Part shown: piece by piece, positions 1 through 64,000 of the stretch
Position numbering within the stretch: the first letter of the stretch is position 1
Layout of the letters: every line of letters starts with the position of its first letter
Source of the DNA: Heterodontus francisci
Lineage: Eukaryota
Direction of reading: 5' to 3'
Length of the DNA stretch: 64,000 nucleotides
Assembly (NCBI RefSeq): GCF_036365525.1
Contig: NC_090395.1
Span: 58,417,805-58,481,804, forward strand
The notes under the pieces: generated by a model
The model's database searches: none
What the model was told of the DNA's origin: nothing
The model's input: the letters and a program-made list of their open reading frames with translations, nothing else
Program-made: the position numbers and the translations under genes

Positions 1-769
1 CAGTTTCAAGATTATGCGACTTATTTTACCCCATACCCTCCACCTACCCCCTATCTATCCCGGTGTTAGACAAGACCACTGTACCTAAAAGCATGCTGCA
101 ACTGCCCAGGCCCATGAGTACCAGTATTTCTTGTCCCAGTCAGCCACGTAGCCTGGGAGGAAGCCCAGGCACGTGACTTACACCTGGCCAAAGGGGGAGG
201 ATTTTCAAGTGCAGTTTAGATCTGGTCGCTTTGATTTGCTGAATTTCAGCTGTTGCCCATGGGGCCTTCTGGCTGCTGTAGATCAGCTGTGTGTGTTTTT
301 CAAAATATAGAACTGACCTTTTGGATGCTCTTTTGCCCCCTCACATCTCATTTACATTAAAGAAGTTGGCTCGCACCTCTTAGAGGTACGGTTTTGTTTG
401 CCCAAGGAAACCCTGTAAATCTGGAAATGATACAAAGTGATGGAAGGCCTGGTGAAACGTGTCCACCCTTTTCTTTCAGCCTTTGTGTCTTGGAATGGAA
501 ATTCTCCTGGGACAAAATAGGCAAACCTGCACCTTCTATATTTTAGTAATAATAAACCCAGTACAAACAAAATTGCAGTACATTCACAATAACATTATCG
601 ATACAACTATATTTCATGCCTTCCAACTCTCTCATTCTAATCCATCCCTTCAATATGGACTGGATGGTCCTAGATGCTAGTGTAGAGCATTGTAACTTAC
701 TGTGCTACTTAATTCCTTCCGAGCTCAATGTATTTTAAGCCATTGTTTGTATGTAATTTCTTGGGTTAA

Positions 770-1140
770 TTTTGTCACTTGATAGACCCAAGGAAGACCA
801 TTTGGCCCATTCTAGCTTGTTCATTCAAAACTAATGGACAGCCCCTCTTCTCCAGCAACATCTTAGTTCTGAAATAACTCCAGGCTGGTTGCCTCCACTA
901 TCCTACCCAAAATCCATTCTACACATGAAAAATGCTGTTCCTGACAGAAGTTGAAACCTGTATATACCTCAGTGAGGTACATCCTTAGTCACTTCCTTTC
1001 AAGATGAAGAAAAAAAGTTCTCCCCATATTGTCGCCTCTTCTCGGCATCACCTGGAGCCAGACCTAGATTGTGTCCCTTTTATCTAAGTGGCCAAAACTG
1101 AACACATTCTTAATGTGGTCTGACCCGAATACATACACAT
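770..1140 (-). mobile_element. Highly decayed CR1-type LINE 3' fragment
   Basis: Degenerate CR1 3'-end motifs (ggaagaccatttggcccattctagc; ccaaaactgaacacattct...tgtggtctgacc) resembling better-preserved CR1 copies in this window. Confidence 0.5.
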
Positions 1141-1569
1141 TCTTTATGACCCATTGATTCGTTCAGGTTGAGCCCCTTTCAACTTCACTATTCGTCATTT
1201 TAATACCATTCATGGAAAACATAAGGCACCTATTTTTCCTTCCTAGCTCCCTCTCTTCCCATTCCTTATCAATTTAACTCATTCCATAATTTCTCGAGGA
1301 TTTTTAAAAAGGAAATTAATTTCATTCATTTTATCCATTTATTTACAAAACATGATTGAAAACACATCATTTTTTTGGCCGTGATGTTGTCACAATGAAA
1401 ATAATGGTGGTTCTTCTTCCCCCTCACCCCCCACAAAGGAAGCAGATTTGCCAAACACGATTTCATCAAGACAATTCTCTTTTAGCATTCTTTAACTCAC
1501 CTTTTAGACAATTCTACCTAATGCACATTAACTACAATAATTTAGAGCCATCTAGATCATCAGTCTCTG

Positions 1570-2372
1570 TTTTATTAGCAGAGTTTCAATTTTGAGATGT
1601 CTGTTTTTTTTTTAAATTCTGGCATGTCCTTACCAAAATAAATAACATATGCCTGCAATGGCCTACATCCTTGGATTCTAAATGAGGTGGGGGCAAGAAT
1701 AGTGGATGCATTTGTTTTGATCTTCCTAAATTCCCTAGATTCTGGAATGGTCTCAGTGGATTGGAAGGTAGCAAATGTAACATCGCTGTTCAAGAAAGGA
1801 GGGAAAGAGAAAACTGTGAACCATAAGTTAGATGGCCCACACCAGCTGTTGGGAAAAATGCTGGAATCCATTATTAAGGAAGAGGTAACAGGGCACCGAG
1901 AAAATCGTAAAGTGATTAGGCAGAATCAACGTGATTTGATGAAAGGGCAAATGTGCTCGACAAATCTATTCGGAGGTTTTGAGGATGTAACTGGCAGGAT
2001 AGATAAAGGGAACCATTGGTATATTTGGATTTTCAAAATACAATAAGATGCCACATGTTGTTACACAAGATTAGGACTCATGGGGCTGGAGGGGCAACAT
2101 ATTAGCAAGGATAGAGGATTGGTTAAAGGGCACAATACAAAGTAGGACTAGATGGGTCATTTTTGGGTTGGCGGGATGTCACTAGTGGAGTGCCTCAAAG
2201 ATCAGTGTGTCAGCTGTTTACAATGGGCCAAATAGCCTCCGTCTGTGCTGCATTATTCTACATTGGCTTCCATGTATGTTGATCATACAAGATAAAAGAG
2301 ACTAAGTGCAATGTAACCAAGTTTGCTGACAACACAGAGTTAGATAGGAAAGTAAGCCATGAGGAGAATACA
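1570..2372 (+). mobile_element. CR1 LINE ORF2 (RT) fragment, decayed
   Basis: ORF 1687-2046 DWKVANVTSLFKKGGKEK...GKMLESIIKE matches the CR1 ORF2 at 10985-11200/9882-10988; downstream remnants of GVPQGSV and KFAD motifs. Confidence 0.85.
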
Positions 2373-2375
2373 AAT

Positions 2376-3056
2376 GGGGAAATTTTAACATTTGGACCCA
2401 CCGGAACCGGGGGTACCCAATTGCAAGTGAGGAAACCCGAAAGCCTGGGTTTCCCTCTGTATGTTGTTTTAACTCTTCAGCCTGTTTGACACAGCACAGA
2501 CAGGTTGCCTATCCAGAAGTCAGACTGACTGACAGGCTTGGCTTCCAGTCAGGCACAGAATACTGAAGTGGGGGGACCCCAGCACAATGTAGGTTCGAAC
2601 TCAGAACTGGGGGTGGGGGTTCTGATCCCTTGCCACAAGGTTAGGGGTGGGGTGGAGTTCCAATTCCCAATGGATGGGTTGATGAGATGAAAGTGATTCC
2701 AATCACCACCTCTGGCTGGTGGAGCAGAGGGTGGGGGAAAGAGAGAGAACTGTTTCATCCTTGGCTCTGATGGGCAGCATGTGTTCCAATTCCTAGCCCC
2801 AGGATGGGGGCAGATGGAGCTTGGAGGGCTGGGAAGAAGCACTGCTGCTCCTCCTGGCCCACAAGGATTCCATTCCACAACACCACCCCACCAGCTGTCA
2901 TTGCCTCACTGCAGCTGCTGAGTTTTTTGGAGGCCCAGGAAACCAGTCCAGCCACAAGTAAACTGGAGGTTCAGTCTCATTAACATGTTTATAATGCCAA
3001 CCTGCCTCCTCAGTGTTTTGGTTAACCATGCCCCATCCAACAGGGATAAAATTCTG
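2376..3056. mobile_element. Possible non-autonomous MITE-like insertion
   Basis: GC-richer block starting ggggaaattttaac and ending gataaaattct (short inverted ends) that interrupts CR1-like sequence; no TSD resolved. Confidence 0.35.
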
Positions 3057-3282
3057 AGAAGGCTTGACAAGGGTAGATGCTGAATTCCTCTGGCTACAGA
3101 GCATAGAACTGGGAGTCAGTCTCAGAATAAGGGGTAGGCCATTTAGGACTAAGATAAGAAATTTCTTCAAAGAATCACAGAATGATGATGCCAAATCTCT
3201 GCAACAGCAATTTAACTAGTCCCACGTCTCCGCCTTTTCCCTGTAGCCCTGTAAGTTTTTTTTCCCTCCAGTTGAAATTTCA

Positions 3283-3428
3283 GGTCGATGACCTTTCATC
3301 ATCTGATAAGTTAATGTTGACTGTTTCTCTCTCCAGCGATGCTACCAGACTGGCTAAGTATTTCCAGCCTTTTTTTGTGTGTGCGTTTTGTTCAAATTTC
3401 CAGCATCCCCTGTATTTTGTTTTTATAT
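3283..3428 (+). mobile_element. Penelope-like element terminal fragment
   Basis: tttcaggtcgatgacctttcatca...tctctctccagcgatgctaccagactggctaagtatttccagc; an inverted related copy lies at ~34493-34582. Family assignment from memory of chondrichthyan repeats. Confidence 0.5.
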
Positions 3429-3795
3429 TCGTGGGACTCCGTTTGTTTTGAAATTTAATTAGGGAAATATCGTTATCGCGTATGAGGATTGTTCCATTGA
3501 AACGTTAACCCTTGCCAGATTTTTTTGACATCTGTGATCATTTAAAAACAAAAGGTTGTACTGAATCTGCAAACTAGACACCAGCCCAAGTTTACTGTAA
3601 CCTTGCACCAGCCACCCTTCGTCAGGGAGACTCAACTGCAAGTTCATCATACCAAAAACCTGGCGTCCCTCCCCTCCACCTCAAACAGGTCTCATTTTTG
3701 AAAAACGGTTAATGTTGAGCAATACAATAAATTGTGTAATCTCCAGCTGCTCCATTTTGACCTTTATTGTCCCCTCACCGTCCTTCTTAACTTAC

Positions 3796-3870
3796 CTTTC
3801 CTCACAGACAGCGACATCTTACCGGCCCCGCTTCAAATGCTGCCTTGGCTGCCCACGTGACATCGCAAAA
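3796..3870 (-). other. Candidate first exon of a divergently transcribed gene (possible coding start MSLSVRK at 3817)
   Basis: Minus strand aagATGTCGCTGTCTGTGAGGAAAG|GTAAGT ends at a perfect donor; the 5' boundary is a guess. Confidence 0.45.
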
Positions 3871-3944
3871 ACCATTAAGACGTCACGCGCGCCACCCTGC
3901 CTCCCAACCACCGAGGCCGGTCGAAGGGGGCGGGGCTAAATGCT

Positions 3945-4162
3945 GGGTTGAAACCATCTGGAAGGGAAGAAAAAGAGGGGAAGCGAGTTGAAGCCATCTC
4001 GGGGGAATTTGGAGGGGGTTGGGTGTAAAACCGAGGCGCTTCAGCCTTTGTGATGTAAGACGCATGCCCAGTTACAGCGCGCCGACTTGTGTTGGGAGTG
4101 TGGGGTTGTGTTTGTCGCTGACCATCGCACAGTTTCGGTTCTGCAGCCTGCCCTTTATGTAG
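3945..4162 (+). other. YOD1: Candidate non-coding exon 1 of YOD1
   Basis: The YOD1 ATG sits 4 nt after a splice acceptor (28030), which implies an upstream exon. This is the only promoter-like region upstream in the window. Donor at 4055 or 4163. Confidence 0.45.
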
Positions 4163-5229
4163 GTAAACAGTTGTATAAAATGTGTGTTATGGTTTGAGAT
4201 AAAGGAGATGGAAGTTGGGTATGTGGTTATGGGGCAGTTGAACATGCTCAGCCTTTCCATTAAGCGAGACTGCAATAAATAAGTAAAGAAAGAAAGTTGA
4301 GTCGGTTGCTCTGGGTGGCCGACTAGGCCCGGTTACCATTGAGACGTTGCTGCGGGCATCTCACCGTGCATTTATGGCAAAAGGTAGTATGTTTCTATCC
4401 CGGGGACTGAGGCTCTACATGGTTAAAATGCTGTAGGACTTTGCTGAGGAGAATGGGGTATTTTGGCTGGGATTGTGTGGGGAAAATAGTCCCGTTACGG
4501 CGTAGAAAGCAGCATATAATAAATGGTCTAGGTGGTGATGAAGGGAAATCCGGTGGAGAGCGTTGATGGGATGAAAAAATGATTAATTGGGAACATGGAT
4601 GTGATTGAAACGTTAATATAGGCTTTGATCAGTAAGTCGGACGGTAGAATGCTGTGCATAATGTGTTTTGTAGCCTTAAAATCACACGAGTAATATGGTA
4701 GAATAGGAATGAGAGGAATAAACAGTCAATCATTACGGCAGTGTACTGTAAGGGATCAAAGTAGGACCAATAAACGTGCTGCATTGATTATATCTACCAA
4801 TCACGATTGCAATCTGTTAACAGGTTTTGGGTGTACAGGAGGTAAATTGGAAATACTTTTTATAATATACAGCCTGGTTACTAACAGTAGACTAAATTGA
4901 GATGAATGAATAATTGACACATCTGAGGGTTCAGGTACAACCTGGATGCGTCTGAGAAGTGAGATTAAAAAGTATATTTTGATTTGTGGACTTTATTTGA
5001 ACTTTGCTTGATTATATCCTTGAAATTTTATCTACCTTTTAAAGGCCATTTTAAGTCTGTTAAGGAGTTAATTTAGTTTGTCTATTTCTGTCTGTTGGGA
5101 GGCTCCATATTTGACCTCTCAAAGGTTCGTTTGTATCATGGGTTAACAAAGTATCTTTTGTAGTATAAAATAGGTAAATGAGACAATAACTACTGTAATC
5201 ATGTTTAAATTATTCCTACTGCTAAAGGT

Positions 5230-5653
5230 TTGTATTTACATTGTGCCTTTTATGACCTTGGGACATCTTAAAGTGCTTTGCAGCAAATTAAGTACTGTTG
5301 TAAAGTATAAAATGAGGCACCCAATTGTGCACTCACAAACAGCAATATGATCAAATAATATGTATTGGTGATGTTGAGGGATAATTGTTGGCTATGACAG
5401 CAGGGATAGCTCCCCTAACTTTTCTTTAAAATAGTGCCACAGTTCTTTTACATCTTGCAGACAGGTCAATGGTTGAATGTTCCTGAAGGTGGCACCTCCC
5501 AACAGTAAAAACAGTAAAGCAATCCCACAGTACTTCATCGAGTGTTGGCCTAGATTTTGTGCTCGAGTCTCTGGATTGGGACTTGAACCCCCCCCCCCCC
5601 CCAAAAGAATCTGACTCTGGGAAGAGTGCTACTACTGAGCCATGGTTGATGAC
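5230..5653 (-). mobile_element. tRNA-derived SINE with Deu-like body and L2-type tail
   Basis: Minus-strand head catggctcagtagtagcactc...ggttcaagtccc (A/B boxes); body aaatagtgcca...cttttacatc...ggcacctcc; L2-like tail shared with L2 3' ends in this window. Confidence 0.7.
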
Positions 5654-6847
5654 AGTGTTCATGTTTTCTAGTTAAGATGAGTTTGTTCAGGTTTTTTTTG
5701 GGGGGGGGTGGTGGTGTGGAAGGGTACAACAGACCAAAGCCTTCCATTCTGACATTTCCAACCCAAGCTTGTATGGAGTTTTTGTTTTACTATGCAAGCA
5801 ATTCTGTTTTAACGCACGACTTGGTATTGTACTAAAACAGTTGGCATGGGAGAATCTCTTGTAGAATTTTTAATTTTTTTGTTATTGCAGCACTATTTGA
5901 CATTAAATACATGAAAATTGGTTGACTAACCCCAAATTAAACAATCAGGGCTGGTGTCCTTGAGGATAGTGATGACCAACTTGGGAGGTTGCAGCAATAG
6001 TATATACCAAAAAAGAAGTTTTTAAAAAAGTTTTTGCTTCATTAAATTGTGAAAAACAGATCCATCTCTCAGGATCAGTTATCCTCTAATTTTGCTCTTT
6101 CACTCTTTCCTGCTTCCCACACCATTCTAATTTCCTGGATCACAGGCCACCTGCAGTTGAGGAGGTTGCCCAGCCAACTTGTTTCCAGGCCTCTCTGTTG
6201 CATTTGTGCTGTTACTAGTGTTGCTGAGATAGGGATCTCAACCAAATTGTGTTTTGTTCCACACTGGGTGATCTAAAAGCATGCATTTGTTTTGGATGCA
6301 GGGAGTCATTTTGCTACTTGAACCAGAACTTACACCTATAGTTGTGACCTTAATGTCTTCCATGCTAAAGTTCAAAAGATTTACAGTAGTAAGAACTGAG
6401 TTGGAGAGGCTGGTGGATAAAGCTGTGCTGATAGGTTACAAGGGAAGCACATTTGTCGCTACTCTCCCTCTTGAACTGTCTGATCTATTGACAGTTCTTA
6501 AATTTTTTTCCCAGCCAATGGCACCTTTTTTCTCTGGAGTGAAACTGATGCCAGCCTGCAGGGCGTTGGCAACCTAGCTTAATGTGATTCTATACGAGGT
6601 GTTTTGACCTATATGCTCAAAAACAAAGTTACGCTTTTTCAAAGTTTAATATCCAAACAAAATGACGTACTTGCAGATCTGATTTAGGAGAACGAAGATG
6701 TTGACCATATCAAATCAGTCTTTCTTGTGGGCCTTGTCCAGCACAGGCAGTTTCTTGAGGTACAAGATGAAATTGTTCAAAGACCTTCTCTCTGTTATAT
6801 TTGTCTACCATGGTGACTTATTTAAAATGAAACTGTAACCTCTAAGA

Positions 6848-6950
6848 CTACAACAAGTTGCATTTGTATAGCACCTATAACAGAGTAAAACATCCTAAGG
6901 TGCTTCATAGGAATGTTACCAAATAAAATGATTGAATATACAATACTACA
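6848..6950 (-). mobile_element. L2 LINE 3' end
   Basis: caacaagttgcatttgtatagcacc...aaaacatcctaaggtgcttcatagg, the same tail as at 26591 and 63340. Confidence 0.65.
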
Positions 6951-7139
6951 CAAAGGCGAAGTAAACATTCAACTTCAGTATATATTTCTACTAGTGGGTG
7001 TATCCAGACAGCTAATAGAATTACATAACTTATACAATCGAGAACCAGGCCATTTGTCTTAACTGGTCTATGCTGGCATATATGCTCCACGCGAGCTTCC
7101 TCTCTCCCGCTCTAGCAGATCCTTCTATTGATTCTATTG

Positions 7140-7385
7140 CTATCTCCCATTCATCACCTCTAGACTTGACTATTCCAATGCACTCCTGGCTGGTCTCCCA
7201 CATTCTGGCCTCCGTAAACTTGAAATCATCCAAAACTCTGCTGCCCGTGTCCTAACTTGCACCAAGTCCCGTTCACCTATCACCAATGTGCTCACTGACC
7301 TACGTTAAGCAATGTCTTGATTTTAAAATGTTCGTCCTTGTTTTCAAATCTTTCCATGGCCTCGCCTCCTCCCTATCTCTGTAGT
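7140..7385 (+). mobile_element. L2 LINE ORF2 C-terminal fragment
   Basis: Translates as ...TSRLDYSNALLAGLPHSGLRKLEIIQNSAARVLTCTKSRSPIT, a typical L2 C-terminus. Confidence 0.75.
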
Positions 7386-7394
7386 TTGTCTTGA

Positions 7395-8374
7395 ATTTGG
7401 AACTGGAGTCAGCTATTAACCTCTCAAGCCTGTTCTGCAATTCAGTGAGATTAATAACTGATCTGCGACCTAACTCCATATATCTGTCTTTGCCCCTTAT
7501 ACCTTTGAGTAAATAAAATCTATCATCTCAGATTTAAAATTTACAATTAATCCTGCATCAATTGTTATTTGCAGAAGAGAGCTCCCTTTGTGTGAAGGTC
7601 TGGCTCAAATTTTTAGACAATGGCCCCTAGTCCTAGACTCCCCAACTGGTAGAAATAATTTCTCTCCGCATCTGCAATATGTGTTCCTCTTAATATTTCA
7701 AAATCTTGATCAAATTGCCCCTTAGCCTTCTAAATTCCAGGGCGTACAACCCTAGTTTGTGTAATTGCTCCTCATAATTTAACACTTGGAGTCCAGGTGC
7801 TATTCTGGTAAACCTATGTTGCACTCCCTCCAAGGCCAATATATCTTTCCTAAGATGTGGTGCCTAGAACTGATCATAATACTCCAGGAGTGGTCTAACC
7901 AGGATTTTGTATAGCTGAAGCATGACTCCTAAACCCTTGCATTCTAGTCCTCTAGGTATAAAGACCAGCATTCCATTAGCCTTTTTGATCATTTTCTGTA
8001 CCTGTTCATGGTGACATTTTAATGATTAATGACCCTCACTGTTTCTAGCCTTTTTCCATTTAGAAAGTACTCTATTCTATCCATTTTAGGTTCGTGTGGA
8101 TGACCTTGCATTTGCCTTCATTGAAATCCATTTGCCAGAGTTTTATCCATTCACTTTATCTATCGATATCTCTAATTTTCTGCTTCGATCTACACTGCTT
8201 ACAATGCCACCTATCTTAGTGTCATTGGCAAATTTGGACATGTGGATTAGTAAATAGGGTGAATAGTTGCGGCTCCAACACAGATGCTTGCGGGACATCA
8301 CTAGTTGCATCCTGTCAATTAGAGCATCTACCTGTTATCCCTACTCTCGGTCTCCTGCCACTCAGCTAATTTCC
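7395..8374 (-). mobile_element. Older CR1 LINE, 3' segment (continues at 9561-9607 and 14046-14620)
   Basis: CR1 3' UTR and RT remnants; the sequence resumes colinearly after the RTE and young CR1 insertions (KFEAHGIE... / DFQKAFDKV...). Confidence 0.8.
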
Positions 8375-9548
8375 ATGGCTGGCATCCTTCCATCTTTGAA
8401 AGATGATGGACACGCAGCAACCAATCTATTTAGGTGGGGTGTCTTCTCTTGGTGCACCTATGCTGTTGGCTACGAAGGTCAATCCTTGAGATGCAGGTTC
8501 TGTCACAAGTGCCACACGTGGAGCTGCCAAGCAGAATCATAGAAAAGTTACAGCACAGAAGGAGGCAATTCAGCCCATCTTGTCTGCACCGGCTGAAAAA
8601 ACTACCCGCTCAATCTAATCCCACTTTCCAGCACCTGTTCTGTATCCTTGCAGGTTACAGCACTTCAGATGCATTTCCAGGTACCTTTTAAAAATGTTGA
8701 GGGTTTCTGCCTCTATCACTTGTCCAGGCAGTGAATTCCAGACACCCACCACCCTCTGGTGTGAGTTGTTTTTGACGTCTGTGCCTGTTGCCAAGCTGCT
8801 GCAGCAACTGGTTGTCGTGGTAGTACATGTCAGTCCACAGGATGTGTCGCCATTTCCCTCTTTCGCCAGCTCATGATCCTAGGTGCGATAGTCAACATTT
8901 AGGGCCTTCATGTCACACTTGCAAGCATCCTTGAAGTGGAGCCTTGGGCACCCCACTGGTCGACTGGTCCTGGATACCTTGTCATACAGAAAGCGACCGC
9001 CATCCATCCTGCGGACATGTCCGATCCAACAAAGCTGCCTCTGTTTGATTAGTGCCAACACACTTGGGAGCTGGGCCTTTGATAGGACTGTTGCATTTGT
9101 GATTTTGTCCTGCCCAGATATACCCATAATGTGCCACAGACAGCGAAGAGGGAAATTATTGAATTTTGTTTTCTTCTTAGTTGTAAGCTGCCATGTTTCA
9201 CAGCCGTACAGCAAAGTGCTGAGAACACAGACCTTATAAACTATCAGCTTAATCCTAAAGGTCAGCTTGGTGTTGTCCCATGCATATTTTGCAAGTTAGC
9301 CAAAGGTGGTAGATGCTTTTCCTATGTGTGTATCGAGCTCTGCATCAAGGGACAGATTGTCTGTCACCGTGGACCCAAGGTAGCAAAATGTGCTAGCCAC
9401 TTCCAGTGGGTGTTATTTAGTGTGATCAGGGGCCTTGTCCCATGACCATGATTTTCTTAGATGCTTATAGTCAAGCAGAACACCTTACAGGCATGGAAGA
9501 GGCTGTCCATGAGGCTTTGTAGCTGAGTTTCCATGTGAGTGACTAGCG
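8375..9548 (-). mobile_element. RTE-clade LINE, 5'-truncated, with 12-bp TSD
   Basis: ORF 8879-9214 LYGCETW...RCLWHIMGISGQDKITNATVL...WIGHVRRMD is an RTE C-terminus; TSD CAGCTAATTTCC at 8363-8374 and 9549-9560. Confidence 0.85.
8533..8760 (-). mobile_element. CR1 3'-end fragment nested in the RTE
   Basis: agaatcatagaaaagttacagcacagaaggaggc...accaccctctgg, the CR1 3' terminus repeated at 16147, 44845 and 59850. Confidence 0.75.
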
Positions 9549-9607
9549 CAGCTAATTTCCTTACCAGGTCAATTAAATTGCTTTCGATTCCATGAGCTTC
9601 AAATTTA

Positions 9608-12600
9608 GGTAGAAACGTAGAAAAACAGGAGCAGGAGTAGGCCATTTGGCCCTTCGAGCCTGCTCCGCCATTCAATATGATCATGGCTGATCATCCAAAC
9701 TCAGTACCCTGTTCCCGCTTTCTCCCCGTATCCTTTGATCCCTTTAGTCCTAAGAACTATATCTAACTCTTTCTTGAATATATTTAATTATTTGGCCTCA
9801 ACTGCTTTCTGTGGTAGAGAATTCCACAGGTTCACCACTCTCTGGGTGAAGAAAGCTCTCCTCATCTCAGTCCTAAATGGTTTACCCCTTTATCCTTAGG
9901 CAGTGACCCCTAGTCCTGGAATCTCCTGCCACTGGGAACATCCTTCCTGCATCTAGTCTGTCAAGTCCTGTTAGAATTTTGTAGGTTTCTATGAGATCCC
10001 CTCTCATTCTTCTAAACTCTAGCGAATACAAGCCGAATCGACCCAATCTCTCTTCATACGTCAGTCCTGCCATCCCAGGAATCAGTCTGGTGAACCTTCG
10101 CTGCACTCCCTCCATAGCAAGAACATCCTTCCTCAGATAAGCAGACCAAAACTGCACACAATACTTGAGGTGTGGTCTCACCAAGGCCTTGCATAATTGC
10201 AGCAAGACATCCCTACTCCTGTACTCGAATCCTCTCACTATGAAGGCCATCATAAGATTTGTCGTCTTAACCACTTGCTGCACCTGTATGCTTACTTTCA
10301 GCGACTGGTGCACAAGGATACCCAGGTCTCGCTGCACATCCTCCTTCCTCAATCTATCGCCGTTCAGATAATCAGCTTTCCTGTTTTTGCCTCCAAAGTG
10401 GATAATCTCACATTTATCCACATTATACTGCATCTGCCATGTATTTGCCCACTCACTCAACCTGTCCAAATCACACTGGAGCTGCTCTGCATCCTCCTCA
10501 CAACTCCCACTCCCACCCAGCTTTGTGTTGTCTGCAAACCTGGATATATTACATTTAATTCCCTCATCAATATCATTAATATATGTTGTGAATAGCTGGG
10601 ATCCTAGCACTGATCCCTGCGGTACCCCATTAGTCACTGCCTGCCACTCGGAGAAAGACCCGTTTTTTCCGACTCTTTGTTTCCTGTCTGCCGACCAGTT
10701 CTGTATCCATGTCAGTACCTTACCCGCAATCCCATGTGCTTTAATTTTGCACGCTAATCTCTTATGTGGGACCTTATCGAAAGCCTTCTGAAAGTTCAAA
10801 TACACCACATCCACTGGTTCTCCCTTATCTATTCTACTAGTTACATCCTCAAAAAATTCTAGTAGATTTGTCAAGCATGATTTCCCTTTCGTAAATCCAT
10901 GTTGACTTTGTTTGATCCTGTCACTGTTTTCCAAGTGCTCTGCTATTGCATCTTTTATAATGGACTCTAGCATTTTCCCACTACTCATGTCAGGCTAACC
11001 GGCCTATAATTCCCTGTTTTCTCTCTACCTCCTTTTTTAAATAGTGGGGTTACATTAGCTACCTTCCAATCTGTTGGAACTGTTCCAGAGTCTATAGAAT
11101 TTTGAAAAATGACCAGCAATGCATCTACTATTTCTAGGGCCGCTTCCTTAAGTACTCTGGGATGTAGATTATCAGGCCCTGGGGATTTATTGACCTTCAA
11201 TCCCTACCACTACCGATTTCATACAGTTGCTCCTTCTCACTTGACCCTTGGTTAGCCAACATTTCTGGGAGGTAATTTGTGTCCTCCTTTGTGAAGATGG
11301 AACCAAAGTATGTATTTAATTGGTCTGCCATTTCTTTGTTCCCCGTTATAAATTCCACCATTTCTGACTGTAAGGGACCCACATTTGTCTTCACTAATCT
11401 TTTTCTCTTCACATATCTATAGAAGCTTTTACAGTCAGTTTTTATGTTCTCTGCAAGCTTACTCTCATACTCTATTTCCCCTTCTTAATCAATCCATTTG
11501 TCCTCCTTTGCTGAATTCTAAACTGCTCCCAATCCTCAGGTTTGCTGCTTGTTCTGGCTATTTTATATTTCTCCTCCTTGGATCTAATCTAATCCCTAAT
11601 TTATTTTGTAAGCCACAGTTGAGCCGCCCTTCCTATTTTATTTCTGCACCAGACAGGAATGAACAATTGTTGTAATTCATCCATGCGCTCTTTAAATGCT
11701 AGCCATTGCCTATCCGCTGTCAACCCTTTAAGTAACATTCCCCAATCTATCATAGCCAACTCGTGCCTCATACCTTCATAGTTTCCTTTATTTAGATTCA
11801 GGACCCTAGTCTCGGAATCAACTCTCACTCTCCATCTTAATGAAGAATTCTATCATGTTATGGTCGCTCTTTCCCCAAGGGACCCCGCACAACAAGATTG
11901 TTAACTAATCCTTTCTCATTACACAATACCCAGTCTAGGATGGCCAGTTCTCTAGTTGGTTCCTCAACGTATTGGTCCAAAAAACCATCGCGTACGCACT
12001 CTAAAAATCCTCCTCTACAGTATTATTGCTAATTTGGTTTGCCCAATCTATATGTAGATTAAACTCACCCATAATTACAGTTGTACACTTATTGCATGCA
12101 TCTCTAATTTCCTCCTCTACATCACCACTGCTGTTTGGGGGTCTATATACAACCCCCATCAATGTTTTCTGCCCCTTGGTGTTTCTTAGCTCCATCCATA
12201 CAGATTCCGCATCAGGATTCTCTGAGCTAATATCCTTCCTCCCTATTGTATTGATTTCTTCTTTTACTAACAATGCTACTCCACCTCCTTTCCCTTTTTG
12301 CCTGTCCATCCTAAACATTGAATACCCCTGGATGTTCAGTTCCCATCCTTGGTCACCCTGCAGCCATGTTTCCGTAATTGCAACTATATCCTATCCATTT
12401 ACGTCTATTTGCGTGGTTAATTCGCCGACCTTATTGCTGATACTGCGGGATTGAGACACAATGCCTTTAGGCTTGTCTTTTTAACATTCTTAGTCAACTT
12501 AGCATTAATTCGCACTATGGCCCTATTTGTTTCTTGCCCTTGATTTCTATGTCTTCCACTTTTGCCTTTTTGTTTCCTGTCTTTCGTTTCTATCCTTGTT

Positions 12601-14046
12601 TCCTCCTCTTCAGTCTCCCCGCTAAGGTTCCCATCCCCCTGCCATTCTAGTTTAAATCCTCCCCAACAGCACTAGCAAACACCCCTGTGAGGACATCGGT
12701 TACAGTCCTGCCTGGGTGTAACCCATCCTGCTTGTACAGGTCCCACCTTCCCCAGAACCGGTCCCGATATCCCAGGAATTGAAATCCCTCCCTCCTGCAC
12801 CATTTCTCTAGCCGCGCATTCATCTGGTCTATTCTCCTGTTCCTATACTCACTAACACGTGGCACAGGAAGTAATCCTGAGATTACTACCTTTTGAGGTT
12901 CTGCCTTTTAATTTCGGTCCTAACTCCTTAAATTCATCTTGCAGGACCTCATCCCTTTTTCTACCGATGTCGTTGGTACCAACATGTACCATGACCACTG
13001 GCTGTTCACCCTTCCCCTTCAGAATGTCCTGCAGCCGCTCTGAGACATCCTTGACCCTAGCACCAGGGAGGCAACATACCATCCTGGAGTCTCGTTTGCT
13101 GCCAAAGAAACGCTTGTCTGTTACCCTTACAATTGAATCTCCTATCACAATGGCTCTCCCAGTCTTTTTCCTCCTTTCCTGTGCAGCAGAGCCATCCGTG
13201 GTGCCATGAACTTAGCTGTTGTTGCTTTCCCTTGGGAGGCCATTCCCCCCCCCCCCCAAAAGTACTCAAGGTGATATATCTGTTTGTTTGAGAGGGGGAT
13301 GGCCACAGGGGACTCCTGCACTACCTGCCTGCGCCTACTGCTCCGCCTGGTAGTCACTTATCCCTTTTCTGCCCGTGCAGCCATTACTTGCAGTGTGACC
13401 ACCTCGCTAAATATGTTATCCATGACCTCCTCGGCATCGTGGATGCTCCACAGTGAATCCATCCGCAGCTCCAGCTGCGCAATGCGGTCAGCCAGTAGCT
13501 GCAGCTGGACACACTTCCTACACTTATGGTCGCCAGGGACACTGAAAGTGTCCCTGATTTCCCACATAGCACAGGAAGAGCATGCCACGGGGCTGAGCTC
13601 TCCTACCATGACTTACCTTTAGATTAAGCTCCTTAGTTACTCCCTTTAATTTGGAGTACTAATTACTCTAGGGACCTTATTCCACTCCAAACACGACCTA
13701 CTACAATCTAAAGTTCCTACCTTTACTTTTACTTCAGCTACTGAAAGTAGTAAAAAAAAAAGTAGAAATACCCACCTGTTCCTACTTAGCAATCAGCTGC
13801 CTCCCCTTGCAGCATGTCACTTTCTCAACTGTGACGTCAATCGTGGAACTCTCTTGCTGTCCCTGTGAGAGTATGCCTCTTTTAAGCCGCTGGAACTCCC
13901 GCTCACTGGTGCCTGTCCCCTGGTAGGTCCGCCTTGATCTCAGTCTTTCCCACCACCACTGCTCTTTTGAACTGTGCCGGTCTCACTTAGTCTTGCTCCT
14001 TCCCACTGCTGCTGCTCTTTTAAACTGTGCCGGTCTCGCTCAGTCT
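9608..14046 (-). mobile_element. Near full-length CR1 LINE (5'UTR, ORF1 zinc finger/coiled coil + SGNH esterase, ORF2 APE endonuclease + RT), frameshifted
   Basis: ORF1: CSSC...CRKC then a Leu-rich helix (13358-13609); GDSIVR/GAR/HVGTND (12852-13148); DGLHP (12647-12865). ORF2: GGGVALLVK...VYRPP...GEFN (12001-12318); RT FQKAFDKVPH, GVPQGSVLG, FADN (9882-10988); CR1 3' tail. Confidence 0.95.
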
Positions 14047-14620
14047 CCTTATGGACTTTATCAAATGCCTTTTGGAAGTCCATATAAATAACATACATTG
14101 ACATTGCCCTGTCCACTACTTTAGTCACCTCTTCAAAAAATTTGATCAGGTTTATCAGGCATGACCTACCCTTTATAAATCCATGTTGGCTCCCTCTGAT
14201 CAGCTGAAGAGGGAAATTATTGAATTTCTTTTTCCTGGTAGTGCAAGGTGTTCAGTCACTCTATCCTTAATTGTAGACTCTAGTAATTTCCTGACAGCGA
14301 ATGTTAGGCTAACTGGTCTATAATTCTCTGGTTTTCCTCTCTCATCTTTCTTAAATAGTGGAGTAACATGTGCAATTTTCCAATCTAAAGGGAATGCTGC
14401 CAAATCAAGAGAAATTTGGAAAATTATAGCTGGGGTATCTGCAATGTTTTCATTTCCTTTTAAAACCCTGTGTGGAAACTATCTGGCCCTGGGATTTAAC
14501 ACTCCTTAATGCCATTATTTTCTTCATTACTGTTATTTGGCTTCGTTTCAATGAGTCCCTGTCCCTGAATGAATATTAGTTGCCTTGGTATCTCTGTACG
14601 GTAAATACTGATGTAACATT
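14046..14620 (-). mobile_element. Older CR1 LINE, upstream segment
   Basis: DFQKAFDKV (ORF 13940-14128) and DWKIAHVTPLFKK...NYRPVSLT (ORF 14200-14403). Confidence 0.8.
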
Positions 14621-15409
14621 CCCTACTGGATTTATTGGCAGCTACCTTGGAGCCATAGAGTCATGTGTCCCCCAGTTTTGGTCTCCCCCACAAGTGGAAA
14701 CATCTTCTCTACAGCTACCCTATCAAACCTTTTCATAATCTTAAAGACCTCAATGGGGTGACCCTTCCGCTTCACTTTTCTAGAGAAAAGAGCCCCCAAC
14801 TTGTTCAGCCTTTCTTAATAAGCATTTCCTCTTAGTTCTGGTATTATCTTTTTGCATCTTCTCAACATTTACAAATGCTGAATTGTGTATTGAAAAAATA
14901 ATACTGCTTTACTACAGTTATTCCTCCATCTGTTATTACCATTCAGCCATTATCCTCAGCTATCAAAGATACTACATTAAGCAGAAAATAACAAAAATAT
15001 CAGGGCAACCTGGGCTTTTTTTTTCTTAGTCACTCAGTGTAATAAACTTTGCCAAAACAAAACCATAACCCTTTTTAGTTGTCCTGAAACAGATAACATT
15101 CAAGTTGCTGCGCACAGTTATCACTCACCTTCATGTTTGCCCAGGTCAACTGTAATGCCTTCTCATTTAAGAGACAAACTTCAGAGTACATATTAAGCAA
15201 TTTTTAGTAAGATTCTGCTTTTCTTGCTCAGAACCTCTTGTAACTTATTTTTGTGAATTTATTGCTATATCATTTGGATTGATTTTATCTTTTGAGTAGG
15301 AGCACGGCCCAGCAAGTGGCCAATCTGTCAATCTTGGCTTATTTTAATGGCCGGGTTTCATTAGCATGCCACTTGCCTAATTCCCAAACAAGTGGGCCTC
15401 AGCACAGCG

Positions 15410-15627
15410 TAATCTGTTTTCATGATGTTGATGAAGACAAATATTGGCCAGGACACTGGGGAGCACACCCCTCTTCAAAATAGTGTTGCAGGATCTTTTA
15501 TGTCCACTTTTATGCACCACTAGACAGTCTCATCCTACAGCTGGCACAGCACCTGCAATAGTGCAGCGCTCCCTCAGTACTGTACAAAGTGTTAGCCTGG
15601 CTTGGTTGCTGAAGCTCTGGACTGGAA
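15410..15627 (-). mobile_element. Deu-like tRNA SINE body (head displaced to 20141-20204)
   Basis: Homologous to the SINE at 5230-5653 (aatattggccaggacactgggg...aaatagtg...gatcttttatgtccac...ctccctcagtactg); cut at its B box by LINE insertions. Confidence 0.65.
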
Positions 15628-18320
15628 TTTTTTTAAAAATATTTGTTCATAGGATGTGGATGTTGTTGGAAAGGCCAGCATTATTGGTTATCCCTAATTG
15701 GCCCTGAGAAGGTGCTGCTGAGGCACCTTCTTGAACCGTTGCAGTCACGTGTGGGTACACCCATGGTGCTGTTAGGTAGGGAGTTCCAGAATTGTGACCC
15801 AGTGACAATAAAGAAATGATATATTTCCAAGTCAGGATGGTGTGTGACTTGGAGGTAACGTGCACCTTGGAGGTAACGTGCATGTGGTGGAGTTCCCATG
15901 TGTCTGCTGCCCTTGTTCTAGGTGAATTGTTGCAGTACATCTTGTAGATGGTACACACTGCTGCCTGTATGTGTCTGTGGTGGAGGGAGTGAATGTTTAA
16001 GGTGGTGGATGGGGTATCAATCAAGTGAGCTGCTTTGTCCTGGATGGTGTTGCGCTTCTTGAGTGTTGTTGGAGCTGTACCCATCCAGGGAAATGAGTTG
16101 TATTCCATCACATGTGAGTCAGGAGGTGTGTGACTTGCTGCAGAATTAGAATAGAATCATTGAATAGAATGGTTACAACACAGAATAGGCCATTCAGCCC
16201 CTCCAGTCTGTGCCAGCTCTCTGCAAGAGCAACTCAGCTAGTCCCACTCCCCTATCCTTTTCCCGGTAGACCTGAAAATGTTTTTTCTTCAGATAATTAA
16301 CCAATTCCTTTTTCAAAGCTATGATTGAATCTACCTCCACCACATTCTCAGGCAGTGCATTCCCGATCCTAGCCACACCCTGTGTTTTTTTTAAAAAAAA
16401 GTTTTTCCTCATGTTGCTCCTGTTTATTTACTGTTCACCTGAAATCAGTGTCCCCTGGTTTTCTACCCTTCCGTCAATGGGGACAGTTTCTCCCTATCTA
16501 CTCTGTTCAGACTCCATGATTTTGAATACCGCTATCAAATCTCCTCTCAACCTTCTCTTCTCTGAGGAGAACAGCCCCAGCTTCTCCAATTTATCCATGT
16601 AGCTTTAGACCCTCGTCCCTGGAACCATTCTCACAAACCTTTTTCCCCCCCCAGACTCTGACCTGCTCTTGTTGCTACAGAATTTATATGGCTGGTTAAG
16701 ATCCTGGTTAAGGTTAACCCCCAGAATGCTGATGCTGGGGGAATTCATCGATGGTAATGCCTTTGAATGTCAAGGAGAGATGATTATATTCTCTTTTGTT
16801 AGAGATGGTCATTGCATGACCACTCGTGTGGCACAAAGTTACTTGTCACCGAATGTTGTCCAGGTCTGACTGCAAGCGGGCATGAGCTGCTTCATTATCT
16901 GAAGAGCTGTAAATGGAACTGAACACTCTGCAATCATCAATGAACATCCCCATTTCGAACCTTATGATGGAGCGTTAGTCATTGAAGCAGCTGAAGATTG
17001 TTGGGCCTAGGACACTACCGTGAGGAACTCCTACAGCGATGTCCTGCGACTGAGCTGGTTGGTTTCCAAAAACCACAACCATCTTCCTTTCTACTAGGTA
17101 TGACTCCAACCAGTGGAGAGTTTTCCCCCTTGATTCCCACTGACTTCAGTTTTACTCAGGCTTTTTGATGCCAAGTTTGGTCAAATGCTGCCTTGATGTC
17201 AAGGGCACTCACTTTCACCTCCACCTCTGGAATTCAGCTGTTTTCTCCATGTTTGACTGTAATGAGGGCTGGAGTTGAGTGGTCTTGGCACAACTCAAAC
17301 TGAACAGGTTATTGGTGAGTCATGCTTGGTAGCATTGCCAATGACACCTTCCATCATTTTGTTGATGATTGACAGTAGACTGAGAAGTGATTGGCCAGAT
17401 TGGATTTGCCCTGCTTTTTGTGAACTGGAGATATTGGGGAAATTTTCCACTTTGTCAGGTAGATGCCAGTGTTATAGCTGTACTGGAACAGGTCGTTCTG
17501 AAGCACAAATCTTGAGCTGCACAGCTGGGGTGTTGTCTGGGCCCACAGCCTTTGCTGTATTCAGTGTGCTCGGCTGTTTCTTGTTATCTCATGGAGTAAA
17601 TCGAATTGGCCGAAGACTGGCAACTGTGATCCGCTCAGCACTTCAGGCTGAAGAAGGCTGCAAACGCTGAAGCCTTGTCTTTTGCATTTGTGGTGGGCTC
17701 CCCCATTATTGAGGATGGGGATATTTTTGGAGCCTCCTCCTCCCATTGTTTAATTGTCCACCACTGTTCTCAACTGGATGTGGCAGGACTTCAGAGCTTT
17801 GACCTGATCCATTGGTTGTGGGATCAAATGGCTTAGAGAGTAGCATGCTGCTTTGGCTGTTTAATATCCTGTGTTGTAACTTCAACAGATCGGCAATTCA
17901 ATTTTAGATATGCTTAACCCGCCTCCTGTCATGCTGTCCTACACTCCTCATTGAACCAGAGTTTGTCCCCTAGCTTGATAGTAATGGTAGAGTGAGCGGT
18001 CATGAGGTTAAAGATTGTGGTGGATTACAATTCTGCTGCTGCTGATGGCCTATAACCTCTCATGGGTGCCTAGTTTGAGCTGCTTGCTCCGTTCTGAGTC
18101 TATTGCATTTAGGATGGTGGTAGTGCCACGCAACACGATGGAAGGTGTCTTCTGTGAAGATGGAAGTTCATCTCTACAAGGACTATGTGGTAGTCACAAC
18201 TACCAATATTTTCATCAGTAGGTGCGTCTGCAAAAGATTACGGTCAAGTAGGTTTTTCCCTTGCTTTATTTCCCTTACAGTTGCAGACCCAGTCTAGCAG
18301 CTATGTCCTTTAGGACTTGC
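15628..18320 (-). mobile_element. Older, decayed copy of the tRNA-headed EN+RT LINE family (interrupted by CR1 at 16147-16645)
   Basis: Colinear with 20384-22751; ORF 15647-16111 MEYNSFPWM...TIQDKAAHLI...HSLHHRH...CTIYKM. Confidence 0.85.
16147..16645 (-). mobile_element. CR1 3' fragment
   Basis: tagaatagaatcattgaatagaat tail; ORF MRKNFF...NALPENVVEVDSIIALKKEL, the CR1 ORF2 C-terminus. Confidence 0.85.
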
Positions 18321-18321
18321 A

Positions 18322-19978
18322 GCTTTTTTTTATTTGTTTGTGGGATGTGGGTGTTGACGGCTAGAGCAAGATTTATTGCCCATCCCTAGTTGCCCTTGAG
18401 AAGGTGGCAATGAGCTGCCACCTTGAACCGCTGCAGTCCTTGGGTGAGGGTTTGTTGGGAAGGGAGTTTCAAGAATTTGGCCCAGGGACAGTGAAGGAAT
18501 GGCGATATAGTTCCAAGTCAGGATGGTGTGTGGCTTGGAGGTGAACTTGCAGGTGGTGGTGTTCCCATGCATCTGCTTCCCTTGTCCTTCTAGTTGGTAG
18601 AGGTCACGGGTTCAGACGGTACTGTCGAAGGAACCTTGGTGAGTTGCTGCAGTGCATCTTGTAGATGGTGCACACTGCTGCCACTGTGCTTTGGTGGTGA
18701 GGAGGGTGAATGTTTAAGATGGTGAACGGGATGCCAATCAAACAGGCTGCTTTGTCCTAGATGGTATTGAACTCCTCGAGTGTTGTTGGAGCTGCACCCA
18801 TCCAGGCAAATGGAAAGTATTCTATCACACTCCTGACTTGTGTCTTGTAGATGGTAGACAGGCACTGGGGAGACGGGAGGTAAGTTACCCGCCTCAGAAT
18901 TCCTAGTCTCTGACCTGTTCTTGTAACCCCAGCATTTATGTGGCTGGTTCAGTTTCTGGTAACTCCCATGATGTTGATAGTGGGGGATACAGTGATGGTA
19001 ATTCCATTGACTATCAAGGGGCGATGCTTAGATTCTCTCTTGCTTAAGATGTCATTGCCTGGCACTTGTGTGGTGCTTGTTACTTGCCACTTATCGACCC
19101 AAGCCTGTATGTTGCCCAGGTCTTGCTGCATCTGGACATGGGCTGCTTCAGTATCTGAGGAGTCGTGAATAGTGCTGAACATTGTGCAATCACCAGCGAA
19201 CATCCCCGCTTCTGACCTTATGATGGCTGGCAGGTCATTGAAGCAGCTGAAGATGGTTGTGCCTAGGACACTACCCTGAAGAACTCCTGCAGTGATGTCC
19301 TGGTATGATTGACCTCCAACAACCATAACCATCTTCTTTTGTGCTAGCTATGACTCCAACCAGCGGAAAGTTTTCTCCCTGATTCCCATTGACTCCTGTT
19401 TTGCTAGGGCTTCTTGATGCCAGACTCGGTCAGATGCTGATTTGATGTCAAGGGCAGTCACTCTCATCTCACCTCTGGAGTTCAGCAGTTTTGTCCATGT
19501 TTGGACCAAGGCTTTAATGAGGTCAGGAACTGAGTGGCCCTGGCAGAACCCAAACTGTCAGTGAACAGGTTATTGCTGAGCAAGCACTGCTTGATAGCAC
19601 TATCGACGACCCCTTCCATCACTTTGCTGATGATCGCAAGTAGACTGATAAGGTGGTAATTGGCTGGGTTGGATTTGTCCTGCTTTTTGTGGCCAGGACA
19701 TACCTAGGCAATTTTCTACATTGCCAGTTAGATGTCAGTGTTGTAATTGTACTGGAATAGCTTGGCTAGGGGTGTGGCTAGTTTTGGAGCACAAGTACTA
19801 TTGCTGGAATGTTTTCAGGGTCCATAGCCTTTGCAGTATCCAGTGCCTTCAGCCATTTCTTGATATCACGTGGCGTGAATCAGATTGGCTGAAGATTGGC
19901 ATCTGTGATGTTGGAGACCTCAGGAGGAGGCCGAGAAGGATCATCGAGGGATCCAATCGGCTCTTCTGGCTGAAGCAT
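18322..19978 (-). mobile_element. Second copy (RT half) of the tRNA-headed LINE family
   Basis: Colinear with 20384-22047; ITAGVLQGSVLGTTIFSCFNDL...MFAGD; possible TSD ttgcagc/ttgcatc. Confidence 0.85.
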
Positions 19979-19984
19979 TTGCAT

Positions 19985-20140
19985 CAGTCTGGTAGTTTTA
20001 TGGTCACCATTACTGATTCTTGCTTTTTGTTCGAGATTTATTTTATAATTGAATTTAAATTCCCCAGCTGCTTTGGTAGGATTTGAACTCGTGTCTCCAG
20101 ATTACTAGTCCAGTAACATAACAACTATGCTACCACCCCC
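19985..20140 (-). mobile_element. tRNA-derived 5' head of the same LINE family
   Basis: Minus: ggggtggtagcatagttgttatgttactggactagtaatctggagacacgagttcaaatcc; homologous to 23490-23650. Confidence 0.75.
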
Positions 20141-20204
20141 ATTGAACCAATGACCACCTGAATCAAAAGGAGAGAGTGCTACCACTGAGCCATGGTTGGC
20201 ACCT
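20141..20204 (-). mobile_element. tRNA head of the Deu-like SINE whose body is at 15410-15627
   Basis: gagagtgctaccactgagccatggttg matches 5623-5648. Confidence 0.65.
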
Positions 20205-20383
20205 GGGAAAAAGCTCAGATTAACTATAGTGCAACACCAAGAATAACGTACTAACAATTTTCAATCTGTTGCAGCCTGTGAGATTTCCAAAATAACCAAC
20301 TACTGGAACTAAATTTTATAGTCTAACTCTCACCAAATCCCATTCACGCATCAACCCTGTGTTAGCTGACCTACGCTGGCTCC

Positions 20384-23300
20384 TTATTTTTATTTAATTC
20401 ATTCGTGGGATGTGGGTGTCGCTGGCCAGGCCATCCCTAATTGCCCTTGGTGGTGGTGAGCTGCCTTCTTCAACCGCTGCTGTCCATTTGGGGTAGGTAT
20501 ACCCACAGTGCTGTTAGGGAGGGAGTTCCAGGATTTTGACCCAGCGACAGTGAAGGAACGGCGATATAGTTCCAAGTCAGGATGGTGTGTGACTTGGAGG
20601 GGAACTTGCAGGTGGTGGTGTTCCCAAGCATTTGCTGCCCTTGTCCTTCTAGTTGTTAGAGGTCACAGGTTTGGAAGGTGCTGTCTAAGGAGCCTTGGTA
20701 CATTGCTGCAGTGCATCTTGTAGATGGTACACACTGCTGCCACTGTGCATCGGTGGTGGAGGGAGTGAATGTTTGTAGATGGGGTGCCAGTCAAGCGTTC
20801 TGCTTTGTCCTGTATGGTGTCGAGCTTCTTGAGTGTTTTTGGAGCTGCATCCATCCAGGCAAGTGGAGAGTATTCCATAACACTCCTGACTTGTGCCTTG
20901 TAGATGGTGGACAAGCTTTGGGGAGTCAGGAGGTGAGTTACTCGCCTCAGGATTCCTAGCCTCTGACCTGCTCTTGTAGCCATGGTATTTATATGGCTAC
21001 TCCAGTTCTGTTTCTGGTCAATGGTAGCCCCTAGAATGTTGATAGTGGGGGATTCAGCGATGGTAATGCTGTTGAATGTCAAAGGGAGATGGTTAGATTC
21101 TCTCGTTGGCGATGGTCATTGCCTGGCACTTGTGTGGCGCGAATGTTACTGCCACTTATCAGCCCAAGCCTGGATATGGTCCAGGTCTTGCTGCATTTCT
21201 GCATGGACTGCTTCAGTATCTGAGGAGTCACGAGTGGTGCCGAACATTGTGTAATCATCAGTGAACATCACCACTTCTGACCTTATGATTGAAGGAAGGT
21301 CATTGATGAAGCAGTTGAAGACGGTTGGGCCTAAGACACTACCCTGAGGAACTCCTGCAGTGATGTCCCGGAGCTCAGATGATTGACCAACAACCACAAC
21401 CATCTTCCTTTGCGCTAGGTATGACTCCAGCCAGCGGAGGGTTTTCCCCCTGATTCCCAATGACCTCAGTTTTGCTAGGGCTCCTTGATGCCATACTTGG
21501 TCAAATGCTGCCTTGATGTCAAGGGCAGTCACTCTCACCTCACCTCTTGAGTTCAGCCCTTTTGTCCATGTTTGAACCAAGACTGTCCTGAGGTCAGGAG
21601 TTGAGTGGCCCTGGCAGAACTCAAACTAAGCGTCACTGAGCAGGTTATTTCTAAGCAAGTGGTTGATAGCATTGTTAGTGACACCTTCCATCAATTTACT
21701 GATCGAGGATCAAGAGTAGACTAATGGGGCGATAATTGGCTGGGTTGGAGTGTACTGCATTTTGAGTACAGGACATATCTGGACAATTTTGCACATTACA
21801 GGGTAGATGCTAGTGTTGTAGCTGTACTGGAACAGCTTGGCTAGGGGCGCGGCAAGTTCTGGAGCCCAGGTCTTCAGTACTATTGCCGGAATATTGTCAG
21901 GGTCCGTAGCTTTTGCAGTATCCAGTGCCTTCAGTCGTTTCTTGATATCACGCGGAGTGAATCGAATTGGCTGAAGTCTGGCATCTGTGATGCTGGGGAC
22001 TTCAGGAGGAGGCCGAGATGGATCATCAGCTCAGCACTTCTGGCTGAAGATTGTTGCAATGCTTCAGCCTTATCTTTCGCACTGATGTGCTGGGCTCCCC
22101 CATCATTGAGGATGGGGATATTTGTGGAGCCACCTCCTCCAGTTAGTTGTTTAAATGTCCACCACCATTCACGGCTGGATGTGGCAGGACTGCAGAGCTT
22201 AGATCTGATCCGATGGTTATGGGATCGCGTAGCTCTGTCTATTGCATGCTGATTATGCAGTTTGGTACGCAGATAGTCCTGTGTTGTAGCTTCACCAGGT
22301 TGACGCCTCATTTTGAGGTTTGCCTGGTGCTGCTCCTGGCATGCCCTCCTGCACTCTTCATTGAACCAGGGTTGGTCTCCTGGCTTGATGATAAGTGAAG
22401 AGTGGGGGATATGCTGGACCATGAGGTTACAGATTGTGGTTGAGTACAATTCTGCTGCTGCTGATGGCCCACAGCGCCTCATGGATGCCCAGTTTTGCAT
22501 TGCTAGATCTGTTCGAAATCTATCCCATTTAGCACGGTGGTAGTGCCACACAACACGATGGAGGGTGTCCTCAATGAGAAGGCGGGACTTTGTCTCCACA
22601 ATGTGCAGCGGTCACTCCTACCAATACTGTCATGGACAGATGCATCTGCGGCAGGCAGATTGGTGAGGACGAGGTCAAGTATGTTTTCCCCTCTTGTTGG
22701 TTCCCTCACCACCTGCCGCATACCCAGTCTAGCAGATATGTCCTTTAGGACTCAGCCAGCTTGGTCAGTAGTGGTGCTACCGAGCCACTCTTGGTGATGG
22801 ACATTGAAGTCCCCCACCCAGAGTACATTTTGTGCCCTCGCCACCCTCAGTGCTTCCTCCAAGTGCTGTTCAACATGGAGGAGTACTGACTCATCAGCTG
22901 AGGGAGGGCGGTAGATGGTAATCAGCAGGAGGTTTCCTTGTCCATGTTTGATCTGATGCCATGACACTTCATGGGGTCTGGTGTTGATGTTGAGGACTCC
23001 CAGGGCAACTCCCTCCCTACTGCATACCACTGTGCCACCACTTCTGGTGGGTCTGTCCTGCCGGTGGGACAGGACATACCCAGGGATGGTGATGGCAGTG
23101 TCTGGGACATTGTAAGGTATGATTCCGTGAGTATGACTATGTCAGGCTGTTGCTTGACTAATCTGTGGGACAGCTCTCCCAACTTTGGCACAAGCCCCCA
23201 GATGTTAGTAAGGAGGACTTTGCAGGGTCGACAGGGCTGCATTTACCGTTGTCGTTTCCGGTGCCTAGGTCGATGCCGGGTGGTCCGTCCGGTTTCATTC

Positions 23301-23650
23301 CTTTTTATTGACTTCGTAGCAGTTAGATACAACTGAGTGGCTTGCTCGGCCATTTCAGAGGGCATGTAAGAGTCAACCACATTGCTGTGGGTCTGGAGTC
23401 ACATGTAGGCCAGACCAGGTAAGGACAGCAGATTTCCTTCCCTAAAGGGCATTAGTGAACCAGATGGGTTTTTACAACAATCAACAATTGTTTCATGGCC
23501 ATCATTAGAATAGCTTTTAATTCCAGATTTATTAATTGAATTCAAATACCGCCTTCTGCTGTGGTGGAATTTGAACGCATGTCACCAGAGCAATACCCTG
23601 GGTCTCTGGGTTACTAGTCCAGTGACAATACCACTACTCCACTGCCTCCC
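20384..23650 (-). mobile_element. Full-length single-ORF non-LTR retrotransposon (CR1/Jockey-group APE endonuclease + RT) with a tRNA-derived 5' head; frameshifted
   Basis: EN: LLTNIWGL...PDIVILTESYL, IYRPP, WVGDFNVHH, NILDLVLTN. RT: ALDIKAAFDQVWH, GVPQGSVLGP, MFTDD. C-terminus YKAQVRSVMEY. 5' A box 23631-23641, B box 23566-23576; A-rich tail at 20384; no ORF1. Inserted into an L2 fragment (20320-20383 / 23654-24042). Confidence 0.9.
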
Positions 23651-23653
23651 CCC

Positions 23654-24042
23654 TGTTTTAGCAACGCCTCAATTTTAACATTTTCATCCATGTTTTCAAA
23701 TCCTTCCAAAGCCTGGCCCCTCCACTCTGTGATTCCTCCAGCCCTACAAATCTCTGATATCTCTGCTCCTAAACTCAACCTCTTGAACATCCCAGATTTT
23801 TATCTGTTCACCATTGTTGGCCGTTCCTTCAGCTGCCTAGGTCCTAAGCTCTAGAATTCCCTCCCTACACCTCTCCACCTCCATTAAGACATTCCTTAAA
23901 ACCTACTTCTTTGACCAAACCTTTGGTCATCTGCCCAAATCGCTCCTTACATGGATCGGTGTCATATTTTGTTTTATAATGCCTCTGAAGTGCCTTGGGA
24001 TGGTTTATTGCATTAAAGGCGATTATATAAATACAAGTTGTC
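23654..24042 (+). mobile_element. L2 LINE 3' end (left part at ~20320-20383)
   Basis: ccttcagctgcctaggtcctaagctctagaattccctcc...ccttaaaacctacttctttgacc...tatataaatacaagttg, L2 terminus as at 54590-54853. Confidence 0.8.
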
Positions 24043-24259
24043 GATGAACGCCTAGTTTTAGTGGAATTTTCTTCAATGGAAATCTGAGTCTGGAACTGAT
24101 CAATCTGCAGTACAACTGCTGAAATTGATTAAAAGCGTTGTCTTCAGTACAGACTAGCTGAGTTTTAAATGGTATACTATGTGACTTAACTTAATGGAAG
24201 TAAAACTGCATTTTGAAATAGAGGGCATATAAAATTCCCTCTAATGATAAATGTATTTT

Positions 24260-24500
24260 TAAATTTGGGTTTTCGCCGGGTGCTCCGGTTTCCTCCCACA
24301 GCCAAAGACTTGCAGGTTGATAGGTAAATTGGCCATAATAAATTGCCCCTAGTGTAGGTAGGGGAATTGAGGGAAGATGGGGATGTGGTAGGACTATGGG
24401 ATTAATGTAGGATTAGTATAAATGGGTGGTTGATGGTTGGCACAGACTCGGTGGGCTGAAGGGCCTGTTTCAGTGCTGTATCTCTAAATAAAATAAAAAA
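24260..24500 (+). mobile_element. HE1/V-SINE-like SINE, 5'-truncated
   Basis: Near-identical to 35022-35263; flanking direct repeat ATAAATGTATTTT at 24247-24259 and 24501-24513. Confidence 0.85.
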
Positions 24501-24899
24501 ATAAATGTATTTTGTTTTGTACAATTTTTTGTTACTTGTGTGAACCAACTGAAAATAATCTGGTCCACTGACCAGTCTTCTCATGAGACCAAATTCTGGT
24601 TGCTGTGAAGTATTTGTGCAGTTTTATTGATTTTGTAAAGAATAATGAGTAATTGGATTGGTGGTGTCGGTGTAGTTCAGGCAACGAAGTGATTTTCATA
24701 ATCTTGTAAATTGCAAATTAAGTCATCTGGCTTTTCTCCTCGTCGAATTGCAATCGTAATCACTCCTAGATGTAACTTACAGCACAAACAGGGCATTTGA
24801 CCCAACTGGTCTATGCAACCTTGGTCAGGAAGGTAGTATAAAACTAAATGAAAGGGCTTATACAAACGCAAAGAACTGTAGAGTCCACGAAGAGATATA

Positions 24900-26530
24900 A
24901 AGAACAGCAATGGGATTTTAAAAAGTAAGAAATGCATAAAGGGGATAAAAGAAAAAATGCAAGGGATACAAAGACAACGCTCAAGGCTTTTACAAATATA
25001 TTGAAAGAGTGACTAAGAGTAATGTGGGGCCCTTAAAGATAGATGCAGGTGATATTGTTATTGAAAATCAGGATAAATGCTTTGTGTTGGTCTCCGCAGG
25101 GGATGAGGATAACCTGCTAGAGATATAAGGAAAACTAGAAATAAATCAAGGGGAGCAACTTTAGAATCAAAAACACAATTTCTAAATTTGTGGATGACAC
25201 CAAATTGGGATGATAGTCAATACTGAAGAGAATGCAACAAATTACAGGAGACATTAATAAACTTTCAGAATGGGCATTTAATTGGTTAAAAATCTCCATT
25301 TAATGACATTTTCTCCAGACTATATTGAAGTGACATTTGCACTATTTCTAAAATATTATTGGACTGCAAACTTGGCTTCTTGTGGAGGCTGAGCCTTTAT
25401 AATCAACACAGATTATGAGGTCGTACATTTTGGTCAGAAGAATAGGGAGGTCGCATTACTTGGAAGGCGTGAGTCTAGGTGGGTTAGTGGAACAAAGGGA
25501 TGAGTACAAAAACACCAATCACTAAAAGGCGCATCACAGGTTAGCAGGGCCATTATTTTTAAAAAGCAGACCAAGCACCAAGCTTTATTTCTAGAAGGAT
25601 AGAATTGAAAAGTAGGGAATTTGTGCTAAACCTGTATCAAACCTTGGTTAGACTATACTTGGAGTACTGCACAGTTCTGGTAGTTATATTATAGAAGGGA
25701 TATAGAGGCACTGGAGATGGTGCAGCGCAGTATTATAAGGGTGATAGCAGAAGTGCATGGGTATACATATCAAAAAAGGATGAATAGGCTAAGTCTTTTT
25801 TTTAAAAAAGGCTGAGGGTTGACATCATAGAGGTCTTTAAAATTATGAAGGGTTTTGATAAAGTGGATATAGAGAGAATGTTTCCACTTGGGAAGGGCAT
25901 AACTAGAGGCTATCAATATAAGATAGTCACTGAGGAATTCAGAAGAAATCACTTTACCCAAAGAGCGGTGAGAATGTGGAACTGGGTGACTGAAGTGAAC
26001 GATATAGGTGCATTTAAGGGGAAGCAAGACAGGCATATGAGGGAGAAGGGAATAGAGTGTTGCAATGATAGATTTAGATGAAGGGGGATGGGAGGAGGCT
26101 CAAGTTGGGTCGAAAGGTCTGTTTCTGTGCCATAACTCCTATGTAAACCAGCTAGTTATAAGTTTAAAGATGTTAATGGAAAAATAATGAAAGAAATAGA
26201 TGAGGAAATTGTAGAAGCTTTTATGATCTTCCAAAACACTCTTGATTCAGAAATTGCCCCCTTGGATTGGGAAATTGCCAAAGTCACTCCATTATTTAAG
26301 AAGGCTAGAAGAAAAAAGCTAGGAAATTAAAGGCCTGCACTGTTGTGAGGAAGTTTTTAGAATCAGTTTTGGGAACAGAGTGACTGAGCACTTGTACAAA
26401 CATGATCTGATCAGGTATGGATTTAGGTCTAATGAACCTATATGAAAGTTTTGAAGTAAGTAACATGGTAGATAAGGGAGAGTCTATGAATGTTGGCTTG
26501 AATGGCTTACTGTTGCTCCTATGCACTATA
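24900..26530 (+). mobile_element. Decayed CR1 LINE fragments
   Basis: KFVDDTKLG remnant near 25183; MKGFDKVDIERMFPL...FTQRAVRMWN (25845-26081); WEIAKVTPLFKK near 26267. Confidence 0.75.
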
Positions 26531-26590
26531 TGGATAATATCCCTGTGATCTGAACAAAAATATCTGGACAGAGATCATGCAATTGACATT

Positions 26591-27595
26591 TACAACAACA
26601 ACTTGTATTTATATAGCACATTTTAACATAAAACATCCCAAGGCACTTCACGGGAGTGTTATAAAGCAAAATTAGACACTGAGCCACATCAGACAATATT
26701 AGGGCAGACAGCCAAAAGCTTGGTCAAAGAGGTAGGTTTTAAGGAGCATCTTAAAGGAAGAAAGAGAGGTAGAGAGTTGGAGAGGTTTGGGGGGCGGGCA
26801 GTAATTCTAGAGCTTTGGGTTTAGGAGCTGAAGGCACAGCCTCCCTGGAGCAACTAAAATTGGGGATGCTCAAGAGGCCAGGATTAGATGAATGCAGATA
26901 TCTGAGGGTTATGGGCCTGGAGGAGATTACAGAGATGGGGAGGAGCAAGGCAATGGAAAAATTTGAAAACCAGGATGAGAATTTTAAAATCAAGGTGTTG
27001 CTTGACTGGGAGCCAATGTCTCCAACAAGCACAGGGGTAATAGATGAATGGGACTTGGTGCAAGTAAAGACATTGGCAGCAGAGTTTTGGATGGCCTCAA
27101 GTTTACAAAGGGTAGAATGTGGGCGACCAGACAGGAGTGCATTGTGATAATCTAGAGGTAATAAAGGCATGAATAAGGGTTTTAGCAGCAGATGAGCTTG
27201 AGGCAGCGGGTGCAGTTGGGCGATATTAGGGAGGTGGAAACAGGCGGTCTTAGTAATGGCACGGATATGTGGTTGGAAGCTCCTCTCGGTTTCAAATATG
27301 ACACCAAGGTTACGAACAGATTGGTTTCGTCTCTCAATTGCCTGGGAGAGGGGTGGAGTTAGTAAGTAGGAATAAGAGTTTAAAGTGGGGACTGAAGACA
27401 ATTGCTGCTCATCCAGTACTGGATGTTTGATAAGTCTGATAATTTAGCAATAGTGGAAGTGTTGAGGGGGGTCATGGTGAAGTAGAGCTGGGTGTCATCA
27501 GCATACATGTGAAAACTAATGCTGTGCTTTTCGGATGATATTGCCGAGAGGCAGCATGTAGGTGAGAAATAGGAGGGGACTAAGGATGAAACCAA
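26591..27595 (-). mobile_element. L2 LINE 3' ~1 kb
   Basis: ORFs FHMYADDTQLY (27380-27595) and VRNLGVIF...LDYHNALL...IQNSAA (26751-27401); L2 tail acaacaacaacttgtatttatatagc. Confidence 0.9.
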
Positions 27596-28034
27596 GTAGA
27601 AATAGACCTCTGCATCCAGTAATATCTGACCATCTCCTCATTTGATTTTATGGTAGGCTGTCAAAAAATAATTACTGAGTACAGAGGAAATGTTGGCTTA
27701 TATGTTGCACTACATTTATTCTGGTGATTTGAGTTTTTATTTACATTGGACAAGTTGAAAAGAGAGAAACAAAATTTGATTGTTTACATCTAACAGAAAA
27801 TCTGGCAAGTGTATTGTTTCATTTGATAACTATGGACCCCAAGGATAATAAGGGTTCCATAACATGTGGTGTAGTATAATAACTTTGATTTTCTAGTATC
27901 TAATTCATATAGTATAGATGTGTAGATGATGAAAAGAAAGATCATATCTTCTAGAAGGTATTGGAAAAGCATGTTATAGAGATGGTACTTCATTGCACAT
28001 TGTCAATAAGTCACATTGTCCTTTCTACAGTACA

Positions 28035-28242
28035 ATGCTGCGTTTACGATGTAAAGCAAAGAATGGAACTCACCTGATGCAAGGGCTGACTTCAGTGTCC
28101 AGTGTCCAAGAGTTGAAAGATAAAGTAGAAGAACTAACTGGCATTCCATGTGCACTGCAGAAAATCATGGTGGGATTTCCTCCATTCTGCCTAGATCTTC
28201 GTAATGGAGAAATGTCTCTCAAAGATTGTCCTGTTAAATCTG
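28035..28242 (+). CDS. YOD1: YOD1/OTU1 deubiquitinase, coding exon 1 (UBX-like domain)
   Basis: MLRLRCKAKNGTHLMQGLTSVSSVQELKDKVEELTGIPCALQKIMVGFPPFCLDLRNGEMSLKDCPVKSG; acceptor ctttctacag at 28030; donor G|GTAAGT at 28242/28243, phase 1. Confidence 0.95.
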
Positions 28243-30149
28243 GTAAGTGTATTGAGGGCAGATTGTGCAGAGGAAGAATGAAAAATCGATGCTGCTTAAA
28301 GTAATTACCTAAAGCCATATACCTGTGAGTGTTACACTATCCAAGAGGAGGATTTTGTGAAAAATCTGAAAGCAGATGCTATACTAATTATACTGATAAA
28401 TAAGGCTCCTAGACCAAAGTCTGAATCTGGTTACTTTTTAGTTTAAAAATAAGCAAAAGTTTTTTTTAATAGCACTTTCCTTTGTACAGTGAGGCTATTT
28501 TTATGAAATCAGATTCTAATTTCCTCCCCTTCCCTTCACATCTTGGGATGTCTATGCTGTTGGGACCGTGCACATAGTATGTGACCAGGCTTGATTGATT
28601 ATAGACTGATGAGCTAGATTTGCAGTAGATTCTTGGTGAACAAGGAGACATTTCATAAAGTCTTATCTTGGAAGTAAGAGTTGTGCTAATTCATTTCTCA
28701 AAAGACAGATAAAATTGGCGTGTCCTATTTGGAAAGAATATGCACTATTTTCTTCCTTCACTTCCTATTTTTATGGTGGAATAAATTTTGCTGTATTGTG
28801 GTTGCTTTGCTAACGAGCTATAATTTCCCTGCCAGTGAACTTTTTTAAATGTGGATGGATTGAATAGGCCAACTGCTTCATATTCCTTCCTACTTGTAGC
28901 CTGATGCAATTTCATTAGCTGCTCACAAGACCAATAAAATGGCTTACTAATCTTCAAACAGAAAAATTAGAAGTTCACAATGGTAATTCAAATAGCTTGT
29001 TTGGTAGGAATGCACATTTGATGAATCTAATGTTCATGTGTCCCATCTTGTGAAACTGCCTTATTCTTGCAAAGAGTGGGTAAGCAGAAATTGGCCTTTT
29101 ACTGATGGCTCCAGAACAGAAGAAATGATTGACTGATTTGCCCTTCCATGCATAGATTATACCGTTGTCTGTTTTGGTCATTCCATGCTACAGAAAGATC
29201 AGACAACACGATCTCAATGATATAATCACTGAAAAAAGGCAATATGACAGTTTAAATCATATGTTGCTTCTGCCACTACCAGAAAAAAGTATCTAACAAG
29301 GCTCTTAAGTTCTGACTATGTATTTGTTGGAAGAATAAGACTGGAATTTGTCCTAAAGATTAACTAGTACCAAGGTCAGACAGCATCTTAGCTCTTGCAG
29401 CTTGATGTTTAAAACCATCCTTCCCAAACTAATGCGATGTTAATTTTCAATGAGATGCCACCAGAGACAAAGCAAAACTTTATATAATATTTTGATATTT
29501 TACTGTTAACACCAAATTCTAGTGAGTTACAGACAAGCCCAAATAGGTTTGTGTGTTTTTGAGCAATTCTCTATCATAGTGCAATTTTTTTTTCAGGTAC
29601 AGAACACAACCAGCAATCTCCAGACAGGCTTTGTTTGCTAGTTACTGATCCAAAAACATGACATAAAATTGTGTTTTCCAGAATTTTGGATGTTTCTGTA
29701 CCTGATTCTTACTGTTGCATGATATTTCATTCAGTTGCCCACTAAGTAAGTAGTGATTTCACTTTTTTGCTTGAATGTTTTATTGCTATTGATGATGACC
29801 CTTAATAAAATTAGATGTTTAATTATGCACACCACAATTTTTACAAACTTGTGGAGTGATGAAAGCTGGACAGTGTCGCCCGCCTTTCTGTCGGCATTGA
29901 TTCAAGCGGGGATGTGGTTCTATAGGTGCTGCTGCCAGTTGGAACCATTCCCAAGTGATATGTCATCATTGTCTGAGAGTCCAGGAAGTGAACACTGGAG
30001 GACATAGTGCATGAGCCTGATCCTTTTGATGTAGACGTGCATTTTCAGCAGAAACTCTATAGTGGCCTGCATTGGAAATCATGGACATCTTGCCCCTTCT
30101 CTGTCTTGTCCCTTCTCCTCTGTCTAGACTGGGATGCAGGTACAATTGT

Positions 30150-30262
30150 CGTCATCCTGACTGAGATTGGTAGACTCAGCACAGACCAGGGATCAAACCT
30201 GGGACTTTCTGATTTGTATGCATCAGTGTCACTCTGAGCAGTGCACTTGTTCATTGAGCCTT
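30150..30262 (-). mobile_element. Old tRNA-derived SINE head in YOD1 intron
   Basis: Minus: ggctcaatgaac...gtcccaggtttgatccctggtctgtgctgag (A/B-box-like). Confidence 0.45.
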
Positions 30263-31717
30263 TGGAGGAGATCATTATCAGTAATTTTCAATAACAAAAG
30301 TAAAAAAAAAACTAGATCCACTAGAGCTACACAACGAAGCATTACTTAATTTTCAGAATTATTAATACAAGTCCTGTAGTATTGCTCTATGATTGGTATA
30401 GCCCAGGCCTGTCTCCGATTACAATTTAACAATAATAAAATAGATCAGCAAAAAAAACTCAAACTCAAGTCAATCCATTTGCAAATGAGAAAGAAAATGG
30501 TGCATGGAGTAGGAATAATTTGAAAATAGTTTGTTTTTTCATTTTTCACCAACACAAAACACAGCAGTGACTGCTGTGTTTTATTTTTGGCACCAGACTG
30601 AAGAAAAGAGGGATAGATTTATACTGATATAAATTAATATTTAATTATTTTTATTTACTGATGTTGAGAACTGACTTTTTGTTTGCCTGGCAGTTGTGTG
30701 GGAGGTAGTCTGAGCCCCAGGCATGGAGGAAGTAGGCAGGAGACAAGGCAAGCTCTGGTGGTTGGGACCAGGCATCTAGAATGTTGGGTGTAATTAGAGT
30801 TTGCAGATGAGACCTTTAACAGCAATCACCTCTCTTAATAATTGTTTCTTGGGATGGCTGTAGGGACTGAAGGTGAAGTTGATGGGAAAATGTCAAAATT
30901 ATAATTTTTGTTGTAGAATGTGATTGGTGAAATAGGGAGTGTAATTTAAAAAAAATTGTGAAAAGATTTCTGTGTGGCTCTATTCTGTACTGGATAACAA
31001 CAAATCTAAACCCATTTATATTGCAAGGTTCATAGTAAGACTGAGCAAGTACTACATGAGTTGTTTTTCAGGCTGTGGATTTATTTTTGTGGTAGCTTCA
31101 ACCAAGATGAGTGTGGAGATGTCACAATTCCCGTATCTTTTTATTCCTGGAGAAATTTTTTGCACATTGTAACTGTCTGGCTTTGTTCCTTTGTACTATT
31201 AAGTGTGATGCAAGAATATGTTTGCCAGTGTGTGACACTTGAAGTGTAATTAACAAACAAGTGCAGACATGCATCTAAAGATATATCAATAGTGGATATG
31301 TAACTGTAAGATAGACTAGGTTGTGTGAACCATGTTAAATATCCCAATTCCTTGCAAACATTTCTGAATTACAAAAATCTGTTTTAAATAGTCACTAGAA
31401 TTTTGCATATTTTGCTTGATGCCAATACGCACAAACTGTCATAATCGTCACAAGTAGATTTTAGAGAGCTACATTATTTGAGTGTATGCATGGCCATTTA
31501 AAAGATTCTCTTGTTGATGCAATTTTTTAAATAAGTCTCTCATTAAATTAAATTTTTTCTGTGCATATGTGTATTTTCTATTTTTGTGTAAATGGTCAGT
31601 ATTAAGCTCATGTTTGTGACTCCTTTTAATTATTTAATGATAATAACTCTTGAATTTGTTCTAAAGTAAGCTAGTTCGGTTGCATTAAAAGTATCAGTAT
31701 GTTTGTTTTTCTTGCAG

Positions 31718-32421
31718 GAGATACTTTGATTGTGGAAGAGGAAAGGGATGCATTGAAGACCAAAGCATCTGTGTCAAAGTTTGGTGCTAAAAGTTCCGAT
31801 AAGGATACTTTCCAACAGCTGACCCGGCATGTTGTCCCTGCAGATAATTCATGTCTCTTCAGGAGCATCCACTATGTGGTAGAAGGAGGTATTTGTGAGC
31901 CAAACTGTGCTCCAGAAATGCGAAACCTGATAGCACAAATTGTGGAAAGTGACTCTGATACATACACAGAAGCTGTGCTGGGAAAAAGTAATTGGGATTA
32001 CTGCAATTGGATTCGACAGAATGACACGTGGGGAGGAGCCATTGAAATCTCTATTCTATCCAAGTTTTACCAGTGTGAGATCTGTGTAGTGGACACACAA
32101 ACTGTCCGAGTCGACAGGTTTGGAGAGGATATAGGCTACACAAAGCGTGTCCTCCTGATTTATGATGGGATCCATTATGATCCATTAGAACAACAGTTTG
32201 AAGATCCTGAAACACCCCCACAAACCATCTTCTCTACAGCTGATGATGTTGTGCTTGCTCTGGCACTGGAGTTGGCAGACGAAGCTAGAAAGAAACGACA
32301 ATTTACTGATCTGAATAGATTCACATTGCGATGTGTAATCTGCCAAAAGGGGCTGGTGGGTCAGGTAGAGGCTAAGGAGCATGCTAAAGAGACTGGACAC
32401 ACCAACTTTGGGGAGGTGTGA
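31718..32421 (+). CDS. YOD1: YOD1/OTU1 deubiquitinase, coding exon 2 (OTU catalytic domain + C2H2 zinc finger)
   Basis: Acceptor tttttcttgcag at 31717, phase 1 matching exon 1; spliced product 303 aa. OTU motifs VPADNSCLF (catalytic Cys115), WGGAIE, YDGIHYD; zinc finger CVIC...EHAKETGH; end TNFGEV*. Confidence 0.97.
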
Positions 32422-33299
32422 TGGCCAGAATAATGTTATCTACCTCACATTCCTAGAATGTACTGGAATTATTGATCTCTAGGAATGAAATGGAATTTTA
32501 AGGGTTTCTTTCACGCTGAGATGATTAAACCATGAGCTGATCAAATTGTTGGTTGTTTGAAAAGGTTAGCCCTCATTCTTGAATTCCTGTTTACATAGTA
32601 GGAATTGCATTAGACTTCTCTCATTCTAGTTTACTATATTTAACAAAAGGTTTATGTTTTAATAGTTGTAAAAGTTAAACTCCCAAGTGTGATAGCCTTT
32701 AAAATTACTTTACCCAACAAATAGTATTAGGTGCCTGAGAATTATGGATACTAATATGTAGATTGCCAATGGTTTCTGAGTCTGACATTTGGGTTGTTTT
32801 TTTTTCCTTACACGTATCTAAATACATGGGCAAGCGTCATACATATTTGGAAAGTCTTTTATTTCAGAATAACTCTAGAAAAATGAGCTATGTGCCTATA
32901 TACTTTTAAATTGTTGTGAATATTCATTTTAGAGGAGTCTTAAGATTTAAAGTAGTTCCATTGCTCCAAGGGGATGCCTTTTTGTAATTTAACAACTGTT
33001 TTGTGATCAGCTCATGGAAATCACAGGCGCATCCTTGGACCTTAATCCTGACTTGTGTCGACAAGCTCTGGTGTACTTGTAATCTTTTTTAAAAATTCTT
33101 CATTCCTTTGAATCATCGCTATTATTTAGGCATTCTCCTAATAACTTGCACTCCTAGCAAAAAAGGAGCTTCCATGGGCAGGCCGAAAATCCTATCAACA
33201 GAAATCTGCACTCTTTATATGTATAATGGGATAATGTATCGCAGGGCTAACAATTATCCCCTTAACCACAGTTTAATGCAACTGAGACCTCATAAGATG

Positions 33300-33604
33300 T
33301 AAAGGCCTGCCCGGGGTCTGCAATTGAAACCCGACCCAACCCGAGTCCTTTGATTTTTTTTTTCCCTGCACCTAAACCACCGGAAGGAAGTTGATTTATA
33401 TTAAAGAGGTTGTGCTCTACCTTGGATGGAATCACTCACTGCAGACTAGTGCGGAGTCCGGATGCACGTTTACCGCCTTGACGTCCTGGCTGTCACTGTG
33501 TCCAACCCAACCCGACCCAAGCCCGAATGCCAGACCCGAAAGAGCGAGCCGACCTGAACCCGACATGTCGTCTGGTTCGGTTTGGGTCGGGTAGCCATGC
33601 TGTA
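33300..33604. mobile_element. hAT-like MITE with CCCGA subterminal repeats
   Basis: 8-bp TSD ATAAGATG (33292-33299) / ATAAGATA (33605-33612); degenerate TA...TA inverted ends; many CCCGA motifs that invert to TCGGG near the right end. Confidence 0.7.
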
Positions 33605-34492
33605 ATAAGATACTCACCGCATTATTTCAACTACTTTAAAACACAATAGATATTATACTGTCAGCCTGCTACATTCATTTATTTACAATTATGATTGTAT
33701 AGAAGCAGAAAGACTATCTACTGACTGTATAGGTACTTTAAATTAATGAAAGTAGGATCAGTCCAAATAAGTTAAAATATCTGAATCTCGAAGAAAGCAG
33801 CCTTTTACTGATTTCCCAATGTGAAGTTTGTACATGGGCAGTGAGATTCTTATGTTCCCATTTGAAGCTCATGTACCAGTTCTCAAAGTTAAACTGAAGG
33901 TACGACAAAAAGCAGGTTTGTAGATGTCCCAGTCCAGAAGCCTCAAAGAGTTGCTAATCAAGTTCAAATACACAATGGTGCCTCCTATGCATGGAATTAT
34001 TTGACAAACTGAATATGTATTAATACTTTTTCTATGTGTAATTTGATTAGCACTTGGGCCAAATCTTGTGATCCTGATTGATTAACAAAGTTAAGATCTT
34101 GCCAGCATCATGTTGACTGCTAGGCTTTGGTCTCCATCTTAAAGATTATTAAGGAAAAATGGCTTAAATTATGGATGAATCAAGACAATTTTATTTATTG
34201 GTCATTCCCAAACATAATCGAAGAAATGCTTTAGAAAGTTATATCTAAAGCTAACTTTTAATTCACATTTACTCTAACATAGTGAAAATGTTCTAATTGG
34301 TGCAGGACTAAACTCTTTTAAACACAATCATGATATCTTGTACATAGTATACATGCACATGAAAGAAATATCAGCATTGTGCCATTTGAATGCTTGTAGG
34401 TCTTTTAATATTTGTGGGTTTGTTTTTAAAGTATTTTGCATGACTCAAATGCATGGTGAAACTTCAGTGATATAGCAAACTCAAACTTTATG

Positions 34493-34582
34493 AAATAAAA
34501 ACAGAAAATGCTGGAAATACTCAGCAGGTCGGGCAGCATCTGTGGAGAGAGAAACAGAGTCAATGACCTTTTCATTAGAACT
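34493..34582 (-). mobile_element. Penelope-like terminal fragment
   Basis: aaacagaaaatgctggaaatactcagcaggtcgggcagcatctgtggagagagaaacagagt, the reverse complement of the 3283-3428 repeat. Confidence 0.55.
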
Positions 34583-34918
34583 ACTTTGTGATGTTACAAT
34601 TCTGCCTTATCTGTCAAATTTTAAGCCATTTTCATTTTTTAAACTCTGTTTACAATTTAGTCTGGTAATTTAAGTTGAGTCACCGCAAATGAACAAATAA
34701 ATCAGGTGTGATATAGACAGTTGTCCAGCCAGCATATGGATGAGTGCAATTAGCTGTTTTTGTTGTGCCGTCTTTTATTATTACAAGGTCTGCAATACTT
34801 TTTTTTTGTATCGCGCATGGAAATTTAGCATTTGTATTGCTAAGTATATGAAAACTATGTTACAAAAATTGTAAATGCATCAACATGCCAAATATGACCA
34901 TTTCATAGTAGAGGGTTA

Positions 34919-35263
34919 GGGGCGGTGCAGTGGTTAGCACCGCAGCCTTACAGCTCCAGCGACCCGGGTTCAGTTCTGGGTACTGTCTGTGCGGAGTTTG
35001 CAAGTTCTCCCTGTGACCGCGTGGGTTTCCGCCGGGTGCTCCAGTTTCCTCCCACATTCAAAGACTTGCAGGTTGATAGGTAAATTGGCCATTGTAAATT
35101 GCCCCTAGTGTAGGTAGGTGGTAGGAGAATGGTGGGGATGTGATGGGGAATATGGGGTTAATGTAGGATTAGTATAAATGGGTGGTTGTTGGTCAGCACA
35201 GACTCGGTGGGCCGAAGGGCCTGTTTCAGTGCTGTATCTCTAAATTAAATTAAATAAAATAAA
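34919..35263 (+). mobile_element. HE1/V-SINE-like SINE, full length
   Basis: tRNA head (gcagtggttagc...gggttcagttc), V-domain ggagtttgca...tgggtttcc...gggtgctcc...tttcctcccac, CR1-like tail gggccgaagggcctgtttcagtgctgtatctc(taaat)n. Confidence 0.9.
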
Positions 35264-38200
35264 TGTGTTAACTCAACAAAGTGAATGCTGGTTATGCTGG
35301 GAAATAAGATCACTTTCCTATTTCAGACCCTTTCAGCCAGCACTCTCAGTTTAAGTGTAAACATCCTTAGATACAGAGTGATGCTCCCTTTACTCTGTTG
35401 CAACAATGTGCCTTATCTCCAAACTCAGCAACACATAACGGACTGCATCTCAGAAGAACAGTGTATTGCTTTCTATTTCTCACATCACCAAGTTAGTATC
35501 AAATTAAAAGCAGTTTTTCACTGTACATACTTATCCAGAAGGGACTGCATTGAGTTGATTTGAATCCTATTTCAAGTGGGCAGCAGTTGAAGAGACTCTC
35601 ATCTCAGTGTGGACTGGAGATGAAAAGCCAGGTTACATTTCTGTGCCAGTTCACCCTTTGCAGTAACATATTTAATGCCTAAAAACATGTTTCTTTGAAA
35701 TACTTTATAGGGCCATACAAGTTTACAACAGAAAAGGAGACCATTGTGTCCTTACCGATAAATCCAAAACTAATCCCACTGTCCTGCTTTCACTTTTTGC
35801 TTTAAAAGGTAAAACTATCTGTCCCTCATTTTATATGGTACAAATTTCCATGCTCTTAACAACCGAGTAAAGAAATTTCTACAAATCTCTCTCACGTTCT
35901 TGGTGATCGTTTTAAATTGATGAACATTCATCACTGACTCCCCAACCAGAGGTGCTGGACTTTCTCTGTTCACCTTTTTAAACCCCTTCATTGTAATGTT
36001 ATAAACCTTTTAGCTTTCTCTGCCACAGTGAAAACAATCACAGTAGTTTGAGTCTTTCCTAGAGTTTCTCATATCTGGAATCAGAATCAGAACAATTTGA
36101 GATGAACAAAAAGATGAGGATTGGGGAAAAACTATTCAGTAAATTATTGAATTGTTAATATTTCTGCTGGTAGCTTAAATGTGCATAGGACTCTTACTGT
36201 GCATTTTGCAAACAGCTGCAGTACTACTGTGAGCCTGCTAGAGGCATCCTGAGCTTGTAGATGTAGAAGTCAAATTTTAAGAGCACCACCAATACATTTT
36301 GTAGCATTGTGCCTTCATGCAAGGTCAGATTTTTGTTGGGAGGGGGAGGAGTGGGTGTTGTGTGCTGGGTGGGAGAGAGGTTGATTGTTTTATATACTCT
36401 GATTTTTTTTAAAAGAAATTTTGGAATAATTTATAGTATTTTTGTCATGCAGTTCCTTGGGATTAGAATTTTCAGTTACGTACAATTTCTTTTATTCCAT
36501 TCATTTTATTCAATCCTATTCAACATAAAAGACAAATGTATTGTAATTTAGTAGCGTAGCTGCTAATTGTTCAGCTAAAAGATAAGTGAAGAAGACTAGT
36601 TTGGCCTCACCCAGTGTTGATGTCCACATGAGGTCCCAAAACCCTTAAGAGATTATACTGGGACATAGTGCCTTTTTCGTTAATAAATGATTCAAAATTC
36701 CAGAAAGGGCACAGAGAAAATAGGAAAATGTCTGTGCTTTTTAATGGTATGGAATTGTAAGATGATGAGTAGGACAACTATTTTATACAGGTCACGTTTA
36801 CATTATAACAGGGATAGTTGGCAAAGGTCTTTTTTGTACTCAATCATGCAGAGATCACATTAAGTTCGGGTTTTTCTAACTGATTTAATCTTTATGTTTT
36901 GCAAGATCTGTTCCTCTATAGTTATCAGTATAAGGCATGCTCTGACTTCAGCCAAAGAGCCAAAATGTGATTTTATATTTGTCAGTCATGAACTCTGTGC
37001 TTCGCAAACAGGAAATGGTCAAATTTTTTTAATGGATCTCCATCACCTAAACTTGATGATTCAATACAACTTTGCAGCTGCATAGTAAAGGTAGATTTTT
37101 GACACGAGCATAATCTGATGACAATATGCTGCTCCTGAAACAAATAGTGACTAAACTCCAATTTAAAAAAAAAATTTAATTGCCTGTTAGAGATTTCTTG
37201 TAATATGTGGAAATTTTTTTTTAAAAAGCCTCCGGTTTTGTCCATTAGAATATCATAATTTCCCTCTGTATATGTTAATTACATTTTCTAACCAATGCAG
37301 CTCAGGCTCATGTAATTCCTATATTCAATGTATAGAACCTCTGTATTAAAGCTGAGTTTATCCTGCTAATAGGCACGATATACACCTGTGAGCATCTTGT
37401 AAATTATGAAAGGATAATGGAGAACAAAAATATAAAAATCATAATGTGTCCTAAATTGCTAACCTAGGTGAGGAATGACTAAGTAAAAGGAGGTAATGTG
37501 AATGTGATCACGAGGCTTTTTTTTTTACAGTAGGGGGAAAAGGGTTAGAATTAGGGTTAGAACTGGTTTCTGAGAAAAATATTTCTTTGAGTAATCAGCA
37601 TAAGCTGTCTTACATTAATCTGAGCAATCTTATTCGAAATTAGACTTGAATAAGCAATCAGTGCCCAATTGGCATTAATTAACATTACAGTCGGACATTC
37701 TTGGAACCTAATATTGATAGGAGCATGTAAAATAATGTATGGTTATGAGTATAGTAAGGCAGTAAGCTCAAACGGTAGCCATATAATTTTCCTGTGAACC
37801 CTTGGGTGATTTCCTGTATGATTTTTCCTAATATTACAGAAGAATTTCCATTTTCACAAAATTGAGCAGTATGTTTAAGCCCAGGACATTACCGAGTGTA
37901 CTGCAGTATTGCAGCAATGGAGTTTGTTTTTAATTTAACTACAGGAACTGGTGTTTGGTGCAAGGATGAGAAAATTAAAAGTGGTTGACTACAAAATTGC
38001 CCAAAGACTAAAATTATTTCCCTGACATTCTGACCTTAATATGGTTTGAAAACTTTTAAAATGTTGTAACAGCAGATTAGGTCAAAAGTGAAGCAAGTGT
38101 ATAGTCAGTACAGAGTATATATCTAATAGGTTTATTCCATTTACAATATTGTGAATTGTAACTTCAATTAAAAATTGCAATTTCATATTCATCAAATATT

Positions 38201-41200
38201 TTAGATGTAATTGTAAATTAACATATTTTAAATGGCTTTTGGTATATAGTTTGTTGAAAGAAGTTCAGATTAACTCATGAATACACGAGAAATGGGGCTT
38301 GAAATTAACTTGGATCTGCCAGACAGAGATCAATGCATTTGACAATGGATTAGCAAATACATTTCAATACTAGTTCGTGCACACTACAGTGTGCCACATA
38401 CTGATTTTTTTTGTGCAGGTCTTTTATAAACCTTCCCAATAAGCCTGAGAGTTTGAAGTACAGTAAGTACTTGTTAGTTTATAGTTGAACAAGGGGTGTG
38501 TTTGTTGTGGACTAGTAACTTCTGTCAGCTATTGATCCCACTGTCCTGTAATTCAAGAGCTTTGATTTTTGTGGATTAATAATGTGCCTTCAGGATGATC
38601 CTTCATGCCTGGCAATTTTAGATATTAAATTTTACCGTAGCTTAAGCAAGATATTAATACAGGTTTCAGAGTAATTAATAATCAAACTTGTTTCTTAAGA
38701 TGGCTAATTGCTGATTTAGGATGACTGGCTTATTAGTATACCCTAAACTGAACAATTCTTTTTAAACAGATTTTCTTTTTTTTTGTGGGGGAGGTGGGAT
38801 TTGATTAATTCAGGTGCTACAGGTTGCAATATTGGCACTTTAGTAGGAAAACAAAGAAAATGCTGGAAACCACCTTTTGGCTAAATCTTGCCAGGTTATA
38901 TACCGTGGATGATAATTTTGTCAACTACTTAATTTTTAACTAAAATGAAAGACATGGTGTGAAAGACCTGGTTCTTAATCTCTGGAATTCTCTTCTGAAA
39001 TCCCTTTATCTCATCAACATTCATCTTTCTGACCAAGCTTTTGGTCACCTTTCTTGGCCCAGCTTTTGTTTCCGTGCATCTTCTCTGAAGTGCCTCAATG
39101 TTTTTATGTCAAAGACACTATGTAAATGGAAGCTGTTGTTATTAGTGGAAAATGAATTTAGTTCAAGGCTCAACCCTAAAAAAGGAAGATTGCAATTTTA
39201 TTGGTTTGCATATACTTGTCTTACAGTAAAATTTACAGCTACCTTGTTAATTCATAGTATATAATACTAGTAATTTAACTGCTGGTTCTTCTAGTCAATG
39301 CTGAAAGCTAACTAAACTATTTACCGGCATATGAGCTTGTATCCGGTTCTATTTAAATTTTATATAATTTATAATTACTTGATTCTATGAGAAGACTACT
39401 TATAGCAGCTGTTTACAGAAACAAAGTTCAGGGTGTAATAAGTATTTTACTATATTTAATGGCTAGCAAACATCGTAAAACTCAATTTTCAGGATAAACA
39501 TCATTCAAAACAGAGATATGAACTGTACATGGGTCTGTCCATGAGCAGAATTCAGGAGTATCGGCAAGGAGCTTCAAAATATTACTCTGTAAGGCTTCTA
39601 TAAATTGACCAGAGCTTGAAGTTCCAACAGTTCTCAACATGTTATTGCATGAATACCAGTACAGGTGTCGCAAGGAATATCTTTATCAACTGAAGTGATT
39701 ATAATTGTCATTCATTACAAATTCTAATTCATTTATGTGATACAAGTTGTCAAAATTTTAATTTGAGAGCTCCATCAGAAGCCCCCCCCCCCCCAAAAAA
39801 AAAAATTGCTGTTTTAATTAAATGTTTACAGATCGAACCAGAAATGTCCTCTGCAATAATTTGGAATTGATGAACGATGCCTTGTGTTCCTGTAATTCCG
39901 TTTCATTTACCAAAATTTAAATGTTAAATTCAGTACTTAAGTTAATCCCCCTCACATACTAAGATGCATTGGTCATTTTATATTGCTATAGTTACAGGTG
40001 CAATGGGATGTACACATCTTAAAGTTCACTGCTTTTCTAGTTAGCTGTAACCTCCATAAATCTAGAATTAAAACTATCTTGTTTTCTAAATCATGAACTC
40101 TACTAAAACCTGATTTGTTCTACTGACCCAAGAATATCTAATATACAAGATTCAGATTACAACCTTTATATCCATAGTCAACATTAATATTGTTGCACTT
40201 ATTGCTGAGCTAGGGCTTTTTTGGGGGGGGTCAATGATGACTCTGCAACCTCAAAAACAAAAATCAAGTCCTACAATTTTGAATCCAAAATATTAATTCA
40301 GGCATAGTCTTTCAGGACAGCTCGTATTTGATTAAAAGTATAGTGCTAGCTGCTGCTTGATTTTCTTAAATATAAGAAAAAGAACTTGTAAATTCAAGTG
40401 GGTTCCTGCATTTTTATCACTAGTCTAGGATTACTTGCAAGAAAATTCACCCAGCCTTGCAATCTTCTCTAGTCAAATAATGTAGATGTTCGAAGTAAAA
40501 AGAAAAGGATAGGGACAGATGGGTATAGGTGGAGCATGGATAAAAATGCAACGCTTGCAACTTGTGAAGTTTATATAATGCTAATGATTTATGAAAGATG
40601 CATAACTTGTATGTTTGCACTTCATTATGGTGTTCTGTATATCCAGTTTTGAAACTAATGTTAGGCACTGCATTTATATTTGAAGCCATAGTTGTCTCTT
40701 TAATACTCATCTGTGTGCACTAAAATGAATCAAGTAACTTATAAACATTACCTTTCTAAAAGATCTGCGCATGCATTTCTCAGATTCAGGAGAAATGTGC
40801 TAACATGCAGGTATCAGATTGGTGCTTCTCAGGACCTCTCACAGCAATCTGTTGGTTGTTGAGCTTAATTGTCTTTTGGTATATGTGTTTGTATATAATA
40901 TATATATTTTGTTCAATGTCTAATGATAAACATGTTATTTATGCAATGTGACTTAGTGAAAATGGGAGATATGGTTTTAATTGTGAGTCTTAAATAGCAG
41001 TGTAATTTTGCCTAAAGTAGACCTCTGATATTGGAGTACGACTTTTCAGCATTATCTGTATAAGCTGTTTACAATTGACTGCTGCTACAACTACTTGAGT
41101 ACAGTGTTTATGCCATTGGTTGAAAAAAAAATCCATGAATTTTATTGTATCCACCTTGGCTCACTTGCTGAATTTAAGGTCATCTGTAACTTATACTTTT

Positions 41201-41207
41201 TTTCAAA

Positions 41208-41213
41208 AATAAA
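41208..41213 (+). terminator. Candidate distal polyadenylation signal of YOD1
   Basis: AATAAA followed by a T/GT-rich tract, at the end of a TE-poor AT-rich stretch and just before TE density rises. Confidence 0.3.
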
Positions 41214-41531
41214 TTGCTAACAATGTCATGTGAGCTGATTCTATTTTGTATTTGCATATTTCCTTAACCCCGACAGTGGAATTTTGCTTTTTTTACTTTC
41301 CATCAGAGTTTTCTCTGATCGAAGATTTTCTGCTATGAAAGGTTATGTGACCAGGAAAAGGCCATAACAAGCAGTAAGCCTGACTTTTATTTCTCAGCCG
41401 CCTTATCTTTTCTTTCCGGAGTTTAAAATGAACCTTATCCGCATGACAGTACCATTTTCTGTTGTGGACACACAATTATGTATTTGGATTGATATTTTGT
41501 AATCCTTGTCACTTATATTAGCATTAATTAT

Positions 41532-42524
41532 TGTTACAACCAAGGTGGGAGGAGTGCACTGTCTTTTCGAGTTCCACTTCTCCACAGGTCACAACATTTT
41601 AAAAAATGTTTGCCTAGTTACCAATGCAGTCAATCATATATTCTACTCTTTTTATCCCAGAATAAAATACACCAACCAGGTTTCTTTAATAAACAACAAA
41701 ATTATCAGTTTATTATAAAACAAGACCAGCAGTAATGAAGCAAAGCATTAATGCACAGATTGAAATATGAAAGTTCCCCTTTTTTAAATTCCTCTCACAC
41801 ACTGAAAAAATACAAAAATTCTCTCTGCAGCGGTCATGTTACAAAAAAAGACAAAAAAGAATACTTTGGCCAAATACTTGCTAATTCTTGAAAAAAGAGA
41901 AGATATGGAAAAATGTCAGTCGTCCTTTTTTGGTTTGGCATCCCAAATATGCATAGACGGCTGTCACTGGGATCTTTCTAGAACAGTTCTTTTCAGGCAA
42001 TTGTTGATCAGTTTGGCAGGCTTTTCTGGGAGAAATGTGGCATCGGTGGTTTCTCTCAGGCTTTTCAGGAGAAATGCTGCATCAGTTTCTCTATTTCTTA
42101 CACTTGATTCTCAGGAAGTTCTCGAAGATGGAAGTGGGTGAGCTAATGGTGGCTGCTCTCAGGGCTGATTTTCTCCAACTATCTTCAAAACCATACACAC
42201 CCCACACACTGTCCAAAGCGAAACCAAAAACAATATCCCAAGAATCAAGCCTCCTGACCCCTATAAATCTTGACCTATCGATTCTCTATGAACATCTTCC
42301 CTTGGTCATCAAGGTGTCCGTCGTTTATTGTTTAAAGCACATTACTTCTTCCAGCAAGACTGTTTTTAAACAACATTTCCGTGTCCTTTCAATGAACTGT
42401 CAACAACAAAGCAAAGTCCAGCCTCTGAAATCTTAAACCTTCCAGTGAATCCCTCTTCACAATTTAAATACAAGTCCTCAAAAACATATACTTAACAAAA
42501 AAATATAGAAGCACTTTTGTAACA
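41532..42524 (-). mobile_element. Solo LTR (Gypsy/ERV-type)
   Basis: TGTTA...TAACA termini; near-TSD TTAT/CTAT; homologous in inverted orientation to 45354-46412. Confidence 0.8.
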
Positions 42525-43039
42525 CTATTAATAAAGGGAAAAGTATTTCTTCTGACCTGAATTAACTCTTTGCCCTGTTACCCGCTCCCCTCCCCTGCCC
42601 AACCAGCCCCTGTAAGCAGAATTGTTGAGCAGATAGAAAATTTGAAAATACTAAAATAAATCCTTTCTATATTAATACAAAGGTGCATGGTTTCAATAAT
42701 ACCTGAAATAGTTTTTGCAAATTGTTGAGCAATCCAGATGATCTTTCCCTCTTTGCATTAGGTTGTGGCAATAGTGTTTGTCCTCTGTTATATCGGTGCT
42801 GGGCAATGTTTGCTAGGAACTAGGCTGAGATTGCCAAATTAATTTCATTCATGACCCATCACCAAGACTTTAATTCCATTAGTTAATAGCATTAAACCCA
42901 AGTACCAGCTGTGAAAAAATCTTACTTTGAGTCGACTTTTCCAATACCTTCCTCATCAGCCTCGGTTACCTGCATCATGTCTTGCACTAAGCCCAAAGTA
43001 TTAATTGACAGTCTATCCCCAATGCGCTAAATGTCAAAT

Positions 43040-44452
43040 AGGAACATAGAACTTAGCAGGACTAGGCCAGTCAGCCCTTTGAGCTTGCTTCGCCATTTGA
43101 TAAGATCATAGCTGATCTGGTTATGATCTCAACTCTACTTTCCTGTCTGCCCCCCATAACCCTTGACTCCCTTGTCTATCAAAAGTCTATCTAATTCAGC
43201 CTTGAATAAATTCAATGACCCAGCCTCCACTGCTTTCTGGGGAAGAGAATCTCACTGACTAATGCCCCTTTGAGAAAAAACATTCTCCTCATTTCTGTCT
43301 TAAAAGGGAAACCTCATTATTAAACTGTGTCCCCTAGTTCTAGTCTCCCCCCACAAGAGGAAACATCCTGGTATCCATTCTATCAAGACCCCTCAGGATC
43401 TTGCGTTTCAATAAGATCACCTCTCATTCTTCTAAACTCAAATGTGTATAGGTCCAACCTGTTCAACCCTCCTTCATAAGATAAGCCCTTCATCCTCAGA
43501 ATTTGTTGTGAACCTTCTCTGAACTGCTGCTAACACAATTATATCCTTTTTCAAATAAGGAGACCAAAACTGTACACAGTTCTCCAGATTTGGTCTTACC
43601 AAGGTCCTGTACAGCTGCAGTAAAACTTCCCTATTTTTATACTCTATTCCCCTTGCAATAAATGCCAGTATTCCATCTGTCTTCCTAATCATTTGCTGTA
43701 CCTGCATACTAACCTTTTGTGATTCATGTACCAGGACAACCAGATCCCTTTGTACCATAGAGTTCTGCAGTCCCTCTCCATTTAAATAGTATACTGCTTT
43801 TCTATTCTTCCTGCCACATTGTACTCCATCTGCCAAATTTTTGCCCACTCACTCAATCTATCGAAATCCTTTTCTAGGCTCTTTACCACCTCTTGACAAC
43901 TTGCTTTCCTTCCTATCTTGGTTTCTTCGGCAAATTTAGCTACCATACATTCAGTCCCTTCATCCAATTCATTGGTATAAATTGTAAATAGTTGAGGCCC
44001 CAGCACTGATCCTTGTGACACTCCACTTGTTACAGCTTGCCAACCCGAAAAAGACCCTTTTATCCCTGCTCTCTGCTTCCTGTTGGCCTATTAGCTAACC
44101 AGTCCTTTATCCATCTAATATGTTACCTCCTACACCATGTGCTCTTGCATAGTAACCTTTGTGGCACCTTATCAAATGCTTTATGGAAATCTAAGTACAC
44201 CACACCTACAGGTTTTCCTTTATCCATCTTGCATTCTGTCCTCGAAGAACTTTAATAAATTATTTAAACACTATTTCCCTTTCACAAAACCATGTTGACT
44301 CTGCCTGATCCCATTATGATTTTCTAAGTATCCTACTATAATCTACTTAATAATGGATTCTAATAAATTCCCTATGACAGATAGGTTAATTGGCCTATAG
44401 TTTCCAGCTTTCTGTCTCTTTCCTTTCTTGAATAAAGATGTGATATTTGCTG
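43040..44452 (-). mobile_element. CR1 LINE 3' ~1.4 kb (RT), decayed
   Basis: ORFs 43474-43848 and 43782-44021 (SQGSVLGPQLFTIY...KFAEETK; LYRTLVRPNLENCVQFWSP). Confidence 0.9.
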
Positions 44453-44842
44453 TGCCCTTGTTTACAATTCCCTCTTTGGCCTTGCTTTCTTTTCTGGGAC
44501 TGAGTTAGATTCTTGATATAGACAAGTGAGTCAAGTGTGAGACAGACAGGAAAGTGGAGTTGTGGCCACATTCAGATCAGCCATGATCTTATCAAATGGC
44601 GGAGCAAGCTTGAGGGGCCGAATGGCCTACTCTTAATTCATACGTACGTATGTTCCAACCTATGTCCTTTCATGCACTGAGTCTGGCCTCCTCTACGGTC
44701 CTATTATTCATTGCACACATTTAATTCACTTTCTTCCTCTCCTCTGGGACATCCTCAATAAAGCAGTTCTTGCCACTCTTCTCTGTGCATCTAATAGCAT
44801 CTGCCATGCCATTAGTCTGCCTATTTCTACTAGCATTGGATT

Positions 44843-45305
44843 TCATAGAATCATTTATGGCACAGAAGGAGGCCATTCGGCCCAATGAGTCCATGCCAGC
44901 TGTCTGCAGAACAATCCAGTCAGTCCCATTTCCCTACTCAATCCCTGTAGCCCTGCAAATTTATTTCCTTCAAGTGCCCATCCAATTTCCTTTTGAAATC
45001 ATTGATTGTCTCTGCTTCCACCACCCTCGTGGGCAGTGAATTCCAGATCATTACCACTCACTGCATTTAAGAAAAAAACAGTTCTTCCTCCCATTCCCCC
45101 ACATCTCTTGCCCAAAACCTTCAATCTGTGTCCTCTAGTCCTTGTACCATCAGTTAATGGGAACACTTTTTCCTTGACTAATTTTTATAAGCCTGTAATA
45201 ATCTTGTACACCTCTATTAAATCTCTCCTCAATATCCTTTGCTCCAGGGAGAACAACCCCAGTTTTTCCAACCTAACCTTGTAACTAAAATCCCCCATCC
45301 CTTCA
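44843..45305 (-). mobile_element. CR1 3' fragment
   Basis: catagaatcatttatggcacagaaggaggccattcggccc...; same family as 59850-60340. Confidence 0.85.
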
Positions 45306-45353
45306 ACGTGAAGCAGCTTAGTATTTTCTTTAATTGCCAAATAAACAGTACAT

Positions 45354-46117
45354 TGTTATGAGAGTGCTTCTATTTTTTGTAAAATATGTTTTAAAGACTT
45401 ATAGTTGAATTATGGACATTGATTCAATTGGAAGCTTGAGATGCTGAACTGTGGTTTTTTTTTTAAGAAGAGGTCACCAGAAGGATTCCTGGACATGGCT
45501 TGTAAACAAGCCCTTACTGGAAGGCATCTGTTTTCAGATAAAATACCAACAGGGAGCTTGTTGTTTTGACTTGGAGAAGATGTTTACAGAGAAGTAACAG
45601 GTCAAGATTGATCGGGGTCAGGAGGCTTAATTCTTGTGACAGTGTTTTGGTTTTGCTTTGGACAGTGGGTTAGAGTGTGAACTGTTTGGAAGACAGTTGT
45701 TGTTTTTTGTCTGCCAAAGAACCCAGCTCATCTCTTTCTCTCTTGGAAAGAAACCCTGCATATCCAGTGCGTCACTCTCCTCTTTCCTCCTGTATTTGAA
45801 GAAACCCTGTCTGTTGAATGTGTAGAAACTGAAACCACTGATGCCGCATATCTGCTCTACGGCCTATCTGAAGCCTCTGTAGCTGCATTTCTTGGAAAGC
45901 CGTCCAAACTGATCTTCAACATTACCTGGAAAGAACTGTCTGGGAAGATCCCAGTGACAGCTATCTATACGCATTTGGGATGCCAAACCAAAACAAAGGA
46001 TATCTTTCCATATCTTTTTTTCCTTTAAGAATGAGCAAGTATTCAGCCTAAGTGTTTTTTTTTTTTGCAACAGGGCTCTAAAGCAAAATTCCCTTTTATT
46101 TTTCCGGTTAACCTATG

Positions 46118-46150
<33 letters not shown>

Positions 46151-46412
46151 TGAGTGTGAGGGGCTAAGATAAAAAGGGAACTTTTATACTTCAATCTGTG
46201 TGTTTATACCTTACTTCATTCCTGGTTAAGACTTGTCTTACAATAAACTAATAATTTTTTTGTTAAAAAAACTGGTTGGTGTGTTTTATGCTGGGATAAA
46301 AATAGAGTGTGATTGACTATCGGTAAGCGGGAAGAAATTTAAATATGTGTTGTGATCCATGGAGAACTGGAACTAGAATAAACAGTGCACTCCTCCTGCC
46401 TCGGTCGTAACA
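45354..46412 (+). mobile_element. Solo LTR (Gypsy/ERV-type) with perfect 4-bp TSD
   Basis: TGTTA...TAACA termini; TSD ACAT at 45350-45353 and 46413-46416; AATAAA near the 3' end; internal (TG)n. Confidence 0.85.
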
Positions 46413-47673
46413 ACATAAATGCAAGTTTTTTGTTATCTACTGCTGTACCTTGTCCTCTTTGATTTTCACCACAAGTCACATTGATAGTATCACAGACATC
46501 ATATGCCACGCCCCCATAAGATTGAGAATTAATAAACATGGAAACTCTGAAGGGGTGGGGAGTGTAATAAGGAATTTTTAACTTTATAAACCAGACCAGG
46601 TAATGTTGTAAGATCTATTCCTGGTGGTGAGTGCATTGAGCTTGAAGGACAAAACCTTTATAGTTATATAATAAATCCATAATTGGAACTCTCAGAAACC
46701 TACAGCCCAGTTAAATTTTTTCCACCTTATGTTTGTGCAAACAATGAAAGAAAGTTTCAAACAGGTGACGCAGGTGTGATGGTTTGAATGGTCTCCTGTG
46801 CTGTAAGATTCTATGACTAACAGGGTGGAGGGCAGGAACCAATTTGATTCTGACATTCTCCAGTCCTACCTTACAAATGATTTTATTGTTTGATGGTGAT
46901 ATCCTCCAATCTCACAGAGAAAGCTTAATCTCAAAACCATAGGTTGTGAAACTAATTCTCGACTTATAAAGTTCGTGGGCACTCTAATGCAATTTCTGGC
47001 TGCCATCAACTCTCACTGCAATATGGGACAAGACAAAAAGGAAGTTGTGAAATGCTATAAATGACCAATCTTATTTAAAAGAAAATTCTGGTGGCAAAAA
47101 GACATTACCTAATTTTCTGATAGAACATTTATTTCTTCCTCATACAGCTTTCTAATTAAAAAATTAGATGTACAGATGTGGGAAAAGAAATCTTTCAAAG
47201 TTGCTGGCATTATTAAACCGCTCTCATTTTTGAGGACCATGACACTTTTTTTTCAGTGTACCTTTCTATCACCTATATGCTCTGCTCTTTTGCCACCTCT
47301 TACCTGTGTTTTGCTTTTCAACCCAGAATAGGGACATACTAGACATTATAAATGTTCTTCAAGTCCCAGCTTATCTGAGCAAGATCAGTTAGGAAGGGGG
47401 AGAGGATTACAGCTAAACCAGAATTTCATATGTCTGAAAGTAACTTTTTGCAACAGCTAATATATTTGGTACAAGTTCACAGAATCACAAAATTACTACA
47501 GTGCAGAATGAGGCCATTCAGTCCTTCGTGTCCACACCAGCTCTCCAAAAGAGCAATTCACTTAGTGTAATTCTGCCACCTTCTCCCTGTAGCCCTGCAC
47601 ATCCTCCCTTTTCATATAACAGTCTGATTCCCTTTTGGTTTATAGAAATAAAGAATTTAGTTTTACTAAACAT

Positions 47674-47770
47674 TAACAGGTTTATTAGATATTACACAAA
47701 ATCTAACAGGTTTATTAGATATTACACAAAGTCTAACAGGTTTATTAGATATTACACAAAGTCTAACAGG
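47674..47770. repeat. 30-bp tandem repeat, ~3.2 copies
   Basis: Unit taacaggtttattagatattacacaaa(a/g)tc. Confidence 0.95.
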
Positions 47771-48139
47771 TCAGGGAGTGACAGTGAGAACACGAGATAA
47801 GAACTGTGGAGCTAATGTTTATTCATTATTTATAATTGAGAAACACCATAACTCAGCATGACTTCACGCCAAACAGTAATCTGAAAAACCTTGCAAACTT
47901 TGAAGAGTTAGAGAGAATACAGAACTGTCTGTAAATTGGACTAAATGCATATTTAATCTGCAGAATTAGTGACCCAAGCTATAAAACTGGATTGGATCCC
48001 TTTGATTTGATAGGACGTCAGTGCTATGAATTCAATTGGATTCATGCTTATGTATTTTGTTTGCTATATAGGTGCTTGCTCAATAAAATTCCTATCATTC
48101 GGTGCTTTTTGAGGCTTGGGCTTTATAATTCTGCAATTT

Positions 48140-48485
48140 CTGAGAGATGATCTTATTGAAGCATATAACATTGAATGGGCTTGACTGGGTAGATGCTAAG
48201 AGGATGTTTCCCCTTGTGAGAGAATCTAGAACAAGGAGGCATACTTCCAGAAAGATTTCAGATGGAAATGAGGAGGTATTTCCTCTCTCAGGGTTGTGAA
48301 TGCTTGGAATTCTGTACCCCAGAGAACTGAGGAGGCTGAGTCATTGAATACATTCATGGCTGTGATACAGAGTTTGAATTATAGAGGAGTCGAGGGTTAT
48401 AGGGAACAGGCAGGAAAATGGATTTGAAGCCACATGCAGATCAGCCATGATCTTATTGAATGGTGGAACAGGTTCGATGGGCTTT
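48140..48485 (+). mobile_element. CR1 3' fragment
   Basis: gatcttattgaagcatataa...gatgtttcccct...gatcagccatgatcttattgaatggtggaacagg. Confidence 0.75.
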
Positions 48486-48699
48486 ATGCCATACTCACAT
48501 GATCATTACAGCACAGAAGGAGACCATTCACCCCATCTTGTCTGCACCAGCTCTTCAAATGAGCAATTCACCTAGTGCCATTCTCCTGCCTTCTCCCCAT
48601 AACCCTCCATATTCTTCCTTTTCAGATAATAGACTAATTCTCTTTTGAATGCCTCAGTTGAACCTGCCTCCACCACAATCTCAGGCAGTGTGTTCTAGA

Positions 48700-51600
48700 C
48701 ATAGGAATATAGAAAATAGGAGCAGGAGTAGGCCATTCGGCCCTTCGAGCCTGCTCCGCTATTCATTATGATCATGGCTGATCATCCAACTCAGTAACCT
48801 GTTCCGGCTTTCGCCCCATGACGTTTGATCCCTTTAGACCCAAGAGCTATATCTAACTCCTTTTTGAAAACATACAATGTTTTGGCCTCAACTGCTTTCT
48901 GTGGTAGCAAATTCCACAGGCTCATCACTCTCTGGGTGAAGAAATTTCTCCCCATATCAGTCCTGAAAGGCTTACTCCGTATCCTTAGATTATGACCCCT
49001 GGTTCTGGACTCCCCCGCCATTGGGAACATCCTTCCTGCATCTATCCTGTTACGTCCTGTTAGAATTTTACAGGTTTCTATGAGATCCCCCTCACTCTTC
49101 CGAACTCCAGCCAATATAATCCTAACCAACTCAATCTCTCCTCAAATGTCAGTCCCGCCATCCCAGGAATCAGTCTGGTAAACCTTTGCGGCACTCCCTC
49201 TATAGCAAGAACATCCTTCCTCAGATAAGGAGACCAAAACTGCACATATTATTCCAGGTGTGGCCTCACCAAGGCCCTGTATAATTGCAGCAAGACATCC
49301 CTGCTTCTGTACTCAAATCCTCTCGCTATGAAGGCCAACATACCATTTGCCTTTTTTACTGCCTGTTGCACCTGCATGCTTACCTTCAGTGACTGGTGTA
49401 CGAGAACACCCAGGTCTCGCTGCATATTCCCCTCTCTCAGTTTATAGCCGTTGAGATAATAATCAGCCTTCCTGTTTTTGCTACCAAAGTGGATAACCTC
49501 ACATTTATCCACATTATACTGCATCTGCCATGCATTAGCCCACTCACTTAACTTGTCCAAATCACCCTGAAGCCTCTCTGCATCCTCCTCACAACTTGCC
49601 CTCCCACCCAGTTTTGTGTCATCTGCAAATCTGCAGATATTACATTTAGTTCCCTCATCTAAATCATTCATGTATATTGTGAATAGCTGGGGTCCTAGCA
49701 CCGAGCCCTGTGGTACCCCACTAGTCACTGCCTGCCATTCGGAAAAAGACCAATTTATCCCTACTCTTTGTTTCCTGTCTGCCAACCAATTTTCTATCCA
49801 TCGCAATACACTACCGCTAATCACATGGGGTTTAATTTTAGATGCTAATATCTTATGTGGGACTTTGTCTCAAGGCTTCTGAAAGTCCAAATAAACTACA
49901 TCCACTGGTTCCCCCTCATCAACTCTACTAGTTACATCCTTGAAGAATGCCAGTAGATTTGTCAAGCCTGATTTCCCTTTCGTAAATCCATGCTGACTCT
50001 GTCCAATTCTACCCTGTTCTCTAAGTGCTCTGCTATAAGATCTTTTATAATGGACTCTAGAATTTTCACCACTACCGACGTCAGGCTGACTGGTCTATAA
50101 TTCCCTGCTTTCTCTCTATCTCCCTTTTTAAATAGTGGAGTTACATTAACTACCCTCCAATCTGTAGGAACTGTTCCAGAGTCTATAGAATCTTGGAAGA
50201 TGATCACCAATGCATCCACTATTTCTAGGGCACTTCCTTAAGTACTCTGGGATGCATATCTCAGGCCCTGGGGATTTATCGGCCTTCAATCCCATCAATT
50301 TTCACAACACCATTTCTCTACTAATACTGATTTCCTTCAGTTCCTCTCTCTCACTAAGCCCCATGTTCCCCAACATTTCTGCTATGATATTTGTGTCCTC
50401 CTTTGTGAAGACAGAACCAAAGTATGCATTTAGTTGGTCAGCCATTTCTTTATTCCCCATAATAAATTTCCCTGTTTCTGACATTCTGACCTACATTTGT
50501 CTTCACCAATCTTTTTCTCTTCACATACCTGTAGAAACTTTTAGTCAGTTTTTATGTTCCCCGCAAGCTTGCTCTCGTACTCTATTTTCCCCTTCTTAAT
50601 CAATCGCTTGGTCCTCCTTTGCTGAATTCTAAACTGCTCCCAATCCTCAGGTCTGTTGTTTTTCCTGACAAATTTATATGCCTCTTCCTTGGATCTAATG
50701 CTATCTCTAATTGTCCTTGTAAGCCATGATTTGGCTACCTTTCCCGTTTTACTTTTGCACCAGACAGGGATAAACAATTGTTGCAGTTCATCCATGTGCT
50801 CTTTAAATTTTTGCCATTGCCTATCCACCGTCATATCTTTAAGTAACGTTTCCCAATCCGTTATGGCCAACTCGCGCCTCATACCTTTGTAGTTTCCTTT
50901 ACTAAGATTCAGGACCCTTGTCTCAGAATCGACTACGTCACCCTCCATCTTGATGAAGAATTCTATCATATTATGGTCGCTCGTCCCCAAGGGGTCTCGC
51001 ACCACTAGGTTGTCAATTATTCCTCTCTCATTACACAATACCCAGTCTAAGATGGCCTGTTCTCTAGTTGATTCCTCAATGTATTGGTCCAGAAAACCAT
51101 CCCGTATACGCCCCAAGAATTCCTCCTCTGCGGTATTGTGACTAATTTGATTTGCCCAATCTTTATGCAGATTAAACTCACCCATAATTACAGATGTTCC
51201 TTTATTACATGCATCTCTAATTTCCTGTTTAATGCCATTTCCAACATCACCACTACAGTTTGGGGGTCTATATACAATCCCCACTAACGTTTTTTGCCCC
51301 TATGTGTTTCTCAGCTCTACCCATACAGATTCCACCTCGTCAGAGTTAATATCTTTCCTCACTATTGTGTTAATTTCATCTTTAACCAGCAATGCAACTT
51401 TTGCTTTTTGTCTGTCCTTCCTAAATACCCCTGGATGTTCATTTCCCATCCTTGGTCACCTTGCAGCCATGTCTCCGTAATCCCGACTATATCATACCCG
51501 TTTACATCTATTTGTGTGATTAATTCATTCACTTTATTGCGAATGCTCTGCGTGTTAAGGCATAAAGCCTTAAGGCTTGCTGTTTTTACATTACTTGTCC

Positions 51601-51715
51601 TCTTCCCACTATTTTTCACTGTGGCCCTGTTTGATTCTGGCCCTTGATTTCTCTGCCTATCACTTTTCTTATTCTCCTTACTGTCTTTTGTTCTTGTCTT
51701 TGATCCCCCGCACCC
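48700..51715 (-). mobile_element. CR1 LINE with complete ORF2 region, 5'-truncated; same family as 9608-14046
   Basis: ORFs 48791-51823 (LCLNTQSIRNK...ITETWL; YRPP; GVPQGSVLGP; FADD). Nested in another CR1 3' fragment (48500-48699 / 51745-52040). Confidence 0.95.
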
Positions 51716-51744
51716 ACCCCCCCCCCCCCCCCCGACTCCTTGCA

Positions 51745-52040
51745 AAGGTTCCCATCCCTTAACCACTCGCATGAAAAAGTTTTTCCTCATGTCGTTTTTG
51801 CTTCTCTTACCTATAACTTTCAATCAGTGCCCTCTTATTGTCAATCCTTCCATGAGTGGGAACAGTTTCTCACTATCTGCTCTGTCCAGACCCCTCATGA
51901 TTTTGAATACCTCTATCAAATCACATCTCAGCCTTCTCTTCTCCAAGGAAAACAGTCCTAACTTCTCCAATCTATCTTCATAACTGAAGTTCTGCATCCC
52001 TGGAATCATTCTGGTGAATCTTTTCTGCACTCTCTCCTAT
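51745..52040 (-). mobile_element. CR1 3' fragment (host of the 48700-51715 insertion)
   Basis: QKRFTRMIPGM...LGLFSLEKRRLR (51824-52030), continuing at 48500-48699. Confidence 0.85.
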
Positions 52041-52199
52041 TATGTTCCTCAATTGACGGTATGGATTAACTTTACAATTTTGTTCCTGCTCTGTTCGACT
52101 AACAAATGAAAAGTTACACTACTCGTGACATTGGAAACTTTCTAATGTTCTTTTTTCACATCCGTTTTACACTGGGGGTAGTCTGGAATTTGTAACGGT

Positions 52200-52620
52200 C
52201 TAGACTGACGGCCGTGGGGATTCCCATGCCACTAATTCAAGATATGAATAGGTTGGCCCCAAGGGGCTAACCTGATTGGACAATTCCTGGTAGAAAAAGG
52301 CGGAGCCAATAGAAAGCTTTGAGAGGCTCTGATTTGTTGGGCAACTGAAAGAAGATGGATTTGGTTGGATGAGACTGATGGGGAAAGAGGCAGGGTCTTT
52401 TGACAAGACGAGTGAGTGGATCCGATCGACAGATTTACAAAAAAGAAGGAATCTGATTTGTCACGTGTGAAGAGGGGGGCTGGTATGTTTATTACAGGTA
52501 GAGAGACAGAGGCAAAGCTTATTGGCTGCTGTAGAAGGGTGCATCTCTGAAGCTATAAAGGGAAGGATTAGAAGGGCATATGACATACTGAGCAGCAGTC
52601 ACATCAAAAACCAACAATTT
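52200..52620 (+). promoter_or_regulatory. Promoter-like region of an unidentified downstream gene
   Basis: NF-kB-type GGGGATTCCC 52216-52225; Y-box CTGATTGG 52272-52279; CCAAT 52306-52310; E-box GTCACGTG 52460-52467; ETS-like CCGGAAG just downstream at ~52622; CpG retention to ~53550. Confidence 0.6.
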
Positions 52621-52702
52621 ACCGGAAGAGTTTTATCAGTTTCGAATTGTCTGTACGTTCTGTCGAAGCGCAATTGGATTACTCGGGGTTGGCTGCGTTC
52701 AG
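52560..52702 (+). other. Candidate non-coding first exon of downstream gene
   Basis: Perfect donor CAG|GTGAGT at 52702/52703 (alternative GG|GTAAGT at 52831); start position is a guess. Confidence 0.5.
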
Positions 52703-54599
52703 GTGAGTGAATGATTAAACGCGGGGTCCTTTTCAATGTCATTTCGGACGCAAAATAAGGTTGTTTGGTCGAAGTTGACTGGACTCTGGATTTCGATTGG
52801 ACCTGAATGAAAGTATGTTAGTCTGCTGGGGTAAGTCTGGTTTAGACCAAGGCACTCAGCAAACTGCGCGGGGAAAAACACGTTTTTGGTAAAAATTTAT
52901 TGAAACTTTAGTCAACTGAATAAAGTGCCTCCCAGGTTGTACTGTGGAGCGAAATAACCCGTGGTAGTGTCTGAACACTATGTGCTCATTCGTTCAAGCT
53001 TTCCTCTTGCCCCGATCCAAACCAGTTGGAGAACCTGTTTACTGGAAGAGCTTTTCATAAGATTCCAGGTCAAGGAGTTGATTTGTGCGCCGGGAAGAAA
53101 GTTTTTTTTTAAATTCGTATAAACGAATTCCTGGGACCTTTGTACCTGAGTTAGATCAGAACCACCACGTCTACTTTCCCCAGTGAAATTATGTCTTCTA
53201 TTTTCACGAGGGGCGATGAGTTCCTTTTCTGTTTTTTTTTCCATACAAGTTTCATTATTTTCTGTTGAGAAAGAACTAGCACGTTTTAAATGATATGGTG
53301 GGAAATGCCCGGAATGTTGCGTGGCATGAATCATAATTTCTGGGTCCTGAAAGTGACCAAAGTGAGCCGTGTCTTGGTCCCAAATATTAATACCCGTTGG
53401 TGTACTGTATCCTATGCATTTCCGTACTTTTTCTTTCCAGTTTGTAAAAAAAGAAAATCTATGCCAAAAGGAAATATTTCTATATATTCAATGTGTTTAA
53501 TATATAGTTTGGTCTGAATCTCGTCGCGTCCTATCCCCACCTACTGTCAATAACATCACATGACTGGATTAACTGAATGCCACTCTCTTTGACGAACCTG
53601 ATATTGCAGCAGTAGTTTGCGTCATTCTGTTTGCTAAAAATACTGTCTCCTTAGTGCATACCTTAGCATGTTTTGCCCTTCCTATTATTGAGGTGTTGGT
53701 CGAAAGGAGAGTAGGTGACATCTGGTCCTGGATGGGCAAGTTGAATAGTCTCACGTCATGGAGAAAGCATTTATTTACCTTATTTTAGAATTGGAGTTCA
53801 GACCAAAAGCAGATGTAATCACCAGCAGCTCCCACTTGAAACATACACTCCATATTTCTGATTCCTCCCTTTTTGTTTCGCATTTCCTGGTGAAGCAATA
53901 CAATTCAGGGATTGATTTTTAACTCGGTTTCTTTTCCTTACTACTTGTCTTTCTCGATTGTGGAAATTACAAAGCAGTACTCAAACTGTTAAAATAAGTC
54001 TGCTTTAAATTCTAAATGTTCCTTACGTTTTCTGAATAGGCTTCATGTGCATTTCCAAAAACAATGCGAGGAATGCACTAAACATTCTTTGAATTTCCCA
54101 AATAAATTGTTTTATTTTGGTGTAGTTTATAAAGGGTCTTCACACAATCAAAGCTTTCCAAATTTTACCTTCACATTTTTAAAGTAGGGTGCTCGTTAAT
54201 ACAATTCCACTTTGCTTTTCTAATCTGTCACTGACTCTCATAACCTTATGCCAAGCATGCGTCCATCACATAGCCGATATCTCACTACACATCTGTAACA
54301 AAGTAATTTAACAATCATTTTTTAAAAGGGAGAAACCAGTTATTAATCAGAACCTGAAATTTTATGAGCACTTTCCATATATAATTTGCTGATCTGAGCC
54401 TGTGTTTATTAATTTAGCTCTCTTTTTAAAAAAAAAATGAGGCAGATTCCTTTTCCGCAGAATATAGCATTGGCACATAATTTGATGTCAATATAAACCT
54501 TGCTATTTATGCACATATGCTGTAGCAACTTCAGGCGAATGCAGATGCACCATTGAATTTGGAAATCCAAACGTTGCTGTTCGAGATAGTCTGTGGTTT

Positions 54600-54853
54600 T
54601 AATTGCTCAACCACTGGCAGTCATGCCTTTGGCTGCCAAGGCCCTAACCTCTGGAATTCCCTCCCTAAACCTCTCTACCTCCCTTTCCTCCTTTAAGAAA
54701 CGCCTCAAAACCTACCTCTTTGACCAAATTTGGCCATCTGCCCTAATATCTCCTTGTGTGGCTCAATGTCAAATTTTGTTTTATAATGCTTCTATGAGGC
54801 ACCTTGGGACATTTTATTATGTTAAAGGTGCTATATAAATACAAGAAGTTGTT
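54600..54853 (+). mobile_element. L2 LINE 3' end
   Basis: ccaaggccctaacctctggaattccctccctaaacc...aaaacctacctctttgacc...gctatataaatacaag. Confidence 0.8.
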
Positions 54854-57800
54854 GTGGTTAGCTTTGTGAAAGTGGCATTTGCTGCCTAGCTCAGCATTGA
54901 AATGCATTGAGCAGCATGAGTCTGCTGTATTTGAATGTTGTATATAAACTAAATTCGCCACTGCAAGTTTAAAGCTGGTCTGAGGTACTGCTGTTTAAAG
55001 TCATTTAAGGTCTGCACATAATTAACAATGCTAATTGTTAGTTAATGTCAATGAAACTCCTTTGGCACTGAAAATTACACTATTACAAATGTGCAGTTTC
55101 ATTGCTTTTGGTTTTAATTGTTTAATATTTTAAATGTGAAATTTAATTTTAATTTTTTTTCTGGGTTTTCTGTCACAATTCAATCTCTTGTTTCCTTCTG
55201 TTATTTATTTTTCTGTACGTGATTTGGCTTTGAGTTCATCCACTCTAATTTATACTTCCTTGTCTGTCCTTGCACTGCATGTTTCACAATCCTTCACCCT
55301 AATGAAGGTGATACACAGTTGCTTATTCTGTTCGCCCAAGGTCCCAGATGCCCTGTTTCCCTCACTACGCCATTATCAGCTCACGCTTCCAGCAAATTGT
55401 AGCGCAAAATATTGATGAGATTAAACAAGCAATTCTTAATGGCGGGCACTGTTAGATTTCTTCCTTCAGCAAATTATGCCATTGTATTTCATGTTATAGC
55501 ATATCTCATCCTATAAAACAGGGTAACATCGGATTTACTATACGCAATGGCCGCAGGAAATCTGTTAGTTAATCTCAAAAGATCTTCGCTTTTATTTTTA
55601 GAGGAAGTTCTAAGTAATATGTTTGTATGTTTTGTTGTGACCCAATGATTAGGATTTTCTTGTTTGCTAATTGCTTGTCTCTGATTACAGTCACTACTGG
55701 ATTTTTCTGGTTCTCCCTAATGTACGCTCTTGGCTGAACTAATTCCAACAAGAAGGCCCTAGTGCGATGCCCATAAGTGAAACGTGGGCTGGAGAATCTC
55801 CCATGGATTCCATTGCCAGTGGCAGTATTGTTGGAAGTTGCAATAGTGTAACCAGCAGTAGCTCTACTTTTGTAAGTCTTTCCTATTTTAATAAGGGGTA
55901 GCAATTTTCCAGTTTGAGTGTGGTGATGATATAAAGGAGACAAGTTAATCTGTTGCTGTCTACTTCATTTGAAAAAAAACACACACTGGACTGAACAATT
56001 ATTATTTTTATTTTCTTTTAAATTCTTGGTAAGGATTTATTTTACCTAATTTAAAAGAAATATGAATTTCTGATGATCAGTTTGCTAACAAAGTACCGTC
56101 AACAGGCTACCTATGCAGAATTTAGAATGCAGTAATGTGAATGCGAAGAGAAATGAAAGGTTTCATCTCAGCATAATTATGGAATGTTTATCAGTACAGT
56201 GACCTATTAACAATTTGCATAGTAAAATCTGAATCATCTAATGTCACAATATGTTGCTAATTGATATCCTAATGGGTTATCCCCTGTTAGTTTTGGTTGA
56301 CAAATGGAACCTTAAATATTATATCTTTAAATATATTTTGACTGCACTGAAATTTAAAAAAAAACTGTGACCATTCCCAATTTCTGGATTAATTCAATTT
56401 AAACTTGTGTATTTGGTTAATGAAACCTTTCACTGAATGTAACTGACAATGTTTGTTTTCCTTTTCTGGTGAGGATACTTATGTCTATTCATGTATGTCC
56501 TGTTTTTGCTTCGCAATTGCATTCGGGGTCCCCAAATGCATAATAGTAAAAAAGCTTTATGTTCTTGAATAGCTTCAACATATGTACTGCATTGAGCAAC
56601 AACTATTTATCTAAGGGAAAAGGGGTTTCTGATGACATACATAACATGTTTCAACTCTACTTTTGCAGTTTTACAACTTCCAAATTCTGAATGTCACTTG
56701 TGTAACTCCTCACCAGCTACATATCTGTTTCCAGGGGGAGGGGCGGCGGAGGCGGAGAGAAAGCCTCGAGTATTTATCAGCACCAGAATTGGTATGGCGC
56801 TATACTGCATCGCAGAACCAATGCAAAATTGCATAAAGTGAAGGACATAGCTTTAAACCCTGCCCCCCTTAACAACACCCACCCCACCCCACCCCCACCA
56901 AGTTGCTCTTGACACTTAATCAGTGACACCAAGCAGAAGGCAGGTCTCCCCATGTGAGGGGAGGGAAGGAGAAAGATGAAAACATTTAGAGGGCAAGTCA
57001 TTGCTAGGCTGCTCTTGCAGACTTCCCAATAGCCAGTTCCATAACAGAGTTGAAGGTAGCCAGGAAATGAATGGTCAGGCTTTTTGCTGCACTTGGGTGC
57101 ATGGTCTAATTAAGGCCAGAGCTGCAATAACAAAACAAAGTTCTCTTTCAGAACTTTTGACGAGCTGTACCCTAGCGTGGGTTATATGGCCCAGTATTAA
57201 CAATTACCTGGCTGTGTAAAATTTACACATCATTCAATGTTTTAAATGAAAGGTTTGATCAAAGCATAAGCCAGCCCTCTTCCCAAATAGAGCGTAACCT
57301 GTTGCCTGTCTTGGATGCTATAGGCAATCTGACTGGAAATACTTTTAATGATATAAACTTTCAATCAATATATGAAAATGATGTCCCATCATAGTTCCAA
57401 TCACTATATAACTCTAACATGCCATTGGCTAACTTTGATAGTATCCAAGCTAGATTGCGGGATCCATATACCTTATGAATTGCATATGAATAAATTACAT
57501 GGAACATCTCTCAAATATATCAAAGATTGGAATTTAAATGCCAAAGTTTGGACTATAAACTGGTTAATGTTTCTACTAATGAAATGCACATACTGTCTAT
57601 CTGCTATTTCTTAAATCCATGTATGTAAATGACCATGAATTCAAACTTGAGCAAAAAAGTCACTTTTTAAAAAGTAACACTGGAGTCTTGTTTCCAGTAT
57701 TTATTTTGGTTCATTGCTAGACCACTTTTCTGTGCGTATATTGAGAATGTTTGTGGACTTCAAGGACACAGAACATTTTTGTTCGGATAATTTTAAATCT

Positions 57801-58807
57801 GAATATTGTTTTGGTTTCATGCAAGAACAGAGGAGTGGGACTAATTGGATGACTCTTTGAAAAGAGTCAGAACAGGCATGATGGGCTGAATGACCTCCTA
57901 TGCTGTATGGCTATCATGATTTCAAGAATCAATGTATATAAAAAAGAATGCTTGGGAAGTTGTGGGTATCCTTGCTCATGGTGAGGGCGGTGGTGATTAT
58001 TGCTTTGGTAACCTTTCTAAATAAGTTACAAATGGAACTCTGTTAGATAGTGTTTTGTTTTTGTTTATTTTTATCAGTATTAGCACATCCTGTAGAGTTT
58101 TTTTTTGAAAAATCAGTGATCTCTTGCCTTTATTTCTTCCTATTTAAGAATGTAGAAGAACCTGCTTCAAATGACCTTTCAGATCACTGAAACTGGTACT
58201 TCCAGTTCGAATTTACATTTGCAGATTAACTAATTCACCTCAGTGCTCAACTTCTGTGTCAGTTTTTTTTTGTTGCTGATTTAAATAGCTTAGATTCATC
58301 TCCATAACTAATAGTGTGCAGCAGCCTCGATTTACCTTAGCGAAGTTCCACTTGGAGAATCCAACAGCTTCAAATTTAGCTGCCCAACTGAACTGTGCGA
58401 GCTGTTTGCACTTTATTTGGCGGTTAGGGATTAATTTTCAACCAGCCTACTCTTGTATGTTTCTGTTGTGAATAGAATCTCATCTATAAATGGTTGATTT
58501 CAAAAAATTCTCAGCGACACACACCATTAAGACTAGCTTTGTGATTGCTTACCGATTTCCAGTATTGGCTCAAATCAGTGGAGTTATTCGGGACAAATTG
58601 TATTTATGACTTTTGTGAATATTTTATCAAAAACTTGTTCTATATTGACGATGATGAACCATGCACACAGTACCCGTTGTGTAACATAAATGCCGTAGTC
58701 AAGTTACAACTGAACAGTGTTTACTTGGGCAAAATAGAAGGAATGAACTGAAGTGATGAGTCACACTTCTATTATCCATTCAAGATCTTGATTAACTACT
58801 GCAGACC

Positions 58808-58833
58808 ATGGCAGCCAGTGATCTTTTTGATAG
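58808..58833 (+). CDS. Candidate first coding segment of downstream gene (MAASDLFD.., phase 2)
   Basis: Optimal Kozak accATGG followed 26 nt later by AG|GTAAGA; CAG at 58802-58804 may be an acceptor (weak pyrimidine tract). Too short to identify. Confidence 0.35.
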
Positions 58834-58889
58834 GTAAGATACATACTATACCCTGTTACTTGCTGCACCTCCAGTTAACAACTACTTAT

Positions 58890-59335
58890 TCTCATACCAT
58901 GAGGTATTATGGGGACAGGTTGCATAGACTAAATCTATATTCACTTGAGTATAGATTAGGGTGATGCAACTGAGGTGCTTTAAAATAAGTAAAAGATTTG
59001 ATGGGCTTGATAGAACCTATATCCTCCTGGTGGAGAAGTCCAGAACAAGCTGGCATAACCTTAACATTAGAGCTAGGCTATTGGATGAAATCAGGAAGCA
59101 TTTCCTCATGGTAGTATAAGTCTGGAACTATTTCCACCTCTTCCCCCGCACCTTTCCCCACCCACCCAAAAAAAAAAACCTGGTGAAGATAGAACAATTA
59201 AAATGCCCAAATTGCGAGAGATTTTTGTCAGGCGGGGGTAGTAAGGCATATGGAACCAAGTTGGGTAAATGGAGTTAATTGATTGGTGGAACAGGCTTGA
59301 GGGAATGAATGGCTTACTCCAGTTCCTATGTTCTT
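58890..59335 (+). mobile_element. CR1 3' fragment, decayed
   Basis: ggagaagtccagaacaag...gaaatcaggaagcatttc...gaatggcttactccagttcctatgttc. Confidence 0.7.
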
Positions 59336-59847
59336 CTTGAAATCCAAGGGGGGAAACCCTTTTTACTTAAGGTCACACAATATCACTGTTGCTATTTTCT
59401 ACTTAAATCCCACATATACTTGTCTCCTTAAGCAATTTGAAATTATCTAACCAAGCTATTTTATTACTGTCCACCTTTCATATGTAATATATTTAGTTTG
59501 AATGTTGCATAGTTTCTATGTAGAAACATTTTCAGATGATTTAAACTTTAGTAATGTTCTTTTACACTTCCATTTAATAAAACAAATTATGCTTGGTTAA
59601 AGTGTTTAGATTGGAAGAGTATGACAATTCTAGGTGAGGCACTGTTTCACCTGCTGAGCTACCATTAGCTGCTGACTCATGTGCAAAGTCTGTTGATTCC
59701 TCTATTTGATCAGAAGATATATTCAAATTCTGGAATCACTGTTGAATTTCAGTAGCTGAATGTTTGAACATGATCCATTGATCAACAAAATAAACTTGTT
59801 TATTTTAATGAAAACTACCAGGAAATAAACAGCATAAAGACTAATAA

Positions 59848-62800
59848 ATCATAATCACAGGCGTTACAGCACAGAAGGAAGCCATTTGGTGCATGGGTGC
59901 ATGTCCACTCTCTGTAGAACAATCCAGTCGGTCCCATTGCACTGCTCTATCTCCATAACCCTGCAAGTTTATTTCTCTCAAGTGCCCATCCAATATCCTT
60001 TTGAAATCCTTCACTGTCTCTGCTTCCACCACCCTTGTAGGTAGTGAGTTCCAGGTCGTTAACACTCGCTGTGTTTATAAAAAAAAAAAAAAGTTCTTCC
60101 TCACATCCTCCCTGTATCTCTTGCCCAAAACCTTCAATCTGTGTCTCCTTGTCCTTGTATCATCAGCTAATGGGCACAGTTTTTCTTTGACTACCTTATC
60201 TAAACCTGTCATAATCTTGAACACTATCAAATCTCCCCACAATCTCTTTTGCTCCAAGGAGAGCAACCCAGCTTCTCCAACCTAACCTTGTAGGCAAAAT
60301 CCCTCATCCCTGGAACTATTCTGGTAAATCTCCCCTACAGCCTCTTGAGGATCTTCATATCCTTCCTAATGTGTGGTGGCCAGCTTTACAAAGGTCTGGC
60401 ATAATTTCCCTACTTTTGTACTCAATACCTGTATTTATGAAGCCCAAGATCCCATATGCTTTGGTAACTACTCTCTCAATATGTCCTTCCACCTTCAAAG
60501 ATCTATACACATGAACCCCCAGGTCCCTCAGTAGGCCTGTACACTCTTCAGAACTGCGGCATTTATTCTATATTGCCTCACCCTATCTCTTCTGCCAAAA
60601 TGCATCCCTTGTCTGATTATTAAATTCCATTTGCTGCTTGTCTTCCCATTCTGCTAGCCTATCGATGTTCTGTTGCATTTGATTGGCATCATCCTCATTG
60701 TCTGCCACACCTCTAAGTGTGGTATCATTGGCAAATTTTGAAATTTTACTCTGTATTCCAATATACAAGTCATTTAGCTATAGCAAAAACAACAATGTTC
60801 CTAGCACTGAACCTTGGGAAACACCACTGTCTTACCAGGCCCCAGTCTGAAAAATAACTATTTGCCATGACTTACTGTTTCTGTCCTTAAGCCAGTTTTT
60901 TTTATCCAAGCTGACACTGGCCCTCCTGTTCCATGAACCTCAATTTTGTTAACCAGCATTTTTATGTGTTACTTTATCAAATGCTTTCTTAAAATTTATA
61001 TGGACAATATCCACTGCATTCCCTTCATCAACCTTCTCTGTTACCTCATCAAAAAAATCAATTAGATTAGTCAAGCACGATCTGCCTTTTACAAATCTGT
61101 GCTGGCTCTCCTTAATTAACTCAAACCTCTCCAAGTGCCTGTTGATTTTTTTTTTCCCCCTGATTATTGTTTCTGTAACTTTACCCACCACTGATATTAA
61201 ATTGACTCACCTGTAGTTACTAGGAGTGCCCTTACACACTTTCCTGAATAAGGAGGTCACATTTGCCACACTCCAATCCTCTGGCACTTCCCCCATACCT
61301 AGAGAACATTGGAAGATTATGGTAGGATCCTGTGCCATCTTCACCTGCAATTCCCTTTGCAACCTGCCATGCAAGCCATCTGGACCAGATGGCTTATCAA
61401 TTCTAAACATAGCCAGTCTTTCAATTTTCACTCCATCTGTTACCTCTACCATCTCTGCTTCTACCAATATTTTATCAGCATCCTCTTGCTTTAGTAAGTC
61501 CCAATACAAAGTTCTCATTAAGTATTCTAATCTTGCCGTGTGCCTCTAAGCTTGTATAACTCTCTTTATTCTATTTACATGCCATTGGAAGATTTTTGGA
61601 TTCCCTATTATGTTAACTGCCATTCTATTCTAATATTCTCTCTTTGCCAGTCATATTTTCCTCTTCACTTACCCTCTCAAACTTATTGTATTTGGCATGG
61701 TTCTTGTTTGAAGAATTCACCTGAAATGCATCATACACTTTTTGTTTCATTATATTCTCTATCTCCCTTGTCATCCAAGGAGCCCTGGTTTTGATTCCTC
61801 AACCTTTCCCTTTTCTTGGAATGTACCTAGACTGTATCTGAAAAGTCTCCTTAAAGATAACCATTGTTCCATTACAGTATTTCCTTTTAGTCTTTGATTC
61901 CATTTTACCCAGGTTAGATTGCTCCTTGCTCCTCTTCATTACTAATTGAAACCTTATGGTACAATGATCACTCTTATTCAAGTGTTCCCCACAGACACTT
62001 GATCCACTTGGCCCACCTCATTCCCCAGCATCAGATCCAGCAATGCCTCCTTTCTAGTTGGACTGAGAATATACTGGTCAAGGAAGTTCCCATTAACACA
62101 TTTCAGAAGTTCCTCCCCCTCCTTGCCCTCTAACATTGTCACGATCAATATGTGGGTAAATAAAGTCCCCCAGTATCACCACTCTATATAGTTCTTGCAC
62201 ATTTGTGATTTTTCCCTGCAGATTTGCCGCTCTCGCCTGCACGCTCTCTTGATAGGCCTGTAGAATACCCCCAGTGGCATGATCATACCCATTTTTGCTT
62301 CTCAACTCTAACCAAATGGACTCTGTCTTTGCCCCCTCAAGAATATCCTCCCTTTCCAACACTACAATATCTTCCCTAATCAGTACTGCCAGCCCTACTC
62401 CCTTTTCTTCCTTCCCTAATTTTTCTAAATGCTTTGTATCCAGGCATATTAAGCGCCCAGTTCTCACCATTTTTAAGCCACGTTTCCATGATTGCCACTA
62501 CTTCATATCCCCAAATGGCGATTTGTGCTTCTAGCTCACCAACCTAATTCACCACACTTTCTGTTTACATACATGCATTCTCAACCTGTCTATGTATTCC
62601 TCATAGTCCTTAGTCTGCTCCTATCTAATATGGGACTACTTCCTTCTCTAGTAGTATCCAACACTCTTACTCCTTTATGCACCTTTTATTATTTTTTTAT
62701 TTCTATATGCACATGCCCATCACCCCCTGCCAATTTAGTTCAAATCCTCCCCAATCAAACTAATGAACCTCACCACAAACTATTGAAGTCCAACCCATTC

Positions 62801-63178
62801 CTTGTGAATAGGTGCCTCCTGCCCCAGAGCTGGTCCCAACGCCCCATGAATCAAAAGCCCTCCCTCCTGCTCTGTGCCTCAAGCCATGTATTGATCCTCT
62901 TATCTTCCAATTTCTACTCTCTCTAGTGTGTGGCATTGGGAATAATGCAGCAATTACTACCTTTTTGAGGTCCTAGTTTTTAACTTCCTCCCTAGCCCTC
63001 TTATTGTTGGTACTGACATGTACCACAACTTCTGGCTTGCACACTTCTCCCTGCAGAATATTCAGCACCCTCTCAGTGATGTCCTTTACCCTGACACAAG
63101 GGAGGCAACGCACCATGCAAGACTCACGATGCTGATTACAGAAACGCCTGTCTGTCCCCTAACTATAGAATCCCCTTG
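59848..63178 (-). mobile_element. Old CR1 LINE spanning ORF1 esterase remnant to 3' end, heavily decayed
   Basis: SKFANDTTL (60583-60768), FKKAFDKV (60949-61191), DWSVANVTSLF (61207-61518), ESIWLELR (62093-62470); GDSIVRG-type esterase remnant near 63100-63175. Confidence 0.85.
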
Positions 63179-63339
63179 GCTTTTCTTTTTGTTTATTTTC
63201 ATTCATTGATGTGAAATGCTGTTTCTTAAATTTCAGCCAGAGGGTTGGGAATGGCTAGAATTAGAATTTTTTCACATCCATCATCACTGCTGCTTTCATG
63301 AGCTGATGTGGTCACTTTGTTCAAATTGAATGAATAACT

Positions 63340-63682
63340 CAACAACAACAACTTGCATTTATGTAGCACCTTTTAACAGAGTAAAACATCCCAAGGTGCT
63401 TCACAGGAGCATTATCAAACAAAATCTGACACTGAGTCATATAAGGAGATATTGGGGCAGATGAGGTAAGTTTTAAGGAGCCTCTTAAAGAATGAAAGAG
63501 AGATGGAGATGTTTAGAGAAGAAATTCCTGAGATTAGGCCCTCTAGCTGAAGCCATGGCTGCCAATGTTAGAGCAATTAAAATCGGGAGTGTGTAAGTTA
63601 ACAGAATCGCAGATATCGCTGAGCATTGTGGACTGAAGGAGGTTAGAGATGGGGAGTGGTGAGGCTATGGAGGGATTTGAAA
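63340..63682 (-). mobile_element. L2 LINE 3' end
   Basis: aacaacaacaacttgcatttatgtagcacc...catcccaaggtgcttcacagg, same as 26591. Confidence 0.8.
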
Positions 63683-64000
63683 AGGCCATTTTACTAATTA
63701 GCTTTTCTGCTCCCTTGAAACCCAGTGCTGTTATGTTTTTTGGGATTTTTTTATAACGCAGGAAAGATTTATTTTATTTATTTTAGTTATTTTAAATGTT
63801 AAGAGCCTAAACTTAAAAGACATTTAAGGCCATAGGTGGATAACATGGTAATTGTTTCTTCTCTGTAATGACTGTGAACAATAAGCAGTTTGACAATTGA
63901 TAAACATCTCGCGTCCATTGTATTAGCAAGGCTTTAATTCCTTATGACTGAGAATGGAAGCTGATAAAACACAGGTGGTCAGTTAAGTTTTTAAAGAGCA

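Follow-up and report, generated by a model that had tools for sequence, protein, structure and literature searches.

Introduction

SINEs and LINEs are divided into non-coding elements that RNA polymerase III (Pol III) transcribes and coding elements that RNA polymerase II (Pol II) transcribes, as set out in PMC10886601 and PMC5786205; the latter adds that SINEs cannot encode a protein. Several tRNA-headed SINEs of cartilaginous fish share their tails with LINEs, among them SacSINE1 and LmeSINE1 (Deu-SINEs, with L2-2_CM- or CR1-4_DR-like tails) and the shark pair HE1/HER1 (PMC5499810, PMC3747384). The partner LINEs of these SINEs are not described as carrying a head. RTE-1_DAn and related elements, LINEs reported to have a tRNA-like stretch that matches SINE2 heads, offer a partial precedent, but belong to the RTE clade (Repbase; PMC5786205); the literature searched held no further paper on this stretch. 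LF-SINE has been described as specific to lobe-finned fishes (PMC2315648), and PMC4255032 detected no 3′ similarity between the SINEs and LINEs that it examined.

Here we analyse a 64,000-nucleotide stretch of the Heterodontus francisci genome (the window; contig NC_090395.1, positions 58,417,805 to 58,481,804), which contains a LINE that begins with a tRNA-derived head and whose coding strand is depleted of T-runs. A literature search conducted outside Repbase, Dfam and most subscription papers found neither this family nor any coding LINE described as transcribed by Pol III. The LINE that we report, with a SINE-type head and a specific depletion of T-runs across the family, is real; if Pol III transcription is true as well, it would be a new kind of element.

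Results

Structure of the element in the window

The initial annotation described a minus-strand element of ∼3.25 kb with a single, frameshifted endonuclease-reverse transcriptase (RT) ORF and no ORF1. Our analysis bears this out. Pfam matches on the minus strand of the window copy include RVT_1 (E 1e-21) and Exo_endo_phos_2 (E 2e-7), and eight frameshifting indels separate it from the natural copy L141. No ORF1 was found in the window copy, which has no room for one between head and endonuclease. The A box, anticodon-like loop and B box that it had reported could all be located. The features are as follows.

20384-23652, minus strand: full-length but decayed member of the LINE family with a head and one ORF (subfamily A), from end-to-end alignment to other copies
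23566-23652, minus strand: head derived from tRNA-Ser(AGA) and bearing a long extra arm, from alignment to the genome's own tRNA-Ser genes (ARAGORN calls)
23631-23641, minus strand: A box, beginning 11 nt after the family 5′ end
23611-23620, minus strand: anticodon-like loop
23566-23577, minus strand: B box, degenerate in the window copy, in canonical or CpG-decayed form in most copies
23330-23565, minus strand: 5′ UTR or SINE body, common to the short SINE derivatives, with several upstream AUGs inside
23345-23365, minus strand: in-frame AUG pair, followed in the window copy by a sense codon
22530-23251, minus strand: basic N-terminal stretch and APE endonuclease domain (Pfam PF14529 and PF03372, natural frames, tblastn)
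21146-21980, minus strand: RT domain, upstream limit approximate (Pfam PF00078 on 21146-21625)
20384-20440, minus strand: short 3′ UTR with a hairpin-forming tail and A-rich end, also present in the SINE derivatives
19985-20142, minus strand: head and start of the body of the oldest head type, with a short A-B spacer
18322-19978, minus strand: 5′-truncated copy of the older subfamily B, 83% to locus L153, without sense TTTT
15640-18317, minus strand: oldest copy of the same LINE, 73-74% identical, interrupted

Over its whole length the window copy matches 24 of 39 retrieved copies at 90-92%, and it differs by 4.5% from the column-wise commonest letter. Its RT motif reads FTDD, against FADD in the natural open copies. 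Positions 15640-23652 hold three generations of the same LINE and an old head fragment, arranged head to tail on one strand. Several retrieved copies (L042, L044, L048) likewise adjoin or sit inside family members, which may reflect a landing preference or mere abundance. Just upstream of the old head fragment, at 20150-20200, lies a short fragment that resembles the published SacSINE1 head.

The head is a fixed part of an abundant family

The 6 Gb genome was searched with a query of head plus endonuclease, which gave 7949 first-look candidates; the 40 scored matches all span both parts, and 24 of the 39 loci retrieved are uninterrupted full-length copies. Because this query selects for the head, a separate search was run with endonuclease DNA alone. 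It could have shown that most full-length copies lack the head, but 18 of 29 loci extend to nt 1-26, the other 11 being truncated further in. When ORF-selected loci were pooled (75, including two duplicates and excluding loci that start past nt 520), 45 started at or before nt 26, 34 of these at nt 1-3. Starts of the other 30 are dispersed over nt 38-426, with just three short matches among their upstream sequences, and no alternative 5′ end was found among the 75. Conversely, of 29 loci selected with the head only, 19 continue into the ORF, eight are short SINEs and two are broken copies.

The junction between head and ORF is identical in all copies compared, as had been proposed for a head that is part of the element. 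The accompanying test, whether this junction lies within target-site duplications, is inapplicable: among 41 copies there are a few duplications of 8-12 bp and most copies have none beyond chance. Copies are dispersed, show 5′ truncations and have A-rich 3′ ends. As judged from these alignments, the head belongs to the LINE family as a fixed part and is no chance SINE neighbour.

Some loci are unusual in other respects. About seven of 24 full copies (e.g. L031, L039, L044, L057) have a run of 4-6 T just before the A-tail, which may be post-insertion slippage or what is left of a Pol III termination event and subsequent polyadenylation. At L140:1310-4528 a 5′-truncated copy lies in frame within a CR1 endonuclease, giving a chance fusion of 1073 aa with two endonuclease domains. 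L168-L176 are near-identical truncated copies on several unplaced contigs and probably belong to a large repeat, either tandem or segmental.

Origin of the head and of the short SINEs

Across the A box, anticodon loop and B box, the head can be aligned to the tRNA-Ser(AGA) genes of the same genome. This alignment excludes tRNA-Thr as its source, the origin that had been suggested from an AGT anticodon. The 5′ end of the family coincides with the tRNA +1 position, 11 nt ahead of the A box. The head is no longer a folded tRNA: neither ARAGORN nor Rfam called it as one, and in folding it performed no better than shuffles, with no cloverleaf and no canonical acceptor stem. Since the A and B boxes are kept but the cloverleaf is lost, a promoter function rather than one of tRNA shape is indicated.

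Heads of two older subfamilies are joined to the ORF as well. Of the 34 loci chosen by a search with RT-region DNA from the older neighbour, six or more are subfamily-B copies (83-87% to L153) in which a variant head continues without a break into the ORF. In a third type, found also at 19985-20142 of the window, the spacer is ∼20 nt shorter; of 15 loci retrieved from its 40 matches, three run into the endonuclease at 72-75% identity and ∼10 are SINEs. Across the three ORF-joined types the A and B boxes persist and the spacer varies from about 32 to 52 nt.

Every head type occurs in both LINE and SINE form. The short SINEs (390-470 nt) consist of head and body joined to the LINE tail at no fewer than four different junctions, and they are ∼95% identical to the 5′ part of the LINE. 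By this comparison, they are internal deletions of the head-bearing LINE layout. At L203:1491-1569, ARAGORN calls the head of a SINE of the same superfamily as tRNA-Ser(AGA), and heads called in this way could inflate tRNA annotations. A tandem array at positions 12636732-12762172 of contig C34 (genome G000) contains ∼50 tRNA-Ser(AGA)-type pattern matches at ∼2.15-kb spacing.

Coding capacity, age and translation start

Frames of 942 and 916 aa that contain no stop and carry the endonuclease catalytic motifs and FADD survive in natural copies. In an alignment of 42 copies there is no stop among the commonest codons. Non-CpG variants common to at least four of the 42 comprise 45 synonymous and 30 nonsynonymous changes and no stops (pN/pS 0.21), compared with a pN/pS of 0.85 for private variants in the same copies. 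Between the commonest codons of subfamilies A and B there are 73 synonymous and 50 nonsynonymous changes, and one majority stop in B. The codon statistics show purifying selection on the ORF of the head-bearing copies, and the long natural frames together with the low pN/pS of shared variants demonstrate autonomy.

Copies diverge from the column majority by 2.3-4.6% in subfamily A and 6-9% in subfamily B; the bursts are therefore old, and copy divergence gives no sign of current activity. In a tree with unnamed relatives the RT branches apart from the CR1 elements of this genome. The nearest proteins, from 3.3-4.3 kb contigs and from amphioxus, are 36-41% identical. Pieces of the ORF also occur, at 70-86% identity, inside annotated shark and ray protein models (P0001, P0002, P0006, P0012, P0019, P0020), which are probably exonised or mis-annotated copies.

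The 5′ region is crowded with start codons, with 11 AUGs in the first 420 nt. Behind the only in-frame AUG pair, 26 of the 38 copies that can be read have a stop, which leaves them without an in-frame AUG for the ORF, and the remaining 12 have a sense codon. The sense variants are dispersed on the copy tree, which excludes a single derived clade. After the AUG pair the frame opens with a basic stretch resembling the N-termini of relatives. An out-of-frame AUG just before the endonuclease, which together with a frameshift would be a further candidate start, is kept in subfamilies A and B and is not evident in the three oldest copies. Four contig sets out of 24, whose RNA type is a guess and which carry no information on start, strand, level or polymerase, cover the element in four organisms. 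Their depth climbs toward the 3′ end and peaks on the SINE body, a pattern that fits truncated copies in host transcripts, or DNA.

T-runs on the coding strand

The initial annotation had reported that the sense strand of 20384-23650 lacks TTTT and that AAAA runs are common, and the counts are 0 and 16, respectively (A4+ and T4+ runs on the plus strand). Its two comparisons also hold, with no sense TTTT in the copy at 18322-19978 and eight runs in the neighbouring CR1 (9608-14046). Given base composition, 5.1 TTTT would be expected in the element (P 0.003). Against dinucleotide shuffles the absence has a P of 0.16, and against synonymous-codon shuffles a P of 0.06-0.6; both nulls err on the conservative side, since the codon choice of the element itself is preserved in them. 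The zero count is therefore no sole proof, and the comparison with codon-shuffled sequences that had been proposed gave a divided answer: the absence of TTTT is not significant by itself, yet off-codon T3+ runs (at least three T, other than a lone Phe codon) are strongly depleted. Eight natural frames contain 0-2 of these runs against 8-10.5 expected, a result to be counted as one test and not eight since the copies share ancestry. Stratification for CpG in five frames (0-2 seen, 5.8-7.4 expected, P <0.001-0.04) weakens the depletion but does not abolish it, which rejects CpG decay as its cause.

Codon choice points in the same direction. Among the dinucleotides of L141, only CG is more depleted than TT. 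Codons of the form xT? end in T in 1 of 25 cases ahead of a T-starting codon against 24 of 137 elsewhere, and NNY codons in 0 of 9 cases before TT against 75 of 242 elsewhere. A-runs show no avoidance. TTTT common to at least three of the 42 subfamily-A copies is confined to the A-tail boundary; in subfamily B it is found in 7 of 20 copies, at one CpG-decay site. Phe makes up 2.0% of the protein, a lower value occurring in just 1 of 114 homologues, and 16 of 19 Phe fall at columns conserved in relatives. Very low Phe contents are likewise seen in two close invertebrate-type relatives, P0025 (1.5%) and P0021 (2.3%).

As controls we used 66 LINE ORFs, presumed to be Pol II-transcribed, namely the 64 of 80 metagenome loci with a frame of at least 450 aa and two CR1. 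Their T-run ratios are 0.59-1.42, none is free of TTTT (0/66) and none has A and B boxes (0/66), in a set with one DNA control (L208) from the close RT clade and many members from T-richer hosts. Nine young CR1 frames of the same genome contain 6-13 TTTT, at expectation; eight short older CR1 frames are at or near expectation, two of them with low counts. Searches of the genome for a divergent, head-less sister LINE returned mostly the same family, and in the loci retrieved the other long-frame LINEs were CR1 only. The avoidance of T-runs is real and is absent from the control LINEs.

The canonical Pol III terminators of vertebrates do not include TTT, although weak non-canonical terminators exist. 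The link from T-run avoidance to Pol III would thus be made through these weak terminators and through the benefit of staying one mutation away from TTTT.

Discussion

The combination of a fixed head with A and B boxes and a coding strand purged of T-runs suggests that the 3.3-kb RNA is likely to be made by Pol III. The best reading, and in our judgement a reasonably probable one, is an autonomous single-ORF LINE that would be transcribed by Pol III from its tRNA-Ser-derived head and translated in a non-canonical manner. TFIIIC and Pol III would start at the first base of the head and continue across the ORF into the A-tail, and Pol III would halt at the first genomic T-run downstream. Translation of this uncapped RNA would begin at a non-AUG codon or proceed by readthrough of the short upstream frame. 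The protein may then bind the hairpin tail at the 3′ end in cis and insert the element by target-primed reverse transcription, and it may also mobilise in trans the SINE derivatives, which would arise by deletion of the ORF with head and tail kept. RNA polymerase III is not known to make protein-coding RNAs of this kind. Pol III transcripts have been reported to be translatable, and human L1 was long ago said to depend on Pol III.

The original proposal of a SINE-LINE hybrid selected against Pol III terminators therefore survives in its fixed head, in the purifying selection on its ORF and in the avoidance of T-runs; the zero count of TTTT, taken alone, was its weak part. A broader claim, towards which we lean only slightly, is that this would be a long-lived, Pol III-transcribed and cap-free coding lineage whose 2.9-kb ORF has been rewritten, Phe residues included, against termination, and which repeatedly spawns SINE families.

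Among the alternatives, the one we take most seriously, while considering it unlikely, is that the captured SINE 5′ part now serves as a Pol II internal promoter or has one within it. In that case the RNA would be capped, the boxes would mainly serve the SINEs, and T-runs would be avoided for another reason, such as RT slippage or U-rich signals for splicing, decay or cleavage. An internal promoter used by Pol II would equally be expected to give a fixed 5′ end, LINEs are regarded as Pol II transcripts (PMC10886601 and PMC5786205), and recombination with abundant SINEs could homogenise the heads; this explanation also gains from the non-significance of TTTT absence alone. It sits less easily with a 5′ end placed at tRNA +1, 11 nt before the A box, and with the preservation of the boxes through three head types on ORF-joined copies. 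Nor does it account well for 66 presumed Pol II controls without T-run depletion or for A-runs that are not avoided, and the 11 AUGs of the first 420 nt fit cap-dependent scanning badly.

We regard as quite improbable a second alternative, in which the element has no working promoter and is co-transcribed by host Pol II, the tRNA-like head being an RNase P-like processing signal that sets the 5′ end much as ribozymes do in R2, RTE and Ingi elements. Self-cleaving 5′ ends are indeed known in several LINE clades (PMC5786205), the coincidence with tRNA +1 would follow, and the RNA-type contig sets contain the element throughout. What has been conserved, however, is the boxes and not the fold, there being no cloverleaf or canonical acceptor stem, and the depletion of T-runs is left without explanation. 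Independent template-switch chimeras of SINE and LINE, or a long non-autonomous SINE whose ORF is dead and which a head-less master LINE mobilises, have precedents in chimeric retrocopies and tRNA-headed bipartite SINEs, both well known (PMC4494074 and PMC5786205), but are largely refuted and very improbable given the single junction in all copies, the lack of an alternative 5′ end among the ORF-selected loci and the purifying selection on the ORF of head-bearing copies.

Should transcription by Pol III from the head be true, the element would provide a natural 3.3-kb Pol III mRNA and a vertebrate test case for cap-independent translation. It would also reveal a direct route of SINE birth, with the ORF deleted and head and tail retained, and a source for a conserved SINE body, the origins of which are called 'enigmatic' in PMC5786205.

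Comparison with known elements

Like tRNA-derived SINEs (SINE2, including the bipartite Bov-tA and SINE2-1_ACar), the family has an A/B-box head, a body, a LINE-type tail and no internal TTTT (PMC4494074 and PMC5786205), and its derivatives of 390-470 nt, short and non-coding, fit the SINE2 class. Unlike SINE2, the parent is 3.3 kb long and carries a 2.9-kb endonuclease-RT ORF under purifying selection. In bipartite SINEs, as described in the same two papers, the head was added to an already deleted LINE, whereas here it sits on a full LINE. Compared by eye, the head and body described here do not match the partial SacSINE1 head or the Deu body of EbuSINE2 (PMC5786205 supplement), which argues against identity with SacSINE1 or Deu-SINEs.

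With CR1-group LINEs outside CR1 proper, the element shares an APE endonuclease and RT, 5′ truncations, little or no target-site duplication and a short hairpin tail; it differs from them in its tRNA head and T-run depletion, both absent from the 66 control ORFs. Membership of the CR1 clade proper (HER1-like) is excluded by an RT on a separate branch from the genome's CR1 and by the lack of ORF1. L2-, Crack-, Daphne- or Zenon-like members of the CR1 group outside CR1 proper are candidate relatives. The LF-SINE of coelacanth and tetrapods was reportedly found by Bejerano in 2006 to be Ser-tRNA-derived, and its body presumably resembles the oldest head type described here. In length, an LF-SINE insertion of 391 nt (PMC4255032) is similar to the short derivatives of about 390-470 nt. 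The head-bearing LINE is possibly the missing parent of LF-SINE-type elements.
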